Positions 1 through 64,000 of a stretch of 64,000 nucleotides of DNA are shown in pieces; within the stretch, counting starts at the first letter, position 1; every line of letters begins with the position of its first letter. The stretch is from Octopus sinensis (Eukaryota). The notes under the pieces were generated by a model that made no database searches, was not told where the DNA came from, and was given only the letters and a program-made list of their open reading frames with translations. A program made the translations under genes and the position numbers. The stretch lies in NCBI RefSeq assembly GCF_006345805.1, contig NC_043004.1, positions 18,848,001 to 18,912,000 of the forward strand, read 5' to 3'.

Positions 1-122
1 TTGAAAAGACAGTCTTTTCCCGTACACCAGGTGAACAAATGTCCTTTTGAAGTCTACTTCATGAGTGAAGATGCTTAATTCATTTAAAGCTTCCTATTTT
101 CTCACAATTGTTTATAAATATA

Positions 123-1299
123 CGAGGTGGTATCAAAAGGTTCCTGGACTATTTCTGTAGCACGCCATCAGATAGTAGCACACGGTTGTGTGCAGAGTAA
201 GGGCTACAAGTGACCTTCATAAGGCAGTAAGCCGAGTGACATCACCGTGTTTACTTCGCAAGTTGTGAAATTTGTGTTTTGTGACCACGTATATACTGTA
301 GTTTGTGATTTCATCATGGACAGGAAGTTGGAACAAAAAGCAAACGCAAGATTTTGCGTTAAACTTGAGAAGTCTCCTACAGAGATATTGAGCAAGCTTC
401 GGCAAGCTTACGGCGACGAGGCATTGGGTTCTTTCGAGTGGCACTGGTGCTTCAAAAGCGGAGGAACGTCCCTGGAAGACGATGTGCTATCGGGAAGACC
501 AGCTACGTGCGTCACTCCCGAAAATGTGGAGAAAATTCATCAGCTTGTGCATGAGGTCAATTAATGACACTGCTGATGTTGGTCTGTCATATGGGTACGT
601 GCAGGCAATCCTAACGTCTGAATTGAACATGCGGCTTGTCTTTGCCAAGTTTGTCCTCCGCCTGTTGATCACTGAGTAGAAAGAACATTGCGTCGAAGTC
701 TGGCAAGATTTCCGTCAGCGTGCCGCTAATGTCCCATCCTTCATGTGGAGGATCATCACCGGTGACGAGAGATGGGTCTACGGGTACGACCATTAGACAA
801 GGCAGCGGTCATCACAATGGAATAGCCTTTCATCTCCACGATCGAAGAAAACATGGCAGAACCACAGTTCAATCAAGAGCATGCTCATTGTGTTGTTTAC
901 GATTTTCGCGGTATTGGGCATTGTGAGTTCTACCGCAACGTTTTGGTGCGTTTAAGGGAGGACATTCAGCGAAAGCGACCGGTTCTGTGGAGCGCAAAGA
1001 AATGGATTCTTCACGACGACAGTGTCCGTTATCTCTCCTTGCTTGAGAGTTTCTCACCAAAAACAACATGGTGTCGCTTTTGCACTCACCCTTTTCGTCA
1101 GATTTAGCGCCTGCGGGCTTCCATCTCTTCCTCAAGGAAAAGGCAGCTCAAATGTCACCCTTTTAGCACCGGATTCCAGAAGTGGCAGGATTTTTGCTGC
1201 GCACAGTAACTATTTCGAAAGAGATGATGTTAAAATGTAGGTAAATAAGTTATTTGTTATTAAAGGTAACTAGTCTGGAAACTTTTTGATACCACCTCG
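123..1299 (+). mobile_element. Decayed mariner DNA transposon, internally deleted
   Basis: TIR CGAGGTGGTATCAAAA at 123 and its reverse complement ending at 1299, each flanked by TA. Frameshifted transposase pieces: HTH-like MDRKLEQKAN...FEWH..FKSG.TSLEDD..SGRP, IITGDERWVYGYD, WILHDD, and a YSPDLAP-like SDLAPAGFHLF. Confidence 0.9.
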
Positions 1300-2253
1300 T
1301 ATATGTTTGATACCACCTCGTGTATGTGTGCTTTAATTGGTTTCAACTTCTAAAAACATTTTAAAAATAAGTAGACACATAGAATTAAGAGATATTCCAT
1401 TTTGATTTAAAATGTCGTATAGCCTAGAATGAATACCAACGAAGAAACCTTAGTTTATCAAGATTTTCGAAGAGAATGAAGGAATTTACTGGACCTGTTC
1501 ATTCCAAATCCCCCCAGTATATGTCAATTATAACAAAATGGAGAAATCCATTAAAACAAAATATTTTCGATAATCTTCTAACGAATTCAGTGAAACATTC
1601 ACTGATATTTGAATGATGCCAACATAAGCAATCTTTGAATAAAATTTTGCTAAAATATTTCATCCAAGTTTTATCGTATGGACACAACTCTTTGAGAAAA
1701 CAGTTATGAAGCGTACATATAATTACGCATACACTCGGGATTATTTACATGGAAATATTGTTTCTTATTACATCATTAATTTGAACTGTAGAATAAAATC
1801 AAGCACAATATAAATTATAATGTTATTCTAACAACTAGTCAAAACTGTATTTAAAAAAAGAATTATTCTCCACCTACAATAAATTTGACGCAAACGTTAA
1901 ACTACATGAATTACGTACAGTAAAGTTTGTTTGTGATCACAAGCTGCTCTGAAATAGATTAATAGCAACATATTTAATACTTTAATGGAAATTCCACTAA
2001 ATTCTTCCACACACTCTAAAATACTAAGAAACTGCAGGAAATATTGAATTTAATTATATTTTCAGCAACTTCTTCCATCGCAAACAGCTGTTAAAATTGC
2101 GTACATCTTCATTAAAAATGTATATAAATTTTTGCGCATGTATGCATATATATAAATGAACAAGCAAAAACACATATTTACATTCAAACAATCACACAGA
2201 TACACATATGTATAATCATATATACTCAAGTCACACTAGGTCCTTACTCCCAT

Positions 2254-2650
2254 ATGTAACTGTACTGAAACAGGCACTTGTCCACTTGACCAACGGTGCA
2301 TAGTTATCTTAGGTGTTTATGTAGCTGTGGTCACATCAGTTCTACAAAATGACGAGACTCACAAGAAAAAGTGTAATAGTCTATGGAACTTTAAAATGGC
2401 TATGCTAGCCGCTAGTATACTTTCTAGCCTGTAGAGAAGAAAACCGGGAAAGCCAGTTAAATCCTACACGCCACCATGTAGAGCATTGTAGAACTATCCA
2501 TACCATATGGTAATGGGTCATGCCGACACAGGATTTCTATAGCCTTTTTAAATTTAAGAATTTATAGCCTTTTAAATTTTAGAACTCTACCTATCTACTG
2601 AATTATAGATGCGAAATTTTTATTAAATGCAGGCATCCAATAAGTTTTTA
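2254..2650 (+). mobile_element. Penelope-like element GIY-YIG endonuclease remnant
   Basis: Manual translation gives CNCTETGTCPLDQRCIVILGVYVAVVT, then PYGNGSCR, then RCEIFIKCRH. This matches the CNC..CPL..C..VY / PY..C / SE..KCRH pattern of PLE endonucleases. Many stops and frameshifts. Confidence 0.65.
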
Positions 2651-3329
2651 TTTTTGAACTGGAGCACATGACCATCTCCGGACAAAGAACAGAGCTTCAA
2701 AAAATTTTGCCTTCCCTGTCGAATTAACTCCACCTACTATTAATAATTCCCACTGTAATGGGAAACGGGACAAAACTATATTCTCCTTTCCCACTATGTT
2801 CTTTGGTTGTTTCCATTTTCATTCATTTTTAAAAGCCAAGTGAATGTATTTTGATTCCCATTGAAATCTAAGCAACTACATTATGTTGCTCCTTCAGGTT
2901 CGGATATGCAAATAATTCAACTGAAACTTCTGATCATTTCGTGTTACAGATTAATAGAAGGAATTTATTTAGCCGGCTAAATTAACTATATAAGGCAAAA
3001 CATATTAAGCTTATCCGTTCATGTTGTTCGCTTGTGACTAGATGAGTGAATATTTTACGGTTTTTACGGTGTCACAATCATAAGTGATGTAAGCTCAAAT
3101 ACAGATTTAGCCGTCCGTCTTCAACTTCATTTTATTCTTTGGATGAAAACCAAATACAACGTCTCTTGTATACCGCTGCACTCACAACTTAAATTATCTG
3201 GAATACGTTTTCTGCATAAACATGTTAGCCAAGTGTAATATGTTAGCGAAGATGCCAAGATATATTTGACCATCATTGAAATGTAAATATATATATGTAT
3301 ATATATAATATATATATATATAATATATA

Positions 3330-3361
<32 letters not shown>

Positions 3362-3450
3362 TGGGAGAATTCACGAAAAAAACAAAAGACGAAGACAGGT
3401 GGTGTAGAAAACAAACAGATGTATTAGTATAACACTCAGGAATTGAAAAT

Positions 3451-3490
3451 GTCTTTTACGTTTCGAGCCTACGCTCTTCTACAGTAAGGA
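3451..3490 (-). ncRNA. Degenerate minimal type I hammerhead-like motif in a (TA)n-flanked repeat
   Basis: Minus strand reads ccttA CUGUAGA A GAGC-GUAG-GCUC GAAAC GUA aaag. Stem II and GAAAC-GUA are intact; core position 6 (U instead of A) and the first stem I pair are mutated. Confidence 0.45.
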
Positions 3491-3955
3491 ACACTGAAAG
3501 AAACAAGGAGAGAAAAACATGTATGTAGTGGCTACCGATCTATCATGGCGACTGCCGGACAGAAGGGTCACATAGTAGAGCAAAGAAGTAGGGGAGATAA
3601 CAAAGTAAAGATGATCCCCAAAACGAAGGTGCGTGTGTGTATAGGAGAGTACGTATAGGCGTGTGAAAGAGGGCTGGTGGTCTTGACGTGTGCGTGTGTG
3701 TATGTGCAGGTGTGAAAGCGTGGGGATTGGAATTGGTCAGTGCTGGTGTGTGGGTGGTGTGTTGTGATGTAATGTGTAGTGTGGTATGGTGTAGTGTGGT
3801 GTGGTGTGATGTTTTTGGGAGGTGAGGGAGGCGAGATTGGGGAGAGTACGGGTGAGGTGTGGGTTAGGCTGAGGCTTGGGTAGAGTTGGGGTATGTGGGC
3901 AGGCAGAGGGTAGCTGTAGAGATATACACACATACACACAAACACACACACACAC

Positions 3956-4002
<47 letters not shown>

Positions 4003-4018
4003 TATATATATATATATA

Positions 4019-4262
4019 CAGAGTGTGCTGAATAAATTGCCGTCTAAATTGCGTAAAAATGAAAATAGCACTGACATTTCATTTTAACAGATATATTTAC
4101 CAAAATTACATGAAAATATTTTGAAATACTAAAGAGTAAATTTATTCAGTAAAATAACCATTGCCTTCGACTACGCCCTCCATACGACTTCGGAGTCTCC
4201 TGCAACTCTTCTGGACGGTCTCCTTGTTTAAGTCGGTGAATGCTGACATAATCCTTGCCTGA
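4019..4262 (-). mobile_element. 3' end of a Tc1/mariner-superfamily (maT-like) transposon
   Basis: C-terminal ARIMSAFTDLNKETVQKSCRRLRSRMEGVVEGNGYFTE*. The terminus CAGAGTGTGCTGAATAAATT abuts TA of a (TA)n tract. Confidence 0.65.
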
Positions 4263-4554
4263 AAAAAAACATTGTCTTTTCTACCGACTAAAAGGACAGG
4301 AAGAACTATCAAAGAAGGCGGGGGGACGTGAGAAGTGAGAACTAACACAATCCTTCTAGAACTCCCACAATGAAAAACCTAAACACCTGAAAGATTTTCC
4401 CTTTAGTCATTACTAAATCACTTTTCCTCTTCTTCATTGTTAAAAGTTAGAAAAGATCGATCGTGTTCAGTCTAATGGTCATTGTAAATGACTGAGGATT
4501 TCCTTTACCTGTCTCTATCGCTTCACTCTTTTTCTCTTCGGTTAACAGAGTGAA

Positions 4555-4860
4555 GGTGTGTGGGTCAGTGGTTAGAGATATTCGGACTACTATCGTAAGG
4601 TCACGAGTACGATTGCCGGCGGCGTCCTGTGTTCTTGAGTAAAAAAAATCTACTTCGATTTTCTGCGGTCAACTCAGCTGGCAAAAATGAGATGTAGCTG
4701 TAATTCAAAGGGGCCGGCCTCGTCACATTCTGTATGGGGCTGAATCTCCTTCAGAACTACGTAATGGTACAAATGTCTGCGGAGTACTTAGCCACCTGTG
4801 TGTTAATTTTACGAGCAGACTCTGTCGTTGATCAGATAAACAGGAACCTCGTCGTCGTAA
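4555..4860 (+). mobile_element. Degenerate tRNA-derived SINE
   Basis: A-box-like TGGGTCAGTGG and B-box-like GAGTACGATTGCC, followed by a CORE-like segment TGTGTTCTTGAGTAA. Confidence 0.5.
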
Positions 4861-5533
4861 TGCACCTTTGAAGATGGTTTTGTTTCGTTGGTCCTTTCAA
4901 TTAACGGTTCTAAGCATGCAATGAACAAAAAATAAATTCGGTATAAATTCATCCTATTATAAAATCGAGGAAAACCTAAAATCGAAGGACAGACTCCAAA
5001 TACATATGGTAAATAATTATATACGAAATATAAGTGAATTAATACATTAAGATTAAAATTAAAAATTGTCACGCTGTATTACATAAATATTTTTCAGCAG
5101 TATATACGCATACTAGACAATCTATAATATACATATATACACCAAAATAGACAGATGCATGTACATAGTTATATACACATATAGACATATATATGTAAGA
5201 AATATATACAAAAATACGCATATACTTATATGTACGCATACATGCATGTGCACAAAATATCTTGGTGTATGCAGATACAGGTCAATTATTACAGATGAGA
5301 GAAATAGGAAGTATACCTTATGCTTAGGGAGGAGGGAGAGAAAAAGAGAAAAAACATAAACGTAAAACTAACGAGAGAAATAGATAAAGAAGAAAAAATG
5401 TGTTAAGGATGTTAGCAGAGTATCCAGTGGGAAGAGAAAAGATACATTGAGTAAGAAAAGAAAAGAAAGATAGATCATGAAATATATGTAACGAGCGTGT
5501 ACATAAAATAAAATTACACACACATATATATAT

Positions 5534-5736
5534 GAGATGCAGCACGAAGCTTTGTCAGTGAACAGGTCGCGGTCTCAAAGCGACGAAAATATATTGACAA
5601 ATAAATTTAAATGTTGAAGTGAATCTAACGGTTTTGTGTGTTTCTTAAATGGCTTATAAACACCTTCCACGCTGCAATTGTTTTCGTTCCAGCACACGAT
5701 CTCAGATCAAGTCACTCGCTATGCAAGTACATCTCC
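5534..5736 (+). mobile_element. ~200-bp non-coding repeat between (TA)n tracts, carrying a variant hammerhead (5551-5601)
   Basis: Flanked by TA repeats, with short inverted ends GAGATG...CATCTC. Contains stem I UUUGUCA/UGACAAA, core GUGAACA, stem II GUCGC/GCGAC and GAAA. Confidence 0.6.
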
Positions 5737-6499
5737 ATATATATATATATATATATACATAAGTATATTTTAGTATACAAATACACATATGTGATTACGT
5801 ATATTACAGAAATATGTACGTAAAAACATATTCACACAAATAGTGTATATACGTATACATATACGTCCATGTACTATGTACGTAAATATAAACATATACG
5901 TATACATACACACATACACACACGCACATATACAAATACATATGCATGCCAACAATACATACATCCACATAAAAACACATCTAGATCCCAACGTATATAT
6001 ACAAACAACTTTTTTAAAAATTGCTGAGTGTATATAATTAAAAAAATCGGATAAAATACCCTTCAAATGGGATTTATGCCTTTCGGAAAAATTCTTTATT
6101 TTACTCCTGGACAATAGCGCTTTGAATCAAAGACGCGAACTCTTAACTTCCCGCAGGCACGCAACAAAATCTGAAATGTCAGCCGACAAAATACCATATG
6201 GATAGCATATATTTTTTAAATCTTGAATTGGTTTCCAATAACACTGTTGAATTCGTGTTTTGTCGTGTATTGTTGTTTCGCATCGCAACGATATTGAATG
6301 TATTTTGTCGTATTCTTTAAAAAAAGCCTTCGACTGCTATATATATTATTTTCAAGCAAGTTTAAACTTTTATTATTTTATTTTATCCTATTTTATTGTA
6401 TTTTACAAACCAATTTAATTGTTATATTTATAGATAACTCTATGCAAGGTGCTGCATTTTGAAAATGTCTTATATATATATAAGTTCAGTCCCACTATA

Positions 6500-6860
6500 G
6501 GCGTAGGAGTGACTGTGTGGTAAGTAGCTTGCTTACCAACCACGTGGTTCCGGGTTCAGTCCCACTGCGTGACACCTTGGGCGAGTGTCTTCTACTGTAG
6601 CCCCGGGCCGACCAAAGCTCTGTGAGTGGATTTGGTAGACGGAAACTGAAAGAAGCCCGTCGCATATATGTATATATATGTATGTGTGTGTGTATATGTT
6701 TGTGTGTCTGTGTTTGTCCCCCCAACATCGCTTGACAACTGATGCTTAGCAGTTCGGCAAAAGGGGCTGATACAAAGAATAAGTCCTGGGGTTGATTTGC
6801 CCGACTAAAGGCGGTGCTCCAGCATGGCCACAGTTAAATGACTGAAACAAGTAAAAGAGT
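6500..6860 (+). mobile_element. tRNA-derived SINE, family 2 (CORE-like)
   Basis: Head GGCGTAGGAGTGACTGTGTGGTAAG...GGTTCAGTCCC, then ACCTTGGGCGAGTGTCTT, an internal TG/TA microsatellite, and tail GGCGGTGCTCCAGCATGGCC. Related copies at 22300, 49323, 54630 and 60428. Confidence 0.85.
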
Positions 6861-8289
6861 ATATATATATATAGGTACACACACACGCGCTCACACACAC
6901 GCATACACACACATATAGATAGATTGATAATTCAATGGAGATCAAATAGATCTTGGCATATTCATTTACTTTTAGGTAACATATTACTACTCGGAAAAAA
7001 GTATTCCAGATAGCTTAAGCAGTCAGTACAGCTATGAAAGCAAAGTTAAACTGTTTTCTACGGTTTCCGGGTATCCTTTATACGTTGTATCAATGTTGTA
7101 TGTGGTATATATTACGCAAGGATATACGTATATAGGTACATATTTCTCTGAGGTAGAAGACTCTATACAAGCGTACAATGGACGAACACTAGATTTGCCG
7201 ATGGTCTACAACTTAAATCTAACTTCCTAATCAGTAGGAAAAATTCACAGAATTAGTGTTTGTTATATGACTGTATTGCTAGACCGTGTAATATAAATAA
7301 GATGAAGAAACACTTATACTTGGTACTGTATCATTTATATGGTTTTCAAAAGATGTAATATAAAAATACCTAAATATATTTAGCGAAGCAAAAATATATT
7401 CCTAAATTAATTGTTAGAGCCGTTTCAAAATGTCAGTAACTGGTTGATGTATTAATGTGTGATGCAAGCGGGTGTGTATATTGATGCAATATTACACATA
7501 AAAAGCAGAGGTTATTATGAACACATAAGCATTACACATCAAGATATACAACCCACAGTAATTGAAGTGTCTAATGTGTTCTTCATAAGCAGTGTCTCAA
7601 ACATGTAATTATTCTGGTGCTAAACGGGTATTTAAGGATGGAAACGTTAATAAATGATGGGAGAAAGGGGGATACGTGATGGTAATATACAAAGAGTTAT
7701 AAAGAGTGATATGATGTAAGGAAAGCGAGGAAGAGAGAGTAGGCGAGAGATAAGTATAGAAAAAGAAAAAGAACAAGAAAGGAAGAAAACGGAAAGAAAA
7801 AAGTAGAGAAAAGATGAAAGGTTTATAGTCGGTTAGAAAAAACATCCTATTAGATGAAACACGATATAAATTAAAGTTTGCAGAAAGTATAGTAGAAACG
7901 GAAACTAAACCTGATTTCTTTAAACGAGCCGCAGTAAAATGTAAAGAATTAATGCGGAACAAGAAAATAATAGAGAACGAAGAGCAAAAGGAATTCAAGA
8001 TAAAATGGTAAATGTATATGCAGGAATATAAAGTTGAATATTATATAATGAAAACCACAATTTAAATACTTTAAGGTATCGTCAGAATAAAGGTATGCTA
8101 GAATTATAATTAGGCCCAAGTTATACACGTGAGACAGATTTATATATAGATATATGTATACGTGTCTGTATGTGTGTTTGTGTGTGTGTTTGGGTGGGTG
8201 GGAGCGTGTGTACGTGTTCACATATACATGTTTAAGCTAGGATAAGGGCGTTAGGTCTAAATATAAACCAGTTTTTATCTAAGGTGATT

Positions 8290-8620
8290 GGTTAAAAGTA
8301 AACGTTCTAAAAACGTGAATGTTTCTGCAAAATGTCCTGCTGTTGTTAAGGAGAAAAGTCCTATTTTATGCAATATTCCAAGAGATCATCTGCTGAACAG
8401 ATTGCATATAATGCAGCCACTCAGGTAAGGTCTTGCAGTCCTAATAACAGATCAGGTAATATTAGAGTAAAATTTCTTATCCTTGAGGGGAGGGCTATAA
8501 TATGCTAATGATGTGGAAGATTTGCGCACAATATCAAAAAATGAATTGACATGAAATTTGTTGTATTTCTTGAAATCAATGGACCATACGTTAGTCAAAT
8601 TCTGGTGCTTAGTATAAACA
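8290..8620 (-). mobile_element. Penelope-like GIY-YIG endonuclease C-terminal remnant
   Basis: Minus-strand translation LKDKKFYSNIT*SVIRTARPYLSGCIICNL fits the PLE endonuclease pattern W.I...ARPY..G...CNLC. Confidence 0.55.
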
Positions 8621-8820
8621 GGGTATTTATAGACTACATGATATTACAAGTAATGAACACCCACAGGAAAATTTTTGCATACGGTAAAATTTCTATTATC
8701 CATATCCAGCGTTGAAATACAGTTAGCCATGATGTTTAGTTATTAATATTGTTATTATCTCCATATCATGTGTAATATTATCAAATATAATCGATGCAGC
8801 TATCATTATTATTATTAACC

Positions 8821-9173
8821 GAGAGAGCAATGCATGCCATCAAAGTGACACTGGAGTACAAATATACAAAGCCTATGACTACACATTGATAAGGGTACAT
8901 CAGGCACATGCATCACAATCATATATGCGTGACATGATGATCTAATATCAACAGAAACAGCACGTGATGTCGCAGGTGGGACCCACTTAAAATTTTATTC
9001 AGATCGAGTCACTCGTTCCGCTCAAGATGTCCCCGAATCAGTGTTGTTTAAGAATGTTGAACGAAACACCCAAGTTTCAAGAGGTGAATTAGTCAAACCT
9101 GAAAGAATTCCTCCCAACACATAGCTATGATACTCCCCATTATTTCTGCTTGTGATCAGTGATATATATATAT

Positions 9174-9207
<34 letters not shown>

Positions 9208-9290
9208 ACGTCAGACGCTAGGAGACATGCTCAACTGGTTAAGGTCAAACAACTGACAAGAAAATATGTGGTATTAAGCAGAATATTTGC
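8821..9290 (-). mobile_element. Non-coding ~450-bp repeat bounded by (TTA)n; putative non-autonomous partner of Dong/R4
   Basis: Homologous to 17604-17796 plus 19710-19745 (GAGAGAGCA.TGCATGCCATC.AAGTGACACTGG...). Both copies sit in TTA tracts. Strand is inferred from a (TAA)n tail. Confidence 0.6.
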
Positions 9291-9354
<64 letters not shown>

Positions 9355-9385
9355 CTTCATCATTATTATTATTATTATCATTATT
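9291..9385. repeat. (TTA)n microsatellite forming a Dong target or tail
   Basis: Read directly from the sequence; abuts the 3' end of the Dong-C copy. Confidence 0.95.
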
Positions 9386-10890
9386 CAGTAGTCTTATTTT
9401 TATCACATGCCTTCACTGCTCGTTGGATATATGCTGTGGTTTCTTGTGATGCTCTTATTTTCACTGTATTGAAAGTGCTTTACGTAGGATGTGTGCAGTG
9501 CCTAGCAGTGCTATTTTCTGTATGTTATATATACTTGTAAGTCCTGGTGCTTTTGTCCGGGTGTTTTTTTTTTATCATACCTAATGCGACTACTATGATA
9601 AAAAATTGTCTCGGCTTTGAGGCTCCATATTGGAGTTACCTCTAGAGATATTTGTATTTTGAAAGTTTCTCCGTTTCTTTTAGAGATCATTGTCACCTGT
9701 TGTTATAGATACATCGATTAGAAACCATTTTCTTATTGGTGATCTCTGACAACTATATCCGGTCTATTGGCATTAATTTCTCTATCTGTGTGTATTGGCA
9801 TATCCCAGAGTATAGATATTTTATCATTTTCTATGACCTTTTCTGGTTTGTACCTATACGGTTTTTTTTTTCTGTCGTTATTCCATAGTTTTGGCATAAC
9901 TTCCAGTGTATATAGTTCCCAACACTGTCGTGTCTGTGAATGTATTCCTTCTTAGTCAGGACTGGGCAGCCTGAGACCATATGATTTATTGCTTCTTTTC
10001 CATCTAAACATATTCTGCAGTTACTTCTATTTTGTTATATTACATGTTTTTAGTGATTTCTGGTGAGGAGGCTTTGATCTTAGCTGTAATTAAAAAATCC
10101 TTCCGTCTCTGCTTTGAGTCCTGAGCTTCTCAGCCATTGTTGGGATTTTGCTTTTTCTATTTGTTTTCTACTTAGCTTAATCCAGTATTTGCCCTAAAGG
10201 GGCTTTTTTGCCATCGTTTTATTGTGATTCGTTGCTGATCCAGTTTTAGTTTCGATCTCAGTTGTTTTACAGCTTTTGTTTCTTCTTTTCATTCAAAGTT
10301 GTTAGGTGCTATGATATCTTCTTCATATTTGTCAGCTTCTTTAAAGACTTAAAACAGGTTTTTGTTTTGTTCGTGGTCTGAGGCTCTTTGTATTAGCTTT
10401 ACTTGCTTCTTAAGTAGGTATTTCTGTAGTCCTGTGGTGGTTATATTATAATGGTTTCCTAACTGTATAAGACCTCTGCCACCTTCGATACGTTGTATGT
10501 ATAACTTTTCTATGTCAGATTTTGGGTGGTGCATCCTAAATCCTGTCATTAGTTTTCATTTACTTCTGCTGTTGGTGCTGCATTGATCTCTATTTTATTA
10601 TTGCCAAATTCTTAGTAGATCTGTTTGTTTTGTTTAAAGAAACGTTGGAATTTCTCGTAGCAAAAGATTCTTTGTGCTTTGGCGGGGATATCTTATTTTC
10701 GCTGTTCTTTTAACTCAGGTATACCTTGTTCAGTAACTTGTATTACTCGTTGCTTAGTAGCTTCATTAAGATCCTTTCTTTTATTTTCTATTTTTTGCTG
10801 TATATTACACTGTTCTGCATGATTTTTTATTGGCTGTATAGTATCTTTTTCTGAATATGTATGAAAAGTAATGTGTTTTTTATTCATCTC
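9386..10890 (-). mobile_element. Dong/R4-clade non-LTR retrotransposon, family C: decayed 3' part plus an N-terminal piece, with the RT core deleted
   Basis: MTGFRMHHPKSDIEKLYIQRIEGGRGLIQL, a QWLRSSGLKAETEG-like segment, and terminal LGTAHILRKALSIQ* followed by a TAA tail. 10560-10890 encodes the KIENKRKDL N-terminal region. Confidence 0.85.
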
Positions 10891-13447
10891 TATCACATCA
10901 GTTTGTCCATTTATACGGAGACGTTACTTTTCTATTTTAGTGTGACGTAAGTAAATGGTAAATTAAAATTAAAATACTTACCTTATATTGACTTAAATGT
11001 TAAATCTAAAATATTTTTCTTTATTTTCAATTTGTGAATATGTCTAGAGGTTGCACCAATTCACCAGATATATTCTACTTTGTCCGCAGGCAATTCACCC
11101 CTTCAGATTTCCAGAGCAATATTACTTCTTTGTTGAAGCGCTTCTGTTTAGCTTATTTTGGCAGCAAACCGGGAGACCAGGAGAAGCCATTTGCACCCCA
11201 CAAAGCTTACAAGAGTTGCATCGGTAAGCTGCAAATGTGGTCAGTTGGAAAACTTAAATTTATACCCTTTGGAGAATCAATGGTATGGCGGGAACAGATG
11301 AACCACTAAAGTAGGTGGATTCAACAAGAAGACTAAAGGTTGCATAATATACCCAAATATTCCTTCAGCAATAATGCCTGTCCCACACTCAGATGATATT
11401 CCTGTACCTGTGCCACCTGAACCATGGGGAATTTTATCACATCTGATGATACTAATGAGACTATGAGCCACCAAAGTAGACTATGAGCCACTAACAAATA
11501 ACGATCCCAAATTCTTCAACCATGTTGAGCTCAATGACTTGGTTAGAGACCTTAACCTTCGAAAAGAAAGTGCACAGTTACTTGGATCTATACTGTAAGA
11601 ACACAAGCATCTAGCTCTTGGAACAACACTCGCTTCGTACCGTCATCGTGAAATGGAATTCATTTAGGTCTTTGAGAAAGTATTCTTTAGTTTTCTGTTC
11701 AAATATTTCTGGCCTTATTAAACCCATGGGTATGTCGTACAAAGCAGATAAATGGAGGCTTTTTCATTGCTTCTTCTAACAGAAGTTTAAAGGCTGGTCT
11801 TCTCCATAATGGCAACACAACTCTATCTGTGTCAATTGACCATATCGCTCAAATGCCAGAAACTTACGAAAATATGAAGACAGTATTAACTGCAATCAAG
11901 TACCATAATCAGAATTTTCTCATTTCTGATGATTTAAAAGTTATTGCTCTCCGACTAGGTCTTCAAGAGGAATACACTAAGTATCACTGTTTTCTGTGTC
12001 TTTGGGATAGTAGGGTAGACAGCCAGTACAATGAACAAAAAGGCTGGTCACCAAGAACCAGCTTCTTACTCGGAAATCACAACGTGAAAACTGTGCCACC
12101 ACTCCACATAAAATTAGGGCTTATGAAAAATTTTGCGAAGGCCCTGAACAAGAATGGAGCTACTTTCAAGTACCTGGAGTCAAAGTTTCCTCGTATGAGT
12201 GAAGGCAAGCTAAAAGTAGGACTCTTTGTTGGCCCTCAGATTTGGGAACTGATGATGGACAAACATTTTGAGGAAGCGTTAGCAGGTGTCGAAGTCAATG
12301 CCTGATTTTCCTCCAAAGAGGATTGTCCAAAAACAAGAGGCTAAACATAGAAGGGACAAACAAGAGGCTAAACATAGAAGGGACAAAACAAGAGGCTAAA
12401 CATAGAAGGGACAAACAAGGACAGACAAAGAGATTAAGTCGATTATATCGACCCCAGTGCGTAACAGGTACTTGTTTAATCGATCCCGAAAGGATGAAAG
12501 GCAAAATCGACCTCGGCGGAATTAAAGTCAGAACGTACCGGTAGACGAAATGCCTATTTCTTTACTACCCACAAGGGGCTAAACACAGAGAGGACAAACA
12601 AGGACAGACAAACGGACTAAGTCGATTACATCGACCCCAGTGCGTAACTGGTACTTATTTAATCTACCTCGAAAGGATGAAAGGCAAAGTCGACCTCGGC
12701 GGAATTTGAACTCAGAACGTAGCGGCAGACGAAATACCGCAAAGCATTTCGCTCGGCGTGCTAATGTTTCTGCCAGCTTACCGCCTTCAACTGCCCAAAA
12801 CCTCTTGGAAAACAGCCGCTCCCCACATTATGAAAAAATCATTCAAGACCTAGAATGAATGTGAAGATGCATTTTTTGCACTCGCATCTTGACTATTTTC
12901 TCCAGAATTGTGGCGACTACAGTGAAAAACAAAGAGAAGCGCAGTTCCATCAAGACATTTGCACCATGGAATCCCGATGCGATTCGAGGGTAAATGGAAT
13001 GGCAGCATGATGGCGGATAACTGCTCGACATTGAAACGTGATGGTCTCTATGCACAGCATAAGCAGAAATCAAAACAGTGCTCCTTCCTTTGAATCAATA
13101 TGTAGGCTAAACAATTAGGAGCATATTTTTTACATTCATTTGGTTTGATGTTGATAATTCTGATTCATTTCATTATGAACGTGCTTCCTTTCATGTTGAT
13201 TTGTAAAACATATGTTCTTAAAACTAACAGAATGTGCTTTTCCTTGATTAATTGCTTCATTTTAATGAGGTAACAATTTATTAAAAATTCACATTTTTAC
13301 CTTATTATTAATTTGTATTTTATTCAACATCTTTATGTGACAGGGCAAAATGGCTTCGATATTTACAGTCAGCAAGCCAAGAGTATGTAACATCACTTCT
13401 ATGAATAAAAATAAATATAAAACAAATTCCCAAATGCAGATCAGTTT
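10890..13447 (+). mobile_element. Chapaev3-type (CMC superfamily) DNA transposon, decayed, inserted in the Dong-C copy
   Basis: Transposase motifs AYFGSKPGDQEKPFAPH, MVWREQMNH, DLKVIALRLGLQEEYTKYHCFLCLWDSR, PPLHIKLGLMKNFAKAL, KFPRMSEGKLKVGLFVGPQI, KMHFLHSHLDYF. Right terminus degenerate, left TIR missing. Family name assigned from recalled motifs. Confidence 0.75.
12330..12787 (-). mobile_element. tRNA-derived SINE, family 1: head plus duplicated body, inserted in Chapaev3
   Basis: Minus-strand head GGCGG..AGCTGGCAGAAAC.TTAGC, B box GAGTTCAAATTCC, and central GTCGACTTTGCCTTTCATCCTTTCG. A second body copy follows, then a ~28-bp tail repeat x3. Confidence 0.85.
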
Positions 13448-14680
13448 TATCTCACTACAGGGTCTGTTTGGGTGGTGATACTCCCATTTGGATGGGGTTT
13501 AGGGAATACCCAGATTTTTTGTAGGCATAGATGCTACTGCATATATTATATCATTTAGCCTGGTCATATTGACATCTGTTTCTGTAGCTATTAGTTCTGT
13601 AACAACCAGGTTCATGCTATTTATTATTGTTATTTTATTATCAATTTTAAGTTTTGGGAGGTAGAGTCGGTGGTTCATACAGAGATCTGTGGCTTTCAAT
13701 TCTTTGATTATGCTCATTTTTAGAGTATCATAATCATTAGTTTCACCTTCACTGCTACCAGGTTTTAGATTTGTTTCGTATTCTCTCCCGTTCATATTTT
13801 TGTCTGTGGTGTTCTGGTTTGGTGCATATTGCTCAACATTATATATTCCTACGGTCTGAGTTTGTTGTTTAATTTGTTTTTTTTGAACAAGTTACGTCTG
13901 TCTTCGTATCTTACAGTCCCAGTGATTATGATATTATTTGGCATTACGGTGTGGTTAACATCTACGTTTTCCTGGTGTTTTCTATTTTTAAAAGTTCTAT
14001 TTCTATTAATGATATTTTTTCGTTTTCAGAAGATATATCCGTATGTTAGCTAGTTTATTAGTGTTCATTGCTGTATCTAAATCTTTACATGTTATGTTTT
14101 CCAGATTTTAAATGTATGTCGTGATTTCGTTCTAGGGGTAGAGAACTGCTGTAATATAAGTGTTTGAAATATATTCCTCACGTGTCCATTTAATTTTTGA
14201 TTTTATTTGTGGCGAATGAGGAACAAAGTCCGGCCTTTTGTTTTGATGAACATTATTTTCGCAGGGTACCGGTTCGTTCATTTCTTGTGTTAAATGGTTT
14301 TGCAGGTGTAGTCTTTCGTACTTTTTGTGTAACACGTTTAAAGTATGTGCTTCCCATTTGTTATCCTTGGGTTGAATGATACGGGTATTATTTTATTTAT
14401 TTTTCATTTTTCCTTTTTCTGTGTATGGTGGTTGGGGACGGAGAAGGTGTGATGTCGATTGGATTGTAATGTGGTGAACGTGTTTAAACGTGTTGTGCGA
14501 GTGATGGAGATGATACACAGTTAAAACACATCATTTCATTTGGAAAATAGAAATAAATTTTAATGACTATTACTTACTCGGATATAGTCCAACATTTTGT
14601 CAGTCTGGCGAACGTGTTTACACGGGGTGTGCGGGTGATGGAGATGATACACAGTTAAAATATATATTTACATTTGGAAT
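13448..14680 (-). mobile_element. 5'/N-terminal part of the Dong-C copy
   Basis: KIKWTREEY..Y and YLPKLK...LNDIIYAVA, consistent with continuing into 10890 across the Chapaev3 insertion. ~132-bp-period duplication at 14475-14682. Confidence 0.6.
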
Positions 14681-14704
14681 TATTATTATGATTATTATTT
14701 TATT

Positions 14705-15608
14705 CTTTCCTTCTTTCTTCAAACTCTCTTCCGTTTCTCGCCGAGTGTTTTCCGTACACCTAGGGCAGAGAAGCTCATTGTATGCATTCCCAGATTACAC
14801 ACGCAAATCCACAGATTAATAATTATATTTAAAAAATTAAAAAATAAATAAATTCATGAATGGATGTTGTTTTCACAGTGATAATGCTCTTCTCCGTACA
14901 TGAGCCGTTCCAGTTAATACGATTTTTTACCCTTCCTGTAGGGATGGTAAGCCGGGTATCATTTTCAAATAGGTTTCAGTACCTCTTTTTTTTCATTCCT
15001 AGAGATCCTACTATCACTGGTACTGTAGTCGCCTTGAGATGCCACATTTTTTCAATTTCTATTAGCAAGTCATTATATTTGCTGATCTTGTCAAATTCTT
15101 TCGCCGCTATATTGTGATCGCAAGGAATACTCATGTCAATTAATAAACACATCTTTTTCGTCTGATCTTTTATAATAATATCTGGTTTATTAGCTTTTAT
15201 AGTTTTCTCGGTATGTACGGGGAAGTCCCAGAGAATCGACACATTTTCTCCCTCAGTCACAGTTTCAGGATGGTGTTTATACCATTTGTCAGCGGTTTTG
15301 ATTTTATAATGCCGACATATTGTCCAATGTAAATACTGGCCGACTCTGTCATGTCTTGCTTTATATTCTACAGGTGCTAAGACTCTACGCCTTGAGATTA
15401 GGTTGTCTATAGTTTCAATCTCATCGTTACAGAATCGGCATTTTGAGTCAGCTCCATTTTTATCACATTGTCTTGGTAGTTTCGGGTTAATAAGCTTTGG
15501 TCTTGAGCAGCTAATATGAAACCTTTACTCTCTGCTTTTAAACCTGAGCTTCGTAACCATTGGTACGTGTGTTTCTGGTCGACATCAGCTTGTTTGCTAC
15601 GGGCCATA
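14705..15608 (-). mobile_element. Dong/R4-clade retrotransposon, family B, 5'-truncated
   Basis: QWLRSSGLKAESKGFILAAQDQ, RHD, and a restriction-like endonuclease ILWDFPVHTEKTIKANKPDIIIKD...LIDMSIP. 3' UTR homologous to the 35029 copy. TTA tracts on both sides. Confidence 0.9.
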
Positions 15609-15856
15609 TTATTATTATTATTATAATTATTATTATTATTATTATTCTATGTTTGACTTTTGCTTTATATTTGTACAAGTTGGCTCCAAGTCTCACCCAG
15701 AGACCTCAAGAGACAACAGGGTTGGAAGTTCATGTTGTTGTTATGCCTAGTGTGCCATATATTTGGGGGGTGGGGTGTTGTACTAATGAATGTCTAAAAA
15801 AAGTTTTTTTTTTTTCTTTTTTAAACCGAAAATTATGTTTGTTTTAAACCTTGAGA

Positions 15857-17480
15857 TTACATAGAAAGTATTTTGTGTAGGATATGAGCAGTTCCCATGA
15901 GCACTATCTTTTGAATTTCTGCCATTTTTGGGTTTCCTGGTATCTGAGTTAGGTAGCTATCAGCCCCTTTTGCTATCATTCCCAGGGCACCTATGACAAC
16001 AGGTAATGTTTTAGTCTTCAGGTTCCACATTTTGCTGATTTCTATTTCATGATCTTTATATTTGCTCAGTTTTTGGTAGGTCTTGACAGATACGTTTATA
16101 TCGATTGGGACAGTCATATCAATGAGGAGGCATGTTCTTTGTTTGAAGTCTTTCAATATGATGTCTGGCCTATTTGCATCTATCTTTCTGTCAGTTTGAA
16201 TGGTGAAGTTCCAGAGGAGTGAGATGTGGTCATTTTCAAGCACTGGGGGTGGTTTGTGTTCCCACAAGTTTTTTTCATGGGGCAAATCCAGGTTTTTACA
16301 GATTACCCAGTGAATATATTGTGCAGCTCTATCGTGCCTGTTGAGATACTCTGTAGGCGCTAGAAGACTGCACCTGGAGACCACATGGTCAATGGTTTCA
16401 TTTTGTTGCTTGCATACACGACACGTTGGACTGCTTCTGATCTTTAATATGTTGGCCTGGTAGTTTCTTGTTGGTAGGCATTGATCTTGAGCTGCTATGA
16501 TAAACCCCTCTGTTTCAGATTTTAAGCCAGAGGCCATTAGCCATTGATGGGTCAGGGCTTTGTCAACATCTGCATTATTTGCTCTCTTTGGGTATTTGCC
16601 ATAGAGAGGTTTTTCTTGCCATTTATCATTCAGAATATCTAAGGCCGCAGATTTAGCACGGGTTTTCATGCGCTTAGCTTTTTCTGTGCCTGTTTCTTGT
16701 ACGTCTATCTCTAATTCCGAAATTTGTTGTATTCGGGATTCACTTAGATATTCCTTTGCCTGTTTTGTTACTGAGTATGATGCTTTCTTGTTTTCATGTT
16801 TTGAGACAAGTTTTAACATCCAGTCCTCAGAGTTTTTCAGGTAGGTGTCTAGGCCAATTGTAGCAATCTTCATTGTTATTGCCAGTTGTAAAAGTCCACG
16901 GCCTCCCTCTTTTCTTGGCAGATAAAGTCGTTCTGTATCTGCCTTAGGGTGGTGCATTCTATGCAGTGTCAACAGTTTTCGTATTTTTCTGTCAAGATTA
17001 CATATTTCAGTAATTGACCAGTTAACGATATTGAAACTGTAAGTCACGACTGGTATGGCTAATGCATTGATCGCTTCGATCCTGTTTCTCGCATTCAGCT
17101 CTGTCTTGAGTATTGCTCTTACTCTGCGATAGCATTCTCTCCTGATCCTTTCCTTCATCTCTGAATGCCTTATTCCTTCTCCTTCAATTACCCCTAGATA
17201 CTTGTAGTTCTCTGCTGGGTCTAATTCTTTTATGACATTCTGCTGGTCAAGGTTAACGTTAGATGTTTCTGTCATTTTTCCTTTGATAAAGGTAGATTTT
17301 GCGCACTTATCGAGACCAAATTGCATTCTGATATCATCACTGAATTGTTTGACAATCGCTAGTAAGCCCTTGAGTTGTTGGTCATTGACAATCGCTAGTA
17401 AGCCCTTGAGTTGTTGGTCATTGACAATCGCTAGTAAGCCCTTGAGTTGTTGGTCATTGACAATCGCTAGTAAGCCCTTG

Positions 17481-17483
<3 letters not shown>
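15857..17483 (-). CDS. RT C-terminus, CCHC zinc finger and PD-(D/E)xK restriction-like endonuclease of Dong-A (no native start)
   Basis: FGLDKCAK, YKYLG, HHPKADTERLYLPRKEGGRGL, CRVC...ETIDHVVSRC, RHD, RPDIILKD..LLIDMTVP..K..KY. The upstream part of the listed 625-aa ORF is microsatellite read-through. Confidence 0.9.
17349..17483. repeat. 36-bp tandem repeat (3.75 copies) at the 5' junction of Dong-A
   Basis: TTGACAATCGCTAGTAAGCCCTTGAGTTGTTGGTCA starts at 17349, 17385 and 17421, with a partial copy at 17457. Confidence 0.95.
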
Positions 17484-17522
<39 letters not shown>

Positions 17523-17603
17523 GTTGTTGTTGTTGTTGTTGTTGTTATTATTATCATTGTTATTATTACTACTATTACTATTATTATTATTATTATTATT
17601 ATT

Positions 17604-17796
17604 GAGTGAGAGAGCAGTGCATGCCATCGAAGTGACACTGGGGTAAAATATACGAAGCCCAATATACCCATCATGACTACCCGTCTGATAAAGGTACACC
17701 AGGCACATGCATCACAACCATATGTGCGCGACATGGTGATCTCATATCAAGATAAACAGCACATGACCTTGCAGGTGGGGCCCAGTTAGAATTTTC
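17604..17796 (-). mobile_element. Second copy of the TTA-associated non-coding repeat, interrupted by the foldback element and resuming at 19710-19745
   Basis: Homologous to 8821-9025. The sequence resumes after 19709 (GAATTTTCTTCAGGTTGAGTAGCCCATCCCGCTCAA). Confidence 0.8.
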
Positions 17797-19709
17797 GGTT
17801 AATATAGGGCGTAACAAATATCAGAAAATCAAAAAAAAAATGTGTGTAATAGGTGTAAAACAACTTCCTATGAACGAATATGAAAAAAAAATTCGCGCAC
17901 GCGAAAGGGGGTGGGGGAGAGGCCTCGGAAAATTCACATCGGGAAGTTCCGAAAGCGTCTGAGGAGCTGACCCGGGCACCAAAACAAAAAAAAATAGTGT
18001 AATATGTGTAAAACAACTTGCTCTAAACGAATATGACAAAAAAAATGCGCTCTCGCGAAAGAGGGGTGGGGAGAGGCCTCGGAATATTTATATCGGGAAT
18101 TTCCGAAAGCGTCTGAACCGGGCACAAAAACAAAACAAAAACAGCGTAATAGGTGTAAAACAACTTGCTCAAACGACTATCATGAAAAAAATGCGCGCTC
18201 GCGAAAGGGGGTGGGGAGAGGCTTCGGAAATTTCACATCTTCAGTCCACGGCCTTTAAACTAAGAAAAATAGTGTAATTGGTGTAAAACTACTTGTTCTA
18301 AACGAGTATCAAGAACACACACTCACACATGAATCATAAACTCCGTATTTCGCAAAAAAAAAATAATAAAGAGAAGAAATTCTGGAAAAAGTGAAGAAAT
18401 GTTGGATCTCATTCCTTGGTTAAAGCTATTTTAAACATTAATTTATGCTTTTCTTTGAAATAGTTCAGATATATGCAATTCTTCTCACTTATTAAGATGC
18501 ATTTATCAGAAAAAAAGAGACAGAAAAATTATTATTTTGTGTCAATCCTTCCCTAATTATCCTTTATTAATTAGTTTTGGCGTGTATTTTTTTCCCAAAT
18601 TTATTTTTTCACCTTTACAACACTGTTTAGTAAAGCAATTAATTATCTTTATAATTTGCATATTTGACTTATTAATCAAAATTCTCTAGATGTAATATAT
18701 ACTAAGTAATGCATCCTTCATTTATGTGTTCCGTTCTGTATTATGCATGCGTGAGTGTTTGTATGTAAGTGTGTTTAACTGTGCACATGAATGTGAATAT
18801 TAAAGAACATATTTATTGACTATGATTGTTATTTTCAGAACAAATAAATCTTTTGGCTGTTATGTTATTGATGTTATTATTATTGCTAGTTAAAGAGTGG
18901 TGACTTGGCTGAATATTTTGAGTCTTGTAGTATGTAGTTGTGTTAGTCAATATTCTGAGTTCAAATCCAACTCATTTCTTTATCATCATTATCGATGGAC
19001 CACTCAAAGAGGTATGTATACATTATCATTTTCGTAACATAATTTCTGTAGTATTTCAAGATGTTTCTGACACGTATTTTGATTCACATGGCGGAGATCC
19101 AACATTTCTTCACTTTTTCCAGAATTTCTTCTCTTTATTTTTTTTTTTGCGAAATACGGAGTTTATGATTCATGTGTGAGTGTGTGTTCTTGATACTCGT
19201 TTAGAACAAGTAGTTTTACACCAATTACACTATTTTTTCTTAGTTTAAAGGCCGTGGACTGAAGATGTGAAATTTCCGAAGCCTCTCCCCCACCCCCCTT
19301 TCGCGAGCGCGCATTTTTTTCATGATAGTCGTTTAGAGCAAGTTGTTTTACACCTATTACGCTGTTTTTGTTTTTGTTTTTGTGCCCGGTTCAGACGCTT
19401 TCGGAAATTCCCGATATAAATATTCCGAGGCCTCTCCCCGCCCCTCTTTCTCGAGAGCGCATTTTTTTTTTCATATTCGTTTAGAGCAAGTTGTTTTACA
19501 CATATTACACTATTTTTTTTTGTTTTGGTGCCCGGTCAGCCCCTCAGACGCTTTCGGAACTTCCCGATGTGAATTTTCCGAGGCCTCTCCCCCACCCCCC
19601 TTTCGCGTGCGCGAATTTTTTTTTCATATTCGTTCATAGGAAGTTGTTTTACACCTATTACACACATTTTTTTTTGATTTTCTGATATTTGTTACGCCCT
19701 ATATTAACC
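17797..19709. mobile_element. Non-autonomous foldback DNA transposon, Merlin-like
   Basis: Termini GGTTAATATAGGGCGTAAC...GTTACGCCCTATATTAACC. 8-bp TSD GAATTTTC at 17789-17796 and 19710-19717. Near-identical inverted arms 17797-18410 and 19094-19709, each built from ~150-bp subrepeats. Confidence 0.85.
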
Positions 19710-20123
19710 GAATTTTCTTCAGGTTGAGTAGCCCATCCCGCTCAATGTTATTATTATTATTGTTGTTGTTCTTATTATTCAATATTTGGCAGTTTCAGGC
19801 AAATTTCTACTGCATCACCCGTTACATTGTGTTCTTTTTTGTTGTGGGATAGTGCAAAGTCTTCCCGGTAGTGTATTGCGTCCGTTTCTTTTTTAATGTG
19901 TCTGGTGCAGTCTTTTGCAGTATCAATGTTTGTACTGAATGTTGTGCGTGTAGTGCATTGGGTTACACGCCAGTTGGTGGTTGTTTATTTTATTGGATAT
20001 TTGCTATATAGAGTATGTCTTGTGTTTGTGGATTGTTTTTTTGGGCTGTATTATGAATTGTTAGTGCCCAGTATGGTGTCTGTCGAATGACGAGTAAGAG
20101 ATAAAAAGGAATATATATATATG

Positions 20124-20400
20124 TCACCTCTCACAAAAGAACCTTTTTGGGGGGCCTAAATGTGACTGGTGCCGAGAAGTGGGTTCTCTATGAAAATGTC
20201 AAGTGCCGAAGACAGTATTCCAAATACCGGCATCCCAGGCTAAATATGGTTTTCACCCACATAAAGTGTTGTTGTCCATGTGGTGGGATATGAAAGGTTT
20301 AGTCCACTTTCAACTTTTAAAACCAAACTGAATGATAACAAAGGAGACCTTCTGTAAGCAGCTTGAGCGGCTTAAGTCGACACTAGAGGAAAATAACCAT
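20124..20400 (+). mobile_element. Mariner transposase fragment
   Basis: VTGAEKWVLYENVKCRRQ and HPHKVLLSMWWDMKGLVHFQLLKPN...FCKQLERLK. Confidence 0.8.
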
Positions 20401-20793
20401 GTTTGGTGTCAATATAGAAATTTACCATAATGTTGTTATTTAGCTTCAAATCAACCCCGAATCAGGAAATCTGTCATCAAAGACGTTCCAGCTTTCACCA
20501 AACTGGGATAATCTAGGACATTATGTACAATGGCCGTGTGATTTAGGTAGGGGGATACTTTGGCTGCTGTTTTTAGAGCGACCAGGTAGAGGCTCTTCAT
20601 TGGTTCGATTGCGTGATGAGATTTTTTACACATATATGCAATATGTATATATATATCATCGGCAGAAGTTAGAGAGTAAGTCAAAGGCTGAGAGTTTCGT
20701 GTATAGGCACTTATCAAACACGAATTTGTCCGTTGTCACTCTGTAACTTGTGAGGAAATAACTTCTAAAATACAAACTTCTGTAAACAAAATT

Positions 20794-21172
20794 TAGAGTA
20801 AAACCTGTTCTATGTGATACATTGTACCAGTATCGGAAGTTTCAAGGTGTTTAGTTAAAAAATTAATGAGATTATCTGTACGCCAAATTGAATAGATCCG
20901 AAATGTTTGAAAGGCAAAGTCGACCTCGTCGAAATTTGAACTCAGAACGTAAAGACAGACTAAATACCGCTTCTAAAAAAAAAAATGTCAAAAAAGTTAA
21001 GAGTAAACCCTGCTCTATGTGACGCATTCTACCACTATCTGAAGTTTCAAGGTGTTTAGTTAAAAAGCATTAATCAAATAACCTGTGCGTCACATTGAAT
21101 AAATCCCAAATGGATAAAAGAAAAAGTCGACCTTGTCGGAATTTGAACTCAAAATGTAGACAGGCGAAATAC
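20794..21172. repeat. Diverged ~205-bp tandem duplication that includes a SINE fragment
   Basis: GAGTAAA.CCTG.TCTATGTGA...GAAGTTTCAAGGTGTTTAGTTAAAAA...AAAGTCGACC occurs at ~20794 and ~20999. Confidence 0.7.
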
Positions 21173-21374
21173 CTATTTCTTTACTACCCACAAGGGACTA
21201 AACACAGAGAGGAGAAACAAGGACAGACAAACGGATTAAGTCGATTACATCGACCCCGAAAGAATGAAAGGCAAAGTCGACCTCGGCGGAATTTTAACTC
21301 AGAACGTAGCGGCAGACGAAATACCACTAAGCATTTCGCCCGGCGTGCTAACGATTCTACCAGCTCACCACCTT
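21165..21374 (-). mobile_element. tRNA-derived SINE, family 1
   Basis: Homologous to 12556-12787. Confidence 0.85.
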
Positions 21375-22299
21375 AGTAAACGTTCGTTTTAGGAATGTAT
21401 TCTTTATTCTTATGCATAGGGCGCTACTCCCTTATTGACATTAAATTTCGTGGCATTCTACCTCATAACCTTTGTTCTACTAACTTTTGTTCAATGCGAC
21501 TAACGATTCTGGATTCATCATGCATTTTTCTATCATCTAAGCCTAAGAAAAGTATACTTTTATTTTAAAATTGAAAACTTTATGTTAATTGAAGATAAAT
21601 ACCTGCCTTACTGCCCCCTTAAGGTCGCAGATATTTTAATGTAACTTTTTTTCTACTGAACGAAATCTCAAACTTTATGCCAAAGTGTAGCTGAGGAGGT
21701 GTTCTCTTTAAAAGTTAGCAATTTAGTTGAGAACTGAATTAGTGGTGCTATTAAGTTAGACATGGCCTGGACCAATCTTTGGTCGAAACATATCTAAGTT
21801 TTATCTAAGTGGTGAAGCTTGGATGCTGCTGCGATTGATGAAATGGTGGACTTAAGAATATATTCAACCACGGCAGTGGTTGAATGATTACGATATATTA
21901 TTATATAGTTATTTTATACTATGAGTATGTCATAGAAGCCTTCTCTACGTATTTTATAAAGCCATTCTGGTTTGTTTACGAATATTATATGTAGTATTAG
22001 ACGGTTTAAGTGTATATTAATTATATTTAGCTGAAGTTGATGAATGAGCGTTTGGCCCAATCGAATGCGCAAGGAGCCATGTTAGTGTTGATTTGTGGAT
22101 TAGATTCTGGATTGGGTTAGCTCATCATTTTGCAGCCATTTGTTTGTTTTTAAAAATTATCGATTCAAATTGAAAAATATATATTATTATGATATATCAT
22201 TATACAGTTATTATCATACTATGAGTCTTCCATTGTAGCTTTCTATCCGTAACTTACAAAACTTTTTCTGGTTTGATTACAAATATTACATGTAGTATG

Positions 22300-22642
22300 T
22301 TTCAGTCTTTTGACTGCGGCCATGCTGGAGCACCGCCTTTAGTCGAACAAATCGACCCCAGGACTTATTCTTTGTAAGCCTAGTACTTATTTTAGTGGCC
22401 TCTTTTGCCGAACCGCTAAGTTACGGGGAAGTAAACACACCAACATCGTGTGTCAAGCGGAGGGGCAATCACAGACCCACAAGCACACACAAACACCCCC
22501 ACATATATACATATACGACGAGCTTCTTTCAGTTTACGTCTACCAAATCCACCCACAAGGTTTGGCCGGCCCGAATCTTTAGTAGAAGATACTTGCCCAA
22601 GGTTCCACGCAGTGGGATTGAACCCGCAGCCACTCCTGCGCC
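22300..22642 (-). mobile_element. tRNA-derived SINE, family 2
   Basis: Reverse-complement homology to 6500-6860. Confidence 0.85.
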
Positions 22643-24259
22643 TATGTATATATTTATTTATTTATCTATTTATTTATACGCATACACACACATGCAAACA
22701 CGCACGACACACATACATGCATGTGAATTTTATGACTGGAAGCTAAACATTTTCCAATGTTTATTCATTCTTATGTATATAAACTCTGAAATGACAGTGA
22801 TGCACACACAACATTCGATAGAAAATATGATTTACTTGAAACAATATACAAATCATCAATGTCTATTCAATACATAATTTCACTTTTGCGATGATTTTAT
22901 TGCAGGTTGTCATTATCAAACTTTGTAAATATCATTAATCATATATTTTATAATACTATGTAAGTGTTCATTCACACTTTCACACATTTCACACACTGAT
23001 TTATGTATTAAATTTCTTTATCCCTTGCAGTAATTTTCACAGTTTACACATTTATTTCCAAAAATTCACTTTTAATATACAAAATATACGATGCAGGCTT
23101 GGCCTTCTAATTTAATTCCTACATAATGAGAGCATGATCGAACAAATCAGCAGTAACGAGATTGATGTTTAGTATCTTGTAACAACTCAAATGCAGCAAA
23201 TAATAGCGGATATAATAATCTTCAGAATGGCAGAAAAGCACATCGCATAATCTCCTTCGTTAAGATAACTTCAAACAACAACTCTTGTAACCTTATATGA
23301 AAGTGAATCCTAATTAAAGCTCCGACCAATTTGACACAACCCTACGGAGATATATCTTAAAATAATGGATGCTTGGATAATTTATAGAAACATGTCCAAA
23401 TCTATATGCTGAGTGTTCTAATCAATTGGGTTGAAGGAATCTCACTGAAGATTAAGTTCGGTGGTGCATATTCATCTCACCAATTTATTCGTTACATTTA
23501 TAGTATGAATATATTTCAAAATAAACTTACACTAAACAACTAAGATATAACCTTATTAATTAACTGTTAGGAAACCTCTTGCATAGGCGATTTCTTGATT
23601 CATCAAGTTTCTTATGTTTTCTTATGTATGTAATGTGATATAGACAAATGCATATATTCTTGGAAATTAATTTCCAACTAGTGCCAAAGGACATAACATC
23701 CCAATTATTGTACTAATAGAATCGTTACAAATTCGTACAAAATGCATCGGCATTTCTTTCAGGTCTTCATATTCTGGGTTCAAATGTTGCAGAGGTCAGA
23801 GTCAAAGACTTTATATTACAATGTATAACGGTCTCTAGAACGTATTCAAACAAAGATAACTTTCAAAATGTTCGAGTTTATTCATTCATAATTTACAAGA
23901 GAAAAGTCAGAATTTATATGTATTTTCAAATTATTTCCTATCAGACAAATAGCGACAAAGATTAGACAGCTAACAAAGACTCCATCCTCTCCACGTCGAC
24001 GACGACGACCACCGCCACCACTACCACAAACGTAAACAACGACAATAGCAGGATCATCAACAACAACACAAACGCTGTTGTCACCGCTATCACCGACATT
24101 AACGCTAACATCATTAAATAAAGCAATACCATAGCTTTCAACGCAAGTGTTTATTGAAAAACAGGTCTTAAATATAGAACCATCAAAGCACTGTGCTCGC
24201 TTTGCAGACTTGTTTTGTGATGGAGAAGGTTTCGAGCCGGAGTCTGAGACGGGAAATTA

Positions 24260-25000
24260 ATAGTCGATGATCCTTCCGCGTTTGGAAGGCTGCGGGTCAC
24301 AAGTATGTCGCTCTCGCCACAGGATCTAGTGAGGGCATGGTTCAGGATGTGCCAACGCTTGATCTCCGATGCTTCCACTTGGACTTGTGCCGGTTGGGAA
24401 GACTGAAGAGGATGTCAGTAAACAACAGCTCATTCTCAGCTTATAAGCCACGGGGAAACAGTTCATTCGAGTTGCAATTTCCTACATCCTGCCTTCACAA
24501 ATATCATTTGCTCATCTGTCTCTATCGTTGAAATCTCCCAAGTCTAGGAATTTGCCACTTCTTGGCCCAACCTGGCTGGCCCTGTTGAATCCTTAATCTC
24601 ATCACAAGAATCAAGGGTAGGGGCGTAAGCTGAGATCAATGTAACGTAACTGTTATTGAGAAGGGGAAGGCAGAGGGACATGAGCCATTCACTACTAGAA
24701 GTGTCAGTCAGACTGTAGCTGTTCACTAAAGAAGTCTTCACTGTGAAACGAAAACCATGCATGATTTGCTTTGTAAGATTTTTGCCATTCCAGAAAAACA
24801 GGTGTAATTCGTTCCTCCTTCACACAGACTGCCCTCACTTGCGAGGCTTGTTTCGGCTGGGCTGTGATGTTCACATCGTAACGATTCAATTCCTAGCTCA
24901 CCGGACCGGTGCAGCTCTGGGGTGTATCCGTGTCATCCGGAAGTGTGCGCACGTTCCAAGATCCCACAGTAAGGGAGATTTTCTCTTGTTCTTCTCACTT
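24260..25000 (-). mobile_element. RTE-clade (BovB-like) LINE remnant with a large internal deletion
   Basis: AP endonuclease N-terminus GSWNVRTL...ELNRYDVNI..; LMSLCLPL...VTLISAYAPTL, joined directly to 3'-end-like sequence. Confidence 0.75.
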
Positions 25001-25697
25001 GGTTTTCTCGCTGTAGTGGTTTCTTTTGCTTTTTTTCTCTCTTGGTTTTCTCGCTGTAGTGGTTCACCAATGTAACGGCAAGCTAATTAGGGAAAAATGT
25101 GATGTCCGATATATAGCCCAAATTTTCTAGGAGCTTTTTGTACGGGGTGGGTTGAGGATGGACAGAATGCACCAGCCTAGTCGCATGCTACAGCTGTCGA
25201 CATCTACGAAACCACACTTCGTGGGTAGGTCGATCATCACGTCAGGAAACAAACTTAGTTGTTAGAGGCTATTTGAGGTGCACGCATTATGAGAATATTT
25301 TCTCAGTAATGGGAACTTATCCCGTCTATAACAACCTTGGAACCATGATGTAATAATAGCCAAAATTAACCAAAAATGTCGATGAACCTGCAGGGGCAAG
25401 TCCATTTCATGCAACAGTATCGTGGAGCTAGACGAATTTCTAGACGCCCGATTTGGTCGACATATGTAGGTGAACAAGAAAGGGAATTTTAGCCAGAAAT
25501 TGGCTGCGAATATTCGACGTTGGCGTTCTGTTGAAGTTTAATGTCAGACAAAGGCTACAGCATTCTCGTCGAATGTTATATCTTTATGGATAAACGATTA
25601 CACAGCAAAAGTGTAATAGCAATATAATCGAAGCAAACGGCAGTAACCACACGGAACGTAACAGGAATCTTTAAGAATCAACAATCTAACACGCTAA

Positions 25698-25713
25698 CTC
25701 TCTCTCTCTCTGC

Positions 25714-25796
<83 letters not shown>
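25698..25796. repeat. Compound (CT)n(AT)n microsatellite
   Basis: Read directly from the sequence. Confidence 0.95.
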
Positions 25797-25800
<4 letters not shown>

Positions 25801-28800
25801 GTTTGGAAGCGGCGAAGACAAAAACTTTTCCCGTTGGCTAAGGCTTCGTCAACTTTTATACAAGCTTGATCTGAAAAGGAGAATGAGGGTGGAGAAGAAA
25901 GTTGTTAGGTGGATAAGAGTGGCAATCATGATCTAAGAGAACGGGCCTGTTCTGAGAATGCTTCTGTAGACTGAATTTGGACAGCTGGAAGAAAGCTGTT
26001 GCTTCAGTGTACGAGATATCTGCGGGTTTCTCCAAGGAGCCATCATAATTTTTTCTTTTTGTTTTTGCCATTTTTGTTGCATACTCACTTTAATTATAAT
26101 CTTACGTCCTGAATCATTCTTTTGAGGCCTTGTGATAAATAAATAAGTCATCAGCTTCGTCGACTTCGTCATCATCATTAACATCATCATCCACGTTATT
26201 ATTGCGGTTGTTATTCATGCCGTGTCTTTATCAAACCATTTCACATTTCTTATGCATCCTTGCGTATTATGTGTATTATTTCAAAATCAAACCAACAACA
26301 AGTGGAAGCGAACAACAGTAATGTAGGTATCTCATAGATTTTATTATTTTCAACTTCCATTTCAAGCATCAATAATAATTTCCAACAGAAGCTGGTGTCA
26401 GTGGAATACCCCTCTGTTCCATCTATTAGGAAATATATTTTCAGAACCTACATTCACCGAATAGATTTTTCTTTAAAGAAATGTAACGTTTTATAAGTGA
26501 TAATTAACATGAAAATTAATATTAGTTACAAAGAAAGTAGATTTGATGGAGTTTATGCAATTAAGAAAATTAGAGTTCGTGCTAAACATATTCCAACGAA
26601 CAATTGAAACACAATATTCATATTTATTTTGGTTAAATGCAAGACCTTACATTTGTAGATAGGCCTGAAGAAATATTGAAACTTCCTTACTTTCGTTCCT
26701 AAGGTTACTATAAGTACATATGGAGTCAACTGTCTTCAACAGTAAATCAAAATACTCTACAGTCTCGTCCAACGTGGAATTAACGACATATCACGTAATG
26801 GCTTCGTTGGATGAGCAGAAACTCTTCCGGCTGAGTGGATGATTCTGTTATGTTCATGTTGTTCTGAAGATTATTGGCGGCAGAAGTGAAATGAATTGTA
26901 TTCAACTGCGAATAAAATTCGACTTGCCAAATCATTGAAAACATTGACTTATTATAGAACAATCGCAACTTTTTCAATATTATCCAATGATCGACACCGT
27001 CTATCGTCAGTGTGCCAAACCTAAACTTCGGGAATTATTAGTGAAACAAATATTATTTCTGACAGCTCCTTTAACTCTTGCCTTTACAGTTTTCTGAGTG
27101 ATGAGCTTTAACAAAGCTCACTAAACTAGACGGAAGCTATTTTTACCGTGTGGGATTTAGCATATGATTTAGTAGAACCCATTAACGAATTATTGCAGAC
27201 AAAACTAATAAATATTTGTCAAATGTTTTTATCTTTTTCCACATCATTGATTTTGTTTGTAAAATGAAACAGAAAATATATTAGAGAATAAAAGAAAGTA
27301 ACACTCCATAGGAGATAATATTTGTAGATATTTCTGATTCAAAGTAACCTTAGTTTCCTAGTTTATTATTTGCACGGCAGAAACATATAATCATTAAAGA
27401 GTTGATGTTTATTTTATGTTTTGATGTCATATATTATTTATGTATTATGTTCCGTACAATAAACTTGCATACTTTAGTGTGTGATTACACAAGAGTAGAT
27501 ATCATCACCTGACCAACTGAGCGTGGAAAGTGGTTTGATTTCCGATTGTAGATAACTCACTGCACTTAGATCACTACTTCGTTTGGGATTGGCATATACG
27601 TCAAAACAACAAATATACCTTCATTTGAAGCAAATGGGATGGTTTAACTGTTGGTGGAATCATCAGATGATATAAAAATTGTTGTTTATCACATCACTCT
27701 CCATAGGGTGCGATAGAACATAGTTAAGTTCCAGGTTCGGTGACTTAATACTAAACGTTACGCATAAAGTTTTCAAATCTGCATAAAGATGAAATTTCAG
27801 TTTTATCTCTACAGCAGGGTGATGACAAAATTCTTTTATTCTCCACAGCATTCGCTATTTTCCTCACATTAGCTGCTTCATTTCTTCTCCTCATATTACT
27901 ATATTCTTACACTCCTATTTTCCTCGCAACTCTTGCTGTTTCCGTCTTTTTTCAGCCCTATCTCGGTCTGCTGTATGTCTGGCTGCCTGCATGTATCTTT
28001 CATATATACACATACTATCATAACTTGGCTTCTTGAACGAAGAGGCTGTCCTCGTCGACTGCAGGTCCGCTTGGGGCTGATGTAGCTAATACAAGCTGGC
28101 AGGCCTCAATACAGCTTCTGCAAAACATATTTTGTTCTGGGTTCGGTATTAGTGTATCATGGACTTCACACAATGTTTTTTCGTTCTCACAATTAGCCCT
28201 GTGTGTCCATTGGCGACAGGGAAACACATTGGTGACTGGCCTTGCGAGTGGAAGCTATATTAAACCACTGAGTTTGCCGATGTAAGAAGAATCGCAAGGT
28301 TACGTCACACCCTCTTTTTACCTTTTCTTTGGTGTTCCTCTGTTACCGAGGGACGAGAGTTTGCCAGATTGCGCAGTAATTAGCAAACATGAGCTCCATC
28401 GTTTCACTTTCCCGGACAGGAAATCACTTTGTCAGAGCGTACAGGACTATCACTTGTCCGACGTACTAATGGTTCTGTCAGCTCGCCGCCTTAAGTTACC
28501 TTATTTATTAACAAGATTCAGATATCCCTTAAGTATAAAAAAATGAAGTCTTTGAGAAACCAGTTTTTATTTTCTGGATAATTATCTCTCATTTTCACTA
28601 AGTGTCGTTAACAATTGCCGCTGAATTCTGATTTCTTTCTCTAACTAAAATACAAATTTCAATTAATAGAGAATATGTTTTAAGTACGTCTGTTATTATA
28701 TCTCTTCCGATTTGATTTATCTATATTCATACAGTTGGCCGCATTGAGTAACTCGTCATTATATGTTAAAATTATACACATATAAATATCATCACACAAA

Positions 28801-31800
28801 TATGCATATACACACTTGACTGATACTTTCGCTCGTTTATTTCTATAATTACTTTCAATTTAGTAGAAAATAGTACGTAAAGGTCTAATTAAGCAATTAA
28901 TCATTTCTTTCTATACAACTCTTCCACGTATTCATTGGCAGAGTTCACAAACTACTAATGCATTTCCGCTGATTTAAGTTAATTAGTTTTGCAATCGGAA
29001 TCATACCTAACGGTAAGATTAGTTTACTTCAAGACAAATGTGTAAATTAATTTATCACATAAACCAATTGCATTCTGCAAGCTGACCATTGAGCAGACTA
29101 CTTAATAATCCGTCAAACTAGAAAGACACAAGTTTATTACAGTACCACCGTTTCAAAACTGACCAATGTAGACAAGCATGTTCTCTTCTATGAAACTACG
29201 GTTTCTCTTGACTATCCTAACACGGAATGAGAACGATTGGTTTATTGCAGTGTCCTGAGTGTTGTTTTTCTATGGAGTTGGGTCCCTAGGATTTGTTTTT
29301 ATCAAATAGCGTATATTCAAATCGCAAATATTATTCTCACTATGAGCCCAACGTGAACACAGAACAAGAAATTAATGAAATACTGATTAATTACATAACA
29401 CGTGAAGTCGAATGTTTATTTATTTCTCTTCTAGTTGCTGTAAAGAATTGTATTGAATCTTATGTGTTTTTATCGTGGGTATTATGCTGTCATGGAGATA
29501 CAAGCAGTAGTTTCATTGTCTGTGGACCTGAATCTTTTACAAAGCTATTTATGGAACCTAGTATATTGAGTCTTGATGTATGGAAAAATAATACAACCAT
29601 CACGTGATTTATTCTGGGAAAATATAGAAAAAATTAATTATTGCATCACTTGCATCCATTTCCATTCTTTATTGTGCCAACTAATCTAAAGTCCTTCTGA
29701 TAAAATATTATGCAAAAATTGAGCATAGACCAAACGAGAATGGAAATGAAATTCTATTCCAAGTGAAAATGGGCACTTCAGTTTTGTTCAGGAATATATG
29801 AATGACTCATTTCTGTTCTTCCTATATATTTTTTACTTTCGAAAGAAATCAACATTTTGTAAATGATTTATATAAGTGATGTGGATCAAGAAATAAGCTC
29901 TCGACATATTGTCTACGATATGCTTTTTATTCCAATTTACAGGTATTTCGCTTATCTCTGATGATATACCTTAAAAAAGCTTAAATGTCACAATATCTCT
30001 AGAGAAATAACACGCAAAGCTCTCTAAATTTACCGCCATCTGAAATAATGGAGATAATTTTCCAAACTGCTTTTACTGTATTGAAAGGAAGTCAACCATA
30101 TGTAGCAATGGCTTCAGAAAAGTAATAAATATAAAAATCAGGAATAAATGATAAAATATTATTCCATAGGTGTTTCAGTTAATGCCTTTTTGATGTGTCT
30201 ATTATGAAAACGAAAGTTAGTCCCCAAAGGCGTAATATAATAAATATAATAAATAAAACTATGGAATAAAATAATCCTATGGAACTATTTTCTGACAGTT
30301 ATAATCTCATTTATTTAGACAAAGCGAAAACAAATAATGAATTGTCCCATAGCACACTACTTACTATGACATGTCTCGAATAAAATAGATAAGCAATCAA
30401 TATTTGTAGTTGTTGTTTCAATGGTTATTGAACAGGTGCTTTGATCACAAGGTGATGAAAGCAAATAAAACATTCCATGTGGAATGATAAGTTTATAAAG
30501 GAAGATTAAAACGAATTCGTTTTACTAAAATATAGTTGGGTCTTCCTAACTAAGCATAACAAATGGGCTCTTTTAAATGTCATATATGCACAGAGCAATT
30601 AAAGCATACATAATGAGAAAAGTATTTACATGTAAAATAGTACACAATAAAGAGAGATGTGTTTGTAAAAATAATGAAGTTGTAAAATAAATTCTTTACA
30701 ATAGTTTATCACATCGGTGACTATTAATGTGCATTATTCCATAAGGATATACTTTCTTTTAGCCCTAAAGCGAGATTATTTTACTGTGATGACACATTCA
30801 TTCTTAATAAATTACAGTGGATTCAAACGTGATTATGCTATTCGCTGTCGAGTTTCGTCACTGGAGAACAACTTCACGTTTCAGAGAAATGTATGCACAT
30901 TTCTTGAGTGCAAGGAAACTTTAGGACATCGTTTCGACATCACTGTCTGCCCAATTAAAACGACTTCACGCTGAAGAATCTAACAAGAATGTGTGGCTCT
31001 TGTTAATATCGTCAGCCAAGAAATTACTTACAAATACACATGTTGATATCTGCCTACCGATTGTGTGCACTGTGAATAGCGATAATCAAAACGATGAATT
31101 ACATAATTATTCTTAATACTTTGCAGTAGATTCGAACTTGAATATGTCAATCTCTCTTGACTTTTATCATTGAAGAACAACTTCTTTTAGACGAATGTAT
31201 TTCATGAGGCACATTTTAATTCTAATATTTTTGAAAATTATTGGAAATATGATATATCATTATGACTTTGACATTCATTATCTAGACAATTACTATGTAA
31301 ATATCTTCTGTGAATAGTTTTGTAAATCGCCTTCAGTATATTGCTATAATAAACTGTTGTCACCAGATAGTGAGATGCCACACAATGACTGATGGATTTA
31401 GAACGCAATTAGAGAGAAACAGAAATAAAGTAGATGATGCAGATAGTTAGGAACAATACAAAAATACAGAAAATGATATTGGAGTAATTAAGCTGATTTT
31501 CTGTATATATATTCGCCATCAATATATGTATAATTATCACTGATCTATTATCATGTTTGTGTGAACAGATAAGGATTAGGTTACATATATGGTCATATGA
31601 TTTGAAGTTCAACAGATTATATAAATTACTTTAATACTATAGGATAATTGAATAATTGATTGAAACAAAGCAAAGAAATGACAGCGTGAACATTTCTACT
31701 CAATTAATAGAACAGCTAGAAGTTTAATGCTGTCCTTACGTCAGTACATGTGCGCGGTTATAGAGATCACGTTGACTATTGATGGTTTCTGTTCACATCT

Positions 31801-31888
31801 CACTTCAATCTACGGTAGCCTCAGCTGTAAAGTGTATTGTGTGTGATATTTATTGTCGATTGAGAATATTCTGAGACATGCGCACGCC

Positions 31889-31921
<33 letters not shown>

Positions 31922-31999
31922 TACACACATGCACACAAGTTGAAACACATACACATACCAAAACATATTATTTGTTTCGGGCAATGGGCTGTAACTATG

Positions 32000-33770
32000 C
32001 CATTTTATTTATTCAAAAGGCGGTGTTTCAGCATAACTACAGTCCACTGTTCCATGGCAGTATTGTCATGCCAAGGATTCCTGGAAATTCTCCAAAAATC
32101 CTCTGAAACAGACCAGCCAGGTAATTCTCGTCCACGTCCAAAACGAGAGCGTTTCACACTCGCTCGCCACTAACCCAATATAGAACGCCAGAGTGGAGCT
32201 TTCACCGACAGCATGGCCCCAGCAATAGAGGACTGTGAGTGCCTGAAGACACACTAGGTGGCAAGCACCCTGCCTCGGTCTACGCTTCCTCTAGGACTGC
32301 TGTTCAGTCAAGGAGAAGAGCTTCGGAGACCGAGTCTGACAAATGGTGGCCATCCCTGCTCACTGTCAAGGAAGCGCTGTGGATGTAGCCTCGGCACATG
32401 TCTTGCTTATCAGAAACCACAGTATGTCCACTCCTCCATTCAGCTGCAAATGAAGCTCCTGTCCCGTCCTTTCCGTAGAAAGCGGAAGAGTATGCGCTCC
32501 AGTTTGGTCAGATGTAAACTGGGGCAAGATACGACGGCCAGGCGGAAATATATAACGGATGCATTTGCCACCTCTGAGTGAGCTTTCGGACATTGCTTTC
32601 TTTCGGTTCATTTCTGTGTGAGATTGACTAGTCTGCTCGTTACTTAGTATCAATTCTACGCCCGGAGATTCGCACAAACCAGAGCCCGAGCAATTTAACC
32701 GGTCTCTCTGTTCAGCGTCCCACGACGGTTGCGGTGGATATCTGCTAAGAGACTGCCAAATAATTCGGGTATATAGCGGCTTTCGTTCCCTCGTTTCTTA
32801 GAATACACACGTTAGCTCTGACAGTGGATACTTCGAGCTTAGCATTGAAGAATAGGTCCCTGGCCAATATTGCCGAGAGGAGGTCAGTTGCGATGCCTTT
32901 CCTAAGTGTCTCTTCTAAGCTTCAAAATTTCCCTGTATTCTTGATGCCTTACTAATGCCTAATAGAATATCCTTATGGCAAACCCTCATTTATTGTTGAC
33001 GATTAACCTCGTTATCGCCCGCTTAACTAATTCTCTAGTCCGGTCTCCGTACGGTGGGAATGACGCGATCAGCTTCAGCTACCGGATCTCTACCTACAAA
33101 ACTATCTAGGTTGACTGTGCAGATCACAAATTTGTAGTTTGTATAGATGACATCTTATGCTATCATTATCTACTGGCCTGTTGAATACTCTATCTAGATA
33201 CGACCTAGATGACTAGATGCAGATCGTCCATGTCATATTCGGGAAAAACAGTCGGTACCTTTTAGATAGTCTGAGCAGGTTTGTGAGGCATTTGCAACCT
33301 TCACTTCTAGCAGCCAGGCCCTTACAATCTAAGCAAACCTCAAAGATATCGTTCTAGTCACCCATTAGCACGAAAAGTCGGGACGTTCCCAGGAAATCCT
33401 CCCTACGTCTGAAGATATCCGATTGCTCTGCTTCTGTCGGAGCATAAACAGCCACCAGAATGAAAGAACCTCTGTCGCTACTGTTCACATTCGGAACAAC
33501 CAACTTAACTTCTGTGTCCAGGAAGATGACACTTATCATGAGACATAGAAGTTTCCAGAGCAACACTGAAGTTCCACTCCCCGTTTCCAGCTGAAGTGGG
33601 GACGAGTAAATCTCGTACCCACGGAAAGGGCGAACGAAAGCTTGTCGATTGGAGAGTCTGGTTTCAGTGATACTCACCTCATCTAAACTTAGTGACCTAA
33701 GGTCATTGAATAGTGGCCCTGTTTCCAAGGTGACCCCAGGCTACACGTATTAATACTACCTATTCTGTGA
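32000..33770 (-). mobile_element. L1/Tx1-like LINE ORF2 remnant (AP endonuclease and downstream region)
   Basis: ORF 33354-33728 reads VSITETRL...FILVAVYAPT...FVLMGD. GC-richer decayed coding-like sequence continues to ~32000; that boundary is approximate. Confidence 0.7.
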
Positions 33771-33899
33771 AAAGCCATGTTTGTCAGATAATAGGAGATT
33801 GGAGTCTATCACCTTATTTACGTGGATGCACAGATGTTCTATCTTAGCTATTTGTGGGTGTCTCCACAAGCATTTCCTTGTAGAAACTTTTGGTCCCAC

Positions 33900-34740
33900 A
33901 GAAAGCTCCCATTCCTTTGAGATATTTCGATTTCAATTTGTTGTTGGTTGGTTACATTGTTTTCATAATTGTTTTACGTGTATATGACTGTTATGTCGGG
34001 GTGCGATATATTAATTTAGAATAATGCTTGTTTTGTTAAGTTCTTGATGTATATGCTTATGGCTGAGTATGATGGCTTGGGAGTGTTCATGTTGTTCAGG
34101 ATTGCTATGTGTTTTGGCTTGTTGGGGTATTTGTGATGTTGCTGATGTTTGTAATGTTATAGATATTCGTAACTGTGTTGCTCTTCAGTTTGTGGGTGTG
34201 TGATTCTGTATCTCCTCCTCTAATCACTTTAATTTTAGTCTTGTGGTGAACTTTTCATTTTGTAATTTGTTTCTTTATTCCTTTTAAGAGGATCCATTCT
34301 GGTGGTTTTCCCAGACTTTTCCTCACTAGCATTTGTCGATTTGGTCCCGCACTGTTCGCTCCAGTCTCCTAAATTTTCTTGAAATACATTTGTAGATGAT
34401 AGTTTTTTTTCTAGTATCTTCTTGTATTTCTTTTGGCGTGTCTAGAAATATTATTTCGCCCTTCTAATTTTAAGTTCGCTTTGGTGTCACTTAGCATTTT
34501 TTTCTGACACGTCAACTTTCTCGAGTCGACGACACGCTTGTACAAAACATTTCCCATTTTGTTTAGAAAGAAGAACGACCGCTGTTTCCATTGCATTAAT
34601 GTTTTGTGTTAGTGGTGGTGGAGGTGGTGGAGGTCGTGTTTGTGTCATAGTTTTATCCTGCTTGTCACTACGGCAGCATCTTCTGTTGCTTGTTGTTTGT
34701 GACTTGTCTCTCAACCATTTCAGTGGTGGGAAAATCATGT
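33900..34740 (-). mobile_element. Possible decayed N-terminal region of another Dong-like element
   Basis: Composition and a degenerate IK(W).EEE motif resemble 13800-14400. Weak evidence. Confidence 0.3.
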
Positions 34741-34960
34741 CATAATGACTTTTCCATCAGGCATCACTTTCCTCGATATTGGAAGCCCTATTGTTTTATT
34801 TTGTGTTGAAAATATGAAATTCTGAATTTCCGACACACCAACTCGCCGTATGCAAAGCGAGCTGGCTTATTTAGTAAACAGTCCAATAAAAATTCGGAAA
34901 CCAACGAAATTCAAAGTATATTTACGAGCCACGAACAAGCATCACCTCTTTCTAAATACA

Positions 34961-35028
<68 letters not shown>

Positions 35029-35700
35029 GTGGAGTATAAATTAAGACATGACAGAGTTGGCCAATATCTCCACTGGCTAATAAGTCGGCATTACAATATC
35101 AAAACTGCCGACAAGTGGTATAATCACCACCCTGAGGCTGTAACTGAAGGAGAAAATGTAACCATTCTGTGGGACTTTCCAGTACATACAGACCGAACCA
35201 TCAAGGCCAATAAACCAGATATTGTTGTGAAAGACCAAAACAATAAAGTTTGCTTATTGATCGACATGAGCATCCCCTGTGATCATAATATCTCAGCGAA
35301 AGAGTTTGACAAGCTCAGAAAATATAAAGACCTACTCATTGAAATTGAGAAAATGTGGCATCTCAAGGCGGTTACAATACCAGTAATCGTAGGAGCACTA
35401 GGAATGATCAAGAAGGGAACCGAAAAATATATGAGAATGATCCCTGGCTAACCATCCCTGCAAGAAGTGCAAAAGATTGTCTTAACTGGTACATCACACG
35501 TATTGAGAAGAGCTTTGTCGATGTGAGAACTGTTGCTGCTCATGTATTTTAATTTAACTTAAAAAAATAAAAAATAAAAAAAATGAACGAACTACTGAGT
35601 TTGGTTTAATGGCCTACCAATGTATACTATGAGTTTCTTTGCCCTAGGAGTCGGGAAGACACTCGGCAAGAAATGGAAGCAAATTTGAAAGAAGAAAAAA
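35029..35700 (+). mobile_element. Dong/R4 family B, 5'-truncated
   Basis: EYKLRHDRVGQYLHW...ILWDFPVHTDRTIKANKPDIVVKD...LIDMSIP...VLRRALSM*. (TAA)n on both sides. Confidence 0.92.
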
Positions 35701-35708
35701 AAATAGTA

Positions 35709-35784
<76 letters not shown>

Positions 35785-35790
35785 TAATAA

Positions 35791-35862
35791 TGCTTTCTAA
35801 TCTATGTATCAATACCAATATAGAGCTGCGCACAGTAGTGTAGTGAAAGAACGTGATAAAAA
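35791..35862 (+). mobile_element. Possible extreme 3' stub of Dong family C between TAA tracts
   Basis: GTAGTGAAAGAACGTGATAAAA resembles the Dong-C 3' tail at ~9395-9420 (reverse complement GCAGTGAAGGCATGTGATAAAAA). Confidence 0.45.
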
Positions 35863-35915
<53 letters not shown>

Positions 35916-35918
<3 letters not shown>

Positions 35919-36959
35919 GCTAGGCGCATGAAAACCCGTGCCAAAACTGCGGCCTTAGATATTCTGAATAATAAATGGCAAGAAAAACCTCTCTATGGCA
36001 AATACCCAAAGAGAGCGAATAATGCAGATATCGACAAAGCCCTGACCCATCAATGGCTAATGGCCTCTGGCTTAAAATCTGAAACAGAGGGGTTTATCAT
36101 AGCAGCTCAAGATCAATGCCTACCAACAAGAAACTACCAGGCCAACATATTAAAGATCAGAAGCAGTCCAACGTGTCGTGTATGCAAGCAACAAAATGAA
36201 ACCATTGACCATGTGGTCTCCAAGTGCAGTCTTCTAGCGCCTACAGAGTATCTCAACAGGCACGATAGAGCTGCACAATATATTCACTGGGTAATCTGTA
36301 AAAACCTGGATTTGCCCCATGAAAAAAAGTGGTGGGAACACAAACCACCCCCAGTGCTTGAAAATGACCACATCTCACTCCTCTGGAACTTCACCATTCA
36401 AACTGACAGGAAGATAGATGCAAATAGGCCAGACATCATATTGAAAGACTTCAAACAAAGAACATGCCTCCTCATTGATATGACTGTCCCAATCGATATA
36501 AACGTATCTGTCAGGACCTACCAAAAACTGAGCAAATATAAAGATCTTGAAATAGAAATCAGCAAAATGTGGAAGCTGAAGACTAAAACAATACCTGTTG
36601 TCATAGGTGCCCTGGGAATGATAGCAAAAGGGGCTGATAGCTACCTAACTCAGATACCAGCAAACCCAAAAATGGCAGAAGTTCAAAAGATAGTGCTCAT
36701 GGGAACTGCTCATATCCTACGCAAAATACTCTCTATGTAACCTCAAGGTTTAAAACAACCATAATTTTCGGTTTAAAAAAAAAAAAAAAAAAAAAAACTT
36801 TTTTTTTTTTAGACATTCATTAGTACAACATCCCCACCCCCCAAATATATGGCACACTAGGCATAACAACAACATGAACTTCCAACCCTGTTGTCTCTTG
36901 AGGTCTCTGGGTGAGACTTGGAGCCAACTTGTACAAATATAAAGCAAAAGTCAAACATA

Positions 36960-36960
<1 letters not shown>
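35916..36960 (+). mobile_element. Dong/R4 family A, 5'-truncated, with an intact zinc-finger/endonuclease frame to 36740
   Basis: By eye about 14 amino-acid differences over ~274 aa versus the 15857 copy. Same 3' UTR; (AAT)n flanks. Confidence 0.95.
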
Positions 36961-37003
<43 letters not shown>

Positions 37004-37509
37004 CTAATCATAACGAACACGATGATGTGCTTGAACGAACTCCCTGGGAGGAAAGATTAACTCTTTTATTACTGTCAAGTTGGTTTTAAGAAAAGGTAAA
37101 AAAAAAAATGGAAGAAAACTATTCTTTAATGTCAATCATCTCAGGAAATCGAACGAATTTTCTGAAAATTGTAAACAACACGCGAAGTAACGATATCAAA
37201 TCTATGGGTTGCCGCAGCAATATATATGCGTGAAAATGTAAACAACACGAGAGGCTGCGATAACTATTTATAACGGAATTGTGAACGAAATTTTGAATAT
37301 TAGAACCAATCATATATGCATTTGCACATATGCGCATTACTATTTGACGCTTATAAATCAGCCAATAAAATATTTGTGTTCAAGCAATTCACACATAAAC
37401 ACATAATAGCCTCCATATCTACAACACAAAACTAACAAGCATCGATCAAGTTTCGTTCTTTAGTTTCTTTTTAAACAGCAGAAAGAGATATCTGTGCTCA
37501 TTGATAAAG

Positions 37510-38410
37510 CTCTCAAGAAATAGCAGTGAATTTCGTCCTTTGAGCATCGGGCACTAAATATATGCAAGATCCCTCCTTTCGTAAAAGGTTTTCTACAACA
37601 CAGTTTGCGAATGTGGAACACGAACTTATTTCTCAGCCAGGAGAAAGGCTGGTATGTGTCAGAGAATATCAAAATAGTTTGTGGAATATTCCAGGGTGAT
37701 TCACTCTCCCCTGTCCTCTTCTATCTGTCCCTCATTCCCTTGTCCCAGGAGCTGAATAGAAGAAAATACGATTTTAAAATGTTTGATAAGATCATCTCCC
37801 TTGCTCTGCATGGATGATCTGAAATTATATGCAAAAGATAAGAATTTGAAAGGGTTATTAGTGACTATGAAAACATTTAGCGATGAAATCATTAAGGAAT
37901 TTAGCCTTGATAAGTGTGCAAAAACTTCAAACGTGGTAAAGTGACAGCTATTAACATGATCTAACTTGATCTTGACACATCTGTCAAGGATACGGATCAA
38001 GAAGGCTTTTATAAGTATCTTGGGGTATGCGTAGAGAAAAGGATTTGGCACTGGTCAATGAATGACATCAGGAAAGAGTATTATAGACGTGTCAGAATGA
38101 TCCTGAATATTGAGCGGAACTTCGTGAATAGAATAACATCTATCTCCCACATTCTCAGGAAATTTCTCCCCACCTAATATATACGTGTCTGTGGTTGAAA
38201 CCCGACTGGAAGATTAAATAATAATATTATTCCTTGGCAGTTCCAGTTGTTATTTACAGTGTCAATGTGTTGAACTGCAATAAGAACGAAATAAGCAAGA
38301 TTGATAGGAAAATCTGTAAGCTGCTGACTTGCAATGAGATTCTCCACCCAAAGGCAGGCGCAGATCGTCTTTAACTTCCCAGAACTCAAGGAGGTCGAGG
38401 ATTGAGCTAA
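37510..38410 (+). mobile_element. Older Dong/R4 RT-domain remnant
   Basis: GIFQGDSLSPVLFYLSLIPLS, MDDLKLYAK, SLDKCAK, YKYLG; frameshifted. Confidence 0.85.
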
Positions 38411-38417
38411 CCTGCTG

Positions 38418-38462
<45 letters not shown>

Positions 38463-38648
38463 TTGATAATAATAATAATAATAATAATAACAACAGTCAA
38501 GACGAAGTACGCGATTCGATTGTAATAGATATTTCATTGGTTGAACGATATTTTGAGGGAAAGTTTTTCTTTGTCGAGTTCAAAATAAAAAGTAGTAATA
38601 ATTCAAATTTAAATTTAAAGTATGAACGAGAGCAACCAGCATCCCAAA

Positions 38649-40195
38649 ATTGATGGAATTACATTATCAGTCTTTAAGTTTCGATTTTATAACAGGAGAA
38701 AGGAAAAAGACAGAAAAAGACAGTAAAAAAGAGGAAAGAGAAAAGGAAAGGAAAAACCAGGATATTTAATCAGTTCTGTATAAATTTGATGATATTCTGT
38801 CATTTTATTCATTCCTCCGGCTGATGAAATAGCTGTTTGAAACGAAGATATTTTTCGCTACATTCTGGTAACTTTCATGCAACACTTTTGAAATGGCAGC
38901 GAAATTTCGGTGCCAGTCAATCACTAAAGGAATTATGTCATCTATCGTATTGTGTTTGCTAAAATTATGCGTGAAGGGGTGACTATCTTTGCTAATCTTA
39001 GCTATTTCGTTTGCTATTTACTTTAATCGTAATCCACTGTAACCGCGTTTGATATAATGATGTACAAAGACGTTTGCATGTTTCCAGTAATCTGCTATGT
39101 CAGTACAAATCCGTTTCATCCTTATAAATTGAGATTTCGGATTTGACCGAATAATATGATGTGGAAGATCGGAGCGGCGATGGTGATAAATGTGGGATGA
39201 TGTGGGCTTGCAGAAAACTACCTCCAGAAAACTTAACTTTTATGTACAAAAATTCAACGCTAGTTTTTGAAAAACTAGACGTAAATTTTATGCTGTACTT
39301 AAAGCCCTAGTTTTTAGCATAACAGTCACAGAAATGCAGGAAGTCCTTTAAATTATCAATGAACCGTAATCAGAGTATTGGTTCATGACCATGAAGGGAT
39401 TTGAATGTTTACAGTAACTTTGTGCCGAATTTCGCCATGATGACATTAGAGAAATTAAATACCATAGGAGTACCCATGGCGCAACACTTTGTCAGGTGGT
39501 AAAATCTTTGTCTAAACTTCATTGTGTTACTTTGTAAGACAAACCTCAATATCTACAGAGAAAATTTGATGGAATACTTTTGTTTGACCGCATTTGGAAG
39601 GCATCCATGCATGCTTCTACTCCTTCATCGTGGTCAATATTGGGATGTAAGGAAGAAACATCCATGGTTACCAAAAACAGTTCTCGACACGGCCTCGGTA
39701 CTTAAAAAAGTTCTTGATTTTAGACACGAAATCAAAAGTATCTCAAATATAGGAACTTGATCATTTTGCGACAGGGTGTAGAAAGCCATCCGGCCATTCC
39801 AAAATCTTGGCTGTGCAACATTCATATCCGCTGCAAATTAGGTGCATTGGAGGAAAGTTTTCGAACTTGTGTATTTTAGGAAGAGCATAAAATACAGGTG
39901 TTCTTTCTGACCGTAAAAGCCTGGATTCGGTCTTATTAACGAAATGGTTTTCCTCCACTTCCTAAGTTATTTTGTCAAGTTCCTCTCTGCAATTGGGGTT
40001 TGGATCAACAGGTAATTCTTCATATGAAGTTTCGTCATTTAAAACTTCTTCACAAGCTGAAATATAGTCACTTTTGTCCAGAATTTTCCTTTCGTTTCTT
40101 CCTCTTTCCTAATTTTTACTGTCTTTTTTTTTGTCTTTTTCATTTCGCCTGTTATAAAATTGAAACTTAAAGACTGGTGATGTTATTCCATCAAT
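38649..40195 (-). mobile_element. Penelope-like element remnant with inverted terminal segments
   Basis: RT fragment RTPVFYALPKIHKFENFPPMHLICSG...FLHPVAK..SYI.DTFDF at ~39700-40075. Inverted repeat 38649-38762 / 40077-40195. Hammerhead-like CUGAUGA...GAAAUUUC at 38821-38908 on the + strand. Confidence 0.7.
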
Positions 40196-40637
40196 ATTCA
40201 AAGTAATCGAACATAAACAATGAAATCGGTTATTTCCATTGAGTGTTTAAAAAATATTTTACAGGTGCTATGGGATATTTCCCTTGTGTGTTTAAAAAAT
40301 TGTTATATGAGGTAGATATAAAGGTCCATTCCAGGGGCCGTATTATCGAGTTTTTCAGCAATCTAAGTATGTCACGAGGTTTCCAGACGTGAGTTCTACT
40401 GACGTGTCAAGTCTCATCAAAATCAATAAAACGATGTAGGAGGCGTTAGTTAACAACGCCACAAACAAACACACACCAATGTTCCACATATGTAGTAGAT
40501 AAACAAAACGTTCAAACAGTAAGACTTAAAATAAGATGTCACCTCTGTTAATATCATCTGGGGACAAATTTATAATTGATGGTATCAACAGCAGTAACAT
40601 ATGTGGTTGCAGGCAAAAAGCATTATTTAGCTATAAA

Positions 40638-40989
40638 TTACAAATTAGCACGAAGCGTAAGGACACGGAAAAGCATCAACCTGCTAGAAATAAGAGCTAA
40701 ACTCTTAATTAAACCATCGTAAGGCACCAAGATAAATAAAAGAAATAAAAGAAATAAAATTAGGCGAGGAAACAAAAAGAATTAATACGCTCAAAAGCAA
40801 AACTATGAAAGATTAAGCTACTTAATCTTTCATAATTTTGCTTCTGAATGCAATAATTATTTCCGTCTCTTCGCCTACTGTTATTTCTTTGTGATCTTAA
40901 TGATTTACGCTGGTTTAATTAAGTATTTAGCTCTTATTTCTAGCAGATTGATGCTTTCCTACATCGTTATGCTTCGTGCTAATTTGTAA
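40638..40989. mobile_element. Fully palindromic (hairpin) MITE-like element
   Basis: Termini TTACAAATTAGCACGAAGC...GCTTCGTGCTAATTTGTAA. Complementarity runs, with mismatches and indels, to a 3-nt centre (GATTAAG-CTA-CTTAATC, 40811-40827). Confidence 0.8.
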
Positions 40990-41022
<33 letters not shown>

Positions 41023-44000
41023 TGTATGTATGTATGTATGTATATATATATATACAAGTTCCTCTCTCTGATTCACACACTTATTGCAGCAATCCTTCAG
41101 TTTTTCTAAGTCCTCTAAAAGGATTCGGAAATTTGCTTCTTCAACCAGACATTTCGCTGTACCCTTAAAGCCAAGGACTTTTCAGCTTACCCGCGTGTCT
41201 ATATATCAGAAATAACGATAATCACAAGCTTATATTATTATATCCTACGTGCTTTTCACCATTATGATTGCCTGGGACCCTGTTTTGGATATTTCAAGTG
41301 TGTTGGAGACTTAATCTGAACGCATCAGCAGGGAACACCTTATTGCATTACGTTACAAGAATTGTAAGATGGTGAGGCATTTTATAAGTATTTTGAGAGG
41401 GAAATAGAAAACAATTTAGATTGAATGAAATAAGGGTTACGAAAGAAAAGAGAGGGACGGTGAAAGGCAAGTGAGACAAATAGTGAATAAAGAGGGGGGA
41501 ATAGAGATAGAAAAAGATATAAAGAAATGGAGAGAAAGCAAGAAGAAGGAAATGTGGAGAGAAAGAAAATTAAAATAGAATAAAGATAAAAGTTTTCTCT
41601 CCACCCCACTTTAACCCTAAATTTTAAAAGTAACGTAGGCAATAAATATTTGTCTCCTTTAGATAAGCATTTTCCAATAAATCACAAATGCAAGAAGATT
41701 TTTAACAAACGATCGATTAAAATATACAGCTTCACCAAGCATGTATAATAAACTCCGTCGTATATGAGGCAGAAGTAACGGCATCACTTCAAACAAAATA
41801 TTTGTCTTGAAAACATTACGTCGTTCGTTAAATGTCAGCTGTTGTACTCCATTATTTAATGTCAGTTAAATTCGATCCATTACCTAAATCACGTAGTTAA
41901 CTGCACGTCTGCGCATATGATCACTTCAAAGTTGTAAGGTGACATTTATTGTTTTTACCAGATTTTTCTCTTTTAATTATTATGTATCTTACAGGTCCCC
42001 TAAATTAACTTTTTTAAGTAGTGTAACTTAAGCCGATATCAATGGTATATGATATATAACATGCCCACGAAATAATATTATTATGTATTTAATAATCTAA
42101 CATGTAAGATATATTGTTCTTTAAAGCAAAGTCAACAAAAATATGTATATTAGAAAGTAAACAAAAAAATATTACAAATATTAACGTTATATTACGATTT
42201 CTCACAGACACTTCATTACAATAGAAGTGAAAAACTGATAGACTAAGATGGTAGTTTTGATTAGTTGTCTAATAGAATTGAGAGCTTTTGCTGCATAAGT
42301 CAGTGAAATAATCATTTGCTACAATACCAGTGGAAATCAAAGCAAATCTAGGATAATGAATATTTACGAGATTCATTGCATGAGTACCCTCAACATATAT
42401 TGAAGGAAAATGTTGAATGAATCTGACAGGGAAATTAGCAGAATATTTCGTTGTAAGTCCTTTTGTAAGTCACTTGCACATGACAGACAACGTGCATAGA
42501 AGGTGAAGCGTGCTAAATTTATATGTAGTTACTCAGCTAGCTGAAAGCTGCAGCTAATTCCTTTCTTACCATACCATAAAATCAAGCATTTCAAAACCTC
42601 ACACGTCTGAATATTTGAAATAAAAACTAAAAATCGACGAAGTTTGTTATAACTTCTACTGCGAATCGATTTCATACAACAATAACTGAAATTCGAAAGT
42701 TGATTTTGCTTTCCTTGATGAGTGACAACTCATCGGCATTTAATGAAGTCGTCCACTTGTTAGCATGATAGAATGTCTTTTACTTTCCACTTCGAAATCA
42801 ATTATTATAATCTCAATATTAATTCACATATATTGTAAATTCCAATTTTTCTGTCACGGTTAAAAAAAGCAAACAATTCTGAGAAGAATTAAGTCTCCAC
42901 AATAATATCCAGGTAGAACATTTGTTTTACTAACCAATAAGTTCTGAGAACAAATCATATTCTGAACCAGACTAAGAATATTTCTCTATCCAGCTGTCTA
43001 GCTTTCCGTCTGTCTCTGTATGTATGTATTCTCTCAGTGTGTGTGGAAAATGTATGGGGAGATAGGATAAGTAATTCTTCAAGCAGCTGCAACCGCGTGT
43101 GTGAGCGTGTATATATGAAAAACAATGAGACAACAAAGCAAAGGCTGTGTGAAATTTCTAGGACATCTATAAAGAGAAAGGTAGTCTTACAGCTGTTTTA
43201 TGTTTATAAAAGATATCCCATCGCCAGAGACGTTATGAGAGAGTTAAATAGGAGGAAATAGTAGAGTTCAATATAAGAAAATATTTTGGAAAGGGAGAGA
43301 TATAGGAAGTATAAAGGGAAATATGATAGTAAAGACATATCTTGGATGTGAAATTTGCTGTTACATTATCCAAGGAATGTGCTGTGTAGAATGTGTAAGA
43401 AGGCTTCTTGTCCATGGTATGTAAATTCCGATAGGAGTTCATACTATTTTATTACAAATGGATAATGTGAAAATATTAATTCCTTGTGCTTTTCATTCAA
43501 AGGAATCTTGTAGTGCAAATGAAAGTTTGAGAATATTCTGATAGGGGGAAAGAAGAGTGTAGATAACTATGTTAGAAGAAAGAAAAATGGTATTGCTCAA
43601 TAGGATCAGAGGAGGAAAGAAGAACGAAAGAGGTACAGGAAAGGAAAAAGGAGTGCTGGAGGTGGTCAAGATATTGTGAGGGGTGAGGAAAGGAGACCTA
43701 TCAGTAGATAAAAGGAATAGGAGAAGGGATAGAAGGAAGGGATAAGAATGTAAGGAAGGAATATGTGTGAGAAGTGGGAGGTGGGGTGATATGATTGAAA
43801 AGCCACTTATGTGTAGAGATAGATAAGGAATGTGGTACGGAGGCGGTCACTTAAAGTGAGTGGTAAACTTCAAAAAGGTAGGCAAGAATAAGATATAATG
43901 GTCATGTTACTAAAAATAGACGTAGGCATTTATATGAAGTCTGAGATTGTACTAGCTAAAGTGATAGTTGGGACCGACAAATCAGTGAAAGAAAAATATG

Positions 44001-44100
44001 CATGTAGTTATATGTACACGCGCACACATACATATGTGTATATACAATATTATATAAGCCAGCATGCTCACACATATATACATCATACACATATGCATAC

Positions 44101-44137
<37 letters not shown>

Positions 44138-44229
44138 TTATTATTAAACAAAAAAAAAATTAAAATATTGAGAAATTGTAAAGTCAAATAAGGTTGTTGG
44201 AGGTTACCTAACGGTATATGGATTGTATG

Positions 44230-44559
44230 TTGATTTAGGTTGCATTTAGATCTGCGGTAAAATTTGAAGGTATGAAAAAAGCGGCGATTGCCTGTATCTA
44301 AGGCATCATACTTATTTAGTAGTAGTGAAGAGGTATGTTTTAATATGTGGAATGCATCTTTTAGGCATAGTTCACAGGCTGAGCATTAACCATGGTATGG
44401 AAGCACTGAATCTATTAGAGATCATCATAAGTTAAATGGAATATTCATATTTTAAGATGATATATGTGACTGGCGACGGTTGTGAATTTACTGTGTTTCT
44501 CATATCTAAAAGAATTGAGATGTTCAATGTATCTCTGTTTAAAGTTTACAGTTGACCCG

Positions 44560-44570
<11 letters not shown>
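44230..44570 (-). mobile_element. Penelope-like GIY-YIG endonuclease remnant
   Basis: YIGSTVNFKQRYIEHLNSFRYEKHSKFTTVASHIYHLK, then SLIDSVLPYHG*CSACELCLKDAFHIL. Confidence 0.8.
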
Positions 44571-44619
<49 letters not shown>

Positions 44620-44748
44620 ACAAGATAAGGGCAAAAGAAAAATTCTAATGCCAAACATGCCGAAAAAAAGACAAAGATATTGTCAATAACCATTATAATT
44701 TATGTATCTCGAAACAAATAGAAATTTCTAAAAAAATTCGTTATTACC

Positions 44749-44808
44749 GTATTGGTCCAATTTCGGGGTTAATTCATAACAAATTTTCCCCTCTTCAGCG
44801 GCAAATAC
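44749..44808 (-). ncRNA. Degenerate minimal hammerhead-like motif
   Basis: Minus strand reads GUAUUUGCCG CUGAAGA GGGG-(19 nt)-CCCC GAAA UUG GACCAAUAC. Core and stem II intact; stem I only partly paired. Confidence 0.45.
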
Positions 44809-45268
44809 GCGAGATATAAGTGAAATACTTACTCATACCCATGGGTATGTTCTGGTTTAAGAATGATTGAAAGTTCACTTGAGAGGCCCTTTTCCCTATA
44901 GGTGAGGCTCATTGCGTAAAGAATACAAATTTAATTTAATTGTATTGCTGACATTTTTTAGTTGGAAAGAATTGGTTTTTGGAAATATGTTCTTTTGGGG
45001 GAAGATATTATTTTTCTCTTTGTGGTTTTTCATAAGATGGACATAAACAACGAAACCAGTTATGTTCTATAAAAGTCACTTAATGTAACAAATATAAAAA
45101 TACTTATCCTATCCAATTAAAGAAATAAGGTAAAAGAATAAGTAAACATACTTTCGTGCTGTACACTTTTAATTTTTACCTATAACCTTTCATTTGCATG
45201 GACTCTTAACCGCTTTTCAACTGTATGTGTAAAAACAGTACACACACACACATACACACACACACACA

Positions 45269-45355
<87 letters not shown>

Positions 45356-46939
45356 ACCTACTTACATACATGAATATATGCATACATACATATACGGACA
45401 TAGATACACAGACGAATTCGAACAGCAGAGTTATATACATTCATGCTTATGTAACATAATGCACTAGGAATTCTTTTATCTCTACCCAGAGGGCATTTCA
45501 AAATGACAATAGATAGCTATTTCATTATGTCTAAGGAAGACGAAGTTAATTAACTATAAACTATAGGATATTTTGCAGCATCTTTGATAGAAAGTATTCA
45601 CTTAATTAGTCTAGACAGAATCCAAACTTCAGAATTTCCATTAGGCAAACCTACCTAATTTTTTTCCTTTTTTTTTTAATATCGCCCTCTTTCAAGGTTT
45701 TGCCCATTATATTTGCAAAGTCTTCATTCATCCAAAAATGAAATTATAAGCGTTGAAAAGATTTCCTTGGATGTGGTCTTTGAGATCGGCGCCTCCCTAA
45801 TACATACGTCTCCCCTAATGCATACTTCCAACTTTATTTTTTCAATATTTTGTAATTTACTCACTGAAATGAATACATTTTCAAACATACATGTTAGAAA
45901 GCACAGTAATGTGGGTCATTTTGACCCATCATATCGGATAAAGTGCTTTGGAATATTTTAATGGTTAAAATTCAGCCATGCATGTACACAATTTAGTTAT
46001 CATCGGCAATTCCTTTAATTTTCCAGGTGAACTAACATCCGAATTAAGTGGGTCTATCATCATCGGTTTAATTTCAAATGAAATAGCTTGAAGCATATTT
46101 CGTTCATGTCAGGCTTAACAATAATAAATGACCAGAGTATGTTTCGAGATTAATTTTGTGAAATGAAGAACATATTTCTGGCTGCCCAGGCACACTTTGA
46201 CATATAACTTTAAAAGTTTTTGGTAATACTTTCAAACTAGTATACAATTAATCAAAGTAATGCATTTTCCTTGAAGTTTAAATGATACCTTATTAAACTT
46301 TTAAAATACTCAACGTTGATAATATGTATCAAGTTTTTTTTTAAACAATATGTACATTTTACAAACTTTCTAATACTGCTTATGAATCTTGATAAGAAAT
46401 AACATTTGGCGAGCTATCTAACTATCGTATGTAAATGGTTTATGGTTCCTTATTATCAAGAGAAAACTTCCAGAGTAGCCAATCATGTTTGACATATGGT
46501 TAGTAATTATACTTTGGTAAATAATACAGAATCGTTTTTTGTTATAAGTATTTATCTATGAATAATGCAATGTAGCGATTCTAGATGCAAGAGGCCTTTA
46601 TGCAACATGGTTATGGATTACATGTGCAACATAAATTATGAGGATAGTTTCCTCAACCTTTGCCAGTTAGAATATATAAGTTAAGACATAAAAATATATT
46701 AGCATCCGGAAAAATTTTCATCTTTGACAAATGGACCGCCCTAAAATTTTGTTTCTCTCCTTTACCGTTACGTTTCAATAAGATTTTCATAGTTCCTAAC
46801 TTGATAAATAATCATGATTCTTGGCTGATTAGAATGACAGCCATCGCAAGATTTTATCCACTCCATACTTGAGCAATACAATCATTCACCTTTACAAGGT
46901 TTAAATTAGGAAATCTCGATGAATAAATCTACATCTAAT

Positions 46940-47120
46940 TATTGGTTTCAAAATTTAGCATAAGGTCAGCAATTTCGGAAAAGGATGTTAGCTTATAACA
47001 TCGACCCAAATACTCAACTGGTACGTATTTTATCGAACCTCTGAGAGCAGAACGTAAAGACAGACGAAATAACGCTTAACATTTCGTCCGACGTGCTAAC
47101 GATTCTTCCAACTCGCTGTC
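46940..47120 (-). mobile_element. Degenerate SINE, family 1 (a similar remnant lies at 47875-48045)
   Basis: ATCGACCC...AACTGGTAC.TATTTTATCGA and CAGAACGTAAAGACAGACGAAATA motifs. Confidence 0.7.
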
Positions 47121-48857
47121 TTAAATCTACATCTAATTATTAAAGATCAATGTAAACATCAATGACCACAGCACGGCTCTCTATATAATCCACGTTTATA
47201 TATTGAACATAACAGGCTAGAGAAGCTAAGTAGCGTTCATAGTAAACACAGTTGTATGTATGACTAGTAGAAAGACACTTTGTGTTTGTAGCATTGACAT
47301 TCAGTGTGTAGAAAAGAAAAATTATGTTCATACCGACTAGGCTTCAAAATAAGCATGCCAAAGGTTAACTTCAATGATTACTGCAAATTTGTTAATATCT
47401 GATGAACATCGCATTTCAATTGCTGTACCTATTTCATTGGAAGCCTTTCCTTGTCCGTGTTTATTCAACAAACACTTTCGTTTCAACCAATCCGTTTTAA
47501 TATGATGTGAAAATACTGGATTATATGAAAGAATAATGTAAGTGATATGTCAGTTTTTAAAAATTCAAACTACATATTCATTTCATTAACTCATTGCTTT
47601 ATATCTTTACGTTATAGCTGGAACTGTGAATATAAATTCGTTTGCTCCAAGTAACATTCTACAAAAGCGTTATAAGAATGTACATGTTTCTTCTTAACTT
47701 AGCAATACTTGTCATGTGATGAAGTTTTTCCTTCGATAGGAAATAGGAATCAAAATCACATTTTTACTCATATGAAATAAGATTCAAAACACAAGAGCTA
47801 AGCTATTTTTATTAAAATACTGAACGAAATTAGTTGAATATTTAAAAAACTGAAGGAGGCCAGTAGCTTCTAATATTGGTTTCAAATTTTGGCAGTTGGT
47901 CAATACTCAGCGGGTACTTACTTTATCGACGCCGAAAGAAAGGATAAAAGGCAAAGTCGACGTCGGCGGAACTAGAACTTAGAATGTAAAGACGGACGAA
48001 ATACAGTTAAGCATTTCGTCCGGCATGTTAAAGTTTCTACATGCCTTAGCAACTTTTACTACTGAAAGGTCACACACCAGAAATGATTTATAAGAGTTGA
48101 CCAATTAAATACAATGGATGAAGTTTGAGAAATAACATGTTCAGAGAATTTTATATGAAGAGATTCTTCAATGAACAATTATTTATTGAAAGTGGATATA
48201 ATCATTCTCTGGTGTTGAATGGGGTATAAATTGCGCTTGAACCGCTTATAGTTTTCAGTTATAAGGTAAAGATAATTATATTAGTTTAATAATGAGTGGA
48301 GGATATAACAATTCACGCATTTTATAAAGATTCAAGTTAAACACATTCTTGATGAATGTGGCACTGAACATCATTGGAGGGAGCGGGGTTCTGCTACTAT
48401 TGATCTGAATTCAGCCGCATTTAATAATTTCCCTACGTTCATTTGAGGAATCAGTCCTCTAAAATTATCGTTCGAGAGAATGTGTGATTAATACGATATT
48501 TCTTCCGCTTACACGGTGATCGTGGTGCTTCATTGCAGAAATCATAAATTTGGAAAACAACGTAGCTTATAAAATGAAAACTGTTTTATACTTAAAATAA
48601 ATTTATAAATGGATGGGAAAAGAAAGGATAGATTACACACTAATGGCTCACCACTGGCCATTTAATGAATAATGAAAGAATAGACTTAGCAATTAAATTC
48701 ATCAACAGAATATGAACCGAAATTAACGCTTATGTCGACGACATAAGCACAAGTCAAGTATAATGTATGGGAGAATATGCTGTATTAAACTGACAAAAGT
48801 TTAATCACAGCCCTCTGTTACATATTTCTATACTTCAGAATATCTGTTCTATATTTT

Positions 48858-48970
48858 AGAGATGAGGAATTATGTACATTACGTACATTATTTCCACGGG
48901 CATATGGCGTAGTGGTTAAGGGCGCGTGCTACTAAACCCAAGATTCCGATTCCGATTCCAGGCAGTGACT

Positions 48971-49052
<82 letters not shown>

Positions 49053-49205
49053 TAACAACAACATCGAAAATACCTTAGGAATGAGAAGCCAGATTCAAAC
49101 TTTCCTCAAGACACCTGATGAAGGCTGGAGGGTATATCAGCCGAAACATTGTGTTAATAACGAACAACATAAGGACAAATATCCGTCAAATGTAAATAAT
49201 GTTCA
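48858..49205 (+). mobile_element. tRNA-headed short retroelement with internal (TAA)n and a type I hammerhead (49110-49155)
   Basis: A box TGGCGTAGTGG at 48905 and a degenerate B box at ~48948-48959. Hammerhead reads GACAC CUGAUGA A GGCUG-(10)-CAGCC GAAA CAUU GUGUU. Confidence 0.7.
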
Positions 49206-49266
49206 GAATATCTATCTATCTATCTAGTGTATGTACGTATTTATGTATGTATGTACATATATATAT

Positions 49267-49314
<48 letters not shown>

Positions 49315-49322
49315 TATATAAT

Positions 49323-49620
49323 TTTGACTGCGGTCATGCTGGAGTACCATTTTAACGTGTTTAAAGTCGAAGAAATCGATCCCACGACTTACTCTTCGTA
49401 TGCCTAGTACTGTTTTGACAAACGCTAACTACGGGGAAATAAACGCACCCGCATCGGTTGTGAAGCGATGGTAGAGAGATAAACACAGGCACACACACAT
49501 ACACACACACACACGTACATATAGTAAAAGACATTTGCCGAAGATACCATGAAATGGGCCTGAACTCGGGACTTTGTGGTTAGGAAGCGAGCTTCTTACC
49601 TCACAGCCACGTCTGCGCCT
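49323..49620 (-). mobile_element. tRNA-derived SINE, family 2, degenerate
   Basis: Homology to 6500-6860. Confidence 0.75.
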
Positions 49621-49673
49621 AAAAAAGCATCCATAATTATGTTACGAGTCAAAGGGGGCACCTGGAATATATA

Positions 49674-50234
49674 CGAGGGTGAGTCAAATATTAATGCCAT
49701 TTTGTTTAGGACCGGTATAATTACCAGCACAGGAACATGTATCATACACCAAAATGAAGCTGGTTATCTGTAAATTACATCTCTACATCTCCACATAGTC
49801 GCTGTTTCTCTCATTAGCAATGTCCCACCTTCGATTGAGAGCATGTATCCCTGCCTCGTAAAATTCTGTTGACTGTTCTTTGAGCCACTTCTTCACTACA
49901 ATTTTCACTTCCTCTTCACTAGAATAATGTTTGTCTCTCAAAACCTCTTTCATAGGGCCGAAGAGATGATCGTCTGAAGGCGCTAAATTATTCCAGTGAC
50001 GAGGAAGTGAAAACTGTAGTGAAGAAGTGGCTCAAAGAACAGTCAACAGAATTTTACGGAGCAGGGATACATGTTCTCATTCGAAGGTGGAACATTGCTA
50101 TTGAGAGAAATGGTGATTATCTTGAGATGTAGGGAAGTGATTTACAAAGGACCAGCTTCATTTTGATGTATGATACATGTTCCTGTGTTGATGATTGTAC
50201 CTGCCTAAAAAAATTAATTTTTGACTCACCCTCG
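49674..50234. mobile_element. Mariner-derived hairpin MITE built from two right ends
   Basis: TIRs CGAGGGTGAGTCAAA flanked by TA. Both arms encode the transposase C-terminus (EEVK.VVKKWLKEQSTEFY.AGIH.L.RRW..A.ERN.DY.EM*) in opposite orientations. Confidence 0.88.
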
Positions 50235-50255
50235 TATACACGGCACTTCAAATTA

Positions 50256-51490
50256 CACTGGTCAACAACCAAAATGCTTCTGAGACAAGAGAAACAATTC
50301 CCAACTAATTTTAGGTCTCTGATAATGAATATCATGGTTAAAACTGTTTGTTAGCTCTACTTTTCAAGATACACGTACATGTCACAACAGGATGCAACCG
50401 ACTTGCTGCAGTGTATTTCTTACCACGCTCACAGTTCCACTGCACTTCAGTATTGTTCCAGCGGTCATAGGGGGTGGTTGTGCTGTCTAAGTTTATATAT
50501 TGAGGTGAAATGTAGGTGATTCCTTCTAACCGAACTCTTTTTAAACCTATAAATAAATATCACTTAGCTATTTGTTGATAAGCATGTGAGGTATTTTATA
50601 TTAATTTTCTTTTCTTACTGAATGATATAAATACTTCCCCGAAGCTGTTATGCTCTATATTGCAAGGATGACTTTATGAATGAATGTTCTTTTTATCTTC
50701 TGTTTGTCGTTTTTTACTTTCAGACGTCTCGCACTTGTGTAAACTTCTACATTTGTGGTGAGGTGGCTTTGCATCACAGACGTGCCGTATAAAGGCATAT
50801 GGTTAGAAAGGCATATCACCTATATTTTTTATGCAAGATTGGCGACCAGGATAAAAATTGAGCTACTCACATATGCTGCAACACTTGTGCTACTCACATA
50901 TGCTGCAACACTTGTGCTACTCACATATGCTGCAACACTTGTGCTACTAAGCTTCACCAATGGTTGAAAAGGAAGAGGAAAATATGCCCTTTGCTGTGCC
51001 AGTAACGTAGCGGGACCAGAGAACCATTCCAGCAATTGATATTTCTGCATGATATCTCCAGTAAAAAAAAAAGCTCTTGTCAAAGAAGAAAACGAGTTTA
51101 TTGAATATTCAAACATTCCATCAGCTATTCTCCCAGTTCCACACAGAGAAGGTCTACCTGTTCTTGGTGTATCAACTTCGGTATCCTTCGAGTTAGTTGA
51201 AGAAAGTGGTAAGGAGGAAGCAGAGAAGGGTGAAAGTGCTGGATTACAGAGGGGTCCAAATTTTGATAAAGCACTCTCTTCTAGACCACATCTCTCAACA
51301 CAAGGTAAACTCCATGACATTGTCAGAGATCTACAACTCTCTAATAATAAGGCAGATCTGCCAGGCTCTTGTCTTCAACAGCGGAATCTCCTTACAGCAG
51401 GCGTGAAGATTTCAAAATTTCACGACTGGCATCAGCAGTTCAGCAAGTTTTTCATATTGGAATGGAATTTATTGCAAGAGTATTAATGGT
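50256..51490 (+). mobile_element. Chapaev3-type transposon, left part
   Basis: Terminus TTA|CACTGGTCAAC. Motifs KIGDQDK..HICCNTC, YSNIPSAILPVPH, QGKLHDIVRDLQLSNNKADL.GS.LQQRNLL. Confidence 0.75.
50862..50948 (+). repeat. 27-bp tandem repeat x3 in the Chapaev3 zinc-finger coding region
   Basis: GCTACTCACATATGCTGCAACACTTGT at 50862, 50889 and 50916. Confidence 0.95.
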
Positions 51491-52552
51491 AAGATGGAAG
51501 CAAACCCTATATTAACGGTTATGTATATATAAATACATACATATATATATATATATATACATGCGCATATTCATGCAAGTATATATACATGATGACTGCC
51601 AACTCGTGTTGCCCGCCTTTTCGTAAGTACACTCATGCGAACGCCACGAGCAGCCATTTTTGTGATAGGTCTTACATTTTTTCAAGCTATGCCTGTGCAT
51701 GATATTTTCTTTTAATAGTGGGAGAGAATTTGCACAAATCCAGTCCCATTCTTTGAACATAGACAACATAAACTTGAAGGGAATAACTAGTCTACATCAT
51801 CGAATACTGTCAGTGTCGCAGGTTTTCTGTAAGAGTTTCTCCCTTCTAGAGAGATATTGTAACAACAACAGAGTCTCCTCCCACTCCCAGTGGGCCAACT
51901 GTGCGCCTGGACAACAACCCTGGTATTTCCACGTCTCTGCGCGTGCACATACGTACATGCATACATATATACATACATACATACATACATACACACACAC
52001 ATACATACATAGATACATATATACATACACACACACAAACAAACAAAAATACCTTGTTGTTGATGGTGAACTTTCAATGAAGTAGCCTTGGATCTAGGTT
52101 AGGAATCGACTCTTTCTTCATTGGCAACGACTCTTGAAATAAACTGAATAATGGTGTACATACAGTTTATTCTTCAACAAAAATAGGATTGAAAGCGATT
52201 TCAAAGTTTTGACCAGCTAAGCGTTATCGGACCGTTCAATGATGGCTTAGATGGCCTAATCTTCGAAGTCACAGTCAATTTTATTATTTTTAAAGAATAA
52301 TAAATATGTTCTCTCACATCAAGCAATCCTTCATATTAATGTATTGTGTTTATTATAATTGAACATAGAAACAAACATTAACGCGTGTGTGTATGTGGCT
52401 GTGTGTGTGCACATGCGTGTGTGTGAGAGAGTGAGTATGTGAAAGAGTGTTTGTGTGTGAGTATACGGATATGCATATATATATATATATATATATGTGT
52501 GTGTATATGTATGTACACTTATTCATATATATGAATATACACATGTATATCA

Positions 52553-52586
<34 letters not shown>

Positions 52587-52839
52587 GTATATATAAAAAT
52601 ACAAAATGGGACAAGAACGCAAAACATTCAAGTAGACGATACAAAAAATACGGACGGGTTATTCGAAGCCTCTGTTCTTCAGTCAAGAACCGGATCATCC
52701 TCGCAATTTCGGCTGATTAATCTTGAGATTGCTCCGCTCTGGCCAGCCCCAAGGAAAAACTAAGCTACGAGCATTATATTTCTTGGGAAAAGGATCGAAT
52801 GTATACGAAACAAGGACAGAAAAACGGACGATGTAACGC

Positions 52840-52903
<64 letters not shown>

Positions 52904-53159
52904 TTTAACAATTAAGGATATCTCTTAATAAGGGATCTTAACAAGAAATTATCGGGTAGCTAGCGTGAAAACCTCATAAAAGAAAAGAATTCGAAAATAA
53001 TTTTTTTCTTTTGAACAAATTAATTATATCTATATTGCATAGAGGGCATTATTACACATAAATGCCTCACACTAGGAGGGACAAAGTCATTACTACCAAA
53101 ATTATACTAATCATACCCAAATGCAGTTTTTCAAAGCAAGACATTTAAAAAATGAATTT

Positions 53160-53216
53160 AGTCTGTATCACCGTGATTTCACATTCAACTTACGTCTAAT
53201 GATCCTCAGCAGAACT
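53160..53216 (-). ncRNA. Type I hammerhead ribozyme, copy 1 (1-nt deletion in stem I)
   Basis: Same motif as 54148-54205, except + strand AGTCTG instead of AGTTCTG. Confidence 0.7.
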
Positions 53217-53642
53217 GATTCTGAACACATCATAAATAAACTACCAACCTTACGTAGCGAAGACGAACAGACAACTGCTCACTCCGGCCAAGCACATGGA
53301 ATGTTTATAAATCATATATCCGGTAAATGGCGGGCTTTTTACGAACTGCATGTCGGGTAATGAAAAGTATTTCGGAATAAGTTTAACAATTAAGGATAAT
53401 CTCTTAATAAGAGATCTTAACAAGAAATTATCGGGTAGCTAGCGTGAAAACCTCATAAAAGAAAAGAATTCGAAAATAATTTTTTTTTTTCTTTTGAACA
53501 AATTAATTATATCTATATTGCATAGAGGGCATTATTACACATAAATGCCTCACACTAGGAGGGACAAAGTCATTACTACCAAAATTATACTAATCATACC
53601 CAAATGCAGTTTTTCAAAGCAAGACATTTAAAAAATGAATTT

Positions 53643-53700
53643 AGTTCTGTATCACCGTGATTTCACATTCAACTTACGTCTAATGATCCTCAGCAGAACT
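53643..53700 (-). ncRNA. Type I hammerhead ribozyme, copy 2
   Basis: Reverse complement of 54148-54205. Confidence 0.8.
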
Positions 53701-54147
53701 GATTCTGAACACATCATAAATAAACTACCAACTTTACGTAGCGAAGACGAACAGACAACTGCTCACTCCGGCCAAGCACATGGAATGTTTATAAATCATA
53801 TATCCGGTAAATGGCGGGCTTTTTACGAACTGCATGTCGGGTAATATGCAATATAGATATAATTAATTTGTTCAAAAGAAAAATTATTTTCGAATTCGTT
53901 TCTTTTATGAGGTTTTCACGCTAGCTACCCGATAATTTCTTGTTAAGATCCCTTATTAAGAGATTATCCTTAATTGTTAAACTTATTCCGAAATACTTTT
54001 CATTACCCGACATGCAGTTCGTAAAAAGCCCGCCATTTACCGGATATATGATTTATAAACATTCCATGTGCTTGGCCGGAGTGAGCAGTTGTCTGTTCGT
54101 CTTCGCTACGTAAGGTTGGTAGTTTATTTATGATGTTGTTCAGAATC

Positions 54148-54205
54148 AGTTCTGCTGAGGATCATTAGACGTAAGTTGAATGTGAAATCACGGTGATACA
54201 GAACT
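54148..54205 (+). ncRNA. Type I hammerhead ribozyme, copy 3
   Basis: Stem I AGUUCUG/CAGAACU (7 bp). Core CUGAGGA at 54155-54161. Stem II U-CAUU-A-GAC-GUAA-GUU-G-AAUG-U. GAAA at 54184-54187. Stem III AUCAC-G-GUGAU. AUA triplet, predicted cut after 54198. Confidence 0.8.
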
Positions 54206-54327
54206 AAATTCATTTTTTAAATATCTTGCTTTGAAAAACTGCATTTGGGTATGACTAGTATAATTTTGGTAGTAATGACTTTGTCCCTCCTAGTGTGAGG
54301 CATTTATGTGTAATAATGCCCTCTATG

Positions 54328-54374
<47 letters not shown>

Positions 54375-54629
54375 TATGTATTTATACCTATTCATATGTA
54401 TGAATATTCACATGTATATCAAATGTATACAATATATATATATATAAGGATGTGACAATGCTGGGGCACGAGTGTATGTGGGTGTGTGAATGTGAGTATA
54501 TAGTATGATTTTGGTCGATTCTTTTTGTTTTCTTTGCTCTTTATCTGGAAGAAATATGTTTTATTTTATACTGGAAGATATATGTCAATATATCAGAGGG
54601 AATAGCTGTTTGACAGTATCCACACTTCC

Positions 54630-55003
54630 TTTGACTACGGCCATGCTGGAGCACCGCCTTTAATCGAGCAACTCGACCCCGGGACTTATTCTTTTGTAAG
54701 CCCAGTACTTATTCTATCGGTCTCTTTTGCCGAACCGCTAAGTAACGGGGATATAAACACACCAGCATCGGTTGTCGAGCAATGCTAGTGGGACAAACAC
54801 AGACACACAAACGCACACACGCATATATATATATATACATATATAAGACGGGCTTCTTTCAGTTTCCGTCTACCAAATCCACTCACAAGGCTTTGGCCGG
54901 CTCGAGGCTATAGTAGAAGACACTTGCCCAAGGTGCCACGCAGTGGGACTGAACACGGAACCATGTGGTTGGTAAACAAGCTACTTACCACACAGCCACT
55001 CCT
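54630..55003 (-). mobile_element. tRNA-derived SINE, family 2, well preserved
   Basis: Near full-length reverse-complement homology to 6500-6860. Confidence 0.9.
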
Positions 55004-55669
55004 AGCAACATTCAATAAGAAAACCCATTACATCCAACTTTCCTTTCAGTCGTAATAGCAAACAAAAAAGCATAAATCAAAACAGAAAGAGAAATTTATA
55101 TGAGAAATTTGTAGGAGAAAAGTGATTTTGTTTTTGGGGGCATCAAAATATATTATTCATAAGCAACTGCTAGTATAATACATATTATCCTTCAACTTTC
55201 ATTCTGTTCACGCATCCTTTTACTGACACCAGAATCTTCCAATATCTGACTGATTATAAAACGAAGTGATCATCACAATAATAATATAATTTAAAAATTA
55301 TCTAACTGCTCAAATTGATTTGCCTATGATTTGACCAAGAAGAATATAATACCCGTTGCTGTGAATAAATCAATAAGGCTGTTGCAAGATCCATGAATAA
55401 ATGACAGTTCAGTAGTGGAAAGGGGAGATCTACATTAGTGGAAGTGGAAATAAAGTTGGTATAATTATGTGGAGGTCTTTTAAAATGTAGTACCCTTAGT
55501 TAGCTCTCGACAGTGAAGCTGCTATTTATGCATTTTCACACATCTCTAACAACCTGTCCTGATATAATTTTTAGCTGGCTTTCAAATGTCACTAATACTG
55601 TTCAGAAACTACACGCATCACAAGTATCTCTTAAAGTATGAAACTTTGAGATTTTTTTTACAAAAGTCC

Positions 55670-55816
55670 CCCTCCCCCTCCTCCTCCTCCTCCTCCTCAT
55701 TACCACCACCACCACCACCACCACCACCATTATCATCATCATCATCATCATCATCATCGTCGTCGTCGTCGTCGTCGTCGTCATCATCGTCATCATCATC
55801 ATCATCATCATCATCA
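55670..55816. repeat. Compound trinucleotide microsatellite (TCC)(ACC)(ATC)(GTC)(ATC)
   Basis: Read directly from the sequence. Confidence 0.95.
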
Positions 55817-55959
55817 CTTGTCTGTTAATACTCACTATTATAACGAAGAAAGAGTAGTGGAATGGTAGAATCAGAGAAAACGTTGACCTAATACCTTATT
55901 TAATCATCTTTCGTTCCTTTCTGATTTCAACACTACTAACAGTGAGGAACATATCTTCT

Positions 55960-56656
55960 ATTTATTCCGGGGTGCTGATTTCGAAAAGGATATCCATTTT
56001 CCTCTACCAGGTCAAAATCTTTCACAAACTCAGATATCCATTTTTCAACATTTCTGCTATTTGACTTCATCACATGCGAACCCATGTATGGCGTTTGACA
56101 TAGCTTTGAAAGCATGTTTTGTTTTTACTGTCATTTAAAGTAAATACAAAAGTGAAAACAAAAGTCAAGATTTCAGTATCTTCAGTAAATAAGAGATGAG
56201 CAAAGTCAAAGATTCAACCAAGATATTGAGAACATGGAGACTAGGTATCAAGGCAGGTGGGATAACAACATGGTGCTCTCTACTGCTGGTCACTGCAAAG
56301 AGACTGTCATGATGCAATTTATTCACATAAAGAAACAAAGAGAAAGTTCATTCCTTGAGCAGCTGAAATTTCAGTTTGGCTGAAATATCTATTCTAAGAT
56401 ATGTACTTAGACATTCTGTATAATGTATCTGTTAAACAATAAAAAGTACTATTTGGTTTATTAGTTTCTTATTCAGTATTGCATTTAATGGAAAAATTGA
56501 CATATTTGGTAAACAAATTAATTCCTGTTTAAACAAAATATTTGACGTCATAGAAAATTTCTGAGGTCATTTCTGAATCCAGTACCATCACATTAGGTAA
56601 GACTAATTGTAAAATGCAAGACAACTAAGCATTTCTTTGAAAAATGTCGCTCAATG
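55960..56656 (+). mobile_element. Chapaev3-type deletion derivative or right end
   Basis: C-terminus QDIENMETRYQGRWDNNMV..YCWSLQRD. Degenerate right terminus ...CTCAATG|TAA. Confidence 0.65.
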
Positions 56657-56693
56657 TAATGCTTCTCGGTAATATTACCAGATTAATCGGTTC

Positions 56694-57140
56694 TGGGGTC
56701 GATGTAATCGACTTAATCCTTTTGTCTGTCCTTGTTTGTCCTCTCTGTGTTTAGCCCTTTTTGGGTAGTAAAGAAATAGGTATTTCGTCTGCCGCTACTT
56801 TCTGAGTTCAAATTCCGCCGAGGTCGACTTTGCCTTTCATGCTTTCGGGGTCGATTAAATAAGTACCAGTTATGCACTGGAGTCGATATAATCGACTTGA
56901 TCCGTTTGTCTATCCTTGTTTGTCCCCTCTGTGTGAAGCCTCTTGTGGGCAGTAAAGAAATCGGTATTTTGTCTGCCGTTACGTTCTGAGTTCAAATTCC
57001 ACCGAGGTCGACTTTGCCTTTCATCGTTTCGGGGTCGATAAATTAAGTACTAGTTACGCATTGGGATCGGTGTAATCGACTTTATCCTTTTTTCTGTCCT
57101 TGTTTGTCCTCTCTATGTTTAGCCCCTTTTGAGCAATAAA
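56694..57140 (+). mobile_element. Headless tandem array (~2.4 x 183 bp) of the SINE family 1 body
   Basis: Units start near 56694, 56877 and 57060. B box and GTCGACTTTGCCTTTCAT are present in the full units; no A-box head. Confidence 0.85.
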
Positions 57141-58067
57141 GAGATAAAAAGAAAATGCCTAAGACCATAGCTTATCGTATGAAAGGATTGTGCATACAAG
57201 AAAAATTCGTAATAATTATAGAAAGTGACAGGATAGTGGTGGTTTGTCGGACCTTAATTAAAGACTTACTAGGTCAGAGCTCTCCGAGAACGAAAGAGAA
57301 ACTATAGGCATATATTATAACATATATATCACAGTATGAAATAAAGAACACTATAGTTATCACATCAGGCACTGTCTGTCATTCTTCATGGCCTAGGAGG
57401 GTGAAGTATGATTTGAAATTACATGGAAACATGGTATATCTAGAGCCAGGAATATGTGAGATAGAGAGAAACATTCAACACACTACCTGGTCAGGAGATA
57501 GTAGAATCTACTTGATCAGAATTTATTTGGAGAAACAGCACTGGACGCAATTTGAAAATTCAAATTAAGTTAAATATAGTGTAAATTGGAACAGTAATAA
57601 ACAGCAAATGTAGATAGTCAAAGAGAGCAGTTATATAAACTTTATAAATTGACAGTCATGTAATTGTTAAGAAATAAATTATTGATTTTTATTGCTTAGA
57701 CAGTTCTTTTGAAATGATTACATTTATGTATGTTGAATACAGGTATATAAACAGATATAAATATGGTTGTGTGGTAAGAAGCTTGCTTCCCAATCACAAG
57801 ATTCCAGGTTCAGTGCTACAGTACTAAATTTAACAAACAAATCCTTTTTTTTTTCCTTATTTTTAATAGTGGCACTTACAAAAGGCACAGAAAGTGTGTC
57901 AATAGCCAGCTGGAGGAGGTTTCTTCCTGGGGCTACAAGCTACAGTGTCATCCACCATAAAGCGTTAGCCACATTTAAGTGGCAAATACACTTCACGATG
58001 TCGTGCAGCCACTTTGTATACCTCGCTCAAAGATGTATATATATATATATATATATACATACATACA

Positions 58068-58102
<35 letters not shown>

Positions 58103-58624
58103 TTGTGTGAGTGTGTGTGTTTGTGTGTGTGTGTGTGTGTGTAAGCATATATATGTATGCATGTATACACACGCGCACATATACGTGTATTCATATAAGG
58201 AGGATAGAGAAAGTATACGTGAATACAAAGAAAACGGCACGTGAAATATGCTCCATACAATTCACTTTTTTCATTCATGGCTTCCCTATGAGTAATTTAG
58301 CTTTATGTAAATTTATAATCGAAATAAGTATTTAAAAGTAGGATGCAAATGAAGCAAATATAATGAACTAAACATTATTAGGAGCATTGCACCTGACAAT
58401 GCAATTATAAACATTTTGTATATCTATTTAAATTCCTTACTTAGATTCTGGAGTTGAGGTTTCTGGACAAAAGATTCAATATTCCCAACATCCTCAGTAC
58501 ATTTACAATACAATTTCCCATCTTCTAATTATTGCAAAGAAGTATTTTGTAAAGTATGACAATATAATAATTTGAATATAATTCAGCTTTTAATTTAATA
58601 TACATGGCAGATAAACTGAATATT

Positions 58625-58843
58625 TTATTAGTTTCTACTCTAAGCATAGGGCCTGAAATTTGGGGGGAGGGGGTCAGTCGATTAGACCGATCCCAGTACG
58701 CAACTGGTACTTAATTTATCGACTCCGAAAGGATGAAAGGCAAAGTCGACCTCGGTAAAATTTGAACTCAGAACGTAGCGGCAGACGAAATACAGCTACG
58801 CATTTCACGCGGCGTGCTAACGTTTCTGCCTGCTCACTGCCTT
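58625..58843 (-). mobile_element. tRNA-derived SINE, family 1, alternative tail
   Basis: Homology to 12620-12787. Confidence 0.85.
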
Positions 58844-60427
58844 AAATTTTACATATTCTGTTGAGTTATGTTATCTAACATGGGTTTATCAAAGCCATCA
58901 CGATTCTTTATGGAAACCCATATCGATTTGTGCTAAATACAGATGGCCCAACTAAAATACATGCAACACGTGTAAGAATTCTTCAGAGAGACGCCAAGCT
59001 TCCTTCTTCTTTGCGATTGCAATGGACTCCTTCCTTAGAAACAGACTTGATCACATCTCTAGCCAAAATTCTCACAGGGTCGATCAAGATGTCTGCTGAG
59101 CTCTTATTTCACTTACCTTGATTTTCTGAATGAACCTGCTATCACCCTTCATCACGTTTGTGATGAGCAAGACTTGAGAGTGCAACGGACAATGGGTGCT
59201 TTATCTGAATCAAAAGAATTCTGAATGCATGACAGTAAAAGATGACAAAGACCACGTATCAATTTGTTCGAACGATGGCATGTAATTCAAAGATGTCAGT
59301 GGTTTAAAAACCTTGGCTTCTATGTCGATTTTCCTCGCAATAAGAAAGACTTGCTTATTGGCGAACGACTAGACCTGAGTGTCTGTAACAAGCGTCTAAT
59401 TATGAGACAATTATGTATATCAAATCTTCAAGTAAGGTGTGGATTGCATTCATCTCTTTAGAACTAGATACTACCCCATAAGGAAGGACTCTTAAAATGA
59501 AATTCATGGTGCATACATCAAGTTTCTCAAAACGGCTTAAAACATTTTATAGTCTGAAAAAGAAGACTAAAGACAAAATTCATGGACATAGTTCAGCCAA
59601 CTCTGTTATTACTGTTCATTGTAAGGTAGGCTTTACTTATAATGTTATTATACTGAATAACAGACCACATTAAATGTTATTCTTTGAAAAGTTCTGCACT
59701 TTATCGGAGCATAGCAGGAAATTAAGGATCTACCAAATCTCATGGAGAATAGTTATTCCTCGGGTAACTTTATGAGGTGCACGTGGGTTGCGACCGTTTG
59801 AAGACGAAATTAAATGTAAGATAAAGTATTCTCTCACGTTTATTTGGCGCTTATATTTTCAATAGTCTTTTGAAATTTCAGTGAACTTAGTGTAAGTTGT
59901 CTTTGAAGATTTTACCATAAACCACACTTCTAACTAATGAGACACCTGCTATTTCTTAAAATCTTATACTTTACTGTCTGAAGTATTTAAATACTAATCT
60001 ATTATTAATAAATACATGAACGAGGCGTACTGGAAAATGAAAGAAGTACCAGTCGAACACGGGTGTCGATGTAATCATTATACCTCCTCCCCTAAAGTTT
60101 CAGGCCCTTTGTCTATCATAGAAAGGATTATTACTTGATAGAAGCTTTATATATTAAATTACGAATCAATTCCAAGAAGGTCGGAGAAGACAGAATTATA
60201 TTTCAGTTTTCTAATTGCTCACATCTTGCCAGAAGTTACTATTACATTCACAACTCTAGCCATTATCTTCAACAATATTTCAGATTATCTATCACAATAT
60301 TTGATGGTATCATGCTATAGTGTTGCATACCAGATGTTTCATAAATAATTAACATTAACAATCATCCAATTTGTTAATGATACAATTAGAAGGAAAAAAG
60401 AAAACGGACGTAAACATATAACAGAAC

Positions 60428-60582
60428 GGCTGTGGTGTTAAGGTGTTGTTTTTGAACCTATATTGTTTCAGATTTAGTTCCACCTCGTTGCATCTTAGGC
60501 AAGTGTCTTCTATTATAGCCTCGGGTCAACCAATGCTTTGTGATTAACTTGGTGGACGGAAACTGTGTGAAAGTCCCTCGTT

Positions 60583-60635
<53 letters not shown>

Positions 60636-60835
60636 TGCATGTGTGTGTGGGTTTAATGTTTTATGTATCTTTCTATGTGTTTGTGTTTGTCCACTCTTCA
60701 AGAGCTTGACAATCGGTAGTGGATAGTTTATATGCTAGAAACTTAGCGGTTCGGCAAAATAGCTCAATCGAATAAGTACCAGACTTTAAGCATATTTAGT
60801 GCCCCAGCATTGTCATGATATTATGACTGAAACAA
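60428..60835 (+). mobile_element. tRNA-derived SINE, family 2, degenerate
   Basis: CATCTTAGGCAAGTGTCTTCTATTATAGCCTCGGG and AACTTAGCGGTTCGGCAAAA. Confidence 0.75.
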
Positions 60836-62283
60836 AAAGCAAAAAGAAAATAAAAAGTAAAAGAAGATAACATGCCACTTTACCACTCAGCCTTTGTGAC
60901 ACCCACTTGAAGCAATTCCATTCTTTGAACATAAAAGAAACACTTCTAATAGAATCGCTCTAAGAATGAGATATAGAAATCACTTTTAATTCATAATTTT
61001 TGACCTCGATTTCTTGACAGAATTTAATTCATTTTAGATTAAAGGCTACGAATGACAATACAAAACTATTACTTCACACCATCACGTCTCTGTACAGCAT
61101 CAATGAACTTGGTTGTTACTCTTTGTCTATATCATTATGTACGTGCTGTGCTGTGTTATACTACAATTATCAGTAACGCTCCATCCTCAGTTAGATACTT
61201 CCTATTGATTATGCATATTTAACATTGTTTCTTAAAGTATTTATGTTCGATTACTAGCATAAAAATTTCATGCATCAGCTAAAAACGCACAAACACGTAG
61301 AGCTATTGTGGGAGTTTATAAGTTCGCGTCCCCTTAGTGACCTTTTCAACTCAAAAGAAAGTAGGGAAAAGGGTAATTCTCAAGTGTGAATTAAATAATA
61401 AATATTTAAATTTTGTACCAGACTTAAGTTTTAAACAGATTTTCGAAAAATGTTTTTGTTCTAATAGCGATGCGCCACTTTACATTATGTTTATGTGCGT
61501 GTATATGTGTGCGTATGTGTGCCCGCATGTGCGTATGTGTATGTTAAATATATAGAATGGGCAATGGGTTATATACACTCCTTTATTTATTATTTGGCTT
61601 ACAGATGTTTCAGATATCAATTTGAGTGCTTTCAAAGTTCAATTTCGTCAATCGATTGTATCAAAGTTCAGCTTATGACATTTTAAACTTTTAAGTGGTG
61701 TTCTAGGTTTATAAGGCTAAATTCTATCCTGTATACCAGGTTTTGTGTGCTAACGTCTTGATTTCCTTTTCAGAAAACTCTAACTATTCCAGATTGTCAT
61801 TTAGGCATTTTCTCACAAGCATGCTGATTATTACTAGTATAAATATGAATTTATAATTTGTGTATAGAATTCGAAGGCTCGAGTCAGAATTTCATACCTC
61901 TCCTATTCATCTTTAATATTTCTAAGAGATAAGGACATATCTGGCCTGTAATATTTTCCCTTGCTAGAAGTTTTTTACGGAAATATTCTACAAATATGTC
62001 TTGTGATCATGTTTACGTACCTATATGCATGGTTTAAGAATATTAAGAATAAGAAAATTGCCAGATTCATTCAAATGCATATATCTCTAACCCTTTTTCA
62101 GCACCCACATTATAAACCATTTGTGTTTTCCTGGATAAAACCAACAACAATTAGAGTGTAATTTAAATTACAGGATTTCTCTATATTTATCTCAGGCCAA
62201 TCAATTTGTTTCCAAAAGGCGACTATATTGTTTTAACCACAATATTGCACTAGGAAGTTTTTTAGGAGCAACTGCTGATTACA

Positions 62284-62788
62284 TGTGAAGTGGAGATATA
62301 TAGTCAGTGTGAATGCGTGTATGTTATTACAATAGTTCATAAAGAGATGAAGAATAAGTTCAAGAGCTATATATTTACTACATAAAAAGATGTTTTATTT
62401 ACTGGTCGATGATGATACATAGAATCGAAATGTAGAATCTAGTTGAATGAAGTAATCTATGCAAGAGATTTCAGAATTAGAAAATGTAGAAATAACAGCT
62501 AAGTGGTGGTTTTCAGTCATGTGGCATAGAGAAATAGACGGACATAGCAATGACGTGAATAGCTCTAAGTCTAATCGACTAAGACGCAAGAGCTGGGTTG
62601 GCAAGCTGTTTTTATTGATGGAACGCAAGACATTCTAGAAACTTCCAAGAGAAACGCTAAGCTTCTTGAGTAATAATGAATCACGTCTCATGACACAGAT
62701 GTTTCGAGAAACTTAGAAAAGAAAGGTTACTCTATGATCTTTCTTGCAAGAGAGAACATTCAACTATTTAGCTACCTACACAACTACA
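62284..62788 (-). repeat. Possible 3' LTR of the Gypsy element
   Basis: Minus-strand TGTAG...CA boundaries downstream of the integrase, AATAAA near 62394-62399, and a weak PPT-like CTAGCGGGTA. The second LTR is not in the window. Confidence 0.35.
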
Positions 62789-62879
62789 TACCCGCTAGCA
62801 GAGCTAGCGGTATACAATAATGAAAATAATAAAAATGTATATATCATAAAATGTCAAAACAGAAACAATATAACAGTTC

Positions 62880-64000
62880 AAATGTAATAAATGTTTGTTA
62901 AATTCTTGGGCCAATACACATGTCTACAGCTTTTGGTAGCCAGATTTTGTGAAGTTGAGTGTAAAGAACGCGTTTGTAATGCTGTGTGTGTGTGTTGTCT
63001 GTAGTGAGGGTGGAAATAGTTTTTTTCAATGTGAGCCCGTTTTAGTCTATCAACAGAAATAGTGTCTTTACGACCGTTGAGTTTTACGGTGAAAACTTTA
63101 TCTGTACAAGGAAGCACACGAAAGGGTCCTGCATACAGTGCTGTTAAAGGATGTTTAATGGCATCATTGCAAACAAAAACACGAGTCCAGGAAGAACAGT
63201 CCTCAGGTGAATGTGTTTTAATCTCTTATTTCCTGGTGTTCATATGTGATAGCTTTGATATATAACCACGCAAGCGTTCAATGAAACTTGTAGTGTCGAT
63301 ATCTTGTGTGTTTGCAGGAACAATCATCTGACCAGGCAGCGTCAAGGAAGAACCATGAAGTAATTCTGAAGGAGAATATCCAATATCTTCTTTGATAGAA
63401 GAGCGGAGACCCAAGAGAACAATAGGAAGAAATTTAATCCATCGAGATGAATCAGTAGAAGCACACAACGCAGCTTTAAGCTGTCGATGAAATCTTTCGA
63501 TCATATCGTTCGATGCTGGGTGGTAACTAGTGGAATGGATGTGATTACTTCCTAAAATCTTGATAAGCTCCTGGAAAAGCCTTAGCTTCACATTGACGTC
63601 CGCGGTCTATTGTTATCTTTACAGGTGTTCCGAAACGAGAGATCCATCCTGTGACTAAAGCTTGTGCCACAGTTAGAGAAGAGATGCCTGTGAGTGGAAT
63701 AACTTCTGACCAGCGAGAAAATCGGTCGATATAGTTAATGAAAACGTGTAGCCCAGACTCGCAGGCCGAGGTCCTACTATATCAACATATATGTGCTGGA
63801 ATCGTGCATCTGGAGTGAAGAAAGTACTTAACGGTGCACGGAAATGTTTATGTACCTTGGATCTTTGACAATCAACACAGGTACGAGTCCATTTAGCTAT
63901 GTGTTGACGTATGTTCGGCCAAAAGAAACGAGCTGAAATAAGCTTCAATGTCACTATGATACGAGAATGTGAAATGTGTAGTGCTGAGAAAACGATACAG
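62880..64000 (-). mobile_element. Ty3/Gypsy integrase remnant, running off the window
   Basis: ARFFWPNIRQHIAKWTRTCVDCQRSK (zinc finger), RFQHIYVDIVGP, YHPASNDMIERFHRQLK, YAGPFRV...ISVDRLK (GPY/F); frameshifted. Confidence 0.9.

Follow-up and report, generated by a model that had tools for sequence, protein, structure and literature searches.

Two fixed 3' ends and paired head-to-head arms in a hammerhead-bearing retrozyme family of Octopus sinensis

A 64,000-nt stretch of the Octopus sinensis genome (contig NC_043004.1; hereafter the window) contains a non-coding unit of about 480 nt that occurs twice in tandem and a third time in inverted orientation. How did such an arrangement arise, and from what kind of RNA was it copied? 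An earlier note on this DNA had read it as a cDNA copy of a circular or multimeric ribozyme RNA, with the inverted copy as one complete circle in a different permutation. In the accessible text of the relevant papers, animal non-LTR retrozymes are defined as a class, with RNA circles and mobilization by Penelope-like elements (PLEs) proposed as a hypothesis (Cervera & de la Pena 2020, PMC7229834), and in vertebrates retrozymes are tied to pLTRs (Li, Clavereau & Pollet 2026, 10.64898/2026.07.22.740005). From the genome sequence, we consider it likely that the locus is a non-autonomous non-LTR retrozyme inserted by PLE double-ended TPRT, with a circle as the probable template.

The locus and its family

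Tandem Repeats Finder, run on the window, returned a repeat with the limits of the tandem part (Table 1), a period of 484, 2.0 copies and 98% matches, bearing out the claimed tandem of ~479-nt units. By alignment, the inverted copy is real as well and does begin and end at one internal point, within a single 11-nt stretch, and reads across the unit junction. The three copies are 94.6 to 98.9% identical to one another per aligned segment and differ by 1 to 3 substitutions plus small indels; these differences, and the recurrence of the layout at 60 loci, support the earlier argument against an assembly duplication. Contigs from other runs span the tandem junction (e.g., X5 record 11). The tandem has its hammerheads on the minus strand and the inverted copy on the plus strand, so the two parts, or arms, are joined 5' end to 5' end. 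Both 3' ends point outward, and (TA)n tracts flank the locus on both sides. The whole locus is one insertion, arranged like a textbook PLE: tandem units, an inverted copy truncated at its 5' end, and a 'tail' on one side only.

Table 1. Features of the locus (window coordinates) and copies of a 1.7-kb repeat found elsewhere (locus coordinates)
Feature	Position	Strand	Remarks
A arm, 1.97 tandem units	52899..53845	-	5'-truncated at about unit position 16; fixed 3' end A inside (TA)n; locus L070
B arm, inverted copy, about one lap + 10 nt	53845..54334	+	5' end at about unit position 338; fixed 3' end B inside (TA)n
Head-to-head (5'-5') arm junction	53845..53845	.	1-nt overlap (junction gap -1)
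Complete cut-to-cut monomer, 484 nt	53166..53649	-	The sole monomer that the locus could release; register that closes the conserved fold
Left (TA)n target tract	52840..52898	.	
Right (TA)n target tract	54335..54365	.	
Hairpin followed by (AT)n-like B site	54297..54334	+	Best (AT)n match in the unit, 10/12 nt; putative second priming site
Covarying hairpin followed by internal copy of A site	53931..53986	+	(AT)n match 5-7/12 nt; putative structure-defined initiation site
Type I hammerhead, B arm	54148..54205	+	Predicted cut after 54198; 7-bp stem I; U.U at base of stem II
Type I hammerhead, unit 2	53643..53700	-	Stem I intact; predicted cut after 53650 on the minus strand
Hammerhead, unit 1	53160..53216	-	1-nt deletion in the 3' strand of stem I
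1.7-kb repeat copies	L090:2844-4538, L110:1430-3130, L079:2147-3417, L136, L140		Absent from window

Directly beside the insertion, window positions 52596-52840 (minus strand) hold a 5'-truncated piece of a different (TA)n-resident repeat family; related pieces elsewhere among the loci, and the third target of the 1.7-kb element discussed below, are 75 to 86% similar to it. The low-complexity flanks at 52462-52553 and 54331-54422 resemble each other (83% over 92 nt), perhaps reflecting an old duplication around both insertions.

A descriptor scan found type I hammerhead motifs in the units. In the B arm, stem I (54148-54154/54199-54205) is followed by CUGAGGA (54155-54161), a stem II capped by a GUAA loop, GAAA (54184-54187) and a short stem III, with AUA ahead of the predicted cut; the core, the GNRA cap, the cleavage triplet and the cut position named in the earlier note can thus all be read in the letters. 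That note had assigned a 7-bp stem I to every copy. The motif is present in all three, and the 7-bp stem I in two. The deletion in unit 1 is either a mutation or an assembly error, and since it damages stem I, the window alone falls outside the rule of the 2026 preprint that all units of an active copy be complete. The hammerhead model scan that the note had proposed gave a different outcome: Rfam returned no hammerhead match up to E = 10. The isolated motifs fold no better than shuffled sequences (z = -0.69, 1.40 and -0.26), and the catalytic fold lies 2.4 kcal/mol above the MFE. The U.U pair of stem II that adjoins the core is the family consensus. Described animal non-LTR retrozymes differ from the present units, in which stem II is long and closed by U.U. 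The U.U pair and a catalytic fold above the MFE may indicate weak activity. The motif is nevertheless not a chance occurrence, because a 27-mer spanning it is found 357 times genome-wide, against 0 for the reversed control. Mismatches in the hammerhead core number 3 of 2793, compared with 381 of 109,896 elsewhere in the unit copies, and the free N7 position is polymorphic (C 171, T 51, G 31). Two more hammerhead-like motifs in the window (~44750-44805, minus; 49108-49160, plus) are unrelated to the unit; motifs related to them are present in L075, L130 and L163.

Searching the 2.72-Gb genome with the unit gave 883 candidate places, 40 of which were scored and yielded 210 matches; at these 40 places nearly all full-length matches are 94 to 98% identical. 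The unit is 481 nt long with a GC content of 0.335, and its longest sense ATG ORF has 33 codons before the stop. The element is dispersed, lacks LTR structure and an ORF of its own, and forms ORF-free arrays of up to 10 units. Judged by these counts, the family is young, with hundreds of genomic copies in (TA)n tracts, and the earlier description of a non-coding, hammerhead-bearing, tandem and dispersed element of the animal non-LTR retrozyme kind holds. With that class the element shares the non-coding tandem, a type I hammerhead in each unit, a GC content of 33%, dispersed monomers to multimers and the co-occurrence of PLEs. The ~480-nt unit slightly exceeds the 150 to 450 nt given in the accessible text of PMC7229834 and falls inside the 51 to 972 bp given in that of 10.64898/2026.07.22.740005. 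We therefore regard this, from its sequence features, as a real non-LTR retrozyme family, belonging to a class already known and itself previously undescribed as far as we found. No earlier description of the family or of the end rule reported below was found in the openly accessible literature; the accessible text of PMC13282606 and PMC10886601 likewise contains no description of this ~480-nt retrozyme family.

The counts that follow come from 100 loci: the 40 scored places, with the window's own locus (L070) among them; 20 loci from a hammerhead pattern list, mostly chosen for having no exact A end nearby; and 40 loci from the first rows of the A-end list. L083, L090, L110 and L079 (complex or insert-bearing) were left out of the breakpoint counts; diverged pieces in L034 and L048 and sites within 3 nt of a gap were dropped too. 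The arm classification of L086 lacks a short A piece seen in a separate comparison. The pieces in L034 and L048 hint at further relatives.

Two fixed 3' ends and a shared template

Sense 3' ends of the family fall at two places 133 nt apart: A, which is exactly at unit position 481 for 76 of the 85 arms, and B (~348). Across the genome, exact A ends number 255 and exact B ends 289, and the reversed controls give 0. The 5' ends vary across loci. In 69 of the 100 loci two arms meet head to head, and these comprise 60 A/B, 0 A/A, 0 B/B, 5 A/other and 4 A/edge pairs; the rest are 30 single arms and 1 complex locus. A B arm stands alone in 15 of the 100. Even where loci were selected solely because they have an A end, 27 of 34 pair it with B and none with a second A. 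The ends run into (TA)n in 80 of 85 A and 65 of 76 B cases (145/161 together), and the internal G of the B site is retained at 8 of 76 B ends. Both sites lie directly 3' of a predicted hairpin, and B is the better (AT)n match of the two (Table 1). Note that because the insertions sit inside (TA)n, any target-site duplication is illegible.

Random circular permutation is rejected by these end counts. The inverted copy of the window is accordingly not a free permutation, as the earlier note had it: its 3' end is one of two family-wide fixed ends, and its 5' end marks where the copy is truncated. In the tabulation of copy ends that the note proposed, the 5' ends vary and the 3' ends are fixed at A and B. 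Fixed ends common to all copies, which the note had said would count against its reading, thus exist for the 3' ends; the other such finding, copies that are only pLTRs attached to PLE ORFs, was not made, as no arm among the 100 loci enters a PLE ORF. At G000:C3:37477809-37477860, two A ends lie tail-to-tail, 29 nt apart; these are probably two insertions in one (TA)n tract.

In the 69 two-arm loci, 114 of 124 minor alleles are common to both arms. Permutation gives a mean allele sharing of 7% and a maximum of 23%, and none of 2000 permutations reached the observed value. The N7 base is the same in both arms at 34 of 35 loci. Most likely, to judge from the paired arms, both were copied from one RNA by a PLE-type enzyme acting at both ends of a DNA cut. 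The 5' ends of the arms lie within 3 nt of each other in 8 of 69 loci (1.5 expected), the A- and B-arm lengths are correlated (rho 0.41), and in 29 of 58 loci it is the B arm that reaches the more 5' position. Collision-type twin priming, with the A arm halting at B, was rejected, as it fits just 4 of 75 A arms.

By these standards the window is an ordinary A/B insertion with a B arm of about one lap, as in 5 of 72 B arms. These 5 belong to the 37 B arms in which a lap is completed; similarity to the window arm was the ground for choosing 2 of the 5, and otherwise the figure is 3 of 11. Three of 75 A arms stop in the same interval on the first pass. A halt of the RT at its own primer after one lap is suggested, though only suggested, by these numbers, and the same goes for the one-lap B arm as a pointer to a circle.

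The monomer taken from cut to cut folds at z = -6.5. Its fold can be compared with that of a sister family (1458 candidates, ~75% identity to the window family, ~476-nt unit), the copies of which are 98 to 99% identical among themselves (L088, L136, L140, L177-L191). The sister family shares the hammerhead; its stem I is compensated, and its stem II is canonical and short, at 4 bp, with a Watson-Crick or G.U pair in place of the U.U. It also has the same branched fold, its helices kept with compensatory pairs, and the same A/B head-to-head layout in loci with both ends visible. Between the two families, 18 of 117 consensus pairs carry changes on both sides; this covariation is essentially one family-to-family comparison, and stem I is misaligned in the 117-pair count. 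In the long helices, which are conserved, sequence from upstream of B is joined to sequence from downstream of A, which implies that the selected RNA runs through site A. Site A would thus be an internal start site, and the monomer defined by the hammerhead the folding unit.

From this we propose the following route. Arrays would be transcribed and then cut at the hammerhead, probably as a dimer, a form we propose because stem III is short; dimeric hammerheads with a short helix III are described in the accessible text of Cervera & de la Pena 2014 (PMC4209133). The ~480-nt monomer would be ligated into a circle, on which RT can lap and so regenerate a uniform array out of a single molecule. 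An RT-endonuclease of Penelope-like type, provided in trans, would cut both strands in (TA)n, and both target 3' ends would be extended on one RNA. One end would start at site A, which lies immediately 3' of a hairpin and has little homology to the target, and the other at site B, (AT)n-like and 3' of the second hairpin, where the target can anneal. Each cDNA would proceed until a stall or the RNA end, and the two cDNA ends would then be joined. The PLE-type double-ended insertion step is the part of this route of which we are most confident, and we hold it to be very probable.

Circle, linear multimer and other explanations

Whether the template is a circle is a closer question, and the better evidence for a circle is the array-wide fixation of new variants rather than the one-lap B arm. 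At sites covered by at least 3 units, 96 non-majority variants are fixed in all units, 23 are partial and 171 are singletons, and 16 locus-wide haplotypes occur among the 28 long loci. Rolling-circle RT predicts such repeated growth of arrays out of a single monomer. The distribution of 5' breakpoints also changes abruptly at the predicted cut. Among 152 arms, 17 breakpoints lie just 3' of it and 1 just 5' in 25-nt windows (P = 1.5e-4), and 53 against 16 in 80-nt windows, both window sizes being our choice; the 85 arms from loci chosen without a ranking by likeness to the window give 11 against 0 and 31 against 8, respectively. This step could also come from a structural stall at stem I. A second hotspot, at unit positions 261-280 (22 events), falls on a long helix and has the appearance of a stall of this kind. 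Most passes read through the cut site, with nearby stops in 9 of 121, 5 of 57 and 3 of 58 first, second and later passes, an even rate that fits a structural stall or partial multimer cleavage as well as it fits a circle. Unit-specific variants recur between loci in 26 pairs where 15.5 are expected (P = 0.01), and L060 and L068 are mosaics. On the variant patterns, we lean slightly toward a circle, made by ligation of the ~480-nt monomer after the hammerhead cut.

The main competitor keeps the same PLE double priming and replaces the circle with a linear multimeric array transcript carrying a slow or inactive hammerhead; arrays would then be homogenized or lengthened in the DNA, by unequal crossover or conversion, or else by end-to-end RT jumps between cut monomers. 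Shared 5' ends and correlated arm lengths favor it and suggest that many templates are linear, notably in short insertions. It also draws on the constant stop rate per pass, the mild excess of shared unit-specific variants, the U.U pair in stem II and, in the accessible text of PMC11167929, the finding that uncleaved RNA is the main substrate of PAc in vitro. Against it, new variants are fixed in every unit and both arms far more often than they are partial, and the diversity of haplotypes would need repeated passage through a single monomer followed by regrowth to 3 to 10 units, while 5' truncation alone would cut array length in every generation. We regard a linear template as rather unlikely for the family, though it deserves serious weight. 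A snap-back route, in which one cDNA is primed at A and its folded-back 3' end goes on copying the cDNA until the (AT)n-like B can pair with the opposite target end, would account for the alleles common to both arms, for near-palindromic junctions with equal 5' ends (e.g., L097, L101, L109 and L116) and for microhomology at B. But a copy of the A arm cannot reach beyond the 5' limit of the A arm, as B arms do in half of the 58 loci compared, and loci with a B arm alone do not fit. As a general route it is contradicted by B arms that outreach A arms, and we judge it improbable; it may explain a minority of short insertions.

The units could instead be solo pLTRs of an autonomous PLE, which would make the window a truncated PLE insertion. 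The layout is of PLE type, and of the 57 retrozyme families of Xenopus, 24 have matches to annotated elements, almost always PLE termini (accessible text of 10.64898/2026.07.22.740005). Here, however, 5' ends meet the opposite arm or the flank and never a PLE ORF, RT fragments near L045, L065 and L071 sit outside the arms, arrays reach their full length without an ORF, and the units show no similarity to 34 PLE loci; we consider solo pLTRs a touch less probable again than snap-back copying. An assembly artefact, either a palindromic long-read chimera or a collapsed repeat, would be natural for an inverted duplication within a microsatellite, and among the contigs of four runs no contig crosses the whole locus. 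The arms nonetheless have different, family-fixed ends, their layout recurs at dozens of loci and in the sister family, and the copies differ by substitutions, so that we give this explanation almost no credence.

Mobilizer, parasites and related systems

The tandem and inverted layout, the one-sided tail and the (TA)n target all support the earlier suggestion that Penelope-like machinery is the likely mobilizer. Searching the genome for GIY-YIG (PF01541) gave 5029 candidates, among them intact, (TA)n-resident frames of 775 to 781 codons with RT and GIY-YIG. These PLE candidates have the CX4CX2C linker of the Neptune/Nematis/Naiad kind, and their 3' ends lie in (TA)n. When both family units were compared by BLAST with 34 of the 5029 GIY-YIG loci (20 + 14), short AT-rich matches alone resulted, and hence no autonomous partner sharing the unit sequence was found among those 34. 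No ORF-linked copies were found among the 20 hammerhead-positive loci without an exact A end nearby, and in the 100 loci no RT + GIY-YIG ORF lies in the unit or is joined to any arm. Young autonomous PLE families with intact frames of 780 to 781 codons are present at L163-L174 and carry a hammerhead-like motif (e.g., L163:5745-5800) with a U3-A8 core, ~95 nt from the 3' end. In this distance the 781-aa PLE family differs from the retrozyme, where it is 137 and 270 nt.

Retrozymes appear to be targets themselves. A separate repeat of 1.7 kb (663 candidates) has one ~394-aa ORF1-like zinc-knuckle frame and no RT. It is inserted at the same site of the retrozyme unit (equivalent to window 54083-54101) in three loci with three haplotypes. 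Two further loci have it at the corresponding site of a sister-family unit, and every remaining locus but one has it at a single site within a third (TA)n-resident repeat. The insertions have 14- to 23-bp duplications, and the 1.7-kb repeat's own 5' end corresponds to retrozyme unit positions ~100-115. From these features it looks like a site-specific LINE-like parasite of retrozymes, which we take to be Tx1-like, and in L079 it may have been co-mobilized with the retrozyme. Elsewhere in the window, SINE-like arrays of 183- to 184-bp units (56693-57146 and 12388-12735) have a 3' tail resembling that of the 1.7-kb ORF1-only element. Long frames at 15857-17746 (minus) and 35847-36740 (plus) are presumably non-LTR RT/endonuclease-like, and 49826-50090 is a near-perfect palindrome of 265 nt.

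Much of what we describe for the retrozyme has counterparts in PLEs. In the accessible text of Craig 2021 (PMC8557442), insertions of EN+ PLEs have an inverted 5'-truncated copy, a 30- to 40-bp tail that is often at one end only, and a (TA)n bias, and the origin of the tandem and inverted ends and of the one-sided tail is stated to be open. With the Neptune/Naiad-type PLEs described there, the retrozyme shares tandems, an inverted 5'-truncated copy, a one-end extension and (TA)n targeting; it differs in having no ORF and an end spacing of 133 nt instead of a 30- to 40-bp tail, and, unlike EN+ PLEs, it follows a near-absolute rule of one A and one B end. According to the accessible text of Frangieh 2024 (PMC11167929), a PLE protein, PAc, cleaves and extends both strands, RT starts at two internal sites that define the tail, and hammerhead cleavage is dispensable for insertion in vitro. 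The retrozyme resembles PAc in its two putative internal RT starts downstream of the hammerhead and in the proposed extension of both strands; one of its start sites is homologous to the target, whereas PAc starts at non-homologous sites. Cleavage in vitro was seen for one of nine Xenopus retrozymes and not for the other eight (10.64898/2026.07.22.740005, accessible text). We found no analysis of insertion ends or of a two-arm structure in the accessible text of that preprint or of PMC7229834, and the word 'inverted' is absent from the main text of the latter.

In L1 twin priming, two target ends prime on one RNA and produce a head-to-head inversion. The retrozyme differs in that its putative second priming site has a fixed place within the element, its arms overlap over much of their length, each of them sometimes several units long, and it has no poly(A) tail.

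An abundant and polymorphic family such as this turns the hypotheses of PLE mobilization and tail formation into counts. The exact priming sites and the 480-nt RNA are now named and intact candidate RT-EN ORFs are present in the same genome, which makes an in vitro test straightforward. The fullest form of our reading, to which we give slightly less than even odds, is twin-primed rolling-circle RT: a PLE dimer would use both ends of a (TA)n break to copy one ribozyme-made RNA circle, starting at a site defined by structure and at a built-in site for docking to the microsatellite, with each subunit making its laps independently, and the retrozymes would themselves be parasitized by an ORF1-only LINE-like element. 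If true, twin-primed rolling-circle RT would be genomic proof that retrozyme circles are a transposition intermediate, and it would account for the one-sided tail of PLEs.

Follow-up and report, generated by a model that had tools for sequence, protein, structure and literature searches.

The 64,000-nt stretch of Octopus sinensis DNA that was analysed (the window; contig NC_043004.1) is AT-rich and microsatellite-dense, and between two of its (TA)n tracts lies a three-unit insertion with a unit of ~480 nt, of which 947 nt are in the minus sense and the following 490 nt in the plus sense. GC content is 0.33 over 53001-54000, none of the 20 window ORFs of at least 120 aa overlaps the element, which is thus non-coding, and the repeat map of the locus contains no LTR-type layout. 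The features of the insertion and its surroundings, in positions of the window, are:

52470..52595, plus strand: upstream copy (X) of a direct duplication of ~120 nt, consisting of GC(AT)11, a low-complexity but specific stretch of ~50 nt, and (TA)n
52596..52839: segment E, 244 nt, exactly between X and X'
52838-52901 plus 54330-54446: downstream duplicate X', split by the insertion
52840..52901: left (TA)n tract, the start of X', preceded by GC as in X
52899..53361, minus strand: outer unit of the left block, 463 nt, its outer end meeting (TA)n via 3 nt
53160..53216, minus strand: hammerhead of the outer left unit, predicted cut 53166/53165, with a 1-nt deletion in stem I
53362..53845, minus strand: inner unit of the left block, 484 nt, defined by the repeat period and the unit alignment
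53643..53700, minus strand: hammerhead of the inner left unit, predicted cut 53650/53649
53845..53845: head-to-head (5'-5') join, one base common to both blocks
53845..54334, plus strand: right block, one lap of 479 nt plus 11 nt
54148..54205, plus strand: hammerhead of the right block, variant type I, predicted cut after 54198
54293..54328, plus strand: predicted stem-loop just inside the family 3' end, from folding and a depth peak over the matching 53517-53550
54330..54340, plus strand: recurrent 3' end of the family, where the template matches (TA)n at 10 of 11 positions
54330..54446, plus strand: right (TA)n tract (54330-54365) and the rest of X'

The anatomy of the insertion can be read directly from the repeat maps. 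The tandem repeat map shows that 52899-53845 is a dimer with a period of 484 nt and a 98% match, and 53845-54334 is an inverted copy of the unit that is 97-99% complementary to this dimer; the length of the unit across the three copies is 479-484 nt. In terms of unit phase, the left block amounts to two laps minus 15 nt. The original prediction had both blocks pointing their 3' ends outward into TA, meeting head-to-head at 53845 with an overlap of 1 nt, copying about two and one unit lengths, and ending away from the ribozyme cleavage site. Each of these statements agrees with our measurements, given that hammerhead sense is minus in the left block and plus in the right block, that a single base is shared at the join, that the blocks have the lengths given above, and that the predicted cleavage sites are located 136 nt (right) and 267 nt (left) from the outer ends. 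The right block aligns entirely within the left block (53523-53024), and the complementary arms in the inverted-repeat map are 156 nt apart at the join, so that there is no palindrome at this position. Over about 1430 nt, comparison of the three units reveals small indels and 5 substitutions, every one of which is confined to a single unit (3 of them to the right block). Moreover, no derived allele is common to two units at 13 family-variable sites (2 of which are uncallable in the outer unit). Singleton-only differences, when combined with the absence of shared derived alleles at these sites, fit three units that were identical at the time of insertion.

A variant type I hammerhead is present in every unit, as recognised by core motifs and constrained folding. 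Its CUGAGGA and GAAA cores follow the type I order; stem I is 7 bp long, stem II has a basal U-U, and stem III is short and palindromic. The stem I deletion weakens the predicted fold of the outer left hammerhead (-7.3 vs -12.0 kcal/mol). The palindromic stem III is predicted to be capable of pairing between molecules as well (-13.9 kcal/mol), and the unconstrained minimum-energy fold is an alternative that lies 2.4 kcal/mol lower and retains stems I and II. In addition, the predicted fold of a circular monomer is better than that of shuffled sequences (z -3.4; 60 shuffles). Among the contig ends listed for related copies, those at 53656 retain the GAAA core and have an altered central base in the palindrome. 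The Rfam hammerhead model gives no match at its gathering score in the whole window, or at E values up to 10 in 52800-54400, where the 23 weak Rfam matches at the latter threshold are microsatellite or chance. On the strength of its motifs and fold, the element may be regarded as a candidate self-cleaving RNA, with cleavage predicted at the positions listed above. A compensating change for the 1-nt deletion in stem I was considered and dropped; the other listed deletion (53682) falls in stem II. Isolated hammerhead-like cores, both on the plus strand and downstream of (AAT)n, are also seen at 49115-49150 and 38821-38850, where the stems look decayed.

The predicted cleavage sites bear on the nature of the template. 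The left block is composed of 196 + 484 + 267 nt across two such sites, unit-to-unit sequence included, and a cleaved monomer is therefore impossible as its template. The RNA that was copied must have been an uncleaved multimer or a circle, as had been proposed from the first reading of this DNA.

The flanks of the element preserve a record of the site before insertion. The specific stretch of X, at 52503-52553, has a second copy at 54373-54422 with 45 of 50 nt identical, and a 48-mer from X has 5 mismatches at X' as against 12 at the next best position in the window. The X/X' pair scores 75, compared to a maximum of 42 in 1592 sliding control windows and 37 in 101 TA-adjacent controls, a set from which the partner copy, as the 102nd position, is excepted. 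The order is GC(AT)11 and stretch in the upstream copy, and GC(AT)n, element, (AT)n and stretch in the downstream one. Because X has a TA tract and X' is split by the element, the site carried a TA tract before insertion. An empty site with such a tract had been anticipated, and the proxy X, which is a paralogue and not a true empty allele, does hold (AT)11. The TA tracts measure 62 + 36 nt at the filled site vs 22 nt in the paralogous copy, and any target duplication is hidden in (TA)n. The X/X' duplication is older than the retrozyme insertion. We rejected the idea that it represents the target duplication of the retrozyme itself, given 5 differences in 50 nt vs 5 substitutions in about 1430 nt of units. 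Segment E, for which there is no second full copy in the window, is probably an older TA-targeted insertion with X/X' as its long target duplication. On its minus strand, a GGCTG...CAGCC stem followed by GAAA resembles a decayed hammerhead stem II, and segment E and then the retrozyme have the appearance of nested insertions at one TA-rich spot.

Since the left and right flanks rebuild one X', they form a pair, and this makes a chimeric assembly less likely. The 53845 join is not seen among the contigs of four public runs, as might be the case if it were produced by the assembly or by a read folding back on itself, but the single duplicate rebuilt by both flanks, and the 3 private substitutions of the right block, which are unlike a folded read, make such an artefact highly improbable.

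Public sequence runs place the element in a family. Part of it is contained in 20 of the 24 runs listed, which cover five organism codes and one metagenome; the marine metatranscriptome X20, with 0.11 of the element's words, carries no weight as evidence. An exact-pattern scan of viral contigs and two of metagenome contigs each give 0 loci. The contig sets of four runs were placed on one unit. These contigs are short, were read to 76-100% (845-2402 contigs per run), and are not loci, so that their depths give no copy number. Of the 237 rows of loose contig ends, 24 are listed; separately, 6 rows of joints with extra letters are of unstated kind. The contigs of the four runs contain family variants, head-to-tail joints (back 482-484), and varied TA-joined ends, and by this comparison the element appears to be multicopy and dispersed, and to occur head-to-tail elsewhere as well.

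The right end of the insertion can be understood in this context. Its microhomology is 5 nt when exact and 10 of 11 nt with one mismatch, and this 11-mer is the best TA-like sequence among 479 unit positions, every other site having 8 matches or fewer. Among the rows listed, loose ends before 53508, which is the position to which the end of the right block maps, run into (TA)n in 32 contigs of run X1 and 14 contigs of run X2 (2 of the 4 runs). The consensus agreement of these ends is 0.87 and 0.73, respectively, showing that the flanks vary. Among the loose ends listed, then, the right end presents itself as a fixed, recurrent end of the family and not as an arbitrary AU-rich site. Summed contig depth over 53517-53550 is in the highest bins for 2 of the 4 runs and rises in the other 2, and the stem-loop predicted at the corresponding place in the right block (54293..54328) may serve as a recognition element for the reverse transcriptase. 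The 3'-terminal ~58 nt, comprising the stem-loop and the TA-like end, are shared with a related family that diverges behind 53565, where loose ends are found in 40 (X1), 25 (X6) and 25 (X2) contigs among the rows listed. This family may represent either a sister retrozyme or the terminus of an autonomous partner.

The left end behaves differently. The microhomology with the template, originally given as ATAT, is ATA (52899-52901; 3 nt), and a random breakpoint in the unit yields at least 3 nt of microhomology 9.4% of the time and at least 5 nt 2% of the time. The 3-nt match is at chance level and fits end-joining as well as it fits priming. No cluster of loose ends is present at this position (53379 in unit terms) among the 24 of 237 rows listed, which is a weak negative. 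The proposal that both ends are variable AU-rich priming sites is not supported: the right end behaves as a priming end but is fixed and joined to (TA)n, and the left end contributes a chance-level match of 3 nt. Recurrence of the inverted join within the family had also been named as a check; no strand-change joint is labelled among the 3 joint-table rows of the four runs, a weak negative in view of the short contigs.

Two independent insertions of opposite orientation into one TA tract are very unlikely. The family does target (TA)n and the spot had already taken an older insertion; moreover, the common alleles shared by the units are weak evidence for one event, most of the listed family variants being minor alleles. 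Against this, the blocks adjoin with no intervening TA, the left block is without the family 3' end, and the divergence of the units is similar.

By sequence-level features, the element would be classified as a new non-LTR retrozyme with an inverted insertion of the known Penelope type. It shares with non-LTR retrozymes a short, low-GC, non-coding tandem unit containing one type I hammerhead each. A basal U-U in helix II is also found in the axolotl retrozyme HHR_Amex2, which is described in the relevant passages of PMC7229834 as cleaving weakly alone and well as a dimer. The unit of 479-484 nt exceeds the 150-450 bp stated there for metazoan non-LTR retrozymes but is within the range of 51-972 bp given in passages of a 2026 preprint (10.64898/2026.07.22.740005). 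Retrozyme mobilisation by Penelope-like elements from circular RNA is put forward as a proposal, and the circular template as a hypothesis, in the text of PMC7229834; in that of the preprint, Penelope-driven mobilisation is argued from co-occurrence and trees. Neither inverted insertions nor a fixed 3' end nor (TA)n targeting is described in the main text passages of these two sources, and the word "inverted" is absent from the main text of PMC7229834. We found no description of inverted retrozyme insertions or of Penelope twin priming in the open-access literature, covered mostly as main text, and a prior report may exist.

Passages of PMC8557442 report both 5'-truncated copies in inverted orientation and (TA)n targeting in Penelope-like elements, and call the mechanism of inverted Penelope-type insertions undefined. 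The metadata of the same paper record a preference for (TA)n in two Octopus Naiad families, and Naiads are described as lacking canonical hammerheads. The likeness to inverted Penelope-like insertions noted in the original prediction is well founded to the extent that the head-to-head layout matches the Penelope type described in passages of PMC8557442 and PMC3846280. The locus has an inverted 5'-truncated copy abutting a 5' end, a microsatellite target, and a fixed internal 3' end, here 136 nt past the predicted cut (listed in 2 of the 4 runs). Consistent with the last of these, the sections of PMC11167929 on an Anolis Penelope-like protein report fixed internal RNA start sites that are independent of ribozyme cleavage. 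Unlike the Penelope-like elements of these passages, however, the element is without an ORF, has no palindrome at the join, and has no identified tail of 30-40 nt. Its inverted block also ends elsewhere than at the family 3' end, giving no terminal inverted repeats, in contrast to the head-to-head pLTRs described for Penelope.

LINE-1 twin priming, as described in the passages of 10.1101/2024.08.27.596794 and 10.1101/2024.12.14.628481, offers a second comparison. In both systems one side carries the canonical 3' end and the opposite side an inverted part that begins at an incidental internal site, with little homology at the join (1 nt here). They differ in that the template at our locus is a tandem or circular non-coding RNA and not a poly(A) mRNA, and in that the inverted part exceeds the canonical one in length (947 vs 490 nt), whereas the canonical arm of L1 is about 2.6-fold longer. 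If both blocks had been copied from one RNA, their adjacency would require a 337-nt deletion or a 142-nt duplication; the corresponding L1 medians are 14.5 nt and 22 nt (10.1101/2024.08.27.596794), with long distribution tails that could include our values. Twin priming of the L1 type on one RNA fits poorly.

We tentatively favour priming from both strands of a cut TA tract in one retrotransposition event, stopping a little short of calling this reading of a single locus probable. A non-autonomous hammerhead element would be mobilised in trans by a Penelope-like reverse transcriptase/endonuclease, an enzyme that we infer, at a doubly cut (TA)n. In the first step, which is well supported, the right TA end would pair with the TA-like site and prime at the usual 3' end, giving one lap plus 11 nt; priming at this end follows from the fixed family end together with Penelope biochemistry. 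The other TA end would then prime at an incidental ATA, 131 nt beyond that site in the unit; the template, an uncleaved multimer or circle, would probably have been a second RNA molecule, of which nearly two laps were copied. Finally, the two cDNA 3' ends would be joined via the one shared base and filled in. This scheme is consistent with the outward orientation of both 3' ends into one pre-existing TA tract, with the recurrence of the right end next to (TA)n at the best TA-like site, and with the ability of a Penelope-like protein to nick and extend both strands at AT-rich DNA, as reported in passages of PMC11167929. On the other hand, the Anolis enzyme of those passages began at identical sites whichever strand it extended, without needing homology, which predicts a canonical left end that is absent here. 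The chance-level match at the left end and the failed adjacency on one RNA also count against two-strand priming, as does the dependence on one locus for which the four runs list neither a strand-change joint nor the join itself. Inspection by eye of the window's 20 long ORFs revealed none of Penelope type, nor was a partner element identified.

Each block ends close to the phase of its own outer end (+11 nt for the right block, -15 nt for the left), for which the probability with uniform ends is ~0.004, a post hoc value for two blocks. This hints at circular templates. In a form of the scheme that we consider rather unlikely, each strand would have primed on its own circular RNA and the reverse transcriptase would have halted on return to its start. 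If this were true, the locus would directly preserve in the genome an event in which a two-headed Penelope-type enzyme copied circular RNA by target-primed rolling-circle synthesis, and head-to-head Penelope structures would be explained without self-priming.

A doubtful but still credible alternative to priming from both strands is that a single target end was primed, followed by a jump to an antisense strand or by self-priming, with the far end joined to TA by microhomology. The jump could have been made to the element's own cDNA, to a second cDNA, or to antisense RNA. In a feasible self-priming version, the 947-nt cDNA folds back with a loop of ~320 nt, copies 490 nt, and ends at the TA-like site. 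Self-priming at a palindrome is the proposal published for head-to-head Penelope structures, in the passages of PMC3846280, and the right block does lie wholly inside the left block. Moreover, a 5-nt match to the inner end of the left block is present 10 nt upstream of the start of the right block, and occurs twice in the unit. The palindrome on which the published model is based is, however, missing at the join, where there is instead a spacer of 156 nt. Fold-back from the right-hand cDNA would supply just 333 of the 947 nt, and fold-back from the left would imply that priming first took place at the non-canonical end. No derived allele is common to both blocks, and the alleles alone do not decide.

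Insertion of a head-to-tail array, with later inversion of its 5' part at the DNA level and loss of ~337 nt, is unlikely. Head-to-tail joints exist in the family and no inverted joint is listed, as if the inversion were rare and secondary. A clean inversion, however, needs the left outer and right inner ends to be adjacent on the unit, and they are actually 142/337 nt apart. One breakpoint would also have to coincide with the TA boundary and the other to lie within the array, leaving the flank uninverted, and the three units are about equally diverged.

One locus proves no mechanism. Nevertheless, the combination of a fixed end, a TA target and an inverted copy provides structural support for Penelope-driven mobilisation of retrozymes. 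In addition, insertion lengths in this family can be counted from the fixed TA-joined 3' end as their origin, and lengths of whole laps would point to circles.

The window contains several other repeats. A foldback-like element at 17788-19718 has 629-nt inverted repeats of 97.3% identity around a core of ~680 nt, and each of these repeats contains a tandem array of ~154 nt. Two imperfect palindromes, one about 570 nt long (82% self-complementary) and one about 350 nt long (77%), are located at 49670-50238 and 40638-40989, respectively. One dispersed repeat forms tandem arrays of 183-184-nt units at 12388-12738 and 56693-57146, 88% alike, with further copies near 21095-21374 and 58676-58846. 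Finally, two 3' fragments with 97% identity lie beside (AAT)n tracts at 15607-16681 and 35916-37000, accompanied by ORFs at 15857-17746 (minus strand) and 35847-36740 (plus strand), and each looks like the end of a LINE with a restriction-like endonuclease.
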